In this document: piece by piece, positions 1 through 21,247 of the stretch
Position numbering within the stretch: the first letter of the stretch is position 1
Layout: each line of letters opens with the position of its first letter
Origin: a virus
Lineage: Duplodnaviria > Heunggongvirae > Uroviricota > Caudoviricetes
Length of the DNA stretch: 21,247 nucleotides
Direction: 5' to 3' (one strand)
Virus record (IMG/VR): IMGVR_UViG_2690316149_000020
Location: 1-21,247 of that record
Position numbers and translations under genes: made by a program
The notes under the pieces: generated by a model
What the model saw: the letters and a program-made list of their open reading frames with translations, nothing else
Database searches by the model: none
What the model was told of the DNA's origin: nothing

Positions 1-243
1 ATGGCAGAGATTATTCCCATGACTGAAGAACAGAAATTCCAGTTAGAGATTTACAAACTGGTCATGAACCAGAACGCAGCCGCAGAAGAAGCATTTCAGT
101 TCATTGGCACTGACGAGTTGAAGCTTGAGCTATTCAAAATTCACTTCCAGTCAGGCGGCGCTAATTCAGATATCACGACCCGCACTATCGAAGCGGTGCG
201 TAAATCGAAGGAAGCGTTAGACCTGTTCACCACCGGAGCATGA
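1..243 (+). CDS. hypothetical phage protein (80 aa), function unknown
   Basis: ORF starts with ATG at window position 1 and ends 36 bp upstream of terS on the late-operon strand. No motif recognised. It may be N-terminally truncated by the window edge. Confidence 0.4.
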   Translation: MAEIIPMTEEQKFQLEIYKLVMNQNAAAEEAFQFIGTDELKLELFKIHFQSGGANSDITTRTIEAVRKSKEALDLFTTGA

Positions 244-278
244 TGCTAAACCTGAAATAACAACTAAGTGAGATGAAT

Positions 279-767
279 ATGGCAGCACCAAAGGGCAACC
301 GATTTTGGGAGGCCCGCAGTAGTCATGGGAGAAACCCTAAATTCGAATCGCCTGAGGCGCTGTGGGCTGCTTGTTGTGAATACTTCGAGTGGGTGGAAGC
401 TAACCCGCTATGGGAGATGAAGGCGTTCTCGTATCAGGGTGAAGTGATACAAGAGCCTATCGCCAAGATGCGAGCGATGACCATTACAGGCCTCACTCTG
501 TTCATTGATGTGACTCTTGAAACATGGCGCACATATCGCCTGCGAGAAGATTTATCTGAAGTCGTTACGCGAGCAGAGCAGGTCATCTACGACCAGAAAT
601 TCTCTGGCGCAGCCGCTGACCTTCTCAACGCTAACATCATCGCCCGTGATTTGGGCCTCAAAGAGCAGTCGCAAGTTGAAGACGTGACACCTGATAAGGG
701 AGATCGCGATAAGCGACGCTCTCGTATCAAGGAGCTATTCAACCGTGGAACTGGACGCGATTCTTGA
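279..767 (+). CDS. terminase small subunit (P22 gp3-like, 162 aa)
   Basis: Lies immediately upstream of and overlapping the large terminase. The translation from the second ATG ([20 protein letters not shown]...) matches recalled P22 gp3 N-terminus and length. The ORF track's upstream ATG at 273 would add two residues. Confidence 0.8.
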
Positions 768-2244
768 TAACCTGAGCGACGAAGAGCAAATCGAATTGCT
801 CGAGCTACTCGAAGAAGAAGAGAACTACCGGAACACACACCTGCTATATGAATTTACGCCATACAGCAAACAGCGTGAGTTCATCGACGCCGGGCATGAC
901 TATCCAGAGCGCTGTTTTATGGCTGGTAACCAGCTTGGTAAGTCATTTACTGGTGCTGCTGAAGTCGCGTTTCACCTTACCGGGCGTTATCCGGGAACAA
1001 AAGGCTATCCGGCTGATGGTAAATATGGCGGGGAGTGGAAAGGTAAGCGTTTCTATGAGCCTGTTGTCTTCTGGATTGGCGGCGAGACAAACGAGACTGT
1101 AACCAAAACTACTCAACGCATCCTGTGCGGTCGTATCGAAGAGAATGATGAGCCTGGCTACGGTTCCATACCGAAAGAAGACATCATTAGCTGGAAGAAG
1201 TCTCCTTTCTTTCCGAACCTTGTTGATCATCTTCTGGTTAAGCATCACACGGCTGATGGCGTTGAAGATGGCATTTCAATCTGCTACTTCAAACCATACT
1301 CGCAAGGCCGCGCTCGCTGGCAGGGTGACACAATCCACGGCGTGTGGTTTGACGAAGAGCCACCATACAGCATTTATGGCGAAGGTCTTACCCGTACCAA
1401 CAAATACGGGCAATTCTCAATTCTGACGTTTACCCCGCTGATGGGGATGTCTGACGTTGTTACCAAGTTCCTGAAGAATCCCAGCAAGTCGCAGAAAGTG
1501 GTCAACATGACCATCTATGACGCTGAGCACTATACCGACGAGCAGAAAGAGCAAATCATCGCATCCTATCCCGAGCATGAGAGAGAGGCGCGTGCTCGCG
1601 GTATCCCTACGATGGGTAGTGGTCGAATCTTCCAGATACCGGAAGAGACGATTAAGTGTCAGCCGTTCGAATGTCCTGATCACTTCTACGTAATTGGCGG
1701 GATGGATTTCGGATGGGATCACCCGCAGGCGCAGGTTCAGCTTTGGTGGGATAAGGACGCAGACACAATCTACGTTTCACGCGTGTGGAAGGCGAAAGAA
1801 AAAACAGCCGTTCAGGCATGGGGAGCCGTTAAATCATGGGCGCATAAAGTGCCAACCGCATGGCCTCATGACGGAAACCAGCATGAGAAGGGCGGCGGTG
1901 AGCAGCTCAAAGGGCAGTATGCCGACGCTGGTTTTATGATGTTGCAGGAGCATGCGACATGGCCTGATGGCGGTAACGCTGTGGAGCCTGGCATCACTGA
2001 ATTGCGCGACATGATGCTCGATGGTCGCTTCAAAGTATTCAACACCTGTGAGCCATTCTTTGAGGAGTTCCGCCTCTATCACCGTGATGAAAACGGGAAA
2101 ATCGTCAAGCTTAACGACGACGTTCTCTCAGCCGTTCGCTATGCATACATGATGCGCCGCTTCGCCAAAATGATGCGCGACATCAAAAAACCAAAAGAGA
2201 AAAAGATACCAGCCCCAATCAGGCCCATCGCACGGAGAACTTAA
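745..2244 (+). CDS. terminase large subunit (P22 gp2-like, 499 aa)
   Basis: 499-aa ORF in the gp2 position between terS and portal. Its start overlaps the terS 3' end by 23 nt. Length and N-terminus ([25 protein letters not shown]) fit P22-type TerL. Confidence 0.9.
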
Positions 2245-4410
2245 ATGGCCGACGAAAATAGACTCAATTCCATTCTGTGTAAGTTTGACGCGGACTGGAT
2301 GGCGAGCGATGAAGCCAGAACCGAGGCGACAAATGACCTGTATTTTAGCCGAGTGTCGCAATGGGATGACTGGCTATCAAACTACACTACCCTGCAATAT
2401 CGCGGACAATTCGATGTTGTTCGCCCGGTGGTCAGGAAACTGGTCGCAGAGATGCGCCGGAACCCTATCGACGTTCTCTTCCGACCCAAAGACGGCGCTA
2501 ATCCTGATGCTGCCGATGTGTTGATGGGAATGTATCGTACTGATATGCGCCATAACACGGCAAAGATTGCCGTTAACGTTGGCGTTCGTGAGCAGATAGA
2601 GTCCGGCGTTGGTGCATGGCGTCTGGTCACCCAGTACGAAGACAACGACCCAACAAGCAACAATCAGGTAATCCGACGCCTGCCAATCCATGAAGCCTGC
2701 TCACACGTCATATGGGACGCCAACAGCAAGCAGATGGATAAGAGCGACGCTAAGCACTGCACGGTGATTAACGCTTTGTCACGTAATGGCTGGAAAGAGT
2801 TCGCAGAGGATTACGGTATTGATCCTGACACCTTGCCATCTTTCCAGAATCCGAACGATACATGGCTGTTTCCGTGGGTATCGAATGATGTCGTCTACGT
2901 CGCTGAGTATTACGAGGTCGAAGAGAAGAAAGAGAAAGTCTTCATCTACCGCGACCCGCTGACAGGTGAGCCGGTCAGCTATTACCAGCAGGATATCAAA
3001 GACGTTATCGACGACCTTGCTAATCGTGGATTCATTAAGGTAGCAGAGCGCAAGGTGAAGCGTCGGCGTGTATATAAGTCGATCATCACCTGCACGCAGA
3101 TACTGAAGGACCGAGAGAAGATAGCCGGAGAGCATATCCCAATCGTTCCTGTGTACGGCGAATGGTCATTCGCTGGTGACAAGGAGTGCTACGAAGGAGT
3201 GGTAAGGCTGACGAAAGACGGTCAGCGCCTTCGTAACATGATCATGTCATTCAACGCCGATATTGTTGCTCGTTCACCGAAGAAGAAACCGACCTTCTTC
3301 CCTGAGCAAATCGAAGGCTACGAATACATGTACGGAGGAAATGACGACTATCCGTACTATCTGCAGAACAGGACCGATGAAAACGGTAACGACTTGCCGA
3401 TTGGTCCAATCTCCTACATGGAAAACCCTGAAGTGCCGCAAGCCAACGCTTACATGCTTGAGGCAGCCACCAACGCAGTGAAAGAGGTGGCTAGTCTTGG
3501 CGTGGATGCACAGGCAGCAAACGGTCAGGTCGCTTTCGATACCGTCAATCAACTGAACATGCGGGCAGACCTTGAGACATATGTGTTTCAGGATAACCTG
3601 GCTACCGCAATGCGACGTGATGGCGAGATTTATGCCTCAATGGTCAACGATATTTATGACGTTCCTCGTCATGTAACGCTGACACTTGAAGATGGAAGCG
3701 AGAAAGACGTTCAACTCTATGCGCAAGTTGTCGATTACCAGTCCGGCAATGTGGTCACACTCAACGACATTCGCGGTCGCTATGAGTGCTATACAGACGT
3801 CGGACCATCCTTCCAGAGTATGAAGGAACAGAACCGCGCAGAGATTCAGGAGTTGCTCACCAAGGTTCCGCAAGGTGCTCCAGAGTTCCAGATGCTGATG
3901 CTGCAATACTTCACGCTGCTTGACGGTAAAGGCGTCGAGATGATGCGAGAGTACGCTAACAAGCAACTGGTGATGATGGGGCTGAAGAAACCAGAAACAC
4001 CTGAAGAGATGGAGATGGTACAACAGGCGCAACAGCAGCCGCAGCAGCCATCAGCAGAGCAAATTCAGGCGCAGGGTATCCTTCTGCAAGGCCAGGCTGA
4101 ATTGCTTAAGGCAGAGAACCAACAGGCCCAGATTCAGGTTGAAGCCGCCAAGGTTGAAGCCCAAAACCAACTCAACGCCGCGAAGATTGCAGAAATCTTC
4201 AACAATATGAACCTCGACAAGCAGGCAGAACTGCGTGAGTACCTCAAGCTCGTAGGTCAATTCCAGCAACAGCGCAGCAAAGATGCTCGTGCTAACGCTG
4301 AGCTGCTTCTTAAAGATGCAGACCAGACTCATTCACAACGCATGGATTTCGCGAATCTTATGCGTCAAGTTCAAATCCCCTCCGGCGGAGTAGCCGAGAC
4401 ACCTCAATAA
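2245..4410 (+). CDS. portal protein (P22 gp1-like, 721 aa)
   Basis: Translation is recognisably P22 portal along its length ([11 protein letters not shown]...[10 protein letters not shown]...[23 protein letters not shown]...C-terminal Q-rich barrel ending SGGVAETPQ). Start is directly after the terL stop. Confidence 0.95.
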
Positions 4411-4423
4411 GAGAGAGTTAACC

Positions 4424-5335
4424 ATGGAACAAACCACCGACATTCAGGCTTCTGAAGAATTAACCCTGCCCGGCAATCATGCAGCGGCATCTGCTGATGG
4501 CTTAGTTGTCGATAATGCCAACGACAACGCAGGTCAGGAAGAAGGCTTTGAGATTGTCCTGAAAGACGATGAGAAACCAAAACAAGACCCGGCAACTAAT
4601 GCTGAATTTGCCCGTCGCCGCATCGAACGCAAACGCCAGCGTGAGCTTGAGCAGCAGATGGAAGCGGTTAAGCGTGGAGAGTTGCCGGAGCACCTGCGGG
4701 TGAACCCTGAGTTACCAAAACAACCAGACCCTAACGATTATCTTTCCGAAGATGCACTGGCTAAGTACGACTATGACCAGAGCCGCGCACTGGCTGCCTT
4801 CCAGCAGGCAAACAGTGAATGGCAGATCAAGGCTATGGACGCACGAAGCCAGGCTGTCGCCGAGCAGGGTCGCAAAACTCAGGAGTTCACCCAGCAATCA
4901 GCGCAATACGTCGAGGCAGCCCGTAAGCACTACGACGCAGCGGAAAAGCTCAATATCCCTGACTATCAGGAGAAAGAGGATGCATTCATGCAACTGGTGC
5001 CGCCAGCAGTCGGTGCCGACATCATGCGACTCTTCCCGGAGAAATCCGCCGCTCTCATGTATCACCTTGGTGCTAATCCTGAGAAAACACGCCAGTTGCT
5101 GGCGATGGACGGGCAATCCGCGCTGATTGAACTCACTCGACTGTCAGAACGTTTAACTCTCAAGCCTCGAGCCAAGCCTGTTTCAGAAGCCCCGCTACCT
5201 GATGAACCCATTCAGGGACACGCTGTTGCTGCAAATATATCTGCGATTGAAAAGCAGATGGAAGCGGCAGCAAACAAAGGGGATGTAGAGACATACCGCA
5301 AGCTCAAGGCGCAACTGAATAAAGGAATTCGATAA
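4424..5335 (+). CDS. scaffolding protein (P22 gp8-like, 303 aa)
   Basis: 303 aa as in P22 gp8, with matching sequence ([17 protein letters not shown]...[20 protein letters not shown]...[11 protein letters not shown]...). Sits between portal and coat. Confidence 0.9.
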
Positions 5336-6630
5336 TGGCATTAAATGAAGGTCAACTGGTCACGTATGCTCTGGATGAAATCATCGAAACCGTCCAGAAC
5401 CTGACGCCAATGGCGTCCAAAGTGACAAAATACACCCCTCCGGCAGAATCCATGCAGCGTTCAAGCAACACCGTGTGGATGCCTGTTGAGCAGGAAGCGC
5501 CAACCCAGACTGGCTGGGATTTAACTGGCAACGCAACCGGGATTCTGGAACTCTCCGTGAAATGCAACATGGGCGATCCGGATAACGATTTCTTCGAGCT
5601 TCGTGCAGATGACCTGCGTGATGAGCGTTCTTACCGTCGCCGCATCCAGGCATCTGCCAAAAAACTGGCGAATAACATTGAGTCAGCGATTGCCAAACAG
5701 GCAACTGAAATGGGCTCACTTGTTGTTCACGATACCCGCGCAATTGGTCCATCTACTGGCCTGTCTGGCTGGGATTTTGTGTCTGATGCAGAGCGCCTGA
5801 TGTTCTCCCGCGAACTCAACCGCGACATGGGCATCAGTTACTTCCTGAACCCTGACGATTACCGCAAAGCAGGCCGCAACCTGGTAGATGGTGACATCTT
5901 CGGTCGCGTTCCTGAAGAAGCGTATCGCAACGGTACTATTCAGCGTCAGATTGCTGGCTTTGATGAAATTCTTCGCTCACCGAAACTTCCGGCAGTTACC
6001 AAGTCAACCGCTACTGGGGTAACTGTTTCTGGTGAGCAGAAGTTTAAGCCGCAGGCATACACCCTTGATACCGATGGTAACAAAGAGAACGTCGACAACC
6101 GTGTTGCAACGGTGACCGTATCCTCCACCACCGGATTTAAGCGCGGCGACAAAATCAGTTTCACTGGTGTGAAATTCCTGTCTCAGATGGCGAAGAACGT
6201 GCTAACTGATGATGCGACTTTCTCAATCACCCGTGTGATCGATGGTACTCACATCGAAATCACGCCGAAGCCGATTGCACTGGATGACGCGTCACTGACA
6301 AAAGAAGAGAAGGCTTACGCTAACGTAAACACCTCTCTTGCTGATATCACTCCGGTAAACGTTCTGAACGTGGCAACAACCACCGCTAACGTGTTCTGGG
6401 CTGATGACTCAATCCGCCTGCTGTCTCAGCCGATCCCGGTAACCCATGAACTGTTTGCTGGCATGAAAACGTCTTCCTTCAGCATTCCTGGTATTGGTGT
6501 TAACGGCATCTTCGCAACGCAGGGTGATATCAACACTCTGTCTGGTAAGTGCCGTATTGCTGTGTGGTATTCAGCATGTGCTGTACGACCAGAGGCAATT
6601 GGTGTTGGTCTGCCTAACCAGACTGCGTGA
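5335..6630 (+). CDS. major coat protein (P22 gp5-like, 431 aa)
   Basis: Translation matches P22 coat across its length ([20 protein letters not shown]...[34 protein letters not shown]...). TAATG stop/start overlap with the scaffold gene. Confidence 0.95.
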
Positions 6631-6636
6631 TAACCA

Positions 6637-6660
6637 GAGGGAGCTTCGGCTCCCTTTTCT
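6637..6660 (+). terminator. candidate intrinsic terminator/attenuator immediately after the coat gene
   Basis: Inverted repeat AGGGAGC-TTCG-GCTCCCT (7-bp stem, TTCG loop) followed by TTTTCT, starting 7 bp after the coat stop. Confidence 0.6.
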
Positions 6661-6673
6661 ATTGGAGATACCA

Positions 6674-7273
6674 ATGAGCGTAATGATTTTTCAGGCTGGC
6701 GGAGATACCAAAATCTGGGGACGCAAGCTGAAAACGAAAACCGTTGATCCTGATGATGTAGCTGTGCACTTAGCAAATGGCTGGTATAAGCACCCTGACG
6801 ATGTTCCTGATGATCCTCTTGTTGGTGATCAAATTGGGAGTGTTGGCGGAGGTGAAACTTCCCCAGTTGATATGGGCGAAGTGTCCGACGGTTATCACAC
6901 TTTTAACGAGCTTTACGCTCACCGAGTGCGACTCTTCTCATCGCTGATGCATGCTTACGCTGAGCTTTCGTGGTGGTCTCGCAAACACAGTGACGGTGAA
7001 GAGTGGGATGGCTGGATCATTGCTGGTATCACCACTCCAGAAGGCGAAATCACTTATCACCTACCTGTTGAAGAAATCGAGTTCCTTCCTGAAGGTACTG
7101 AGCTTGAGTTCGGGAAAGAGTGGGATGGTCATGAAGCAAATGATGTTCTTGGACGACTCCTGAGTTTGCGTCCGGCTATTGCAGAGCCGGAGTCAGAGCC
7201 AGAAGAAAAACAGCGTAAAAAGCCTGGTCGAAAACCTAAGGCGGCAGCAGATGAACCTGACAACGAAGGGTGA
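6674..7273 (+). CDS. hypothetical protein (199 aa) inserted between coat and gp4; acidic body with a basic C-terminal tail
   Basis: ATG at 6674 preceded by GGAGA five nt upstream. The longer 6494 start from the ORF track lies inside the coat gene in another frame and is rejected. No equivalent gene is recalled between genes 5 and 4 in P22. Confidence 0.6.
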
Positions 7274-7751
7274 TTTAGTTCTTGCGGCATTACGTAAGCT
7301 CGGTGTGGCATCAAATGCCACGTTAACCGATGTCGAACCGCAGTCTATGGAAGATGGCGTCAACGACCTTGAAATGATGATGGCTGAATGGCTTGGCGGT
7401 GATGCGTCACCTGGGATCAACGTTGGCTACATTTTCGCTGATGCAGATGTCGCTCCAGATCCGGGCGATGAGCACGGTTTATCAAATAACGCTATCAATG
7501 CCGTCATTTTCAACCTTGCCTGCCGCATTGCTCCGGATTATGCGCTGGAAGCGTCAGCAAAACTTATAACCACTGCCAGATACGGGAAAGAGCGACTCGT
7601 CAAACTGTCTGCAATGGACAGAGCAAAAGCCGCTAAATGTAAGTCCGGTTATCCAAACCGTATGCCTGTTGGTAGCGGTAACCAGTTGGCGAAGTGGAAC
7701 GGTTGGAATTACTTCCACCGAAAGGAACCTTGCGATAACGGGAGCGAATAA
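7251..7751 (+). CDS. head-tail adaptor / portal-closure protein (P22 gp4-like, 166 aa)
   Basis: From the internal ATG at 7251 the translation ([47 protein letters not shown]...) matches P22 gp4 and gives the expected 166 aa. The upstream part of the ORF-track call is the overlap with the preceding gene. Confidence 0.85.
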
Positions 7752-9169
7752 TGCCGATTCAGCAACTTCCGCTTATGAAAGGTGTCGGCAAAGACTTTCG
7801 AAACGCCGACTATATCGACTATCTGCCAGTTAATATGCTGGCTACACCCAAAGAAATCCTCAACAGCAGCGGATATCTTCGCTCATTCCCGGGCATTGCC
7901 AAACGTTCTGATGTGAACGGTGTATCGCGCGGCGTCGAGTACAACATGGCGCAGAGTGCTGTTTATCGCGTGTGTGGTGGCAAACTGTACAAAGGAGAAA
8001 GCGAGGTTGGTGATGTCGCCGGAAGTGGTCGTGTATCAATGGCGCATGGTCGGACATCACAGGCGGTAGGCGTTAATGGTCAACTGGTCGAGTATCGCTA
8101 TGATGGCACGGTTAAAACCGTCTCAAACTGGCCTACAGACAGCGGATTCACGCAGTATGAGTTAGGTTCTGTTCGTGACATTACGCGCTTACGCGGGCGT
8201 TATGCGTGGTCAAAAGACGGTACTGATTCATGGTTTATCACTGATCTTGAAGACGAATCGCATCCTGACCGTTACAGCGCACAATATCGTGCCGAGTCTC
8301 AGCCGGACGGCATCATCGGTATCGGGACATGGCGAGACTTCATCGTCTGCTTTGGTTCATCGACGATTGAATATTTCTCCCTGACTGGTGCAACCACCGT
8401 TGGTGCTGCTTTGTATGTCGCCCAGCCATCGCTGATGGTGCAGAAAGGCATTGCCGGGACCTACTGCAAAACGCCGTTTGCTGACTCGTATGCGTTCATC
8501 AGCAATCCGGCAACAGGTGCGCCGTCTGTATACATCATCGGCTCCGGTCAGGTATCACCAATCGCCAGCGCGAGCATTGAGAAAATCCTCCGCTCCTACA
8601 CTGCTGATGAACTGGCTGATGGTGTGATGGAATCGCTGCGATTTGATGCGCATGAACTGCTGATTATCCACCTTCCGCGCCACGTCCTCGTGTACGACGC
8701 ATCTTCAAGCGCCAATGGTCCGCAATGGTGTGTACTGAAAACAGGCTTGTATGACGATGTGTACCGCGCTATCGACTTCATTTACGAAGGCAATCAGATA
8801 ACGTGCGGCGATAAGCTGGAATCTGTTACCGGGAAATTGCAGTTCGATATCAGCAGCCAGTACGACAAGCAGCAGGAACACCTGCTGTTTACTCCACTCT
8901 TCAAAGCAGATAACGCCAGAGTTTTCGACCTTGAAGTTGAATCTTCAACTGGCGTTGCGCAGTATGCTGACCGCCTTTTTCTCTCTGCAACCACTGACGG
9001 CATCAATTACGGTCGTGAGCAGATGATTGAGCAGAATGAACCGTTCGTTTACGACAAACGCGTTTTGTGGAAGCGTGTCGGGCGAATCAGGAAAAATGTC
9101 GGCTTCAAATTGCGCGTTATCACGAAGTCACCTGTCACTCTGTCTGGCTGCCAGATAAGGATTGAGTAA
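7751..9169 (+). CDS. tail hub / head-completion protein (P22 gp10-like, 472 aa)
   Basis: 472-aa ORF in the gp10 position with the same length as P22 gp10. ATAATG stop/start overlap with gp4. Confidence 0.85.
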
Positions 9170-9870
9170 TGGCGGATTCATCACTGAATAATCCTGTCGC
9201 GGTTCAGGCTGCGCGCCTTGATGCTTCAATTTTGCCACGCAATATATTCAGCCAGTCTTACCTGCTGTATGTCATAAATCAGGGTGCTGATGTTGGCGCA
9301 ATTGCCGGGAAGGCAAATCAGGCTGGTCAGGGCGCTTACGATGCTCAGGTGAAAAACGATGAACAGGACGTCGAGCTGGCAGATCACGATGCAAGAATCA
9401 CCGCAAACACAAAAGCGATAAATCTCCTTGAGGTCAGGTTAACAACCGCCGAAGGGAAGATAGTCGTACTACGTAGCGATGTTGATTACTTGCTGGATGA
9501 GGTTATCGATATTCAGGCGCATCTGGTCACTGTTGACCAAAGACTGGATGGCGTAGAAAGCGATGTATCTGACATTAAGAGTGATTACGTATCGAAAAAC
9601 GTAACCGAATCGCAGTCTCTTGCGTCACCGCTGGATGTAAAAACATCATATTCAGTTGATGGAATTCAGGTCGTTGGAGCAAGGCAGACCGGATGGACTG
9701 CAGCCACAGGTACGCCACTTCTTGGCTCATTCAACGCTAACCAGTCATACACTGTCGGCACTACGTACACGCAATCCGAAGTCGCAGCTCTCGCTACAGG
9801 TTTGCAGCAGGCGCGGCAGCGTATTCTGGCGCTTGAAACGGCACTTAGATTACATGGGCTGATTGACTGA
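9169..9870 (+). CDS. tail needle (P22 gp26-like, 233 aa)
   Basis: 233 aa. N-terminus [36 protein letters not shown] and C-terminus ...ALRLHGLID match recalled P22 gp26. TAATG overlap with gp10. Confidence 0.85.
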
Positions 9871-10325
9871 TGATTACATTCAAACCAACGCGAAACATCG
9901 ACCTGATAGAAGCAGTCGGAAATCACCCTGACATTATTGCCGGGAGCAACAACGGTGATGGATATGACTACAAACCTGAATGCCGTTACTTTGAGGTGAA
10001 CGTGCACGGGCAGTTCGGCGGAATTGTTTACTATCAGGAGATTCAGCCGCTGACATTCGATTGCCACGCCATGTACCTGCCAGAGGTTCGTGGATTCAGC
10101 AAGGAAATCGGGCTGGCGTTCTGGAGATACATTCTGACTAACACCACTGTTCAGTGTGTCACATCGTTCGCTGCGCGCAAATTCCGCCACGGGCAGATGT
10201 ACTGCGCAATGATTGGCCTTAATCGTGTAGGAACCATCAAGAAATACTTCAAAGGCGTGGATGACGTGACATTTTACAGTGCTACACGCGAAGAACTAAT
10301 CGAATTCCTGAATCACGGGAGATAG
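9870..10325 (+). CDS. virion assembly protein (P22 gp14-position, 151 aa)
   Basis: Positional homolog directly after the tail needle, with an overlapping TGATG junction. Assignment is by gene order and length. Confidence 0.7.
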   Translation: MITFKPTRNIDLIEAVGNHPDIIAGSNNGDGYDYKPECRYFEVNVHGQFGGIVYYQEIQPLTFDCHAMYLPEVRGFSKEIGLAFWRYILTNTTVQCVTSFAARKFRHGQMYCAMIGLNRVGTIKKYFKGVDDVTFYSATREELIEFLNHGR

Positions 10326-10327
10326 CC

Positions 10328-11020
10328 ATGTTATATGCATTTAAGCTGGGCAGAAAACTGCGCGGCGAGGAACCTTATTGCCCTGAAAAAGGCGGGAAAG
10401 GTGGCAGTTCTGATAAAAGCGCAAAGTATGCCGCAGAAGCTCAGAAGTATGCCGCAGACCTGCAAAATCAGCAGTGGCAGACGATCATGAAAAACCTTGC
10501 TCAGTTCACGCCGCTTGCGGAGCAGCATGTTAACCAGCTTCAGAACCTTTCCAGTTTAGAAGGTCAGGGGCAGGCACTTAATCAGTATTACAACTCTCAG
10601 CAGTATAAAGACCTTGCAGGTCAGGCGCGTTACCAGAGTCTTGCTGCTGCGGAGGCGACGGGTGGACTTGGTTCGACAGCCACAAGCAATCAACTGGCTA
10701 CGATCGCGCCGACACTCGGTCAGTCTTGGTTATCAAACCAGATGAGCAATTACAACAATCTGGCAAACGTTGGGCTTGGTGCGCTGCAAGGTCAGGCAAA
10801 CGCCGGGCAGACGTACGCCAACAACATGAGCAGCATTGCACAGCAAAGCGCAGCACTTGCCGCTGCTAATGCCAATAAACCATCAAGTCTTCAGACTGCA
10901 ATTAGCGGTGGCACGTCTGGTGCGATTGCCGGTGCAGGTCTTGCCAGCCTTTTGGGAACATCAACGCCTTGGGGCGCTGGCATTGGTGCTGGAATCGGAT
11001 TGCTTGGCTCGTTGTTTTAA
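10328..11020 (+). CDS. ejection (internal virion) protein, P22 gp7-position (230 aa)
   Basis: Position and length match P22 gp7. The C-terminal half is Gly/Ala/Ser/Gln-rich low-complexity sequence typical of E proteins. Confidence 0.75.
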   Translation: MLYAFKLGRKLRGEEPYCPEKGGKGGSSDKSAKYAAEAQKYAADLQNQQWQTIMKNLAQFTPLAEQHVNQLQNLSSLEGQGQALNQYYNSQQYKDLAGQARYQSLAAAEATGGLGSTATSNQLATIAPTLGQSWLSNQMSNYNNLANVGLGALQGQANAGQTYANNMSSIAQQSAALAAANANKPSSLQTAISGGTSGAIAGAGLASLLGTSTPWGAGIGAGIGLLGSLF

Positions 11021-11029
11021 GGGGTAATC

Positions 11030-12361
11030 ATGGCTACTTGGCAAGGAACAAACGGCGGATTGTTGGCTGGTATCGGCGGCGTCAACTCAAACGCTCCGAG
11101 CGTAAATGACATCGGCAATACGCTTCAGCTTATCAGGCAGAACAATGATATTGAGCGTTCAGGCGCTAACAATGTTGGGCTGACTGCTTTGCAAGGCCTT
11201 TCAGGTATTGCGGGGGTGTTTCAGCAGGAAAAGCAGGCTCAGCGGCAGAAAGAATTTCAGCAGGCATACGCTAATGCTTATGCGTCTGGTGATCGCGGTG
11301 CTTTGCGTCAGTTGGCTACTCAATATCCAGACCAGATTGAATCCGTTCGTAAAGGCATGGGATTCATTGATGAAGACCAGCGTAATTCTATCGGTACATT
11401 AGCGGCTGGCGCACGTCTTGCGTCATCTTCTCCAGAAGCAATGCAATCATGGCTGCAAAACAACGCCGGTGAGTTAGCTCGTGTTGGCGTTAATCCTCAT
11501 GACGTCGCTCAGATGTACCAACAGAACCCGCGGCAGTTCGGCGAATTTGTCGATCACCTGGGGATGAACAGTCTCGGGCCCGAAAAATACTTTGACCTAC
11601 AGGATAAAATGCAGGGTCGCCAGGTTACCATGCGCGGTCAGGATCTGGATTCGCAAACCGCCGCTCGGAATCAGGCAATCACAATGCGCGGACAAGATAT
11701 CCAGGCGAATTTAGGTCAGCAGCGCATTAATCTGGACGCAGAAACAAACCGCATTAACAACGAAAATAAGCGCCTTGACCGGATGCTATCAGCAGAAACT
11801 AACGACCTGAAGCGCCAGGAAATACAGAGCCGCATAGCAGCCAACAACCAGCAGTTGCAGCAGAAGCAGCAAGCGCTAAATGATGGCTACAAAGACGGCA
11901 TCAACACCCTCACAACCAGCATGTTCACTCTGAACGATATCGTTAGTTCTCCTTCACTTAAGAGCATTACAGGCTTACGTGGAGTAATCCCCAACGTTCC
12001 AGGCTCACAGGCTGCAGACACTCAGGCACGACTTGATACCTTTAAATCCCAAGCATACCTGACAGCGGTTCAGGCCATGCGAGGCATGGGCGCACTTTCT
12101 GATGCCGAGGGCAAAAAGCTCGACCAGGCTGTTGGTTCGCTGCAGAACTCGCAGAGCGAGGAGTCCTTTCGTCGCAACGCTGGCGTCATCCTGAACACGC
12201 TCAACCAGAAGCGTAATGAGGCGGTTGGTAAGTACGTTCAGCAAAACGGTATCAAGCGAGTGGAAGCGCCTCAGGCTTCTATAGATTACCTGAAGCAGCA
12301 CCCCGAGCTGTCAATCGACTTCATTAATCGCTACGGATATCTTCCATCTTTGGGGCAGTAA
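11030..12361 (+). CDS. ejection (internal virion) protein, P22 gp20-position (443 aa)
   Basis: Second of three consecutive E-protein ORFs. Gln-rich with coiled-coil-like segments. Assignment is by position. Confidence 0.7.
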   Translation: MATWQGTNGGLLAGIGGVNSNAPSVNDIGNTLQLIRQNNDIERSGANNVGLTALQGLSGIAGVFQQEKQAQRQKEFQQAYANAYASGDRGALRQLATQYPDQIESVRKGMGFIDEDQRNSIGTLAAGARLASSSPEAMQSWLQNNAGELARVGVNPHDVAQMYQQNPRQFGEFVDHLGMNSLGPEKYFDLQDKMQGRQVTMRGQDLDSQTAARNQAITMRGQDIQANLGQQRINLDAETNRINNENKRLDRMLSAETNDLKRQEIQSRIAANNQQLQQKQQALNDGYKDGINTLTTSMFTLNDIVSSPSLKSITGLRGVIPNVPGSQAADTQARLDTFKSQAYLTAVQAMRGMGALSDAEGKKLDQAVGSLQNSQSEESFRRNAGVILNTLNQKRNEAVGKYVQQNGIKRVEAPQASIDYLKQHPELSIDFINRYGYLPSLGQ

Positions 12362-14755
12362 ATGGCTAATTACCGTGATTTGTTAGAGCAGGCTGGCGCA
12401 CGTTACGGTGTGCCAGAAGGGTTGATGACTGCACTGGGTGCCAAGGAGTCTTCTTACAACCCTGCCGCAGTAAGCTCCGCCGGGGCTGTAGGATTGACTC
12501 AGGTCATGCCTGGGACATGGCGTGATATGGGTTATACCGATGAGCAAATGCAAAACCCCGAATATCAGGCTGACGCTGGCGCGCGCTATCTGGCAAAGAT
12601 GTACCAGCAGTTTGGTAACTGGCGTGACGCTCTTCAGGCTTATCACGACGGTCCCGGCAACGTTATGAAGGCAAAGCGTGGTGAATATACGCCAGGACCT
12701 GAAGGCCGCGGTTACGTTGATGATCGCTTTGCTCAATGGGCGGGTGACCCGGTGACAGACTCAACAGTCGAACAGCGCGCCACCTCTGCAAAGGTACATC
12801 CTCAGCAAGACCCTAACAACCCGTTTGCACAACTGGAAGCACAGTCATCCGAACAAGTATCGGCATCAGGCGTGCAGTCAGACCCAAATAATCCATTTGC
12901 TCAGATTGAGCAGCAGGCAGCCAGTCAGCAGCCACCTCAACCCGTAAGTTCTGTCGCACCGAAACCTGTTCAGCAGCAAGGCGGAATAATGTCTGACCTT
13001 GGTAATGGACTTGCTGAAACCGGGCGCGGCTTACTACAGGCAGGAATCAACGTAGCGAACATACCTGCTGAACTCACTGATGCTGTAACAAGCGCGGCGG
13101 CTTGGGCTGGCGGTAAACTCGGCATTGGCGATGGTACATATCAACCAGCACCACGAGTAACAACGCAGGGATTAGAGCGGGACTTTGGCCTTCGGCAAGG
13201 CGCGCTGACTCCACAAACGACAGAGGGAAGGGTATTTGCTGAAGCATTGCCTTACCTCACTCCTGCTGGCGTTGAGAGAGCGGCGGTACAGGCACCAACA
13301 CTTGCTGGTCGAATTGCTCAGGGGGCAACACGACTTCTCGCAGAAAACGCAGTTGGATCACTTGCTGCAAATAGTGCGAAAGATGATGCGGAAGCACTCG
13401 CCACCGATTTAGGCGTTGGTGTACTTGCTGGCGGTGCTATTAACGCTGCTGGACGTGGATTAGGTGCTGCTTATCGTGGCGTTCGTGGTGCTATCGCGCC
13501 AGAAGCGCAGCAGGCCATCAGATTTGCAGAGCGTGAAGGAATTCCTCTGCACACCACAGACCTGTTACAACCAACTTCCCGCGTCGGAAAAATGGCGCAG
13601 ACTACAGCAGAAAATATCCCTCTGGCTGGCACAAGCGGAATGAGAGCAACGCAACAGGAAGCGAGAAGCCAGCTGGTGCAGAGATTTGCCGATAAATTCG
13701 GTGAGTATGATCCAGCGGTTGTTATTGACAGCCTTAAAGCGAAAACATCAGGAATTCGTCGTGCCGCCGGTAATCGACTGGAGCAGGTTCAGAATGCTAT
13801 GGCCGGAGTAAACATTCAGCCTGCGCGAGCAATTCAGCAGATTGATACAGAAATATCTAACCTACAGAAGCTTGGTAAGGTTGCTGATAACGAGACTATT
13901 TCAAAACTTCAGTCATATCGTGATGAGCTTATTCGCAATGCTGGCCCTGATGGTCCTGTAAATCTGGATTTGAAGCAATTAAGCGACCTGCGCAGCCAGT
14001 TCAGAATGGACGTGAAGGGTGAGCGACCAGTGTTACCAAACCGTTCCGATGCTGCAATTCAGCGCGTTTACAAGGCAATGACTGACGATATCAATGGTGC
14101 CATTGGTCAGAATCTTGGCAACGATACTCTCCGTAAATATCAGCAGGCCAATGCCGTCTATGCTGACGAAGCAGCGAAACTCAAGAATACCAGGCTGAAG
14201 AATGTTCTCATGAAAGGCGATCTGACGCCAGAAGTTGTCAACAACATGCTATTCAGCAAGAACAAATCGGAAATTAAGACGTTGTATAACTCAGTTGGTC
14301 GTGTTGGCAGGGCGCAAATGCGCAATGGCATCCTTGGAAAGGCGATGGAGAAATCTGGAGGATCCCCTGACCAGTTCCTTCGGCAGCTTAACATCCTGCA
14401 AAACCAGACTGGCATCACATTTAAGGGGCAGGACGCTGCTTATCTGAAAGGATTAAAAAACTATCTGCAATCCACGCAGCAGGCTGCAAAAGCGGCAGTA
14501 ACAACACCAACAGGGCAGCAAACCATCCCGTTCATTATCGGATATGGGACAGCAATGAACCCGGCGACAACTGGCGCAGCAGTAAGCTATGGACTTCTTA
14601 CTCGCGCCTATGAGAGCGAGCCATTCAGAAATGCAATGCTCCGAATGGCAAACACCCCACGCGGATCAACAGCGTTTGAGAAAGCCATGCAGCAAGCACA
14701 AAAGGCAATTAACGCTATGACGCAGGGGGCTAAGTCTGATGCATTGTCAGAATAG
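12362..14755 (+). CDS. ejection protein in the gp16 position with an N-terminal family-1 lytic transglycosylase (SLT) domain (797 aa)
   Basis: Third E-protein position. N-terminal motifs GAKESSYNP (catalytic Glu-Ser), GLTQVMP and AYHDGPGN follow the SLT pattern. Start is TAAATG, directly after gp20. Confidence 0.75.
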   Translation: MANYRDLLEQAGARYGVPEGLMTALGAKESSYNPAAVSSAGAVGLTQVMPGTWRDMGYTDEQMQNPEYQADAGARYLAKMYQQFGNWRDALQAYHDGPGNVMKAKRGEYTPGPEGRGYVDDRFAQWAGDPVTDSTVEQRATSAKVHPQQDPNNPFAQLEAQSSEQVSASGVQSDPNNPFAQIEQQAASQQPPQPVSSVAPKPVQQQGGIMSDLGNGLAETGRGLLQAGINVANIPAELTDAVTSAAAWAGGKLGIGDGTYQPAPRVTTQGLERDFGLRQGALTPQTTEGRVFAEALPYLTPAGVERAAVQAPTLAGRIAQGATRLLAENAVGSLAANSAKDDAEALATDLGVGVLAGGAINAAGRGLGAAYRGVRGAIAPEAQQAIRFAEREGIPLHTTDLLQPTSRVGKMAQTTAENIPLAGTSGMRATQQEARSQLVQRFADKFGEYDPAVVIDSLKAKTSGIRRAAGNRLEQVQNAMAGVNIQPARAIQQIDTEISNLQKLGKVADNETISKLQSYRDELIRNAGPDGPVNLDLKQLSDLRSQFRMDVKGERPVLPNRSDAAIQRVYKAMTDDINGAIGQNLGNDTLRKYQQANAVYADEAAKLKNTRLKNVLMKGDLTPEVVNNMLFSKNKSEIKTLYNSVGRVGRAQMRNGILGKAMEKSGGSPDQFLRQLNILQNQTGITFKGQDAAYLKGLKNYLQSTQQAAKAAVTTPTGQQTIPFIIGYGTAMNPATTGAAVSYGLLTRAYESEPFRNAMLRMANTPRGSTAFEKAMQQAQKAINAMTQGAKSDALSE

Positions 14756-14845
14756 CTTTTCAAACACCAGGAACGTGCAAAAACCAAATATGTAGAACGC
14801 GAGGTTTATCGTATCTCTCTGCATAGGCGATACCTTTGCTGATTG

Positions 14846-15331
14846 TTATCTGATGTTACTGCTACTGTTGCATGTGACTGTATTTCCAAACCCTGAATTG
14901 CAGTTTGTGTAAGTGTCAACTCGTGTTGGATAGGGTTGAGTTATAACAGGCTGTCTCGCTTTTTGCTCGATCGCTTGCATTGTGTTTACAGCCTGATAAT
15001 TCAATAAAGCCTGCTGGAATGCTTGGCTTTGTGCTATTTGTTGGGCTTGTTCTTGGCTTTGTAATTGAACATAAAGATTCTGAAGCTCAAGTCTTGCCTG
15101 TGCGTCACTTATCTTGCCTTCATCGACACTTTGCCCGAGCATCTTTGCAGCAAGGACATACAGCTTAGGTGTTGGTGCTGATGCCATGCGTGAGTCGTTC
15201 TTCACGCTGGCATCAAGGCAATTAGCCATATCGCTAAGCTTTTGATAGCGTTGTTCGCAACTTGCTTGATAGTCACTTACTTTTGCGCACCCAACCAGCA
15301 GAAGCGGGATAATTAACAGTGATTTTTTCAT
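14846..15331 (-). CDS. predicted lipoprotein (161 aa), function unknown; candidate lysogeny-expressed exclusion or conversion factor
   Basis: Internal ATG at 15329-15331 (minus) is preceded by AAGGAG about 10 nt upstream. Signal peptide MKKSLLIIPLLLVGC has lipobox LVGC, and Ala at +2 predicts outer-membrane sorting. Gln-rich mature region with several Cys. The ORF-track start at 15367 lacks an RBS. Confidence 0.65.
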   Translation of the reverse strand: MKKSLLIIPLLLVGCAKVSDYQASCEQRYQKLSDMANCLDASVKNDSRMASAPTPKLYVLAAKMLGQSVDEGKISDAQARLELQNLYVQLQSQEQAQQIAQSQAFQQALLNYQAVNTMQAIEQKARQPVITQPYPTRVDTYTNCNSGFGNTVTCNSSSNIR

Positions 15332-15401
15332 ATGGTTAACTCTCCTTAGTTTTTCACAGGATATCATGAAGGCAATGCCATTTTAGCCGGAAACTAGATT
15401 T

Positions 15402-15668
15402 CTATGTTCCCTTTTTATTATTGCTATACATGGTCTTAAGCGTTTCAAAAACCATTTTCTTAACCATATCAGATTGTTGTTCTGCTATACGCTCTGCATC
15501 GTCAATGTAAACTGATGCAGAGCTTTGTTTAGCCAATGATTCTTCAATCGCTGCAATTATCTCTGAGTTCAGCGACCTGTTATTCATCTTCGCACGCTGC
15601 TTAATTTTCGCGTGGAGTTCATGCGGAAGTCTCAAGTGAAACTGCGCCTCGTCGTATTTGCTGTACAT
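15402..15668 (-). CDS. mnt: Mnt-like ribbon-helix-helix (Arc/MetJ family) repressor (88 aa)
   Basis: C-terminal segment DDAERIAEQQSDMVKKMVFETLKTMY closely resembles the P22 Mnt tetramerisation region. An RHH core (QFHLRLPHELHAKIKQRAKMNNRSLNSEIIAAIEESL) precedes it. Start taken at the internal ATG (15666-15668) to give an Mnt-like length. Confidence 0.8.
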   Translation of the reverse strand: MYSKYDEAQFHLRLPHELHAKIKQRAKMNNRSLNSEIIAAIEESLAKQSSASVYIDDAERIAEQQSDMVKKMVFETLKTMYSNNKKGT

Positions 15669-15741
15669 CCTTGATGCCTCACCAGTTGGGTGGAATGGCA
15701 TCGTAACTTACTGGATAAATACTCAATAGTACCATTTCGGT

Positions 15742-15764
15742 ATGCAATCACATCATGGTTGCAT
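15742..15764. promoter_or_regulatory. inverted repeat ATGCAA-N11-TTGCAT upstream of the mnt-like gene; candidate operator
   Basis: Perfect 6-bp arms at 15742-15747 and 15759-15764 inside the 131-bp gap between the HNH stop and the mnt start. Its role is not established. Confidence 0.25.
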
Positions 15765-15799
15765 CATATCATTCGTCTGGAGCAATGAAATGTCAGATA

Positions 15800-16339
15800 T
15801 CACCTACCATGATTCTCATGATAACCATAGGTCTTTTCAGCCTCACGCCTTACAGCAATTGCATCATCGAGACTCTTAAAGTATCCGAGATTAATGCGCT
15901 TCCCTGCGTCGCTAATATATGCCACCCACTTTTTATGGGTCTTATGCCATGAAACACCTGCGCACCCAGATGTATTGTTTGTGTATTTAGATTTGTTTTT
16001 TAGATTTTCACCGAGACTAACTAGACGCAGGTTGTCTATTGAATTATTTAACCCATTACCATCTTTATGGTCAATTTGCATTCCTGAAGGGATTTCACCA
16101 TAAAACATTTCCCATATTATCCTATGGGCGGCGTATATTTTATCTTGATACCTGATAATTATATAAGATGTTTTCCTGTTCTTGTCCTTGAATATATGTC
16201 CTGCAGGCTTTTCTTTAGATATATTGAACATTTTGGGTCTTGAAAGATATTGGTCACTCCAGTACAGGAGTCCATCGTCTTTTAATACGAATACTTCGTT
16301 CCAGTTCATGTTAACCACCTTTAAATAAAGTTCACTCAT
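15800..16339 (-). CDS. HNH homing-type endonuclease with C-terminal AP2 DNA-binding domain (179 aa; possibly 169 aa from the ATG at 16309)
   Basis: HNH_3 motif [28 protein letters not shown], followed by an AP2-like segment [45 protein letters not shown]. Visibly AT-rich. The alternative start at 16309 has an AAGGTGG Shine-Dalgarno 5 nt upstream. Confidence 0.8.
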
Positions 16340-16396
16340 TATACAAAAAACATGCTAGCAATGAATATTGCTTGCTTAACATATAGAGAAATTAAA

Positions 16397-18637
16397 ATGA
16401 CAGATTCAATAAATGCCAATGTTGTGGTAAGCATGCCTTCGCAACTCTTCACTATGGCTCGTTCTTTTAAAGCCGTAGCCAATGGAAAAATTTATATCGG
16501 TAAAATTGACACTGACCCGGTAAACCCTGAAAACCAGATTCAGGTTTATGTGGAGAACGAAGACGGCTCTCACGTTCCTGTTTCTCAACCAATAATCATT
16601 AACGCTGCTGGATATCCGGTATATAACGGACAGATTGCCAAATTCGTAACCGTGCAAGGCCATTCTATGGCTGTTTATGATGCGTATGGTGCGCAGCAGT
16701 TCTATTTTTCGAATGTGCTGAAGTATGACCCTGACCAACTCAGGCAAGATCTTGCATCTCAAGGAGGTGTTAATCTGGTAAACGGAGCTATCTCACAGGA
16801 AGATCTTGTTTTGCAGTCGATCACAAAAATTCCAAGTTATGATAATTCTAACGTAGTCCAGGCGTGGCGCGATAGTGTTGCGACCTACGGGTATGTTTAC
16901 TTCTCTAATCATTCAAAAAATCAGATGGTGTACACCGTACCGTCTACAGCTGCTAACGCTTCTTTCCTTGCGAACAGTAAAGTAATCATTGATAAAAATG
17001 TCACCCTGAGATTCGACAGTGATCTGTACTCACTGTTTAAATCGTTGCAGTACGAGGGGGAGGGTACGTTTGAATTTACGCACCTGAACTTTAAAGCAAC
17101 CGGTGGAGAAGTGGATTATCTGGCTAAGCAGGCCATCCTCAACCGAAACCCTATTCGCATGAAGCGAGTGGAATGGTCAGATTGTAAAGTTTATTCCATA
17201 AATGGTGACACGTTCTTCTATGAAGGTGAAGTCACCATATCCTCAGATAGCGCAGCTATCTTCCCCTTAACTACTGACCGTACAACAGGCCTGTTCGCAC
17301 CAATAGATATTGGAGAGCATATTTCTGCACATATTCGTATGGAATCTCAGGCCGCCTCAGAAGTTGGGATTGTTCTGCGATGCTCTGGTGGTTGGATGAT
17401 GTTCTATGGGGCACCAGGTGCTACACAGTGGTCTTATAGACAGAAACCAATTGGTGGTCCAGTAGCAGAAGGAACTCCATTCCCGCTGCCAGGAGGTTTA
17501 CTGTCGTACGCCCCGGGCAAAGCAACCGTTGGCGTATCACTGCAAGGTAAAAACTGGGCGCAGATAACGATGAATGGCGTTGGGATACGTTTGCCCTTTG
17601 ATACTGCTGATGTAGGGGATGTATACGAAGTTGGGTTTGTTGCACTGACCACGGCATCTGGAGGTTCTGCGCGTGTAACTGGATTATGCAGCTACACCTC
17701 TGATAATGGCGTGCACGGTAAGCCTCCACTTAATATCCTTATCCACGGTGATAGTACAGCTGAGGATTTCATTTCCGCGTTCAGCTCGTACATTCCGCAA
17801 TTAATGGATGGAGCGAACGGCCACCGTTCACATAGCATTGTAAACAAGGCAGTTGCCGGACAGACAATGAGGCAACAGTTAGATCTCCTGAAGGCTCAGG
17901 GGCCGGGTGATGCTTACATCGTTATTATGGTTGCCGGAACTAACGAAGGGCAGGCAAACCAAAACGGCGATTATATGGCGTCATTGATAGATGAGTTTGT
18001 CTTATATTGCAATGGCCTTGGTCGTATCCCTGTTTGGGTTGAGCCGTGGATGTGGTATAGCCAGTCATTTATTGGAGGGGCTGGCCAGCCATCTTCTAAC
18101 TACGACGGTGTCGCAGAGTTGCGAGAAGCTGGTAAACGCCAGATGATGAAATATGGCAATAACGTCATTTGTGTAACAACAACTCACCAGCTCCCGGCCC
18201 CATATCCAGAGTATTTCAACACGCAATACGACCCACTTCTGCGTGATGACATTCACCAAAGCCAGTTAGGGTATCGTCTGTATGCGGAAATTATCTGCTC
18301 TGCCATTATCGACTGGTGGTCGCGTGTTGATTACACGCCAAGAGCAGCTGTTCAATGGTGGGCTGGAACAAACGTAACAGTACAGGCACCGTCAAGTTTA
18401 ACTGCCAATTCAATTAATATTAAACTGGCAGCCACTTCATTTGCGAATGGCAATACTGTTCTAACGCTTCCGAGGTGGTGCAGACCAAAAGTAACCAAAA
18501 ATGTCCCTGTACCGTTCACTGCTGATGGCGTTTCATTTGGCATGGCAATGGCCACCATTAATGCTTCAACAGGACAAATATCGATTGAAGGGTCCACCAC
18601 TACATCTCCAACGTTCTACATAGATGCGACATGGTAG
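16397..18637 (+). CDS. tailspike: P22 gp9-type head-binding N-terminal domain fused to a distal region with an SGNH/GDSL hydrolase (esterase) domain (746 aa)
   Basis: Start at the ATG giving [18 protein letters not shown]...[26 protein letters not shown]...VLKYDPDQ, the conserved P22 gp9 N-terminus. The ORF-track start at 16352 adds 15 non-homologous residues. SGNH blocks in order: [27 protein letters not shown]. Confidence 0.85.
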
Positions 18638-18643
18638 TAAAAA

Positions 18644-18666
18644 CATGGAGGCAATACGCCTCCATG
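18644..18666 (+). terminator. stem-loop after the tailspike gene; candidate late-operon terminator
   Basis: Perfect inverted repeat CATGGAGGC-AATAC-GCCTCCATG (9-bp stem, 5-nt loop) starting 7 bp after the tailspike stop. The downstream sequence is not T-rich, so intrinsic termination efficiency is uncertain. Confidence 0.5.
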
Positions 18667-18845
18667 CTAATAACTCAAATGCTCTTAAAATACTCTTAAG
18701 GAGATGATCAGCGCTTTTATTAACATCAACCATCTATGTGCGTTATAGGTTAATTATCTCCATGTGATGGCAGACAAAACTGAGACACACAAAGCTTTGC
18801 ACTGGATTGCAAGGCTTTGTGCTCTTAGATAGTAGTTAAGGTGGA

Positions 18846-20003
18846 TCACTCCACCTTCCCATCAAGCCATTCCGCCCACCACTGCATCATTTCTCTGCGC
18901 TTATCTAGATACTGAGCATGGTTGTAAATCCCGCGCACAGATCCGCCGTTGGCATGTGCAAGTTGCACTTCAATAGCGTCAGCAGGCCATTCGTGCTCGT
19001 TCATAATCGTGCTGAATTCATGCCTGAATCCGTGACCGCTTTCCAGACCCTCATAGCCGATTTGTTTAATCACAAGTAGCACCGCGTTCTCGCAGATTGG
19101 CTTCTTCTTATCGTTGCGTCCGGCAAAAACAAACTCTGATACTGGCTTGGTGATTGAGCTTAGCGTAGTAAGAAGTTCAACCACCTGGTCTGACATCGGG
19201 ACCACATGAATTTTTCGACCCTTCATCACACTGGCGTCGATGGTGATAATCCTGTTTTCAAAATCGACGTTCTTCCATAGCATGGAACGAAGTTCTTTCG
19301 TTCTTAGGGCGGTGTAGCGTAAAACTTTAGTCGCAATAAGCGATACGATACTTCCTGAAAATGTTGCCAGTGCTTTGTTGAATGCCGGGATCTGGTCTGC
19401 AGGAAGAAACGGGAAGTTCTTCTTGCGGTATCCTTTCATGGCGTCTGCAAGGTCAGGTGCCGGGTTATATTTAGCCCTTCCGGTGACAATAGCGTAACGG
19501 AAAACCTCGCCGCATCTTCTGCGTGCTTTGTTGGCTCGCTCCATTGCACCGCGATCTTCAAATCTGCGGATTACTTCCAGCAGTTGCATCGGCTCAATAT
19601 CCTGAATCTCAAGACCGCCGATGATGGGTAAAATGTCGTCATCAAACATTTTTGCAAGTTCAGTCGCATACCCTACTGACCAGACTTGCTTCTTGTGCTC
19701 GTACCATTCCTTGTAAATCGCACTAAATGAATTGTTGTTAGACGAAGCCTTTTTCGCCTTTACCGGATCGATGCCAACCGAGATGTCTTTCCTCGCGGTC
19801 CATGCTTTATCCCTTGCTTCCTGCAAAGTCATAAGCGGATATTTTCCGACGGTCAGGATTTTCTCCTTACCGTCAATCTTGTAGCGAAGCTGCCATACCT
19901 TTTTCCCGGATACAGGGACATAAAGGTACAGGCCATTACCATCGAGAAGGCGGTATGGTTTTTCTTTCGGCTTTGCTGCTTCAATCTGCTTAACGGTGAG
20001 CAT
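18846..20003 (-). CDS. intS: tyrosine recombinase / phage integrase, IntS-like (385 aa from the ATG; the ORF-track GTG start at 20039 would give 397 aa)
   Basis: Sits directly beside the 3' end of argW and is transcribed away from it. C-terminal catalytic-domain residues are visible (...HGFRHEF...HANGGSVRGIYNH...). Sequence and context match the recalled argW-associated IntS family. Confidence 0.85.
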   Translation of the reverse strand: MLTVKQIEAAKPKEKPYRLLDGNGLYLYVPVSGKKVWQLRYKIDGKEKILTVGKYPLMTLQEARDKAWTARKDISVGIDPVKAKKASSNNNSFSAIYKEWYEHKKQVWSVGYATELAKMFDDDILPIIGGLEIQDIEPMQLLEVIRRFEDRGAMERANKARRRCGEVFRYAIVTGRAKYNPAPDLADAMKGYRKKNFPFLPADQIPAFNKALATFSGSIVSLIATKVLRYTALRTKELRSMLWKNVDFENRIITIDASVMKGRKIHVVPMSDQVVELLTTLSSITKPVSEFVFAGRNDKKKPICENAVLLVIKQIGYEGLESGHGFRHEFSTIMNEHEWPADAIEVQLAHANGGSVRGIYNHAQYLDKRREMMQWWAEWLDGKVE

Positions 20004-20080
20004 GGGTAAAAATCCGGTGGGTAAAATTATTTTATCCACTTTTTACCCGTCATGGTGTGCGGCTGTCAACGATCTGACGC

Positions 20081-20100
20081 GAACCATGACGAACCGTGAA
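20081..20100. repeat. tandem 10-bp direct repeat GAACCATGAC / GAACCGTGAA in the int-argW spacer; candidate integrase arm-type sites
   Basis: Two adjacent copies with 2 mismatches. An inverted copy (CCGTCATGG, 20047-20055) lies about 30 bp away. Located between the integrase start and the tRNA 3' end, where the att arm is expected. Confidence 0.3.
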
Positions 20101-20164
20101 TCTACGTAAGGCTTGATATTCAGGGGATTTTGCGGACTGCTACGGATGGGAGCGAACTGATAAA

Positions 20165-20239
20165 TGGTGTCCCCTGCAGGAATCGAACCTGCAATTAGCC
20201 CTTAGGAGGGGCTCGTTATATCCATTTAACTAAGAGGAC
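20165..20239 (-). tRNA. argW: tRNA-Arg (anticodon CCU), argW; prophage attachment target
   Basis: The reverse complement reads GTCCTCTTAGTTAAATGGATATAACGAGCCCCTCCTAAGGGCTAATTGCAGGTTCGATTCCTGCAGGGGACACCA. It has a 7-bp acceptor stem, anticodon loop CTCCTAA with CCT, a T-arm GGTTCGATTCC and a 3' CCA. 75 nt. Confidence 0.9.
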
Positions 20240-20314
20240 AATGCGGCATGAGTATACCCGCTAATGGACTGCGGGGTAAGTACGCTGCCGCTCGATTGCT
20301 TAAACCCTCGCCAT

Positions 20315-21247
20315 TTATGCTGGGTTTTTATCATTTTTCTTAATGTTTTCCGCACGTTCTGCTTTTTGGCGTGCTTCTGCTTTACGCTTGTTGCTCATGT
20401 CGTTACGAATCTGTGCATGACTCATTAACGCGAAGATAAAGGTGCCGCCGCAGATGTTCCCCGCTAAAGTAGGTAGTGCGAAGGGCCAGATGAAATCGCT
20501 CCAGTGCAGCGTGCCGTTAAACACCAGATAGAGGATTTCAACAGAACCGACAACGATGTGGGTGGTGTCACCCAGTGCAATAAGCCAGGTCATCAATATA
20601 ATCACCACAATCTTTGCCGCACCCGCAGCAGGAAACATCCAAACCATAGTGGCGATCAGCCAGCCGGAAATGATCGCGTTGGCAAACATCTCGCTGGGGG
20701 TGTTCTTCATCACATCCATGCCGATTTTGACAAATGCATCGCGAGTTTCTTCATTGAAGATAGGCATATATTCAAATGCCCATGCAGCAATACCTGTCCC
20801 GAGAATATTACCCAGCAGCACGACGCCCCATAATCGCATAAGTAAGCCGACGTTGCTCATTGTCGGTTTTTGCATGACGGGTAGTACCGCAGTCACGGTG
20901 TTTTCGGTAAATAATTGCTGGCGGGCCATAATGACGATAATAAAACCAAAGGTATAACCGAGATTCTCCAGTAAGAAGCTGCCTGGCACTCCTTCCAGTT
21001 CGACATGAAATATCCCTTTTGCCAGTAGCGAAGCGCCCATCGACAGACCCGCCGCAATGGCTGACCACAGTAGCGCCATTGCGTCGCGTTCCAGCTCTTT
21101 TTCACCATCCTGGCGGATATGCTCATGAATTGCCATCGCCCGGGAGGGGAGTCGGTCTTCATCTATTTCTATTTTTTTGCCGCGCTCTTTTTCTTCGCTC
21201 TCAACTTCAATTTCGTCGCTGTGTTGATCAATTTTGTCGTTGTCCAT
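20315..21247 (-). CDS. yfdC: inner-membrane protein of the formate/nitrite transporter (FNT) family, YfdC-like (310 aa); host gene flanking the prophage
   Basis: Full-length ORF whose start codon is the last triplet of the window. Acidic N-terminal tail followed by multiple hydrophobic helices. It is the expected host neighbour of argW in enterobacterial genomes. Confidence 0.8.
   Translation of the reverse strand: MDNDKIDQHSDEIEVESEEKERGKKIEIDEDRLPSRAMAIHEHIRQDGEKELERDAMALLWSAIAAGLSMGASLLAKGIFHVELEGVPGSFLLENLGYTFGFIIVIMARQQLFTENTVTAVLPVMQKPTMSNVGLLMRLWGVVLLGNILGTGIAAWAFEYMPIFNEETRDAFVKIGMDVMKNTPSEMFANAIISGWLIATMVWMFPAAGAAKIVVIILMTWLIALGDTTHIVVGSVEILYLVFNGTLHWSDFIWPFALPTLAGNICGGTFIFALMSHAQIRNDMSNKRKAEARQKAERAENIKKNDKNPA

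Follow-up and report, generated by a model that had tools for sequence, protein, structure and literature searches.

A WDGH-domain protein encoded between the coat and gp4 genes of an E. coli P22-like prophage, a candidate counter-defence accessory protein

Gene organization of the late region

The window, which is the whole 21,247-nt stretch of DNA that was analysed, is the late region and the right end of an E. coli P22-like prophage. The small and large terminase, portal, scaffold, and coat genes were encoded in the window. They were followed by the slot, the term used here for the position between the coat and gp4 genes, and downstream of it by gp4 and gp10 homologues, genes at the needle and ejection positions, and the tailspike gene. 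An integrase gene (18846–20039, minus strand), a tRNA-Arg(CCT) gene (20165–20239), and a host transporter gene of the formate/nitrite-transporter family (20315–21247) were located at the end of the window, which indicates that the element is a P22-like prophage integrated at the tRNA-Arg site. When the whole window was compared with Rfam, the tRNA was the sole match.

Several other genes of the window were also assigned. An 80-aa DUF2560 protein (PF10834, 1.1e-43) was encoded at window 1–243, immediately before the small terminase gene. The product of the gene at the gp16 (ejection protein) position (12362–14755) was composed of 797 residues and had an SLT lytic transglycosylase domain (PF01464, 2.9e-25) at its N terminus, whereas gene 16 of P22 (11484–13313) encodes a protein of about 609 residues. 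The variable region in front of the tailspike gene, at the 'ant moron' position (14846–16339, minus strand), contained three ORFs, which encoded a 173-aa protein without a Pfam match, an Arc/Mnt-like repressor (15402–15701), and an endonuclease-like protein with HNH_3 and AP2 domains (15800–16339).

The slot contained an ORF with an ATG at 6674 and a stop codon at 7271–7273, and its 3′ end overlapped the gp4 start (ATG 7251) by 23 nt. A GGAGA Shine-Dalgarno sequence preceded the ATG, and a GGAG or GAGG motif was found upstream of the slot gene in most aligned relatives. The encoded protein was acidic, with a pI of 4.65 and 40 Asp and Glu residues against 20 Lys and Arg residues. An earlier interpretation made from the letters of this DNA (the sequence-only reading) had described the 199-aa ORF with its Shine-Dalgarno sequence and its gp4 overlap, as well as the acidic protein and its motifs, and all of these were present. 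The slot protein shared 97% identity with an E. coli cluster of 1929 sequences, and E. coli DNA copies with 98–99% identity carried the RefSeq name 'WDGH domain-containing protein'. The features of the coat–gp4 junction are listed in Table 1.

Table 1. Coordinates of the features at the coat–gp4 junction and the evidence for each.
Feature	Position	Strand	Evidence
P22-type major coat protein gene, 431 aa, upstream neighbour	5335–6630	+	PF11651 P22_CoatProtein, E = 2.6e-164
Conserved stem-loop 3′ of the coat gene, stem and U-rich run UUUUCUAUU	6636–6663	+	Fold energy, conservation, P22 annotation
Shine-Dalgarno sequence GGAGA of the slot gene, 5 nt before the ATG	6664–6668	+	Sequence reading
Slot gene, long allele, 199-aa WDGH-domain protein	6674–7273	+	Translation; phrog_3769 full length, 1.2e-100
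N-terminal domain of about 45 aa, common to short alleles (P22 orf69 family, phrog_1175)	6674–6808	+	phrog_1175 aa 1–44, 2.4e-14
WDGH domain, aa 68–165	6875–7168	+	Pfam PF25311, E = 1.4e-39
Glu-Pro type repeat linker, here EPESEPEE; right cassette edge	7186–7209	+	Length polymorphism; Bas106 similarity break
Conserved basic tail over the gp4 ribosome-binding region and gp4 start overlap	7210–7273	+	Identical in E. coli short and long alleles
gp4 (head-tail adaptor) homologue, downstream neighbour	7251–7751	+	PF11650 P22_Tail-4, E = 1.1e-58

No promoter-like site was detected between 5449 and 8077 in a promoter scan, and the slot gene is part of the late operon. A moron, which would have its own promoter and terminator, was rejected as a description of the gene: there was no promoter-like site, the upstream hairpin was that of the coat gene, and the end of the ORF overlapped gp4. 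A foreign insertion was rejected on composition, with a GC content of 0.49 in the ORF and 0.49–0.51 in its neighbours.

Stem-loop at the 3′ end of the coat gene

The coat gene ended with the tandem stop codons TGA TAA (TGA 6628–6630; pair 6628–6633), and a hairpin followed immediately. The core of the hairpin was formed by GGGAGC (6639–6644), the loop TTCG (6645–6648), and GCTCCC (6649–6654), followed by TTTTCTATT, and the stem was extendable to nine pairs (6636–6657). The hairpin region folded with an energy of −19.2 kcal/mol, corresponding to a z value of −2.5 against shuffled sequences. In its shape, the hairpin resembles an intrinsic (Rho-independent) terminator, with six pairs, of which five were G-C, a UUCG loop, and UUUUCUAUU. 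It was not listed by a simple consensus terminator scan, which we attribute to the ability of the stem to extend into the T-run.

A GC stem, a UUCG loop, and a U-run followed the coat stop codon in all nine P22-like loci compared, which came from E. coli, Salmonella, Xenorhabdus, Pantoea, Serratia, and two metagenomic contigs. The stems were of the GGGGC/GCCCC type, the U-runs were 4–7 nt long, and the loop was UGCG in P22. RNAalifold gave six consensus pairs, two of which showed compensatory AU/GC exchanges and one a G-U variant; at one position the stem of the window pairs A with U and that of P22 pairs G with C, and at another the exchange is reversed. The GC-rich tetraloop hairpin with a T-run that the sequence-only reading had placed before the ORF was thus borne out by its z value, its conservation in the nine loci, and its covariation. 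The corresponding stem-loop is annotated in the P22 record NC_002371 (6102–6119) as 'similar in location to stem-loops in phage HK97 and phage lambda', and the window resembles all three phages in having a GC-rich hairpin immediately 3′ of the coat stop codon that is conserved in relatives.

The hairpin was present with either a short or a long allele in the slot and, as judged from sequence comparison, is an element of the 3′ end of the coat gene, not of the slot gene. Late transcription is antiterminated in lambdoid and P22-type phages. For this reason, a stabilizer of the mRNA 3′ end or a partial attenuator, to the benefit of the coat message, seems likelier for the hairpin. It would probably protect or attenuate the 3′ end of the coat message and thereby help to set the ratio of coat to downstream expression.

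The slot gene in P22-like phages

The sequence-only reading had regarded the ORF as an extra gene, with gene 4 of P22 directly following gene 5. This gene order was wrong. In NC_002371, orf69 (6135–6344) is located between gene 5 (4804–6096) and gene 4 (6328–6828). The P22 orf69 product aligned with the slot protein in BLASTP at residues 1–41 (E = 2e-08) and at the tail (E = 0.008), and both proteins matched phrog_1175; a homologous gene in P22, which the sequence-only reading had itself named as evidence against it, therefore exists. By sequence, the window exceeds P22 in the internal WDGH module; the gene itself is common to both.

The slot was filled in every P22-like genome examined, P22 included, and a comparison of the coat–gp4 junction in related P22-like genomes gave a short or a long slot gene in each, so that the supposed unusual insertion into the head-gene block is a regular feature, whose long form is found in the literature. 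In tblastn searches, the long form was found at the same position, with about 62% identity, in ST64T (orf-186), L (Orf186), ST104 (ORF54), epsilon34 and g341c (gene 6), SE1, BTP1, and others. The ORF of the window is thus the long allele of the slot gene known as orf186 in ST64T and L, ORF54 in ST104, and gene 6 in epsilon34. Existing annotations of P22-like phage genomes and RefSeq already cover the slot gene, its position, and the hairpin; what had been observed is genuine but commonplace. In the genome paper of phage L, orf186 was described with 'detailed function unknown' and as breaking the head/head-completion synteny with P22 (PMC8022706).

The long alleles of Salmonella phages (epsilon34 gene 6, ST64T/L orf186, and ST104 ORF54) shared with the window protein the phrog_3769 match and the order of N-terminal domain, WDGH domain, linker, and basic tail, and their identity of about 62% extended over residues 1–167. 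The window protein, an E. coli-lineage variant, differs from them in its length (199 against 186 aa), in a longer acidic linker after the N-terminal domain, and in the end of its tail (DEPDNEG against DADKD). The order portal-scaffold-coat-WDGH-gp4-gp10 was also kept in all five further loci, from Xenorhabdus, Pantoea, Serratia, and two metagenome-derived contigs, where a gap of 40–46 nt was found 3′ of the coat gene and the gp4 overlap was 17–23 nt.

Domain structure of the slot protein

The AlphaFold2 model of the monomer, calculated from a 73-sequence alignment, was confident, with a mean pLDDT of 84.5, and was composed of two folded parts. The N-terminal domain (residues 1–45) formed a β-hairpin and a helix with pLDDT values mostly of 83–95. 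Residues Gly9, Gly36, Trp37, and Pro41 of this domain were invariant across genera in a dedicated alignment, and a profile search with it gave hundreds of Enterobacterales proteins of 63–84 aa. The acidic linker that followed (residues 49–60) had pLDDT values below 50, and the unfolded stretch extended to about residue 65.

The WDGH domain (residues 66–165 in the model) consisted of a long helix, a three-stranded sheet, and two short helices, with pLDDT values of 90–98. It matched positions 1–97 of the 97 positions of the PF25311 model with 134.8 bits, against a cut-off of 27, and belongs to this family. The family comprised 4536 clusters at 50% identity in a profile search of 1.8 billion representatives. 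Residues Asp72, Tyr81, Arg84, Gly118, and Tyr128 were invariant across 131 diverse members. Residues Ser71, Gly73, His75, Thr76, Phe77, Glu79, Leu80, His83, Leu87, Phe88, Trp100, and His105, and further Asp107, Gly108, Gly113, Gly124, His129, Pro131, Trp150, Asp151, Gly152, His153, Val158, and Arg161 were conserved in at least 90% of these members. The window protein has all family residues tested, namely the five invariant residues together with His75, His83, His105, Asp107, His129, and Trp150-Asp151-Gly152-His153, each of which was invariant or at least 90% conserved in both the 73- and the 131-member alignments. About 15 polar and aromatic residues were invariant or nearly invariant in the 131 members, which shared 30–60% identity. 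That His, Asp, Arg, Tyr, and Trp are fixed at so many positions within 100 residues suggests a pocket for ligand binding or catalysis. The histidine motifs were also considered as those of a 2H-phosphoesterase, but this was rejected, as HTF and HLP do not fit the H-x-T/S-x pattern.

WDGH was the sole Pfam match of the slot protein, and neither Tad2 (PF11195) nor Sequestin (PF21825) was matched. NCBIfam and PADLOC, neither of which is an anti-defence library, gave no matches. A sequence search of the PDB with the slot protein gave nothing below E = 0.7. In Foldseek, which the sequence-only reading had suggested as a check, no PDB match with E < 1 was obtained, so the fold of the model resembles no solved structure and gave no hint of an activity. 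In the viral structure library BFVD, the only matches were other uncharacterised WDGH proteins, with Foldseek E values down to 4e-15.

PF25311 proteins were also found in Klebsiella phages LASTA and SopranoGao, Erwinia phage Pavtok, Bacillus phage Tsamsa, and Listeria, Lactococcus, and Streptococcus phages. These proteins share the domain of about 100 aa and its invariant residues with the window protein; they differ from it in being encoded outside the head cluster, in having other or no flanking domains, and in the absence of the orf69-type N-terminal domain and tail. In SopranoGao, Pavtok, and Tsamsa, the WDGH genes were located among small early or accessory genes, outside the structural modules.

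The tail of the slot protein contained a basic patch resembling K(K/R)xG(R/P)KxK, which was found in 29 of 52 homologues and reads KKPGRKPK in the window protein. An AT-hook motif, with an R-G-R-P core flanked by basic residues, was rejected for this tail, as it contains GRKP without RGRP, and RGRP occurred in only two of the 52 homologue tails. The AT-hook-like motif of the sequence-only reading came down to a weak resemblance, and DNA binding by the basic patch is possible but unsupported. The patch, the canonical RGRP core of the two homologues, and the presence of the tail in short and long alleles would fit a nucleic-acid-binding or regulatory protein, whose AT-hook-like tail would bind DNA or RNA while the N-terminal and WDGH domains act on a nucleic acid or a host factor. 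Such a protein seems unlikely here: the tail has GRKP instead of RGRP, the slot protein is strongly acidic, and no DNA-binding family was matched in the Pfam and NCBIfam/PADLOC searches. Furthermore, the tail DNA also carries the ribosome-binding site and the start of gp4, so that the conservation of the tail may lie partly at the nucleic-acid level.

Short and long alleles of the slot gene

The alleles were counted in 80 IMG/VR loci whose gp4 was 98–100% identical to that of the window. The short allele (74–104 aa) was present in 64 loci and the full long allele (195–201 aa) in 11, which together gave 75 complete loci; one further long allele was cut by the contig end and four loci were cut before the slot. 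Among 5426 complete E. coli genomes, the junction was present in 217, and 42 of these contained the long form with 98–99% identity. The nearest sequenced phages, including IME10, HZ41, APC_JM3.2, and Bas106, had flanks of about 97.8% identity and a slot ORF of only 76–88 aa.

P22 orf69 and the short alleles of IME10, HZ41, Bas106, and APC_JM3.2 share with the window the slot, the hairpin, the Shine-Dalgarno sequence, and the overlap with gene 4, as well as a homologous N-terminal domain and basic tail. Unlike the window protein, they wholly lack the WDGH domain. The similarity of the window to the short-allele phages stopped just after the Shine-Dalgarno sequence (~6668) and returned within the Glu-Pro repeat (~7179–7194; Bas106), which indicates an exchangeable cassette of roughly 6669–7190. 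The GC content of the cassette was 0.49 and matched that of its flanks. The Glu-Pro repeat, with a hexanucleotide unit, varied from one to at least 15 dipeptides among the 75 close loci and was in frame in all of them; it was much longer and more variable in the E. coli short alleles than in the window. In phage APC_JM3.2, the repeat carries a repeat_region annotation.

A cassette that can be replaced, with its edges at the Shine-Dalgarno sequence and in the Glu-Pro repeat, might have no important protein function, its translation serving to carry ribosomes from the hairpin into the gp4 start by translational coupling. This would be consistent with the overlap of 17–23 nt with gp4 in all loci examined and with the P22 homologue, which was reported to be internally deleted and non-essential (Villafane 2008, PMC2629481). 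The conservation at the protein level makes translational coupling alone very improbable: the WDGH domain was matched with E = 1.4e-39 and has invariant residues in members of 30–60% identity, four residues of the N-terminal domain were invariant across genera, and no frameshifted or truncated copy of the slot gene was found among the 75 complete close loci.

The sequence-only reading had proposed a virion accessory protein. In a related possibility, the slot protein would either assist morphogenesis, as the head is completed around the portal and gp4, or be a minor component that is packaged in the capsid and ejected with the DNA. The conserved position between coat and gp4 across genera, the overlapped gp4 start, the late-operon location without a promoter-like site of its own, and a basic tail that could bind DNA are in line with this possibility. 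However, the WDGH module was present or absent between prophages with gp4 98–100% and coat about 98% identical, which fits an accessory, conflict-related gene and speaks against the protein being required for head assembly. The reported dispensability of the P22 homologue (PMC2629481), the early or accessory location of WDGH genes elsewhere, outside structural modules, and the lack of any sequence or fold resemblance to structural proteins in Foldseek searches of the PDB and BFVD also argue against a helper or packaged protein, which was considered quite unlikely; the virion proposal found no support. The slot protein would instead be a dispensable, non-structural accessory protein.

Putative counter-defence role of the WDGH domain

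A literature search for 'WDGH' gave unrelated matches only, and no paper assigning a function was found. The domain was, however, fused to other small domains in several relatives. One protein (P0102) was a fusion of a Tad2-like domain, WDGH, and Sequestin, and three others (P0077, P0082, and P0108) were fusions of WDGH and Sequestin. Among the 131 WDGH representatives, three more fusions with Sequestin, two with Lar_restr_allev, and one with DUF551 were found.

Tad2 is a sponge for the Thoeris signal. Sequestin (PF21825) sequesters 3′cADPR, and its own discovery came from fusions to known sponges (bioRxiv 10.1101/2025.07.12.664507). By the same reasoning, the fusion of WDGH to known sponges makes it a reasonable counter-defence candidate. 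Like WDGH proteins, Tad2 and Sequestin are small phage or prophage proteins, and they were fused to or adjoined WDGH in several relatives; the window protein contains neither domain and resembles them neither in sequence nor in fold. WDGH was absent from the main text and supplements of the preprint on Sequestin, Lockin, and Acb5 (bioRxiv 10.1101/2025.07.12.664507), and an identification of WDGH as Lockin or Acb5 was rejected, since neither fits by size or distribution. P22 was not mentioned in a machine-learning anti-defence preprint.

The triple fusion (L009:5001–5798) was encoded in the late region of a P22-like prophage of Serratia, with the lysis genes on one side and the terminase and portal genes on the other. 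In a phage contig (L094:4071–5870), a Tad2-like gene was located directly upstream of a WDGH and Sequestin gene. Both gene groups look like small anti-defence clusters.

A counter-defence role is our best guess for the WDGH domain, based on weak hints from the sequences. In the proposed mechanism, WDGH would most likely be a counter-defence module. By analogy with Tad2 and Sequestin, its invariant residues would make up a pocket for binding or cleaving a small ligand, which is probably a nucleotide immune signal. The part of the sequence-only reading that proposed an anti-defence factor is indirectly supported by the Tad2-like, Sequestin, and Lar-like fusions, whereas the early delivery it proposed is pure speculation for a late-operon gene.

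Several points speak against the counter-defence role. The sponge fusions were rare, occurring in a few per cent of the members, and could reflect any anti-host function, and expression from the late operon is an atypical timing for a counter-defence protein. In addition, the short allele keeps the conserved N-terminal domain and tail without WDGH, which indicates that the gene has some function that counter-defence leaves unexplained. The whole reading, namely a dispensable, non-structural accessory protein in the slot, a counter-defence module in its WDGH domain, and a hairpin acting on the coat message, was given a probability of about 0.45. The wider proposal is doubtful by comparison: WDGH may be an unrecognised, very widespread counter-defence family that binds or cleaves a nucleotide immune signal, and P22-like phages would express it late, next to the coat gene, in time for defences set off by late or structural proteins, with the short and long alleles as an arms-race polymorphism.

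WDGH provides a testable lead, as its family in phages and prophages is large (about 4,500 clusters at 50% identity) and repeatedly fused to validated sponges. Near-isogenic prophages with the long or the short allele exist naturally and are suited for testing WDGH against bacterial defence.

Follow-up and report, generated by a model that had tools for sequence, protein, structure and literature searches.

In phage P22, the ejection protein gp16 is carried in virions, released before the DNA and required for DNA delivery (PMC8402733, PMC10461980), with about 12 molecules being ejected (PMC8402733). In T7 gp16, also termed internal virion protein D (IVP-D), residue E37 of the lytic transglycosylase (LT) domain has been named as catalytic, an extended segment described as a "molecular tape" follows this domain, and the domain is needed for genome entry if the peptidoglycan is highly cross-linked (PMC8954989). 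T7 IVP-D and P22 gp16 have been described as alternatives that never occur together in one phage (Hardies 2016, PMC4819975), and a 2022 review states that P22-like phages lack the transglycosylase function of gp16 (PMC8954989). A review table gives P22 gp4 as the virion-associated lysin of that phage (PMC5380687).

The window analysed here, a stretch of 21,247 nucleotides from the viral record IMGVR_UViG_2690316149_000020, encodes a protein of 797 aa in which an SLT domain is followed by a linker and by a P22-gp16-family body. Judging from its motifs and modelled fold, this ejection protein begins with an apparently intact lytic transglycosylase domain.

Gene Order of the Ejection Cluster

The third ejection protein gene (12362-14755, plus strand) was delimited from the list of open reading frames and its translation. 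ORFs upstream of position 12362 matched DUF2824 (P22 gp14 family), P22_gp7 (PF25688, E=2.6e-132), corresponding to a gp7 homologue and first ejection protein (10328-11020, plus strand), and Inj_translocase of the P22 gp20 family (PF16928, E=6.3e-68), corresponding to a gp20 homologue of 443 aa (11030-12361, plus strand). A downstream ORF (16352-18637) carries a P22 head-binding tailspike domain. The resulting order, gp14-gp7-gp20-gp16-tailspike, is colinear with that of phages P22, Sf6, and Sf101, and puts the 797-aa protein between gp20 and the tailspike, where a P22-like late operon has its member of the P22 gp16 family. The gp16 position that a sequence-only reading of this DNA had assigned to the protein is therefore borne out by its neighbours on both sides. 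The window also encodes a homologue of the tail adaptor gp4 (7179-7751, plus strand; PF11650, E=1.6e-58) that is 60% identical to P22 gp4; the alignment begins at query aa 25, an internal Met that is probably the genuine start. A minus-strand ORF (12383-12736, 117 aa, TTG start) was set aside, given the strong Pfam match and the dN/dS of about 0.04 in the plus frame.

The N-Terminal Lytic Transglycosylase Domain

Residues 1-125 (12362-12736, plus strand) form a lytic transglycosylase (SLT, GH23-like) domain, as indicated by Pfam, a match to E. coli Slt70, an AF2 model, Foldseek, and dN/dS. Pfam SLT (PF01464) matched aa 7-110 with E=2.9e-25 and 88.6 bits against a cutoff of 21.3, which is far beyond chance. 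The sequence-only reading had proposed an N-terminal family-1 lytic transglycosylase within 12362-12700 (aa 1-113), an interval that spans the Pfam match, with the fold reaching slightly further, to about aa 125; the three motifs on which it relied were all found in the translation. The first, GAKESSYNP (aa 26-34), contains the E29-S30 codons (motif I, 12446-12451, plus strand; E29 at 12446-12448), which encode the predicted catalytic Glu and the next Ser. When aligned, E29 stands opposite the catalytic Glu of Slt70 (E478) and of T7 gp16 (E37), and the modelled fold agrees with the same family assignment. Neither E29 nor S30 varied among the 58 diverse SLT proteins of alignment A4 or among 26 distinct gp16-SLT variants.

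The other two signatures of family-1 lytic transglycosylases, GLTQ (aa 44-47) and AYHDG (aa 93-97), were also present. Within motif II, GLTQVMP (aa 44-50; 12491-12511, plus strand), G44 and Q47 are invariant in A4; two of the 26 distinct gp16-SLT variants have G instead of Q47, and some Cronobacter-named proteins read GLTGVMP. Within motif III, AYHDGPGN (aa 93-100; 12638-12661, plus strand), A93, Y94, and G97 are invariant in A4, and H95-D96 stand where A4 usually has N-A, AYHDG itself being invariant across the gp16-SLT clade. Across the 26 variants, E29, S30, Y76, and A93-G97 are constant and 44 of the 125 positions vary, and the dN/dS of the domain (0.036-0.045) shows that it is under strong purifying selection. 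Block-mean pLDDT of the AF2 model was 90-98 at aa 1-110, and 79 and 71 over aa 111-130. When this model was compared with the PDB by Foldseek, the top matches were LtgA, Slt70, and Slt, all top matches being lytic transglycosylases with a probability of 1.00, and the predicted structure has the goose-lysozyme-like alpha-helical fold.

The P22-gp16-Family Body

The remainder of the protein after the linker (aa 207-797; 12980-14755, plus strand) is predicted to be all-alpha and is 96.6% identical to aa 76-665 of Sf6 gp13. Homology to the P22 gp16 family was found by BLASTP against P22 gp16 itself (35% identity, E=1e-76, aa 314-783), by phrog_770 "DNA transfer protein" (aa 108-797, E=1.5e-239), and by PF26808 (Phage_P22_gp16), which is precomputed together with PF01464 on proteins 98-99% identical to the 797-aa protein. 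A hydropathy scan gave no clear transmembrane helix, its only hit being a weakly hydrophobic stretch at about aa 342-370. The full-length AF2 model, built with 24 homologues, reached a mean pLDDT of only 44.9 and a pTM of 0.27, a confidence that allows the body to be called predicted helical but is too low to place the SLT domain relative to it. NCBIfam holds no model for the gp16 body, so the RefSeq name of SLT-less proteins is not derived from such a model. Proteins with other N-termini on the same body (P0111, P0115, and P0116) were considered as evidence of swappable modules and rejected, as these N-termini are parts of the gp26 needle, gp7, and NinG; such a pattern is suggestive of genes fused by deletion in decaying prophages or in assemblies.

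Linker and Mosaic Junction

The SLT domain and the body are connected by a linker rich in Q, P, A, and S (aa 126-206; 12737-12979, plus strand), recognised by its composition and low pLDDT: Q, P, S, A, or N make up 60% of its residues, and block-mean pLDDT was 56-72 over aa 121-215. The sequence DPNNPFAQ(L/I)E is duplicated in the linker, at aa 150 and aa 174, at the protein level only, Tandem Repeats Finder detecting no DNA-level tandem repeat there. The dN/dS of the linker, 0.138, is above that of the SLT domain.

The 797-aa protein is a mosaic, in which a cassette is joined to the body at CAGCAGCAA, encoding QQQ (12974-12982, plus strand), where similarity to phage Sf101 stops and similarity to Sf6 resumes. 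This junction was placed by BLASTN segments, with Sf101 matching 9870-12979 and Sf6 matching 9870-11566 and 12974-14826, and by a three-way DNA alignment. The cassette common with Sf101 comprises the C-terminal part of gp20 (from about nt 11567), the SLT domain, and the Q/P-rich linker. Identity of 97-100% over the gp20 C-terminal part was confined to phages with the SLT module; in 66 of the 71 matching E. coli genomes the two form one contiguous stretch, and the same pairing occurs in Cronobacter and K. aerogenes prophages. It is conceivable, if rather doubtful, that the gp20 C-terminal part and the SLT-linker form a co-adapted interaction module, a P22-like counterpart of the periplasmic tunnel that T7 builds from gp15-C and gp16-N. 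If so, there would be two interchangeable designs of P22-like periplasmic conduit, with and without a wall cutter, swapped as a single cassette onto different gp16 bodies. The proposal stays speculative because the linkage does not reach phages Skarpretter and Kc259, in which gp20 identity is down to about 27%.

Distribution and Previous Annotation

More than 100 prophage protein clusters are 72-99% identical to the 797-aa protein, most of them named "lytic transglycosylase domain-containing protein"; the closest (P0001-P0035), RefSeq entries from E. coli prophages, are 98-99% identical over the full length. The SLT module is present in 70 of 5426 complete E. coli genomes (about 1.3%) and in seven isolated phages, including Sf101, Huey, Dewey, phiKp_30, and APC_JM3.2. 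Phage IME10 has the same uninterrupted 797-aa ORF at 97.6% DNA identity, left unannotated in the IME10 records, and the Sf101 homologue is labelled "transglycosylase" in GenBank. Orthologues at 76-80% identity retain the architecture, and prophages of Cronobacter and K. aerogenes, as well as phages Skarpretter and Kc259, share the N-terminal placement of the SLT domain. An SLT-bearing third ejection protein is thus already known, near-identical proteins being so labelled in public databases, and the finding is correct and fairly ordinary. Its value lies in a correction to the literature and in a clean experimental handle, not in a new kind of system.

Proposed Role in DNA Delivery and Alternative Explanations

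The 797-aa protein is likely a DNA-ejection protein of the P22 gp16 family whose SLT domain would cut the wall locally during DNA delivery. By homology with Sf6 gp13 and P22 gp16, it would be packaged in the capsid and, as infection begins, would precede the DNA out through the portal and tail channel. The N-terminal domain would then fold in the periplasm and cut the MurNAc-GlcNAc bond of the peptidoglycan, with E29 as the putative acid catalyst, opening a local hole for a trans-envelope conduit of gp7, gp20, and gp16, while the alpha-helical body would perform the conserved gp16 job. The activity is probably accessory, since many close relatives lack the domain, and by analogy with T7 it may matter most in a highly cross-linked wall. 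It is also probably not essential to the basic mechanism, as Sf6, P22, and many close relatives infect without it. Activity cannot be taken for granted, given AYHDG in place of AYNAG and the Q47G change in some Cronobacter variants. The searchable literature yielded neither biochemical nor virion-proteomic evidence on the 797-aa protein or any P22-like homologue.

The relationship of this domain to gp4 bears directly on the suggestion, made in the sequence-only reading, that the ejection apparatus digests peptidoglycan itself instead of depending on a different virion protein. The gp4 adaptor sits in the neck, badly placed for reaching the wall, which would favour the SLT domain as a replacement for gp4 and as the only peptidoglycan-degrading activity of the virion. 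The canonical muralytic fold with its intact motifs points the same way, and the lysin assignment of P22 gp4 comes from its listing in one review table (PMC5380687). However, the window retains its gp4 homologue, and the SLT-bearing prophages of Cronobacter and K. aerogenes also retain PF11650 proteins; replacement therefore appears unlikely, and this part of the earlier suggestion is unsupported. With gp4 kept and its P22 homologue listed as a lysin, the SLT domain is an addition rather than a demonstrated replacement, with the qualification that an essential structural adaptor such as gp4 would be kept whether or not it had a muralytic role. Another explanation would make the domain mainly a peptidoglycan-binding anchor, tethered by its long flexible linker and docking the conduit to the sacculus, with catalysis dispensable or lost. 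The off-consensus H95-D96 of motif III and the Q47G homologues are compatible with this, but strict conservation of E29-S30 and the other motif residues (Q47 excepted) under strong purifying selection would be unnecessary for mere binding, and we regard a mainly anchoring role as quite improbable.

Local wall cutting at entry is likewise preferred to a late role as an auxiliary lysin in cell lysis. SLT domains can be endolysins, and phrog_669 "endolysin" appeared among the weaker matches, but here the domain is covalently joined to a body nearly identical to that of the Sf6 gp16 homologue, P22 gp16 leaves the virion at infection (PMC8402733), the gene lies within the ejection-protein cluster, and the holin and endolysin of P22 are encoded elsewhere in its genome; a function in lysis is accordingly very hard to credit. 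That the N-terminal SLT might be an artefact, either a separate small transglycosylase gene joined to gp16 through faulty sequencing or assembly or a remnant of decay in a defective prophage, is suggested by the aberrant gp26, gp7, and NinG fusions to the same gp16 body in the protein database, but is effectively refuted by the uninterrupted ORF of IME10, by the presence of the architecture in more than 35 independent protein clusters and 66-70 complete E. coli genomes, by its persistence in the orthologues diverged to 76-80% identity, and by the isolated phages that carry the module (Sf101, Huey, Dewey, phiKp_30, and APC_JM3.2).

Comparison with Known Systems

Among P22-like phages, Sf6 gp13 and P22 gp16 share the homologous body and the equal gene position with the 797-aa protein, but neither gave an SLT match, which upholds the domain-level difference from P22 noted in the sequence-only reading. 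Where the 206-aa SLT-linker sits here, about 75 residues of unrelated sequence are found in Sf6 gp13. Conversely, Sf101 gp13 is 100% identical over aa 1-206 and carries this same SLT-linker on a different body of 911 aa, which BLASTP cannot align with the body described here. A T7-style wall-cutting domain on gp16 does occur in a sizeable minority of P22-like phages, and the contrary statement in the 2022 review (PMC8954989) needs correcting. IME10 and this window, which bear the SLT domain, and Sf6, which lacks it, share a body at 96.6% identity and offer a ready-made pair for testing a virion-borne transglycosylase.

More distant relatives are Skarprettervirus gp17 (977 aa) and the "lytic transglycosylase" of Kosakonia phage Kc259 (1038 aa), whose near-N-terminal SLT domains are 55-58% identical. 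Their gene order, gp4-gp10-needle-gp14-gp7-gp20-SLT protein-tailspike, is shared, whereas their SLT domain is preceded by an extension of 27-35 aa and their bodies are longer and only partly related. Outside phages, E. coli Slt70 (family 1A) is the best sequence match of solved structure (1qsa, E=4.5e-10), with its E-S, GLxQ, and AYxxG motifs aligned with those of the SLT domain and a query-normalised Foldseek TM-score of about 0.51. Slt70 serves a housekeeping function in the periplasm and possesses a signal peptide and large superhelical domains; in its 618 aa the matching catalytic domain is C-terminal (residues ~450-595), whereas here the catalytic domain alone is found on an ejection protein.

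The analogy with T7 gp16 drawn in the earlier reading holds for the N-terminal region. Each is the last protein of its ejection cluster and opens with an SLT domain; the two domains are 28% identical (E=1e-10), with T7 E37 opposite E29, a profile comparison with T7 gp16 in the PDB gave E=2e-17, and the T7 structures 7k5c, 7eyb, and 9jyy were among the matches of the predicted fold. A linker follows the SLT domain here, as the "molecular tape" follows the LT domain in T7 gp16. In the T7 tunnel, the LT domains decorate the tunnel and the tape stabilises it. The proteins differ in size (797 aa against 1318 aa in T7), and the body shows no similarity to the remainder of T7 gp16 (best BLASTP E=1.9), phrog_342 matching aa 3-189 only; the N-terminal LT domain of the T7 IVP-D family is present, but not its large C-terminal homology. 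By this comparison, the 797-aa protein would work like the N-terminal part of T7 gp16 while belonging outside the T7 gp16 family.

Lytic Transglycosylase Domain of the Third Ejection Protein

The phage is P22-like and belongs to the genus Lederbergvirus, and the window spans its late (virion) region. Among the collection phages, coliphage IME10 is closest, with 97.6% DNA identity across 87% of a query of 6 kb. The gene in the gp16 position, defined by ORF and translation, encodes a third ejection protein of 797 aa (12362-14755, +); matches to DUF2824 (P22 gp14 family), P22_gp7, and Inj_translocase (P22 gp20 family) lie upstream, and a tailspike gene with the P22 head-binding domain lies downstream. 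The sequence-only reading had placed a transglycosylase signature at 12362-12700, where it was indeed found, with its three motifs present in the translation (GAKESSYNP, aa 26-34; GLTQVMP, aa 44-50; AYHDGPGN, aa 93-100). Its family-1 lytic transglycosylase call agrees with the Pfam SLT profile (PF01464), matched by aa 7-110 (E=2.9e-25; 88.6 bits, cutoff 21.3). The top solved-structure match by sequence was E. coli Slt70 (E=4.5e-10), and the proposed catalytic Glu, E29, aligned opposite E478 of Slt70 and E37 of T7 gp16, the latter described in a review as catalytic (PMC8954989). By BLASTP, T7 gp16 is 28% identical to the 797-aa protein (E=1e-10), again with E37 opposite E29; a profile built from 58 diverse small SLT proteins recovered T7 gp16 residues 5-144 in the PDB (E=2e-17), and hhalign of the SLT profile against T7 gp16 gave a probability of 98.3%.

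In the 58-sequence alignment, the invariant columns E29, S30, G44, Q47, Y76, A93, Y94, and G97 were identified, the sole consensus departure being H95-D96 instead of N-A. AlphaFold2 modeling of aa 1-215 yielded block-mean pLDDT values of 90-98 for aa 1-110 and 56-72 for the linker blocks; every top Foldseek match of this model in the PDB was a lytic transglycosylase (LtgA, Slt70, Slt, MltE, MltC), and T7 gp16 structures were also among the matches. Homologous proteins supplied 26 distinct SLT variants; of the 125 positions, 44 varied among them while E29, S30, Y76, and A93-G97 remained constant, and dN/dS of the domain was 0.045 against a Cronobacter orthologue and 0.036 against one from Klebsiella aerogenes. 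Given these profile, alignment, fold-model, variant, and dN/dS results, the domain looks intact and under purifying selection; its identification is correct, with good support from sequence, fold, and evolution. A subset of Cronobacter homologues, including database clusters P0055, P0058, and P0061, have motif II as GLTGVMP (Q47G) in an otherwise conserved domain; since Q47 is invariant in the 58 diverse SLT proteins, these variants may be altered in substrate binding or activity.

Linker and gp16-Family Body

The domain is followed by a Q/P/A/S-rich linker (aa 126-206; 60% of residues of these types), in which the motif DPNNPFAQ(L/I)E occurs twice (aa 150 and aa 174), and by a P22-gp16-family body (aa 207-797; phrog_770, 'DNA transfer protein', E=1.5e-239). 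The results show a gp16-family ejection protein to which a conserved, intact SLT domain is joined via a flexible linker; in near-identical proteins from the databases, PF01464 and PF26808 (Phage_P22_gp16) are precomputed together as Pfam matches. The body is 96.6% identical to aa 76-665 of Sf6 gp13 and 35% identical to P22 gp16 (E=1e-76). The domain-level difference from P22 that had been proposed is real, since no SLT match was found in P22 gp16 (609 aa) or Sf6 gp13 (665 aa).

Variants of this architecture were also observed. Clusters P0098 (886 aa) and P0105 (880 aa) carry between linker and body an extra domain of ~100 aa (KGLIQEGNIDIHNRP...LHNQQADEYL) without a Pfam match. In other proteins, the N-terminal part of needle gp26 (P0111), gp7 (P0115, P0118, P0120), or NinG (P0116) is fused to the gp16 body. 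For gp26 and gp7, the fusion point is the same Q-rich junction as for the SLT-linker or close to it; for NinG, it lies upstream, close to where the Sf6-type gp16 N-terminus begins. These proteins probably arose by deletion in decaying prophages or as chimeras of assembly.

Mosaic Cassette

Comparison with Sf6 showed matches at 9870-11566 and 12974-14826 (~94%), and the divergent block between them (11567-12973) covers the gp20 C-terminal part, which starts at ~aa 180, together with gp16 aa 1-204. Its downstream junction is a microhomology, CAGCAGCAA (QQQ). Sf101 is colinear with the window over 9870-12979 (97.8%), with no similarity beyond; the same SLT-linker is joined there at the identical point but onto a different body of 911 aa. 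The six phages with at least 97% identity in the gp20 C-terminus are the same phages in which the SLT module is at least 99% identical, and in complete E. coli genomes a joint gp20-C/SLT query was covered to at least 80% in 66 of the 71 matching genomes. The pairing is kept in Cronobacter (gp20-C 99.6%, SLT 96.8%, body 76%) and K. aerogenes (73.7%, 83%, and 77%), whereas the gp20 proteins of the more distant Skarpretter and Kc259 phages are only ~27% identical. The gp20 C-terminal type and the SLT module thus travel together, for which adjacency alone could be a sufficient explanation. A separate patch, Sf101 gp13 aa 221-353 (locus L001) against P22 gp16 aa 53-189 (locus L009), is 81% identical in otherwise divergent proteins, a further intragenic mosaic segment of the gp16 family.

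Distribution and Annotation

The exact SLT module was found in seven collection phages, IME10, phiKp_30, APC_JM3.2, Sf101, Huey, Dewey, and ECO26.1 3-1 (fragment), and in 70 of 5426 complete E. coli genomes under the PGAP name 'lytic transglycosylase domain-containing protein'; the Sf6-type body was found in 336 genomes. The architecture is shared by more than 100 clusters of proteins, 72-99% identical, found in E. coli, Cronobacter, K. aerogenes, Kosakonia, and Enterobacter, and most of the named clusters bear that PGAP name too. Skarprettervirus and Kosakonia phages have a 55-58% identical SLT domain near the N-terminus of the same-position protein. The finding is already recognised in public annotation. 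The Sf101 record (KJ832078) names its homologue 'transglycosylase', which the Sf101 paper (PMC4159516) leaves undiscussed, and the intact 797-aa ORF of IME10 (5363-7756, locus L002) is unannotated in NC_019501, JN600960, and JF974339. SLT-less Sf6-type gp16 proteins with PF26808 only, such as P0117 and P0119 (665 aa) and vse13_013 of VSe13 (locus L004, 3826-5823), also carry the NCBI domain name, and PHROG 29864 ('transglycosylase') matches the body only (aa 295-516). Homologues without the domain seem to have acquired the name from the fused proteins.

Other Genes of the Window

A WDGH-domain ORF (6494-7273, +; PF25311; phrog_3769, unknown function) sits between the coat gene and gp4, where P22 has only the small orf69, and its product may be an extra virion or decoration protein. 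In the position of P22 sieA, a predicted lipoprotein gene (14846-15367, -; lipobox in MKKSLLIIPLLLVGC, read from an internal Met) matches phrog_6067 (unknown function); its product showed no similarity to P22 SieA and no PADLOC match, and could serve a different prophage-expressed exclusion or moron function. A Mnt/Arc-type ribbon-helix-helix repressor (15402-15701, -; Pfam Arc and Repressor_Mnt) is called 'partition protein ATPase' in PHROG and RefSeq, apparently a misnomer. Between this mnt-like repressor and the tailspike lies an HNH homing-endonuclease gene (15800-16339, -; HNH_3, weak AP2 match, PADLOC HEase); IME10 and Sf101 have no match to 15805-16351, and in a relative from K. aerogenes a further HNH gene separates gp10 from the needle gene.

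Putative Role and Comparison with Known Systems

The P22 virion contains ~12 gp16 molecules, which leave before the DNA and help form a trans-periplasmic conduit (PMC8402733, PMC10461980). After ejection, the N-terminal domain would fold in the periplasm and, using E29 as acid catalyst, make local cuts in the glycan strands that could widen the sacculus pore for the conduit. Since the near-identical body of Sf6 comes without the domain, such a function would be of conditional benefit and not essential. The further suggestion that the apparatus does this rather than relying on another virion protein was not supported, as a homologue of gp4 is retained in the window. It shares 60% identity with P22 gp4, which is listed as the virion-associated lysin of P22 (PMC5380687); its retention would be expected in either case, since gp4 is a structural adaptor.

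Within the library searched, no paper was found that describes or tests the SLT domain in a P22-like phage. Modestly new are the cassette structure, in which gp20 C-terminus, SLT domain, and linker are swapped together and meet different gp16 bodies at the QQQ junction, the contradiction of the published generalisation that this gp16 function is absent from P22-like phages (PMC8954989), and the natural SLT-plus/SLT-minus pairs, whose near-identical bodies would allow an easy test of what the domain does. In T7, genome entry through highly cross-linked peptidoglycan requires the N-terminal transglycosylase of gp16 (PMC8954989). The likeness to T7 gp16 stood for the N-terminal SLT domain and its position, the only features in common; it failed for the body, which showed no similarity to the rest of T7 gp16 (best E=1.9). 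A muralytic domain on a podovirus ejection protein is of a known kind, and the 797-aa protein is an instance of the general movement of muralytic domains among internal virion proteins across podoviruses described by Hardies et al. (PMC4819975).

Follow-up and report, generated by a model that had tools for sequence, protein, structure and literature searches.

The stretch of DNA analyzed here, in the following termed the window, comprises 21,247 nucleotides of an IMG/VR record assigned to the Caudoviricetes. Its positions 14756-16396 hold three minus-strand open reading frames, located between the stop codon of a gp16-like gene (14755) and the ATG of the tailspike gene (16397), that encode a lipoprotein, a homologue of the repressor Mnt and an HNH-AP2 endonuclease. 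Location, orientation and identity of the three genes, all of which had been proposed in the initial annotation, were confirmed by the ORF borders, by matches to Pfam families HNH_3, Arc and Repressor_Mnt and to phrog_6067, and by the presence of a lipobox. The extent assigned there to the interval is correct with regard to the ORFs, but the HNH cassette described below reaches 16414, i.e., 18 bases into the tailspike ORF. The left border is formed by the plus-strand gene for a gp16-like DNA-ejection protein of 797 aa (12362..14755) that carries an N-terminal SLT lytic transglycosylase domain (Pfam, 88.6 bits), shares 36% identity with P22 gp16 in its C-terminal part and has RefSeq homologues named DNA transfer protein or lytic transglycosylase domain protein. 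As already suspected, the interval is AT-rich: computed GC content is 39.9% in 14756-16396 vs. 49.2% for the whole window, such that the interval constitutes the GC minimum of the window, with every other non-overlapping 1641-bp window reaching at least 45.7%. Separated by parts, GC content amounts to 36% for the HNH cassette, 40% for mnt and 44% for the lipoprotein gene.

On the P22 map the same interval contains sieA, orf59a, mnt, arc, sar and ant, i.e., the four genes sieA, mnt, arc and ant named in the initial annotation plus orf59a and sar. A tblastn search across the whole window did not yield homologues of Arc, Ant, SieA or orf59a (best E at least 0.38), which bears out the reported lack of arc and ant, and an Rfam search did not reveal a sar-like RNA. 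For none of the three minus-strand genes did a promoter pass the consensus scan, and no terminator was found between them, in promoter and terminator scans that yielded fewer hits than in shuffled sequence.

The lipoprotein gene (14846..15331, minus strand) takes the position of sieA. Its reading frame is open up to 15367; the MKKSLL start used in phrog_6067 and RefSeq was adopted, upstream of which a Shine-Dalgarno sequence, AAGGAG, is present (15342-15347, minus strand). The resulting precursor of 161 aa matches phrog_6067 along the entire length (E 2.5e-109) and has four invariant cysteines and a signal peptide ending in the lipobox L-V-G-C; C15, C25, C38, C144 and C154 are conserved in the alignment. 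Across 23 homologues, the Cys of the lipobox (MKKSLLIIPLLLVGC|AK) does not vary, and at least 90% of them retain the Gly. Applying [LVI][ASTVI][GAS]C as lipobox criterion and the sorting rule that a +2 residue other than Asp indicates the outer membrane, the Ala at +2 points to a predicted outer-membrane lipoprotein. The protein did not match any Pfam, NCBIfam or PADLOC family, and its structure model, which is of moderate confidence only (pLDDT 62), did not yield a fold match. In a profile search of 1.84 billion representatives the family grew to 244 clusters, none of them with a Pfam domain, and a word-indexed search mostly returned the same close relatives again. With dN/dS values of 0.04-0.09, the gene is under strong purifying selection.

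Approximately 3% of complete Escherichia coli genomes carry the lipoprotein gene, which also occurs in five or more further genera and always in this slot, e.g., in prophages or phages of Morganella, Yersinia, Providencia and Proteus. All copies examined from Enterobacterales sit at the sieA position of a P22-like prophage, and distant family members reside in non-phage neighborhoods. In several genera the gene follows mnt in what is an apparent operon, with a gap of only 17 nt in phage Brookers. Alignment with P22 SieA was not obtained by BLASTP at E up to 100, and the FxRYPxEAxxFNK motif of SieA types A-C is absent from the lipoprotein alignment. The signal peptide is the only hydrophobic segment of the lipoprotein, vs. 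several transmembrane helices in SieA types A-C. Among 103 IMG/VR contigs, the lipoprotein was never present alongside a P22-type SieA (25 vs. 3 contigs, a difference that is not significant, with SieA of types B and C being undetectable). A function as inhibitor of the SLT domain of gp16 was considered and dropped, as the gene also adjoins gp16 homologues that do not give an SLT hit.

The central gene (15402..15668, minus strand, with the start used in RefSeq) encodes a protein of 88 aa with an N-terminal Arc-type ribbon-helix-helix and a Mnt C-terminal domain, both scoring above the Pfam cut-off (Arc 54.3 bits, Repressor_Mnt 43.5 bits). It is a genuine Mnt homologue, with 47% identity to P22 Mnt over 76 aa (E 2e-28). 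A likely Mnt operator, CTCAATAG and then TACC-N5-GGTA, is situated at 15722..15742, matching the position of Omnt in P22. This candidate, the arms of which are only 4 bp long, was compared with the annotated Omnt of P22 (CTCAATAGGTCCACGGTGGACCT) as well as with Gally and VSe13, and TACC-N5-GGTA recurs beside the same type of Mnt in IMG/VR contigs. A palindrome is located next to it, at 15742-15764. The window contains neither ant nor arc, so that Mnt has no antirepressor to control and the immI circuit is incomplete. Mnt is a leftover of this circuit that, with ant missing, most likely regulates only itself and a rightward promoter at its operator.

The third gene (15800..16309, minus strand) specifies an HNH-AP2 endonuclease of 169 aa and is preceded by the Shine-Dalgarno sequence AAAGGTGG (16315-16322, minus strand). 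The HNH_3 domain is recognized with 72.4 bits (Pfam cut-off 24.8), and D80-H81...N102, the motif with the catalytic His and the metal-binding Asn, align with I-HmuI (1U3E) and are invariant in 23 relatives. The AP2 part scores 22.8-23.9 bits, which is under the Pfam cut-off; AP2 matches 13 of the 23 relatives, with a best E of 3.5e-12. The fold of the AlphaFold model (pLDDT 87) most closely resembles I-HmuI and plant AP2 domains, 1U3E being the best Foldseek match (probability 0.98), and the AP2 part, made up of three strands and one helix, superposes on the AP2 domains of AtERF1 and TEM1 at 1.2-1.7 Å. Between lineages dN/dS is 0.03-0.23, with dS saturated, and 17 of 18 HNH ORFs with the same start motif are intact at 169 aa. 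Homologues with 83, 79, 75, 66 and 64% identity, from Enterobacter, Salmonella and metagenomes, are all arranged divergently beside a Head_binding tailspike gene, and two of them keep a remnant tailspike start. A putative -10 element, TATAAT, was read from the sequence at 16338..16343 (minus strand); it was missed by the consensus scan because no -35 element passes. In other lineages it takes the form TGATATAAT, an extended -10, or TGGTATAAT, and it is kept where the proteins are 64-83% identical. Between this element and the ribosome-binding site of the tailspike gene lies a palindrome, GCTAGCAAT-GAAT-ATTGCTTGC (16354..16375), and palindromes of other sequence occupy the same place in L069, L070, L072 and L076.

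The HNH gene is part of a cassette of 610 bp (15805..16414) that comprises the gene, its promoter region, the palindrome, a second ribosome-binding site and six tailspike codons of the HK620 type. To its left, 15779..15804 on the plus strand constitute the remnant of an older tailspike ribosome-binding site with five codons (GGAG..ATG TCA GAT ATC ACC, codons at 15790-15804), inside of which the TGA stop codon of the HNH gene is located (15800-15802). In aligned relatives lacking the HNH gene, ATGTCAGATATCACC runs on as GCAAATGTTGT, and a segment of 2201 bases in the window corresponds to 1591 bases in HNH-less genomes. The cassette splits a tailspike start of the P22/Sf6 type, ATGWCAGAYATYACC|GCAAATGT, between codons 5 and 6 and is followed by a working HK620-type start with one extra codon; together with the second ribosome-binding site, this start keeps the tailspike gene intact. 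The latter (16397..18637, plus strand) encodes a Head_binding domain to about position 16740 (Pfam, 218 bits), followed by a receptor-binding part that weakly matches GDSL/SGNH. Beyond about 345 nt, the gene no longer shows identity with its relatives.

Seventeen copies of the cassette share an identical left junction, and the left flank is native to each background. All 17 have the remnant start on their left, with polymorphisms that follow the background, and the remnant is also present in the diverged lineages L070 and L074. Four kinds of left neighbor were observed, namely mnt of the type present in the window, Gally-type mnt with a P63C gene, mnt-arc-ant, and gp16 directly. On the other side, receptor-binding domains of at least six different kinds were found in combination with the cassette. 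Among 162 IMG/VR contigs, the uninterrupted, target-like allele was found in 115, an HK620-type start without HNH gene in 39 and the cassette in eight; 39 of the 47 contigs with an HK620-type start are devoid of the HNH gene. Occupancy is accordingly low, both in these contigs (8/162) and in E. coli genomes with a related region (15 of about 1160). The notion that the cassette brought its own new tailspike start was rejected, as the start is the native HK620 type, which is common without HNH.

In 5426 complete E. coli genomes, the lipoprotein gene was detected 186 times, the HNH cassette 15 times and the full arrangement three times. Among the 103 IMG/VR contigs, 25 architectures were distinguished, in which the parts occur in many combinations and only one of which contigs has all three genes. 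The three genes assort independently and do not form one island. The initial annotation had described an island replacing the immI region. The interval is instead a variant of a slot that does have a name, the hypervariable 'ant moron' or immI located between gene 16 and the tailspike gene of P22-like phages (Villafane et al., 2008, PMC2629481), and mnt is retained in it. We conclude, with a probability of about 0.6 for the explanation in full, that the interval corresponds to the 'ant moron' slot, here filled by three unrelated modules, in a prophage of the P22-like (Lederbergvirus) kind. The initial annotation had furthermore considered the interval the most likely place in the window for a lysogen-benefit or exclusion module. 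This does not apply to the HNH gene, which belongs to a mobile cassette tied to the tailspike start irrespective of its left neighbor; the lipoprotein is left as the only real candidate in the interval for an exclusion function.

For the lipoprotein, expression data exist for a homologue, GALLYPH_13 of prophage Gally, which is 97% identical and is transcribed in lysogens of E. coli LF82 (PMC9928086, S1 Table). LF82 is a Crohn's-disease strain. Expression from the prophage, as predicted for all three genes in the initial annotation, is hereby backed for the lipoprotein gene only, by data from the Gally homologue; the DNA upstream of the gene differs between the window and Gally. In overnight LB culture, GALLYPH_13 reached 4.5 times the prophage background, and in other conditions it was found at roughly 20-80 times the level of the neighboring late gene (PMC9928086, S1 Table). 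The LF82 authors did not class it as a moron because their cut-off was 5 times the background (PMC9928086). Log2 values were 8-10.3 in cell-culture medium and inside macrophages vs. 6.1 in LB, with a significant increase in macrophages (log2FC 2.55, q 4.7e-27; PMC9928086, S1 and S4 Tables).

It appears possible, at somewhat less than even odds, that the lipoprotein excludes superinfecting P22-like phages by acting on the conduit formed by the ejection proteins or on its outer-membrane partner, in which case it would be a functional analogue of SieA and not a relative. Macrophage induction fits a role in host fitness equally well. The lipoprotein might be a fitness or virulence moron like Bor of lambda that alters the envelope or host survival and does not exclude phages, a possibility favored by the strong induction of the LF82 homologue in cell-culture medium and inside macrophages, by the non-phage neighborhoods of distant relatives and by the lack of any link between the lipoprotein and known exclusion proteins. 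However, the macrophage response encompasses the whole right end of Gally, including the tailspike gene, and is not specific to GALLYPH_13 (PMC9928086), the restriction of the Enterobacterales copies examined to the sieA position of P22-like prophages points to a role linked with the phage type, and similarity to Bor, Iss or TraT was not detected, so that we regard such a moron as rather unlikely. A further proposal, which we consider unlikely, combines lipoprotein and nuclease into a two-layer barrier: in many Enterobacterales prophages of the P22-like kind, the lipoprotein would found a new outer-membrane exclusion family that replaces SieA and obstructs the conduit of the ejection proteins from the periplasm, and HNH-AP2, made in the lysogen from a host-type promoter, would cut incoming tailspike starts. 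If true, the nuclease would also drive the exchange of tailspike and moron modules.

Judged by its sequence and the anatomy of its insertion site, the HNH-AP2 gene is probably a free-standing homing endonuclease gene and not a lysogen-benefit gene. The enzyme would cut tailspike genes with an uninterrupted start of the P22/Sf6 type, upon which repair would copy the cassette in, and the single-strand annealing recombinase of the phage might assist by using the short homology on the left. Immunity would be conferred by the cassette or by the HK620-type start, which has one extra codon; instead of representing an immune allele or a scar left by loss of the cassette, the HK620-type start could also be the ancestral form. 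Low occupancy fits weak or rare homing. It could likewise indicate that HNH-AP2 is no longer homing and serves as a prophage weapon against superinfecting relatives or as a DNA-binding regulator, with the cassette being spread solely by ordinary recombination in the conserved head-binding region. Retention of a host-type -10 element across lineages would allow expression in the lysogen, and the palindrome in the promoter region suggests regulation, for which I-TevI, an enzyme that represses its own gene, provides a precedent. Nevertheless, a loss of homing seems quite improbable, since the catalytic residues are invariant and the gene is under purifying selection, the precise interruption of the tailspike start by the cassette is the classic mark of a homing site, and a weapon directed against the cassette-free allele would itself cause homing, such that the two readings overlap. 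Finally, the view of a co-adapted accessory island that was acquired as a whole in place of sieA-immI and jointly serves the lysogen can draw on the adjacency, common strand and AT-richness of the genes and on possible read-through from the HNH gene into mnt and the lipoprotein gene in the absence of a detected terminator, but is hardly credible, as it is already contradicted by the distribution data, with each part common without the others and the HNH cassette residing also beside gp16 directly or beside a complete mnt-arc-ant.

Nowhere does the late operon of P22-like phages vary more than in the slot preceding the tailspike gene. If the homing endonuclease reading is correct, DNA breakage by the nuclease precisely at the tailspike start would help to explain this variability as well as swaps of the tailspike, and thereby of host range, at the head-binding domain, a process of relevance for phage typing and tailspike engineering. 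The lipoprotein represents a well-defined candidate for a second exclusion mechanism of P22-like phages or for a lysogenic-conversion factor.

When compared with immI of P22 (PMC2629481), the window shares the slot of variable content between homologues of genes 16 and 9, an mnt homologue accompanied by an operator-like site where P22 has Omnt, and late transcription crossing antisense, but lacks arc, ant, sar, orf59a and sieA and features the lipoprotein gene and the HNH cassette instead. The lipoprotein gene resembles sieA (Leavitt et al., 2024, PMC10883804) in position and orientation, convergent with gene 16, in its confinement to P22-like prophages among Enterobacterales and in prophage expression, which has been observed for SieA and for the homologue of the lipoprotein. 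The two proteins differ in that they share no sequence similarity, in that SieA is a polytopic inner-membrane protein and the lipoprotein, with a signal peptide only, is predicted to reside in the outer membrane, and in that exclusion is established for SieA and only proposed for the lipoprotein. Mnt of the window deviates from P22 Mnt in its DNA-contact residues, and the operator core is TACC-N5-GGTA as compared to GTCCAC-G-GTGGAC in P22. Lipoproteins that act on the envelope or block entry comprise Llp of T5, Cor of phi80, N15 and HK022, TraT of F and the outer-membrane lipoprotein Bor of lambda. A further entry-blocking phage lipoprotein, Ltp of TP-J34, is cited within PMC10883804. The lipoprotein of the window agrees with all of these in being small, encoded on a mobile element and, if the Gally homologue is a guide, expressed from the resident element, but is not similar to any of them in sequence, profile or fold. 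The endonuclease shares with I-HmuI (1U3E) and the HNH-AP2 class, reportedly described by Magnani et al. in 2004, the joining of an I-HmuI-type HNH motif to an AP2 DNA-binding domain. Free-standing homing endonucleases, with the Seg and Mob enzymes of T4 serving for comparison, resemble the HNH-AP2 gene in being small stand-alone genes with their own expression signals that are present or absent at one fixed site beside a conserved gene in homologous phage genomes. Another common trait is a site at a boundary of genetic exchange (compare PMC10055350). In contrast to these enzymes, the cassette of the window resides in temperate P22-like prophages instead of virulent phages, and its insertion site lies within the first codons of an essential structural gene, an interruption for which the second start compensates.

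The window comprises the late region and right end of a P22-like (Lederbergvirus) E. coli prophage, in which genes for terminase, portal and coat are followed by the ejection-protein genes, the interval considered here (14756-16396), the tailspike gene (16397-18637), the integrase gene (18846-20039, minus strand) and tRNA-Arg(CCT). The integrase gene adjoins the tRNA gene in region 18846-20239, which marks the prophage end, while the gap between tailspike and integrase genes contains no open reading frame of at least 110 amino acids; in P22, by contrast, gtrC is located directly 3' of the tailspike gene. At 797 amino acids, the gp16-like ejection protein encoded just before the interval (12362-14755) is longer than the annotated product of P22 gene 16 (609 amino acids). 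It carries an SLT lytic transglycosylase domain at its N-terminus (88.6 bits) and resembles P22 gp16 only in its C-terminus (36% identity).

The interval contains three minus-strand genes, encoding a lipoprotein (14846-15331), an Mnt homologue (15402-15668) and an HNH-AP2 endonuclease (15800-16309). With 39.9% GC vs. 49.2% for the whole window it constitutes the window's GC minimum, the lowest other non-overlapping stretch of equal length having at least 45.7%. P22 carries sieA, orf59a, mnt, arc, sar and ant in the same interval, and a search of the whole window yielded no counterpart of P22 Arc, Ant, SieA or orf59a. Open reading frame content, absent P22 genes and GC minimum thus confirm the initial annotation as far as it described three AT-rich minus-strand genes without arc and ant.

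On the other hand, its view of a single novel island replacing the P22 sieA-immI region did not hold. The region between the homologues of genes 16 and 9 is a named variable slot, the "ant moron" of Villafane et al., for which ten types have been distinguished across sixteen P22-like genomes, the E. coli B7A prophage included (PMC2629481). E. coli B7A is among the close matches and contains lipoprotein and Mnt while HNH is absent. In view of this arrangement and the hypervariable slot, the interval is a further ant moron variant that has kept mnt, rather than a module replacement. Among 5426 complete E. coli genomes, 1163 contain any match to the region, 186 the lipoprotein gene, 15 the HNH cassette and merely three the whole three-gene arrangement, and in many the region is shorter by 610 bp (without HNH) or by about 560 bp (without lipoprotein). 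Of the IMG/VR contigs, 103 extend 2.5 kb or more beyond the tailspike gene on its upstream side; they feature 25 combinations of parts, including Mnt alone (31), lipoprotein plus Mnt (19) and the window arrangement (1). The interval is a composite within a known variable slot, consisting of a retained Mnt, a probable selfish homing-endonuclease cassette and an uncharacterised, conserved and expressed lipoprotein.

The mnt product shares 47% identity with P22 Mnt and has the two domains of that protein. Its DNA-contact positions differ from those of the P22 protein, which is consistent with a different operator, and CTCAATAG followed by TACC-N5-GGTA, a putative Mnt operator, is found at the position of P22 Omnt and recurs beside the same Mnt type in other contigs. 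Between this motif and the old tailspike start lies another inverted repeat, ATGCAATCA/TGGTTGCAT (15742-15764), which relatives carrying this Mnt type did not show. In the absence of ant, Mnt lacks its classical role, and its control may be limited to itself and a rightward promoter. Deletion of mnt from Gally, a P22-like prophage of E. coli LF82, left macrophage survival unchanged (PMC9928086). P22 mnt (NC_002371), phrog_795, phrog_2685 and phage Sf101 records carry the label 'partition protein ATPase', apparently a mistaken annotation that has been passed on to further phage records.

The HNH cassette exhibits an unusually clear insertion anatomy. Alignment with HNH-less relatives delimits an insert of 610 bp (15805-16414). 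To its left, at 15779-15804, a P22/Sf6-type tailspike start is left over, comprising its ribosome-binding site and five initial codons (GGAG..ATGTCAGATATCACC). This remnant contains the stop codon of the HNH gene, and in cassette-free genomes its codons run straight into GCAAATGTTGT. The right end of the cassette features a second ribosome-binding site and start, ATGACAGATTCAATAAAT, leading into the tailspike. That the cassette itself supplied this start was rejected, because it is a native HK620-type start, HNH-less in 39 of 47 IMG/VR contigs; one copy of the tailspike start region, from about -20 to +15, hence borders the cassette on either side, and the two copies have diverged from each other. 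Among the contigs with the HK620-type start (L019-L065), those without HNH have AAATTAA or AAATTAAA as spacer before the ATG, the latter being also the form at the cassette right end. Such HNH-less starts could be what was left behind when the two start copies recombined and the cassette was lost, with which AAATTAAA in HNH-less contigs would fit.

All 17 copies examined share the same left junction, and remnant polymorphisms in these copies track the background. Four kinds of left neighbour occur (window-type mnt, Gally-type mnt plus a P63C-domain gene, complete mnt-arc-ant, or gp16 directly), and at least six different receptor-binding domains are found linked to cassette copies, that of the window being 100% identical in the cassette-free contigs L024, L036, L037, L041 and L060. 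Homologues of the HNH protein with 83, 79, 75, 66 and 64% identity stem from Enterobacter, Salmonella and metagenomes. All five are divergent from an adjoining Head_binding tailspike gene with the functional start M[TS]DSIT, which, as in the window, contains an extra Ser codon compared to M[ST]DIT, and two of these lineages have kept the remnant start, while a homologue with 45% identity is located elsewhere. The open reading frame is intact at 169 amino acids in 17 of 18 cases found by the start motif, and dN/dS between lineages amounts to 0.03-0.23, with synonymous sites saturated. The protein contains an HNH_3 domain, the catalytic Asp-His and Asn of which align with I-HmuI, as well as an AP2 domain supported by family-level matches and fold.

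Taken together, anatomy, distribution and conservation indicate, at sequence level, free-standing homing endonuclease genes that form a long-lived lineage and have specialised on the 5' end of P22-like tailspike genes. The enzyme would cut the uninterrupted P22/Sf6-type start, which occurs in 115 IMG/VR contigs, while both the split site and the HK620-type start would resist cleavage. Such homing at the tailspike start would agree with the general location of nuclease genes at boundaries of inter-phage exchange (PMC10055350).

A consensus scan called no promoter upstream of the HNH gene. A TATAAT element is present there, replaced by TGATATAAT or TGGTATAAT in other lineages, and a palindrome, GCTAGCAAT-GAAT-ATTGCTTGC (16354-16375), lies between this -10 element and the tailspike ribosome-binding site. 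Palindromes of other sequence, sharing a core like GCAAT..ATTGC, occur at the corresponding position in four of the five other HNH lineages (intergenic regions of L069, L070, L072 and L076). The TATAAT element and adjoining palindrome suggest regulated expression by host RNA polymerase. The palindrome could be an operator, perhaps autoregulatory, as exemplified by I-TevI, or an RNA hairpin of the late transcript.

The receptor-binding part of the tailspike (16742-18637) gave a weak GDSL/SGNH esterase match (19.6 bits, below the Pfam cut-off) and no relative among PDB sequences; the tailspike may be of the esterase type rather than a beta-helix glycosidase.

The real lead in the interval for an exclusion or conversion function is the lipoprotein. 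Its N-terminus, MKKSLLIIPLLLVGC|AK, constitutes a lipobox with Ala at +2, which by the sorting rule predicts an outer membrane location, and four further invariant Cys residues are as expected for periplasmic disulfides. The protein matches phrog_6067 (function unknown) over its full length, while no match was obtained in Pfam, NCBIfam or PADLOC and no relationship to SieA was found. In the predicted structure, the N-terminal domain is helical (pLDDT about 80) and is connected by a Gln-rich linker to a small hairpin at the C-terminus; a fold search with this model gave no informative match. Relatives with 48-99% identity (complete sequences) stem from Escherichia, Citrobacter, Serratia, Klebsiella, Cronobacter, Pectobacterium, Yersinia, Morganella, Providencia and Tatumella, and in all contexts examined the gene belongs to a P22-like prophage or phage, where it converges on the gp16 homologue. 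In Providencia, Proteus and this window it follows mnt on the same strand, and a gap of 17 nt in phage Brookers makes that pair look like an operon. The dN/dS is 0.04-0.09. The wider family comprises 244 clusters, and a non-phage context was found for one distant member examined.

The expectation of prophage expression is supported for the lipoprotein gene by published RNA-seq of E. coli LF82 (PMC9928086, S1 and S4 Tables), in which Gally contains a 97% identical homologue, GALLYPH_13. In overnight LB it reached 70 normalised counts, which exceeds the prophage median 4.5 times and narrowly misses the 5-times cut-off used by the authors for morons; in other conditions log2 values were 7.9-10.3 vs. 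3.6-4.1 for the adjacent late gene, and it was significantly induced in macrophages at 6 h compared to overnight LB (log2FC 2.55, q 4.7e-27) (PMC9928086). Judged by these counts, prophage transcription of a near-identical gene does not depend on the late operon; a caveat is that the DNA upstream of the gene differs between Gally and the window. Between the lipoprotein homologue and mnt, Gally carries GALLYPH_14 (locus L001, 2467-2886, plus strand, 139 amino acids), the product of which resembles a second lipoprotein. In four of the five LF82 conditions, its transcript level (log2 up to 11) is exceeded among Gally genes only by that of the c2 repressor gene; owing to the overnight-LB cut-off it was not called a moron.

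The exclusive tie to P22-like phages, the slot shared with sieA and the prophage expression point, with a probability of about 0.4, to exclusion of P22-like phages by the lipoprotein from the periplasmic side of the outer membrane. The main rival, a Bor-like role in host fitness, appears rather unlikely. If the lipoprotein acts in exclusion, it would be a functional analogue of SieA, differing in its site of action: SieA acts at the inner membrane, where it obstructs the ejection-protein conduit (PMC10883804), whereas the lipoprotein would act at the outer membrane.

What the first reader, a model, noticed from the sequence alone, without database searches (positions are those of the whole stretch)
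14846..15331. Predicted outer-membrane lipoprotein in the position of sieA: candidate superinfection-exclusion or receptor-masking factor
A strong Shine-Dalgarno (AAGGAG) precedes an ATG that opens a classic lipoprotein signal peptide (MKKSLLIIPLLLVGC). Ala at +2 after the lipid-modified Cys predicts outer-membrane sorting. The mature protein is Gln-rich with predicted helical and coiled-coil character and a Cys-containing C-terminus. It lies directly downstream of the mnt-like gene on the same strand, where P22 encodes the inner-membrane exclusion protein SieA. Phage outer-membrane lipoproteins such as Llp and Cor are known to block receptors, so a lipoprotein substituting for SieA suggests a different exclusion mechanism.
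Basis: partly seen in the sequence, partly recalled or inferred. Interest (0 to 1): 0.7.

Follow-up and report, generated by a model that had tools for sequence, protein, structure and literature searches.

The report
Orphan prophage lipoprotein in sieA slot
A P22-like prophage of E. coli carries, where phage P22 keeps its exclusion gene sieA, a conserved gene for a small outer-membrane lipoprotein of an uncharacterised family found mostly on phages and phage satellites; it is a reasonable but untested candidate for blocking infection by other phages.

Summary
A 161-codon gene on the minus strand (15331 to 14846) has an AAGGAG ribosome site and a textbook lipoprotein signal (lipobox LVGC, Ala at +2). 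The mature protein has no membrane segment. It is a real gene: dN/dS is 0.03-0.11, and homologues occur across Enterobacterales.

It lies between the last DNA-ejection gene (gp16 homologue) and the tailspike gene, 70 nt downstream of mnt. That is the position of sieA in P22.

It is unrelated to SieA, Llp, Cor, Bor or TraT. It matches only PHROG 6067 (function unknown). The models show a generic four-helix bundle with one conserved Cys pair, a variable linker, and a C-terminal hairpin carrying a second Cys pair.

About 14-23% of E. coli P22-like prophages carry it. It is nearly invariant while the neighbouring ejection, needle, mnt and tailspike genes vary. It was never found together with P22-type SieA.

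A wider superfamily (241 cluster representatives) lies mostly on mobile elements. One member sits in the same slot of a distant podovirus; others sit in satellite-like elements.

Function is inferred, not shown. A lysogen-expressed envelope factor that blocks phage DNA entry is the best guess (about 0.4). This is an uncharacterised family within a known kind of system.

The parts
14846..15331 (-). Lipoprotein gene: 161 codons plus stop, member of PHROG 6067
   Evidence: dN/dS is 0.03-0.11.
15290..15331 (-). Signal peptide, residues 1-14 (MKKSLLIIPLLLVG). The lipid-modified Cys15 codon follows at 15289-15287.
   Evidence: Sequence. The lipobox is present in 36 of 36 close homologues, with A, V or T at +2.
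15041..15289 (-). N-terminal helical-bundle domain, residues 15-97. It holds the invariant Cys25/Cys38 pair and the motifs DYQxxCE and PKLYxxAAKxLGxxVDxGxIxDxQARxELQxxY.
   Evidence: AlphaFold pLDDT is 80-89 here and 88-97 in a compact homologue.
14927..15040 (-). Gln-rich helix and Pro-rich linker, residues 98-135. Length and sequence vary across the family.
14849..14926 (-). C-terminal beta-hairpin with the conserved Cys144/Cys154 pair (TNCxxxxGNxVxCxS). It exists in two swapped sequence types among close homologues.
   Evidence: dN is 0.54-0.64 here against 0.09 in the N-domain for L089 and L091. The motif is present in 141 of 204 distant relatives.
15342..15347 (-). Shine-Dalgarno AAGGAG, 10 nt upstream of the ATG. 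It lies within the roughly 40-nt block that travels with the gene in all mosaic contexts.
15402..15701 (-). mnt-like Arc/Mnt ribbon-helix-helix repressor gene. It ends 70 nt upstream of the lipoprotein start on the same strand, with no terminator between them, so it is a probable co-transcription partner.
   Evidence: Pfam Arc 1.2e-14 and Repressor_Mnt 2.5e-11. Terminator scan.
15768..15796 (-). Promoter-like site (CTGACA-17-AATGAT) upstream of mnt. It is a candidate promoter for an mnt-lipoprotein transcript.
   Evidence: This is a consensus match only; 2 sites were found against 5.3 expected in shuffles.
12362..14755 (+). gp16-type DNA-ejection protein gene with an N-terminal SLT domain. It is convergent with the lipoprotein gene and forms the left edge of the slot.
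16397..18637 (+). Tailspike gene with a P22 head-binding N-domain. It forms the right edge of the 'ant moron' slot.
   Evidence: Pfam Head_binding 2.5e-65.

Best explanation
The gene is optional accessory cargo (a 'moron') of the variable region between the last ejection-protein gene and the tailspike gene of P22-like prophages.

**Proposed chain of events:**
1. It is transcribed antisense to the late operon. In this window it is most likely transcribed together with the mnt repressor gene, so it would be made in the lysogen (inferred).
2. The product is exported and lipid-modified at Cys15. Because it lacks Asp at +2, the Lol pathway would sort it to the inner leaflet of the outer membrane (sequence rule; not shown).
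3. Its four-helix bundle would sit just under the outer membrane. A flexible Gln/Pro-rich linker would hold the C-terminal hairpin out into the periplasm. Both cysteine pairs are presumed to be disulfide-bonded (inferred from their conservation and the predicted periplasmic location).
4. I propose that it protects the lysogen against superinfection at the DNA-entry step, acting as an outer-membrane or periplasmic counterpart of the inner-membrane protein SieA.
5. Its target is more likely a conserved host envelope component needed for channel formation or secondary-receptor use than the highly variable ejection proteins themselves.

Steps 1-3 rest on sequence and context. Steps 4-5 are inference from position, localisation, the distribution of the family on mobile elements, and precedent.
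For: - **Gene and signal.** It is a real, strongly constrained gene with a conserved lipobox, no Asp at +2 and no membrane segment.
- **Slot.** It occupies the same slot and orientation as sieA in P22. The slot is a known variable 'ant moron' that holds sieA in P22 (PMC2629481; PMC10883804).
- **No SieA alongside.** None of about 86 distinct carrier loci has a P22-type SieA, although orf59a, arc and ant do co-occur. In a gp7-sampled set of 66 loci there were 15 with the lipoprotein, 2 with SieA and 0 with both.
- **Envelope cargo in the slot.** In other prophages the slot holds further envelope-targeted cargo: a PEGA-like lipoprotein and a secreted protein.
- **Independent module.** The gene is 96-99% identical next to at least three unrelated gp16 types, to gp20 at 38-100% identity, to both needle types and to many tailspikes.
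- **Conserved slot in distant hosts.** The same slot is used at 50-60% identity in Tatumella and Providencia. In a distant podovirus the gene is convergent with a 'DNA ejection protein' gene (phrog_26400, 3e-52).
- **Mobile-element distribution.** Other relatives lie beside a giant polyvalent protein gene and in integrase/AlpA/primase/small-terminase satellite-like elements.
- **Precedent.** Small phage lipoproteins that exclude phages are known: T5 Llp and Cor and the mEp Lpp proteins (PMC11893012).
Against: - There are no functional data of any kind.
- It shows no homology to any known exclusion or defence protein.
- The fold is uninformative.
- No conserved promoter travels with the gene, so expression in lysogens is inferred.
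- The absence of co-occurrence with SieA is only marginally significant, and SieA types B and C were not tested.
- At least one distant relative lies in an ordinary chromosomal neighbourhood.
- 49 of 66 sampled P22-like prophages have neither gene, so the slot does not demand an exclusion function.
- Strong purifying selection is not the arms-race signature often seen in exclusion proteins.
Confidence: 0.4

Rival explanations
1. It is a lysogenic-conversion factor that benefits the host in ways unrelated to phages. Examples would be serum or complement resistance, envelope-stress tolerance or colonisation, in the manner of lambda Bor or plasmid TraT/Iss outer-membrane lipoproteins.
For: - It is a prophage-borne lipoprotein in a moron slot.
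- It is extremely conserved, at 96-99% identity with dN/dS of 0.03-0.11, as expected for a protein acting on a conserved host or environmental target.
- One superfamily member is chromosomal.
- It is carried by 186 of 5426 complete E. coli genomes from clinical, animal and environmental sources.
Against: - It has no Pfam hit to Bor or TraT families, or to anything else.
- Repeated linkage to ejection-protein genes and to satellites is not explained by a virulence role.
- Many relatives come from environmental metagenomes.
Confidence: 0.25
2. It is a Spackle-like periplasmic inhibitor. It would bind and inhibit a peptidoglycan-degrading activity carried by incoming virions, such as the SLT domain on some gp16 proteins or gp4-type hydrolases, so that the ejection conduit cannot cross the wall. 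This is a specific sub-mechanism of exclusion.
For: - The adjacent gp16 homologue in this window carries an SLT domain (Pfam 2.9e-25).
- The protein is a small, helical, periplasmic protein with a conserved cysteine pair, which broadly matches T4 Spackle as I recall it.
- Two distant relatives have an ordinary signal peptide instead of a lipobox, so the lipid anchor is dispensable for the fold.
Against: - It is not associated with SLT-bearing gp16: 1 of 15 carriers against 9 of 51 non-carriers.
- The Gally-type and P22-type gp16 proteins next to it have no SLT hit.
Confidence: 0.1
3. It works in the phage's own lytic cycle rather than in the lysogen. Possible roles are Llp-type 'lytic conversion' that stops progeny from wasting DNA on debris of lysed cells, or an accessory role in envelope disruption or egress.
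For: - It is tightly linked to the virion and ejection gene cluster in distant phages.
- T5 Llp is a precedent for a lipoprotein made during lytic growth.
Against: - It is on the strand opposite to the late operon and co-oriented with mnt.
- It is optional, being absent from 51 of 66 sampled relatives.
- It is also carried by satellites and non-phage elements.
- The window does not contain the lysis cassette, and the protein has no C-terminal membrane segment as a unimolecular spanin would.
Confidence: 0.1
4. It is a chance ORF or a mis-called gene.
For: None beyond the absence of any annotation other than 'hypothetical protein'.
Against: - PHROG 6067 matches at E = 1.9e-109.
- There are 94 homologues in many genera with invariant Cys residues and motifs.
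- dN/dS is 0.03-0.11, including an allele with 97% protein identity at dS of about 1.5.
Confidence: 0.01

Closest known systems
P22 SieA (superinfection exclusion protein A)
   Same: It shares the genomic slot and orientation: convergent with the end of gene 16, downstream of mnt and antisense to the late operon. Both are optional cargo of P22-like prophages (PMC10883804). Both are envelope proteins of about 160 aa.
   Different: SieA is an inner-membrane protein that blocks DNA transport across the inner membrane (PMC10883804). This protein has a cleavable lipoprotein signal, no membrane segment and a predicted outer-membrane anchor. They share no sequence similarity (hhalign probability 0.2%).
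T5 Llp and phi80/N15/T1 Cor (receptor-blocking phage lipoproteins)
   Same: All are small phage-encoded lipoproteins with conserved cysteines in the mature part, encoded beside virion or host-recognition genes.
   Different: Llp and Cor precursors are 77-78 aa. By my recollection they act on FhuA. This mature protein is 147 aa with a four-helix bundle, a linker and a hairpin. The hhalign alignments cover only the signal-peptide region. The carrier phages use O-antigen tailspikes, not FhuA.
mEpimmI Lpp exclusion lipoproteins
   Same: They are lipoproteins found by lipobox search inside a structural gene cluster, and were shown to exclude phages that use a given outer-membrane receptor (PMC11893012).
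   Different: They come from a different phage group. Function is shown there but not here.
Lambda Bor / plasmid TraT (outer-membrane lipoproteins of mobile elements)
   Same: They are lysogen- or plasmid-expressed outer-membrane lipoproteins that change host surface properties (from my own knowledge).
   Different: There is no Pfam hit to those families at E <= 0.01, and the architecture differs.
PHROG 6067
   Same: It is a full-length match (1-161 of 161, E = 1.9e-109). This is the family it belongs to.
   Different: The family has no known function. The superfamily found here is much wider (241 representatives) and extends to satellites and other elements.

Membership tests
Bacterial lipoprotein (Lgt/LspA/Lnt substrate) | Positively charged n-region, uncharged hydrophobic h-region, lipobox [LVI][ASTVI][GAS]C, and Cys within residues 15-35 | tested here: met
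   The sequence is MKKSLLIIPLLLVG-C15. A PROSITE-type pattern matches the window protein and 36 of 36 close homologues.
Bacterial lipoprotein (Lgt/LspA/Lnt substrate) | Actual acylation and signal peptidase II cleavage | not testable with these tools
   This needs globomycin sensitivity, palmitate labelling or mass spectrometry.
Outer-membrane-sorted lipoprotein (Lol pathway, Enterobacterales rule) | No Asp at +2 (the Lol avoidance signal) | tested here: met
   The +2 residue is Ala. Close homologues have A, V or T. None of 161 distant relatives with a lipobox has Asp. Localisation itself is untested.
PHROG 6067 | Full-length profile match | tested here: met
   E = 1.9e-109, residues 1-161 of a 161-position profile.
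SieA family | Sequence homology to SieA | tested here: not met
   hhalign probability is 0.2%. tblastn of P22 SieA finds nothing in the window. Only P22-type SieA was used; types B and C were not tested.
SieA family | Integral inner-membrane protein | tested here: not met
   The mature protein has no hydrophobic segment (maximum 19-residue Kyte-Doolittle mean 0.47).
SieA family | Location between gene 16 and gene 9 homologues of a P22-like prophage | tested here: met
   PMC10883804 states this location for sieA.
SieA family | Blocks DNA entry by P22-like phages without affecting adsorption | not testable with these tools
   This needs plating, adsorption and potassium-efflux assays.
T5 Llp / Cor receptor-blocking lipoproteins | Sequence homology of the mature protein | tested here: not met
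   The hhalign alignments cover only the signal-peptide region (probability 59% and 11%). No PHROG other than 6067 is hit, apart from a chance tail-protein hit at E = 0.006.
T5 Llp / Cor receptor-blocking lipoproteins | Inactivates the outer-membrane receptor used by the encoding phage | not testable with these tools
   The secondary receptor of this phage is unknown. This needs adsorption or receptor-function assays.
Lambda Bor / TraT | Match to the Pfam families for these proteins | tested here: not met
   There were 0 Pfam families at E <= 0.01.
Known anti-phage defence systems (PADLOC-DB 2.0) | Profile match to a defence protein model | tested here: not met
   There were 0 families at E <= 0.1.
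T4 Spackle-like periplasmic inhibitor of virion lysozyme | Fold similarity to Spackle or other lysozyme/transglycosylase inhibitors | tested here: inconclusive

The most novel reading that the evidence does not exclude
This would be the founding member of a widespread family of lipoproteins borne by mobile elements (P22-like and other podoviruses, PICI-like satellites, integrative elements). From the periplasmic face of the outer membrane, these proteins would stop short-tailed phages from assembling their ejection-protein conduit. The conserved four-helix bundle would dock on a host envelope component, and the swappable disulfide hairpin would act as the specificity element. That would be an exclusion mechanism at a step and membrane for which no factor is known in P22-like phages.
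Probability: 0.25. Interest if true: 0.7.

Novelty: new variant of a known kind. Interest (0 to 1): 0.45.

Why it matters
- **A gap in P22-like phage biology.** According to PMC10883804, 22 of 66 sequenced P22-like phages carry sieA. In the 66 E. coli P22-like contigs sampled here, 2 had P22-type SieA and 15 had this lipoprotein. What the other prophages use at the DNA-entry step is not known.
- **Abundance.** This gene is present in about 3% of complete E. coli genomes and in 14-23% of their P22-like prophages. It is extremely conserved and has never been studied.
- **If it excludes phages.** It would define a new exclusion family acting at the outer membrane or periplasm. It would give a handle on how podovirus ejection proteins cross the envelope. 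It would also matter for phage therapy host-range prediction in E. coli, Klebsiella aerogenes, Serratia, Proteus and Providencia.
- **If it does not.** It would be a common lysogenic-conversion lipoprotein worth testing for effects on the host surface.

Tried and rejected
- **Family libraries.** Pfam, NCBIfam, PADLOC and a PDB sequence-profile search gave no meaningful hit. The only hit was a sub-threshold GspK match at 18.6 bits against a cutoff of 130, judged to be low-complexity Gln-rich similarity. It may also account for one 'GspK' name in the database.
- **Homology to Llp, Cor and SieA.** Rejected.
- **Link to an SLT-bearing gp16.** Rejected: 1 of 15 carriers against 9 of 51 non-carriers. 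The RefSeq name 'lytic transglycosylase domain-containing protein' on the Gally-type gp16 is not backed by a Pfam hit.
- **Co-variation with neighbours.** The lipoprotein does not co-vary with gp16, gp20, needle, mnt or tailspike type.
- **Own promoter or terminator.** The conserved upstream block is only about 40 nt (ribosome site only). No terminator-like structure follows the gene (z = 0.27).
- **Spanin idea.** Rejected: there is no C-terminal membrane segment, the gene lies outside the lysis cassette and it is on the wrong strand.
- **Literature.** Searches for the peptide motifs and for the PHROG number found nothing. Papers on P22-like 'ant morons' and on SieA do not mention this gene.
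- **Scans for distant relatives in IMG/VR.** A scan with a broad alignment failed for lack of a conserved stretch. A narrower one returned only enterobacterial P22-like loci.

Full report
**What is in the sequence**

The finding's coordinates are correct, but the gene reads on the minus strand. The ATG is at 15331 and the stop at 14848-14846, giving 161 codons. AAGGAG lies at 15347-15342, 10 nt upstream of the ATG. An in-frame ATG at 15367 would add 12 residues and is the annotated start in phage Gally. The ribosome site and the length of most database homologues support 15331.

The N-terminus is MKKSLLIIPLLLVG-C15-AKV. It meets every element of the standard lipobox rule. All 36 close homologues keep the lipobox, with A, V or T at +2 and never Asp. 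The mature protein has no hydrophobic segment; the highest 19-residue Kyte-Doolittle mean is 0.47. It is therefore a lipid-anchored soluble domain, not a membrane protein like SieA.

Gln makes up 14% of the mature chain and a third of residues 95-128.

**Is it a real gene?**

Yes.
- It matches PHROG 6067 (function unknown) end to end at E = 1.9e-109.
- A search of 5.8 billion proteins found 94 homologues at 48-99% identity. The named ones come from Escherichia, Citrobacter, Serratia, Klebsiella aerogenes, Cronobacter, Yersinia, Pectobacterium, Morganella, Providencia and Tatumella. Most named ones are called 'hypothetical protein'; one is named 'lipoprotein' and one 'GspK'.
- The alignment shows the invariant lipid Cys, an invariant Cys25/Cys38 pair, a conserved C-terminal Cys pair, and long invariant motifs.
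- dN/dS against other E. coli alleles is 0.03-0.11. One allele has 97% protein identity at dS of about 1.5.

**Architecture**

AlphaFold with the family alignment gives confident helices only for residues 17-95 (pLDDT 80-89). After that come a low-confidence Gln-rich helix, a Pro-rich stretch and a C-terminal beta-hairpin.

A compact 129-aa relative modelled much better (mean pLDDT 81.6; bundle 88-97; hairpin 77-83). It has the same layout.

**Genomic setting**

The window is the late-operon end of a P22-like (Lederbergvirus-type) prophage. It runs from the packaging and virion genes through the three ejection-protein genes to the tailspike. It ends with the integrase, tRNA-Arg(CCT) and a formate/nitrite-transporter-family gene, which I take to be yfdC.

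The annotated P22 genome shows gene 16 (+), then sieA (-) with its own promoter, orf59a (-), mnt (-), arc and ant (+), and gene 9.

The window shows the gp16 homologue (+, ending at 14755), the lipoprotein gene (-), mnt (-, 15701-15402), an HNH endonuclease gene (-) and the tailspike (+). The claim about position is therefore exact.

The mnt stop and the lipoprotein start are 70 nt apart. No terminator-like site lies between them, and a promoter-like site lies upstream of mnt. Co-transcription with mnt is therefore likely but not shown. No convincing terminator follows the gene.

**Distribution and mosaicism**

The gene is present in 186 of 5426 complete E. coli genomes. A P22-type tailspike head-binding domain occurs at 1334 places in 1193 genomes. 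The carrier fraction is therefore about 14% of P22-like prophages.

In 66 IMG/VR contigs sampled through the conserved gp7 gene, 15 carry the lipoprotein, 2 carry P22-type SieA, none carries both and 49 carry neither.

Among 80 carrier contigs the lipoprotein is 96-99% identical, while its neighbours differ widely:
- gp16 occurs as at least three unrelated types.
- gp20 ranges from 38% to 100% identity.
- mnt occurs as three types or is absent.
- Both needle types (P22-type and Sf6 knob-type) occur.
- Many different tailspikes occur.

The sequence block that travels with the gene starts only about 40 nt upstream of the ATG and holds just the ribosome site.

The stretch between tailspike and lipoprotein is only mnt in 39 of 86 loci. 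Elsewhere it also holds ant/arc, orf59a, a 121-aa HExxH protein, a second lipoprotein that is weakly PEGA-like, a 105-aa secreted protein, or the HNH gene. The literature calls this region the 'ant moron' (PMC2629481).

None of the carrier loci has a P22-type SieA. With a base rate of 2 in 51, about 3.4 would be expected among 86. The exclusivity is therefore suggestive only.

**Wider family**

A profile search of 1.84 billion cluster representatives found 241 relatives (94 at E < 1e-10). Most are 125-170 aa proteins from metagenomes. They share the whole plan: lipobox, QxxCE...F..M..C, KLYLLxAxxLxxxVxxGxISDxDARxELQxLY, a linker of variable length, and a C-terminal TxCxxxGxxxxCx(S/T)(Y/R). Two have an ordinary signal peptide instead of a lipobox.

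Their contexts were as follows:
- One lies in an ordinary chromosomal neighbourhood.
- One is convergent with a giant polyvalent protein gene (ddrB-ParB/PBECR1/LPD38).
- One lies in a distant podovirus. It is convergent with a gene that matches PHROG 'DNA ejection protein' at 3e-52 and is followed by a tail protein gene, which is the same slot.
- Several lie in elements with integrase, AlpA, DUF3987 primase and a small terminase, which look like phage satellites.
- Two were unclear.

In Tatumella and Providencia prophages the gene keeps the P22 slot at 50-60% identity.

**Comparison with known exclusion proteins**

Profile comparisons with T5 Llp and N15 Cor align only the signal-peptide region. 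The comparison with P22 SieA aligns nothing. The protein is therefore not a member of those families. What it shares with SieA is the slot. What it shares with Llp, Cor and the mEp Lpp proteins (PMC11893012) is being a small phage lipoprotein encoded in or next to the virion gene cluster.

**Mechanism**

*Shown by sequence:*
- It is an exported lipoprotein without the inner-membrane retention signal.
- It has two conserved cysteine pairs.
- It has a conserved bundle and a more variable hairpin. Against L089 and L091, dN is 0.54-0.64 in the hairpin and 0.09 in the bundle.

*Inferred:*
- It is expressed in lysogens.
- It is anchored in the outer membrane and faces the periplasm, with its cysteine pairs disulfide-bonded.
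- It blocks entry of superinfecting phage DNA.

Because the protein is nearly invariant beside very different ejection proteins and tailspikes, I favour a conserved host envelope component as its direct partner over the incoming ejection proteins.

I put exclusion at entry at about 0.4. A phage-unrelated conversion function is at 0.25. A Spackle-like hydrolase inhibitor is at 0.1; association with SLT-bearing gp16 was tested and not found. A role in the phage's own lytic cycle is at 0.1.

**Novelty**

The gene family is known only as a numbered PHROG without function. I found no paper mentioning it. If the exclusion reading is right, it is a new, unrelated family within a known kind: prophage lipoproteins that protect the lysogen. 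It would act at a membrane for which no exclusion factor is known in P22-like phages. The evidence here is contextual only, so I score interest as moderate.

Noticed in passing
window 16397-18637 (+): The tailspike has the P22 head-binding N-domain (Pfam 2.5e-65). It also has a weak GDSL/SGNH hydrolase match in residues 451-628 (E = 1.3e-3, below the Pfam cutoff). It may be an esterase-type (O-antigen deacetylating) tailspike rather than a glycosidase.
   Followed up: no
window 15800-16339 (-): An HNH plus AP2-domain homing-endonuclease gene lies between mnt and the tailspike. It is present in only 4 of 86 related loci, so it looks like a recent mobile insertion.
   Followed up: partly
window 15402-15701 (-): An mnt-like repressor gene is present without any arc or ant gene. 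The same holds in 39 of 86 related loci, where mnt is the only other gene in the slot. What this repressor controls is unclear. In P22, Mnt represses ant.
   Followed up: partly
window 12362-14755 (+): The gp16-type ejection protein carries an N-terminal SLT lytic-transglycosylase domain (Pfam 2.9e-25). Only 10 of 66 gp7-sampled relatives have it. The Gally-type and P22 gp16 proteins have no such hit, although RefSeq names the Gally-type protein 'lytic transglycosylase domain-containing'.
   Followed up: partly
window 20165-20239 (-), 18846-20039 (-), 20315-21247 (-): A tRNA-Arg(CCT) gene lies next to the integrase gene, followed by a formate/nitrite-transporter-family gene. This looks like integration at argW beside yfdC. 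The best-matching E. coli genome (EC01307) carries the same lipoprotein gene in a prophage at a different site, near dacD/sbmC.
   Followed up: partly
L025 8448-8879 (-); L067 3554-3871 (+); L081 4073-4438 (-): Other cargo occupies the same slot in related prophages. There is a second lipoprotein of about 140 aa (MKRIIGVVAGAMMLSGC..., weak PEGA hit) in 11 loci. There is a 105-aa secreted protein in 9 loci. There is a 121-aa HExxH protein divergent from the lipoprotein gene in 15 loci.
   Followed up: partly
L170 4501-4980 (+); L168 5037-5426 (+): Distant relatives of the lipoprotein sit in small integrative elements with AlpA, a Toprim/DUF3987 primase and a small terminase. This is the gene content expected of PICI-like phage satellites.
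   Followed up: partly
L162 215-598 (+) and 636-10598 (-): A distant relative is convergent with a gene for a protein of more than 3700 aa with ddrB-ParB, PBECR1 and LPD38 domains (a 'polyvalent protein' of mobile elements).
   Followed up: no
L147 3745-4266 (+) versus window 14846-15331 (-): An allele with 97% protein identity differs at most synonymous sites (dS about 1.5, dN 0.039). This implies old divergence with unusually strong constraint on the protein.
   Followed up: partly

Follow-up and report, generated by a model that had tools for sequence, protein, structure and literature searches.

A Mnt homologue with a changed DNA-reading strand beside the tailspike gene of a P22-like prophage, and its predicted operator

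In phage P22, Mnt is the lysogen-expressed repressor of ant, and bound Mnt favours Pmnt. The half-sites of Mnt and Arc follow a geometry of 10-11 bp, and the specificity residues of P22 Mnt are reportedly His6, Asn8 and Arg10, a result ascribed to Knight and Sauer. The site AGGTCCACGGTGGACCT, a perfect 8-1-8 palindrome at 337-353 of X01916, is the Mnt operator, Omnt. Besides mnt and this symmetric site, P22 carries arc, ant, the Arc operator and a strong Pant (TTGACA-17-TATATT), and its Pmnt is annotated as TTGAGA-17-TATCAT.

Phages with mnt and without arc and ant have been published, namely ST64T, ST104, Para1 and L (PMC2629481, PMC8022706), and the mnt slot was named the "ant moron" by Villafane et al. 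2008 (PMC2629481), who had also raised for P22 the idea that bound Mnt would lie across rightward transcription toward the tailspike. Whether the mnt gene of phage L, which stands without arc/ant, is a remnant or has acquired a new role was left open (Zaworski 2020, PMC8022706).

The mnt gene, its family and its neighbours

The window, by which we mean the whole stretch of 21,247 nucleotides that was analysed, covers the late half of a prophage of the P22-like (Lederbergvirus) type that is integrated at argW in E. coli. Its genes run from gp3, terminase and portal to gp7, a gp20-like gene and a gp16-like SLT gene, followed by a lipoprotein-like gene, mnt and an HNH gene, all three on the minus strand, and by the tailspike gene on the plus strand. 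The position of mnt, after the gp16-like injection gene and before the tailspike and in the orientation opposite to the late genes, is thus the slot of mnt in P22. In the last part of the window (18638-21247), a tyrosine integrase gene (18846-20039, minus strand) follows the tailspike directly and precedes tRNA-Arg(CCT) (20165-20239, minus strand) and a host gene of the formate/nitrite-transporter family; the stretch from tailspike to integrase holds no O-antigen conversion (gtr) genes, and this arrangement marks the prophage end at argW.

The mnt-like gene occupies 15402-15668 on the minus strand and encodes 88 amino acids, with a ribbon-helix-helix (RHH) N-terminal domain and a C-terminal tetramerisation helix of the Mnt type. 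The product begins MYSKYDEAQFHLRLP (in a longer excerpt, MYSKYDEAQFHLRLPHELHAKIKQRAKMNNRS). A GAGG Shine-Dalgarno sequence stands 8 nt before the ATG, and RefSeq uses the same start at 15668 (WP_088845962) in an E. coli locus of 98.5% identity; the longer reading from 15701, an ORF of 99 aa, has no Shine-Dalgarno sequence. Pfam returned Arc (PF03869, 1.2e-14, over residues 18-60 of the 99-aa ORF) and Repressor_Mnt (PF11423, 2.5e-11), and a search of the PDB returned 1MNT, which is P22 Mnt 1-76, at 5.9e-19 with residues 6-78 aligned, the Mnt tetramerisation domain 1QEY at 1.2e-6 and Arc 1ARQ at 1e-3. Residues 1-46 are 39% identical to P22 Mnt, and residues 55-81 are 63% identical. The initial annotation had described a C-terminal half close to that of P22 Mnt and a divergent DNA-reading strand, and both descriptions agree with these comparisons; the P22 strand that it had quoted is correct by alignment, which gives QFHLRLP here and HFNFRMP in P22. 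Gln9, His11 and Arg13 of the window protein align with the P22 specificity residues His6/Asn8/Arg10 and do not match them as a set.

With an Arc-like RHH domain, a C-terminal helix and a P22-like gene slot, the product of 15402-15668 is, as judged from its sequence, a true Mnt homologue, and its Gln/His/Arg strand is by alignment a different specificity class of the same family. By analogy with P22 Mnt, we expect the protein to be a tetramer of two RHH dimers. It shares with P22 Mnt the two-domain build, the slot, the orientation, the tetramerisation helix, the Arg of the strand and, as predicted, a 17-bp dyad-type site 1 nt from the candidate -35 of its own promoter; it differs in the other strand residues (His/Asn/Arg in P22) and in the N-terminal arm. 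P22 Arc has the same RHH fold, with reading residues that are also numbered 9, 11 and 13, but it is only 53 aa long, lacks the C-terminal tetramerisation helix and has another operator and another role, and the ORF scores far better against Mnt.

Two other names for this protein were considered and set aside. The label "partition protein ATPase" (phrog_795 and several RefSeq phage records) has no match to an ATPase family in this 88-aa RHH protein; it is carried by the Mnt homologues of 83-97 aa in the RefSeq records of Sf101, ST64T, SE1, ST160 and epsilon34, where the name is equally unsupported, and it appears to be an annotation error copied between records. Weak matches to HicB and FitA, which would point to a toxin-antitoxin antitoxin, reflect only the common fold. 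We also observed that Mnt proteins are domain mosaics. VSe13 (L001) and JEP4 (L006) combine the N-domain of the window with an unrelated-looking C-terminal part (…EERLASLISEQVKEVAADILRKEKTRS), which fits two separately functioning domains, and Gally Mnt joins an L-type N-domain to a P22-like C-terminus.

Neither arc nor ant is present among the ORFs of the window (ORF list, Pfam, PHROG), as the initial annotation had stated; the complete immI set of mnt-arc-ant-sar is therefore lacking its arc and ant under Pant, and the strong P22 Pant and the Arc operator are gone at this locus as well. No arc or ant gene lies adjacent to mnt in any of 81 loci of the QFHLRL type, and arc is absent from all 146 Q-class loci (81 QFHLRL and 65 QFNLRL). 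As for an ant gene elsewhere in the prophage, a related whole prophage (E. coli M160133) holds only a KilAC antirepressor gene in its nin region, with no Mnt operator near it, a result that is no more than indicative since this prophage is not identical to that of the window. The initial annotation had presented the orphan state as unusual, and this view does not hold: the arrangement is among those already published, and the mnt allele with its intergenic DNA is matched in 345 of 5426 complete E. coli genomes. In the records of L, Gally, JEP4, VSe13, Sf101, S9-5, ST160 and Brookers, mnt lies directly beside the tailspike, and of the three beta-strand classes described below, two have an orphan mnt as a rule. 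What is new at the locus is the specificity class; the repressor and its arrangement are both known, and in other respects the locus shows the usual mosaic variation of a phage module that has been well studied. As in the Mnt-only ant morons of ST64T, ST104 and L, mnt stands alone, divergent from and beside the tailspike, with a dyad-type site at the Omnt position; the DNA between operator and tailspike is, however, unlike that of the L type, and in the window the junction is interrupted by an HNH cassette and mnt is followed by a lipoprotein gene.

The tailspike gene (16397-18637, plus strand) encodes a P22 head-binding domain at its N-terminus (Pfam Head_binding, 2.6e-65), and its start at 16397 is the equivalent of the one that RefSeq gives for locus L003. 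The C-terminal part has a weak match to GDSL/SGNH hydrolases (E 0.0014, below the Pfam cut-off), which hints at a receptor-binding domain of the esterase type (deacetylase) rather than an endorhamnosidase. Among the genomes of IMG/VR and GTDB, 81 related loci all have a tailspike as the gene next to mnt, and in 60 of the 81 its start lies 124 nt from the mnt start, an offset counted from the C of the complement of the mnt start codon. The conserved neighbour of mnt is the start of the tailspike gene. On the other side lies the lipoprotein-like gene (14846-15334, minus strand; product MKKSLLIIPLLLVGC...; phrog_6067, function unknown), whose start at 15334 is 67 nt past the mnt stop codon on the same strand. 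It has its own Shine-Dalgarno sequence, no terminator-like site was seen between the two genes, and it is probably co-transcribed with mnt. What follows mnt varies: there is no such gene in Sf101, while L and Gally have convergent genes and JEP4 has others. The lipoprotein gene is thus a variable moron and no conserved partner of mnt, which speaks against the suggestion of the initial annotation that it might be the target of the repressor.

The predicted operator and the reading strand

An alignment of the sequences that precede mnt in P22, L, Gally, Sf101, VSe13, JEP4 and the window showed a common CAAT block, which is the reverse complement of the -35 annotated for P22 Pmnt, and directly after it a 17-bp dyad-type site. 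In P22 this site is the palindrome given above; its counterpart is AAGACCACCGTGGTCTT in phage L, CGTACCATTTAGGTATG in VSe13 and CGTACCGTTTCGGTATG in JEP4, and the site of Sf101 is identical to that of the window, AGTACCATTTCGGTATG. The predicted operator of the window occupies 15728-15744 (no strand assigned), with half-site cores TACC at 15730-15733 and GGTA at 15739-15742 around a centre at T15736 (TACC-N5-GGTA at 15730-15742). It begins 1 nt past the CTCAAT/-35 block, and the distance from the mnt ATG to the centre of the site is 68 nt, against 66 nt in P22.

The sequence of the half-site follows that of the beta-strand. Mnt proteins with HFNFRM pair with AGGTCCAC-N-GTGGACC in 11 IMG/VR loci and in P22, epsilon34 and phage 25, always beside arc. 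Those with QFNLRL pair with AAGACCAC-N-GTGGTC in 65 IMG/VR loci and in L, S9-5, ST160 and Gally, where arc is never adjacent; the central base of this site varies freely, and Brookers, which has the QFNLRL strand, fits the class site in its left half. QFHLRL pairs with GTACC-R-TTT-Y-GGTA in 81 loci and in Sf101, VSe13 and JEP4, and all the QFHLRL loci keep nRTACC-R-TTT-Y-GGTAYn, including the relatives in Buttiauxella (AGTACCATTTTGGTACG) and Serratia (AGTACCGTTTAGGTATG), in which the flanks are different. Across about 170 fetched loci we found no exception to the pairing of HFNFRM with GGTCCAC, QFNLRL with AGACCAC and QFHLRL with GTACC. None of the three classes departs from the Arg of the strand or from the CC/GG pairs, and where residues vary, the bases vary along with them. 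It is chiefly this comparative evidence, the tracking of the reading strand by the half-site, that points to 15728-15744 as the operator. Set against P22, the half-site is GTACC instead of GGTCC with the CC/GG pairs retained; set against the L type, QFHLRL with GTACC-N5-GGTAT replaces QFNLRL with AAGACCAC-N-GTGGTCTT. From the changed strand and the half-site that covaries with it, the Mnt of the window very probably reads an operator other than P22 Omnt, as the initial annotation had anticipated. The three natural pairs of strand and half-site also amount to a small data set on how an RHH sheet reads DNA.

We stress that the fit to a two-fold symmetric operator is imperfect. The predicted site has the homologous position beside the -35 and a conserved TACC-N5-GGTA, but it is self-complementary at only 8 of its 17 positions and far less symmetric than the sites of P22 and L. 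The right half-site has undergone a one-sided change in six related loci and is different in two more as well, and the central TTT of the QFHLRL site is both invariant and asymmetric, which a symmetric tetramer leaves unaccounted for.

A search of the window and of the related whole prophage for operator half-sites, which the initial annotation had proposed for the rest of the prophage, recovered the single mnt-linked site and no further copies; one core-only match inside the capsid region is taken as chance. Scanning IMG/VR for AGTACCNTTTNGGTAT in other contexts, such as upstream of ant, gave, among the matches listed, only copies linked to mnt and random matches in unrelated viruses.

The initial annotation had drawn attention to an inverted repeat, ATGCAA-N11-TTGCAT, and it is indeed present at 15742-15764; in its longer form it reads ATGCAATCA-CATCA-TGGTTGCAT on the plus strand, with 9-nt arms that are complementary at 8 of 9 positions and a 5-nt loop. 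That Mnt binds this palindrome, ATGCAATCA-N5-TGGTTGCAT, might be argued from its near-perfect arms, its location between mnt and the ancestral tailspike start, its conservation in the Sf101-type intergenic region and variants that repair the single mismatch in both directions. Yet the repeat is present only in intergenic DNA of the Sf101 type: VSe13, JEP4 and loci L009, L011, L057, L060 and L092, which share the QFHLRL strand and have an almost identical N-domain, carry other sequence there, and neither P22 nor L has a counterpart at this position. Its TGCA centres are 17 bp apart and not 10-11 bp. The conserved TACC-N5-GGTA core overlaps the repeat by one base and the full 17-bp site does so by 3 bp. 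When the 121-nt intergenic region was shuffled by mononucleotide, a perfect repeat with 6-nt arms arose in 262 of 1000 shuffles and one with 9-nt arms and at most one mismatch in 112 of 1000, and a repeat found in 11-26% of shuffles carries no weight by itself. The substitutions fit an RNA hairpin better, with U.G tolerated on the plus strand only: C-to-T changes in the 5' arm keep U.G, the T.G position becomes C-G or T-A depending on the locus, and a double change in L008 turns G-C into T-A. Folding energies are -9.0 kcal/mol (z -2.9) on the plus strand and -6.6 on the minus strand; 95.7% of cells pair, with one pair showing a two-sided change, a level reached by 16 of 500 shuffles. The repeat is probably a hairpin in plus-strand RNA, in the 5' leader of the ancestral tailspike message, for which the evidence is suggestive only. 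We regard it as very improbable that Mnt binds the palindrome; its operator is likely AGTACCATTTCGGTATG and not ATGCAA-N11-TTGCAT.

Two further observations concern related strands and sites. The L-type Mnt strand PQFNLRL (L, Gally, L222-L286) is nearly the PQFNLRW of Arc, and there is a likeness between the L-type half-site AAGAC and the TAGA(A/G) boxes in the Arc operator of P22 (ATGATAGAAGCACTCTACTAT, L004 308-328), hinting that an AGA core is what Q-N-R reads in both. CUS-3 (L094) carries two tandem mnt-like genes at 1211-1740; the upstream one, with a PQVNLRLP strand, is preceded by a direct repeat of TGCGTACC and not by a dyad site, and the downstream one is of the P22 type and has no operator of its own.

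Promoters, target and alternative readings

A candidate Pmnt lies at 15700-15726 on the minus strand, with a -35 of TTGAGT (15726 to 15721), a -10 of TACGAT (15705 to 15700) and a 15-bp spacer, and is the positional homologue of the P22 promoter. Its TTG and TACGAT are kept in all QFHLRL loci, with a spacer of 17 bp in VSe13 and JEP4 and of 15 bp in the window and the Sf101 subgroup. A candidate rightward promoter, ATGGCA-17-AATACT, occupies 15695-15723 on the plus strand at the position of P22 Pant; its transcription start would fall in the operator, and its -35 overlaps the Pmnt -10 by 1 nt, as in the P22 geometry. Both candidates are weak (8 of 12 consensus matches), and consensus promoter scans found no strong promoter in either direction. 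The best match of these scans, CTGACA-17-AATGAT on the minus strand (15796-15768), overlies the ancestral start of the tailspike gene and might serve mnt as another promoter. The rightward candidate is not conserved in VSe13-type loci, so that there may be no rightward promoter to repress.

The mnt Shine-Dalgarno sequence and the candidate Pmnt -10 are both covered by a second inverted repeat (15673-15702), GATGCC-N18-GGCATC, whose inner stem is CACC/GGTG and which folds at -14.9 kcal/mol (z -2.3) on the plus strand. All Mnt-only classes retain it, with an outer stem of TTTGT/ACAAA in Brookers and an inner stem of GTCC/GGAC in L009; a consensus fold recovered only a weak inner stem, from an alignment that misplaced Brookers and P22.

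On balance we favour the reading that the Mnt of the window is a functional repressor left from a P22-type immI (the ant moron) after the loss of arc and ant, and that it acts as a tetramer on AGTACCATTTCGGTATG to regulate itself and rightward transcription to the tailspike. Each sheet (Gln9, His11, Arg13) of its two RHH dimers would enter the major groove of one half-site, and the site would be a version of P22 Omnt (AGGTCCACGGTGGACCT) with changed specificity. Since the site is 1 nt upstream of the -35 of the putative leftward mnt promoter, bound Mnt would set its own expression and with it that of the lipoprotein; in the lysogen it would also block rightward transcription toward the tailspike, whether from a weak promoter at the Pant position or from late read-through. 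In the window such transcription would first cross a remnant of five tailspike codons and then run antisense through the HNH gene. We place the target in the intergenic region because the tailspike start is the constant neighbour and because the operator occurs once, both in the window and in the related whole prophage; from this we infer that Mnt acts on itself and on transcription toward the tailspike. Autoregulation, which the initial annotation had listed among the options, is plausible, and a repressor of itself only has no obvious benefit. A wider claim would be that Mnt-only modules are a conserved lysogen-expressed switch on the tailspike, found in some 150 P22-like prophages of two classes with the operator 120-150 bp from the tailspike start; this is possible, but we hold it only tentatively. 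If it were true, Mnt would gate transcription into the last late gene, from a promoter derived from Pant or from late read-through, and the classes would provide a recognition table of three entries, H-N-R with GGTCC, Q-N-R with AGACC and Q-H-R with GTACC.

It has been raised as an option for phage L that mnt is a decaying, functionless leftover of immI (PMC8022706), and the same could be said here given that the classical targets arc and ant are gone, the promoters look weak and some relatives have one-sided changes in the operator. The coding sequence argues against it. Over codons 1-46, a comparison of the window with VSe13 gives differences at 18 of some 27 synonymous sites, which are thus near saturation, and at 9 of some 111 non-synonymous sites (dS about 1.7, dN 0.086, dN/dS about 0.05), and other pairs give dN/dS of 0.01-0.12. 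Judged by these ratios, mnt is under strong purifying selection in its DNA-binding domain and is unlikely to be a decaying remnant. The ORF is intact in 81 of 81 motif-bearing loci, which comprise 31 protein variants, the module is kept in several genera, and the operator co-evolves with the strand in three classes. The remnant explanation is accordingly the one to which we give least credence. Selection, a co-evolving operator and a constant tailspike neighbour together argue for a role and name the 17-bp site at which it would be exerted.

Two alternatives accept a functional Mnt and place its use elsewhere. The repressor might be retained to act in trans on the ant promoter of superinfecting P22-like phages, thereby shielding the prophage from foreign Ant; repression of ant is what Mnt does in P22, and such protection would be a selective reason for keeping mnt without ant. 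No locus, however, pairs this operator class with arc/ant, all 146 Q-class loci being without arc; the ant-linked loci found all have the P22-type operator, which the Mnt of the window should not read, and the IMG/VR scan returned, among its listed matches, no such context. We consider this explanation quite unlikely. Mnt might instead be mainly the autoregulated driver of a lysogenic-conversion operon of mnt and the lipoprotein gene, with the tailspike not a target. The close spacing of the two genes on one strand, with no terminator-like site between them, and the preference of P22-bound Mnt for Pmnt would agree with such an operon; the lack of conservation of the gene downstream of mnt (Sf101, L, Gally, JEP4) and the constancy of the tailspike start as neighbour make it unlikely, if less so than action in trans. 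Regulation of mnt itself together with transcription toward the tailspike remains the reading that we prefer.

The HNH cassette and the tailspike start

The HNH gene (15800-16339, minus strand; start at 16309 according to RefSeq) encodes an endonuclease with HNH_3 (2.3e-20) and AP2 (1.2e-4) domains and belongs to phrog_99. The remnant of the ancestral tailspike start occupies 15779-15804 on the plus strand, with a GGAG ribosome-binding site and ATG TCA GAT ATC ACC at 15790-15804. This remnant is identical to the tailspike start of Sf101, and homology to Sf101 halts after codon 5 (ATGTCAGATATCACC, 15790-15804), at the junction also seen in L053 and L068. There follow about 590 bp with the HNH gene on the other strand and then a fresh tailspike start, ATGACAGATTCA, at 16397; the cassette, at approximately 15805-16396, thus also supplies the new 5' end of the tailspike gene. 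The stop codon of the HNH gene reuses the complement of tailspike codons 4-5, and the old ribosome-binding site and five codons now open a dead-end frame of 29 codons.

Only a minority have the cassette, namely 15 of the 236 E. coli genomes with this intergenic DNA and 2 of 81 IMG/VR loci, so the HNH gene is a late arrival and no conserved target of Mnt; the proposal in the initial annotation that it might be one finds no support here.

Sequence with the potential to form hairpins recurs near tailspike starts. A palindrome, AGCAAT-GAAT-ATTGCT, lies at 16357-16372, 25 nt upstream of the new tailspike start, and in other classes a hairpin-forming sequence stands at a distance from the tailspike start similar to that of 15742-15764 here (CCGTAGCCACGCTGCGG in L, JEP4 and VSe13). 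L038 and L064 have a different ORF, of 166 aa, at the same ATCACC-TAC junction, which we take from its sequence to be another HNH_3 protein; with two HNH-like cassettes at one junction, the 5' end of the tailspike gene looks like a recurrent homing site.

Follow-up and report, generated by a model that had tools for sequence, protein, structure and literature searches.

Free-standing homing endonucleases have been studied mostly in large lytic phages, e.g. T4, SPO1 and ICP1. That such an insertion can lie in an essential gene which stays functional is known from nrdA of phage Aeh1 and its mobE gene. The HNH enzyme I-HmuI of SPO1, which is encoded in a group I intron and has a helix-turn-helix at its C-terminus, is a nickase. 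In T4-like phages, the free-standing seg genes encode GIY-YIG enzymes and the mob genes HNH enzymes without an AP2 domain. Homing endonuclease genes combining an HNH nuclease with a C-terminal AP2 domain form a described class found in phages, cyanobacteria and protists (Magnani et al. 2004, as summarized in PMC10448857). The IPA-HNH genes of vibriophage ICP1 are free-standing, too, and are found adjacent to essential phage genes or within them (Barth et al. 2023, PMC10448857). In the T4 cases, flanking markers are typically co-converted (SegG, cited in PMC10448857).

In the window, by which we mean the whole stretch of 21,247 nucleotides that was analysed (IMG/VR virus record IMGVR_UViG_2690316149_000020), an HNH gene lies divergent to the gene of a P22-like tailspike (Table 1). 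We consider this gene to be, very probably, the core of a cassette of about 610 bp for a free-standing homing endonuclease of the HNH-AP2 type, whose homing site is the translation-start region of P22-like tailspike genes. The encoded protein has the D-H...N...N catalytic signature in common with I-HmuI, is of comparable length (169 aa vs. 174 aa) and, like I-HmuI, has an N-terminal beta-rich region in front of the nuclease core. However, it is free-standing and not intron-encoded, its C-terminus has an AP2 fold instead of the helix-turn-helix, and its gene lies on the strand opposite to the target gene. The order of an N-terminal HNH and a C-terminal AP2 domain is that of the described HNH-AP2 class, but the lineage found here occurs at one site only and only in temperate P22-like prophages. 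Unlike the IPA-HNH proteins of ICP1, which are too diverged for the HNH_3 profile, the protein studied here scores 72 bits with it. As with the seg and mob genes of T4-like phages, there is a free-standing gene, present or absent between collinear genomes, and a target in the carrier that is altered in a way which may allow it to escape cutting; in contrast to both seg and mob, the cassette combines HNH with AP2. Two further differences apply to T4-like intronless homing and to Aeh1, respectively. Co-conversion is not detectable at the cassette, and the tailspike is not split into two polypeptides; instead, its first five codons are replaced by a start borne on the cassette.

The HNH domain was recognized by sequence, motif and fold. 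Pfam HNH_3 (PF13392) matched aa 69-112 over profile positions 1-44 of 46 with 72.4 bits (E 2.3e-20; curated cut-off 24.8 bits), and the PHROG family phrog_99 "HNH endonuclease" matched the ORF at 1.8e-59. The best solved relative by sequence was I-HmuI (PDB 1u3e, E 2.5e-5). In an alignment of 38 homologues, the residues D80, H81, N89, N93 and N102 are invariant (numbering of the 169-aa form; 10 has to be added for the 179-aa ORF), and D80, H81 and N102 align with D74, H75 and N96 of I-HmuI. The catalytic residues among them are D80, H81, N93 and N102. This confirms the HNH_3 catalytic motif noted in the initial annotation of the sequence, including the presence of the catalytic histidine and of the residues of the metal-binding motif. 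An AlphaFold model built on the same alignment (mean pLDDT 91) had 1u3e as its top Foldseek match in the PDB (probability 0.98, E 4.3e-3, TM-score 0.40), the low TM-score being in line with an extended multi-domain protein modelled without DNA. Taken together, the HNH domain is an I-HmuI-like His-Me finger core.

The AP2 domain proposed in the initial annotation found support by fold but not by sequence score. Pfam AP2 (PF00847) matched aa 127-156 of the 179-aa ORF with 22.8 bits (E 1.2e-4), which is below the curated cut-off of 33.3 bits; a precomputed PF00847 match is present in several homologues. In the model, residues 119-161 form three strands (119-122, 127-134 and 137-144) and a helix (147-161), with pLDDT values of about 90-98. 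On this part the AP2 domains 7et5 (TEM1), 7et4 and 1gcc (AtERF1) superpose with 1.4-2.2 Å over 46-51 columns at a Foldseek probability of 1.00. The AP2 domain 7wq5 (WRINKLED1) was matched at a probability of 1.00, too, but with 5.6 Å over 71 columns. The Foldseek E-values of the AP2 matches are weak (0.06-0.4), in line with the small size of the domain. According to the predicted structure, the C-terminal domain is thus of AP2 fold, with sub-threshold support from the sequence. A NUMOD4 motif, also named in the initial annotation as a profile to be checked, was not matched, since the Pfam search at E ≤ 0.1 gave only HNH_3 and AP2. No family was found for the protein in an NCBIfam search.

The limits of the inserted segment were obtained by aligning occupied with empty sites. 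In the empty sites the insert is absent and the flanks are joined directly, reading ...GGAGCAATGAAATGTCAGATATCACC/GCAAATGTT. The complete sequence of the empty site is GGAGCAATGAA ATG TCA GAT ATC ACC / GCA AAT GTT GTG and comprises the ribosome binding site (RBS), the ATG and the first codons of the tailspike gene. The insert of 610 bp therefore splits the ancestral tailspike ORF between codons 5 and 6, and the stretch stranded on its left side in the window is identical to the tailspike start of the empty sites. Identical junctions were found across 22 occupied loci with insert lengths of 608-611 bp, and they were confirmed by the pair of the E. coli NRG 857C prophage (occupied) and phage Gally (empty). 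The GC content of the cassette is considerably lower than that of the window (35.6% vs. 49.2%), in line with the AT-rich segment described initially. By contrast, the location given there, between an immunity remnant and the tailspike gene, is correct with respect to an insertion, but the insertion is not intergenic, as it lies inside the tailspike gene at codons 5/6.

Table 1. Coordinates of the features at the tailspike start in the window
Feature	Position	Strand	Remarks
Inserted cassette	15805..16414		610 bp, 35.6% GC; begins TACCATGATT..., ends ...ATGACAGATTCAATAAAT; junctions accurate to about 1 nt
Stranded ancestral tailspike start	15779..15804	+	GGAG 15779-15782, ATG 15790, codons 1-5 ATGTCAGATATCACC; matches the empty-site tailspike start
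Replacement tailspike start	16385..16414	+	AGAGA SD-like motif, ATG 16397, six codons MTDSIN
Palindrome AGCAATGAATATTGCTTGCT	16357..16376		repeat search; in the spacer between HNH and tailspike starts
HNH-AP2 endonuclease CDS	15800..16309	-	169 aa from M11 (probable start); longest ORF to 16339 (179 aa)
Shine-Dalgarno sequence AAGGTGG for HNH M11	16315..16321	-	read from the sequence
Candidate HNH -10 element TGTATAAT	16338..16345	-	consensus match; overlapping the longest-ORF ATG (16339)
mnt repressor gene (left neighbour)	15402..15701	-	Pfam Arc 1.2e-14, Repressor_Mnt 2.5e-11; outside the mobile unit
Tailspike gene	16397..18637	+	746 aa; Pfam Head_binding 2.5e-65

The stranded start opens an ORF of 29 codons (15790-15879), which runs antisense to the 3' end of the HNH gene and ends at a stop codon. 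The stranded start is cut off from the tailspike gene, and its ORF is meaningless. The stranded tailspike codons supply the stop codon of the HNH gene, which is TGA (15800-15802) in the window and TAA in carriers with the ATT ACC allele of the remnant. At its right end the cassette reads ATG ACA GAT TCA ATA AAT, after which the tailspike frame resumes at GCC AAT GTT. Compared to the empty-site starts MSDIT and MTDIT, the start borne on the cassette thus has one Ser codon more. A start of the type MTDSI(N/T) was present in all occupied loci, and M(S/T)DIT in six of the seven empty loci examined; the locus of Sf101, which the regular expression did not match, starts with MSDIT when read separately. 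The replacement RBS and ATG are conserved in all lineages. Judged from these alignments, the cassette offsets its entry into the tailspike coding sequence, which would have beheaded the gene, by bringing a new RBS, an ATG and six codons.

An insert lying in frame between codons 5 and 6, whose closest solved relative is intron-encoded, might alternatively be a self-splicing intron carrying the HNH gene, like that of I-HmuI in SPO1, with splicing restoring MSDIT/ANVV. However, neither a group I nor a group II intron was matched, even at E ≤ 10, and HNH coding sequence on the opposite strand accounts for 505 of the 610 nt. For the other approx. 100 nt, folding was not better than that of shuffled sequence (z 0.72), and RNAalifold predicted no pairs of a consensus RNA structure for the spacer between the HNH and tailspike starts across lineages. 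The palindrome in this spacer differs from lineage to lineage. Furthermore, the replacement RBS and ATG are found in all lineages, and the ORF of the stranded start ends at a stop after 29 codons. With no ribozyme match, an unstructured spacer and an antisense ORF, the intron reading is effectively refuted.

No more credible is an insertion sequence or transposon fragment. The insert is small and AT-rich and has an imperfect direct repeat of some 17-27 nt at its two ends, but this repeat is nothing other than the duplicated tailspike start, and its two copies differ by an indel. As there are neither terminal inverted repeats nor a transposase, an IS or MITE was rejected. The same negligible probability applies to an HNH protein associated with packaging, i.e. 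a terminase cofactor: the gene is located about 14-15 kb away from the ORFs at the left end of the window (745-2244), which we take to be terminase-like from their place in the P22 gene order. It is not an essential packaging factor, since about 99% of the related prophages lack the gene.

For the HNH gene itself, translation probably starts at M11 (16309), giving a protein of 169 aa. This start is favoured by the Shine-Dalgarno sequence in front of it, by the use of the 169-aa form in the PGAP annotation of all E. coli copies, by its conservation in relatives and by the location of the alternative ATG (16339) inside a conserved -10 element. The distance to the divergent tailspike ATG of about 57 bp stated in the initial annotation is accordingly valid for the longest ORF but not for the M11 start, for which it amounts to 87 bp. 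Within the putative -10 element, ATTATA is invariant across four lineages, and TTGATATAAT, found in the other three, equals the extended -10 consensus TGnTATAAT. A generic promoter scan did not report this candidate promoter, and its assignment follows from the conservation of the extended -10 element across lineages only. On this basis it is probable that the cassette carries its own promoter for the endonuclease, which is transcribed away from the tailspike gene, with a start site predicted near 16331.

To the left of the mobile unit lies the mnt repressor gene, for whose homologues PGAP uses a start equivalent to position 15668. No arc or ant gene was found beside mnt in the window, so that the term immunity remnant used in the initial annotation for this neighbour, with its Mnt domains, is a fair description. 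To the right, the head-binding domain of the tailspike comprises aa 4-114 (16406-16738) and is followed by the receptor-binding module.

The gene of the cassette was found in 15 of 5,426 complete E. coli genomes, with one copy per genome, located at the tailspike start in every case. The flanking tailspike-start sequence is present in about 1,159 of these genomes, corresponding to an occupancy of about 1.3%; the gene is therefore not universally present at this position. Seven IMG/VR prophage contigs have the same junctions. Among 50,697 records of isolated phages, no copy of the cassette was detected, even at distant-blastn sensitivity. The low occupancy (about 1.3%) and the lack of a carrier among isolated phages speak against homing, and the drive may be weak or lapsed.

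Carriers have three alleles of the stranded start, ATGTCAGATATCACC, ATGACAGACATCACC and ATGACAGACATTACC, each of which is also present in empty sites. The occupied prophage of NRG 857C and phage Gally, whose site is empty, have the same tailspike, differing at 1 of 1,817 nt, and the stranded remnant of NRG 857C is the start allele of Gally itself. The tailspike type of the window occurs without the cassette in nine E. coli genomes (98% identity). Its combination with the cassette was not found again among the 15 E. coli carriers, the seven IMG/VR contigs and one further contig match. The neighbourhood of the cassette is highly variable on both sides: the 14 intact tailspikes of carriers comprise 12 unrelated receptor-binding modules, and the left neighbours are mnt alleles, ant, a P63C gene, gp16 or a degraded prophage.

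The cassette shows an identity of 98.85% (minimum 98.0%) across 17 distinct haplotypes of carriers. For the 315 nt to the right of it the identity is 92.2% among carriers, 91.3% among empty sites and 91.9% between both groups. This seven-fold drop in diversity is confined to the 610 bp of the cassette. A right-hand co-conversion tract was looked for in steps of 45 nt, but there was no gradient, and carriers equalled empty sites from the first 45 nt on. A haplotype of the head-binding domain specific for carriers was rejected, as carrier and empty-site haplotypes intermix. A graded co-conversion on the left side, with the remnants of the loci L005/L016 and L014 as patches from a donor, was considered and discarded, too, because both hybrid alleles are native in empty sites (1 and 8 IMG/VR contigs, respectively). 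According to these comparisons, the mobile unit stops within a few nucleotides at either edge. Presence or absence at a fixed site and a cassette more uniform than its flanks agree with the free-standing, mobile gene of homing type assumed in the initial annotation. The absence of a co-conversion tract on either side, which classical intronless homing often leaves behind, is an observation against homing. The sharp edges of the cassette are compatible with short-tract repair, but also with ordinary recombination within the flanks.

It had further been suggested in the initial annotation that the gene promoted or accompanied the exchange of the tailspike and immI modules. In such a scenario, receptor modules and immI genes would be swapped more readily through breaks that the enzyme sets at the tailspike start, and the cassette would mark a recombination boundary. 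This idea would fit the 12 receptor modules and the several immI configurations that carriers combine with an almost unchanged cassette, and in other phages homing endonuclease genes have been reported at genetic exchange boundaries (PMC10448857). However, cassette-free prophages exhibit the same module diversity, the head-binding haplotypes of carriers and empty sites intermix from the first 45 nt, and the same complete tailspike exists with and without the cassette. Moreover, carriers and non-carriers do not differ in the boundary of the receptor module, which coincides with the end of the head-binding domain (around 16738), some 340 bp away from the cassette. The sharp edges, the recipient's own remnant on the left and the tailspike shared by NRG 857C and Gally indicate that the cassette enters pre-existing module combinations. 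The suggestion of module exchange was therefore not upheld, and we regard it as quite unlikely, although some recombination stimulated by breaks of the enzyme is conceivable.

Relatives with 65-83% aa identity to the HNH protein are present in Enterobacter ludwigii, Salmonella enterica, a metagenome prophage and another E. coli. All of them are divergent to, and located beside, the Head_binding tailspike gene of a P22-like prophage. The next homologues, with at most 48% identity, are HNH genes of lytic siphophages. The Salmonella locus (L007), compared to the empty phage VSe13, shows the same architecture, with a stranded GGAGCA...ATGTCAGATATCA on the left and, on the right side of the occupied copy, the native start lengthened by one TCC codon. 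In the most diverged lineage (L010), the tailspike begins with MTDSIT and a stranded start is missing; the stop codon of its HNH gene directly follows the ant terminator. This layout likely represents the ancestral, truly intergenic arrangement.

Between the window and the Salmonella copy dN/dS was about 0.11; for the other lineage pairs dS was saturated, with dN values of 0.11-0.31. According to these sequence comparisons, the HNH gene is kept under purifying selection at the tailspike start in several enterobacterial genera. Decayed copies exist as well. One is interrupted by a nonsense mutation (152 aa), and the copy of Escherichia whittamii is frameshifted and deleted at its 5' end, while its left junction is unchanged. 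Long-term constraint, horizontal spread and occasional decay together correspond to the life cycle expected of a homing endonuclease gene.

Purifying selection on the HNH protein would also be expected if the cassette were a passive passenger of the ordinary mosaic recombination of P22-like phages, its HNH gene being kept for superinfection exclusion, with the nuclease cutting the tailspike gene of incoming P22-like phages, or for a role of AP2 as regulator. Several observations are in accordance with this: the cassette lies in the immI/moron region among genes expressed in the lysogen such as mnt, it has a candidate host-type promoter of its own, its occupancy is low and restricted to prophages, and a co-conversion tract was not detected. 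On the other hand, undirected recombination would hardly produce an exact junction in three recipient alleles together with a seven-fold drop in diversity confined to the cassette. Decayed copies are expected of a selfish element, not of a useful gene, and PADLOC, searched for defence systems, matched the HNH protein only to generic "homing endonuclease" models. We therefore consider a mere passenger unlikely. Exclusion and homing are compatible with each other.

Returning to a homing cassette, its spread may be pictured as follows. Cassette-bearing and cassette-free P22-like genomes would meet by co-infection or when a phage superinfects a lysogen. The enzyme would bind the intact tailspike start of the cassette-free genome and nick or cut it near codon 5/6, and recombinational repair templated by the carrier genome would copy the cassette into the empty site. 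The carrier genome itself would be protected, because the insert interrupts its site, and the extra Ser codon and nearby substitutions set the rebuilt start apart from the native one. As to its origin, an intergenic ancestor as in L010 may have been followed by illegitimate joining of the 3' end of the HNH gene to a broken tailspike gene. The stranded start left by this joining could then serve as a left homology arm of about 25 bp, whatever gene is located upstream. Cleavage, its position and any transmission advantage of the cassette are inferred.

A more far-reaching proposal, which we put forward as speculative and rather unlikely, is that of a start-replacing homing element which recognizes the tailspike translation-initiation region common to P22-like phages of several genera and, expressed from its host-type promoter in the lysogen, cuts the tailspike genes of incoming cassette-free phages. 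It would thereby act as a weapon of superinfection or marker exclusion and a gene drive at the same time, with the stranded start as universal left arm for any immI configuration.

In a full-text literature search, which missed many subscription papers, there was no description of an HNH gene at the start of a P22-like tailspike gene. The HNH genes reported in epsilon34 and SEN22 are located elsewhere. A lineage dedicated to the tailspike start in temperate P22-like phages, its fidelity to this site across genera and the compensation by start replacement thus appear to be unreported. For temperate P22-like prophages (E. coli, Salmonella and Enterobacter), the cassette offers a compact and, by comparison, well-resolved case of a homing endonuclease gene. 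It is directed at the one stretch of the tailspike gene that is conserved across phages of different host ranges, and it illustrates how a selfish insert can enter an essential gene without killing it by means of a replacement RBS and start codon. Since matched occupied and empty alleles are available (NRG 857C/Gally; window/GPEC1240), both cleavage and homing can be assayed directly. Should the enzyme prove specific for the tailspike start, it may be used to select or engineer exchanges of P22-like tailspikes. For annotation, care has to be taken with the start codons of both the tailspike and the HNH gene, and the stranded start is not to be annotated as a gene.

Between the candidate promoter of the HNH endonuclease gene and the new, cassette-borne ribosome binding site of the tailspike gene, a palindrome occurs at the same place in each of the four HNH lineages, and it is a different one in every lineage (Table). 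Among these four palindromes no alignable RNA structure was found. The palindrome may represent an operator.

The -10 element of the HNH gene is adjoined by an A-run (16345-16350), which is variable among the E. coli cassettes and thereby accounts for their lengths of 608-611 bp. Furthermore, the E. coli lineage possesses one base fewer than the TGnTATAAT motif of the other HNH lineages, this base having been lost in the E. coli lineage. Variation of the A-run and base loss at this element may tune the expression of the endonuclease.

On the other side of the cassette, a sigma-70-like site was detected, the -35 hexamer of which overlaps the first two codons of the stranded start of the tailspike gene. 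This site could be the promoter of mnt. If so, entry of the cassette between codons 5 and 6, rather than further upstream, spares the promoter.

Features of the cassette spacer and of the region to the left of the cassette
Feature	Position	Strand	Remarks
Spacer palindrome	16357-16376		equivalent spacer in the other HNH lineages (L006, L007, L010)
Sigma-70-like site	15768-15796	-	CTGACA, 17 nt, AATGAT
173-aa ORF	14846-15367	-	lipoprotein-like N-terminus (MKKSLLIIPLLLVGC); member of phrog_6067

To the left of mnt, the 173-aa ORF showed no match in Pfam or PADLOC. Many P22-like prophages of E. coli possess the same gene in the interval from gp16 to mnt (e.g. WP_000749291). It is a candidate moron, located at the place of sieA in P22.

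The receptor-binding part of the tailspike (16739-18637) weakly matches Pfam Lipase_GDSL_2 (E 1.3e-3, under cut-off), a signature of GDSL/SGNH hydrolases, and partial homologues of this part are named 'SGNH/GDSL hydrolase family protein' in RefSeq. The protein may be a tailspike of the esterase (deacetylating) type. Over the final ~180 nt of the receptor-binding part, there is 95% identity with the 3' end of a gene annotated as 'endo-N-acetylneuraminidase' in the myophage ESCO9, which suggests a C-terminal module common to both.

In the prophage of E. coli A30 (L028, NZ_CP092500), the complete tailspike gene is preceded by an additional, truncated 5' fragment of a tailspike gene (1879-2480, MSDITTNAVVVNPRP...), which belongs to a different allele. 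About 400 bp without an HNH gene lie between the two. An IS66 element is located near this fragment, indicating that the tail end of the prophage was rearranged. In other P22-like prophages, the E. coli matches H50 (NZ_AP042519) and H68 (NZ_CP100930), IS1 and IS3 elements were detected in or beside the 5' region of the tailspike gene, the annotation of which is thereby broken into two. The decayed cassette of Escherichia whittamii Sa2BVA5 (L046) retains the left junction together with a frameshifted HNH gene, of which about 370 nt are left; unrelated sequence occupies the place of the 5' third of this gene, of the spacer and of the head-binding domain.
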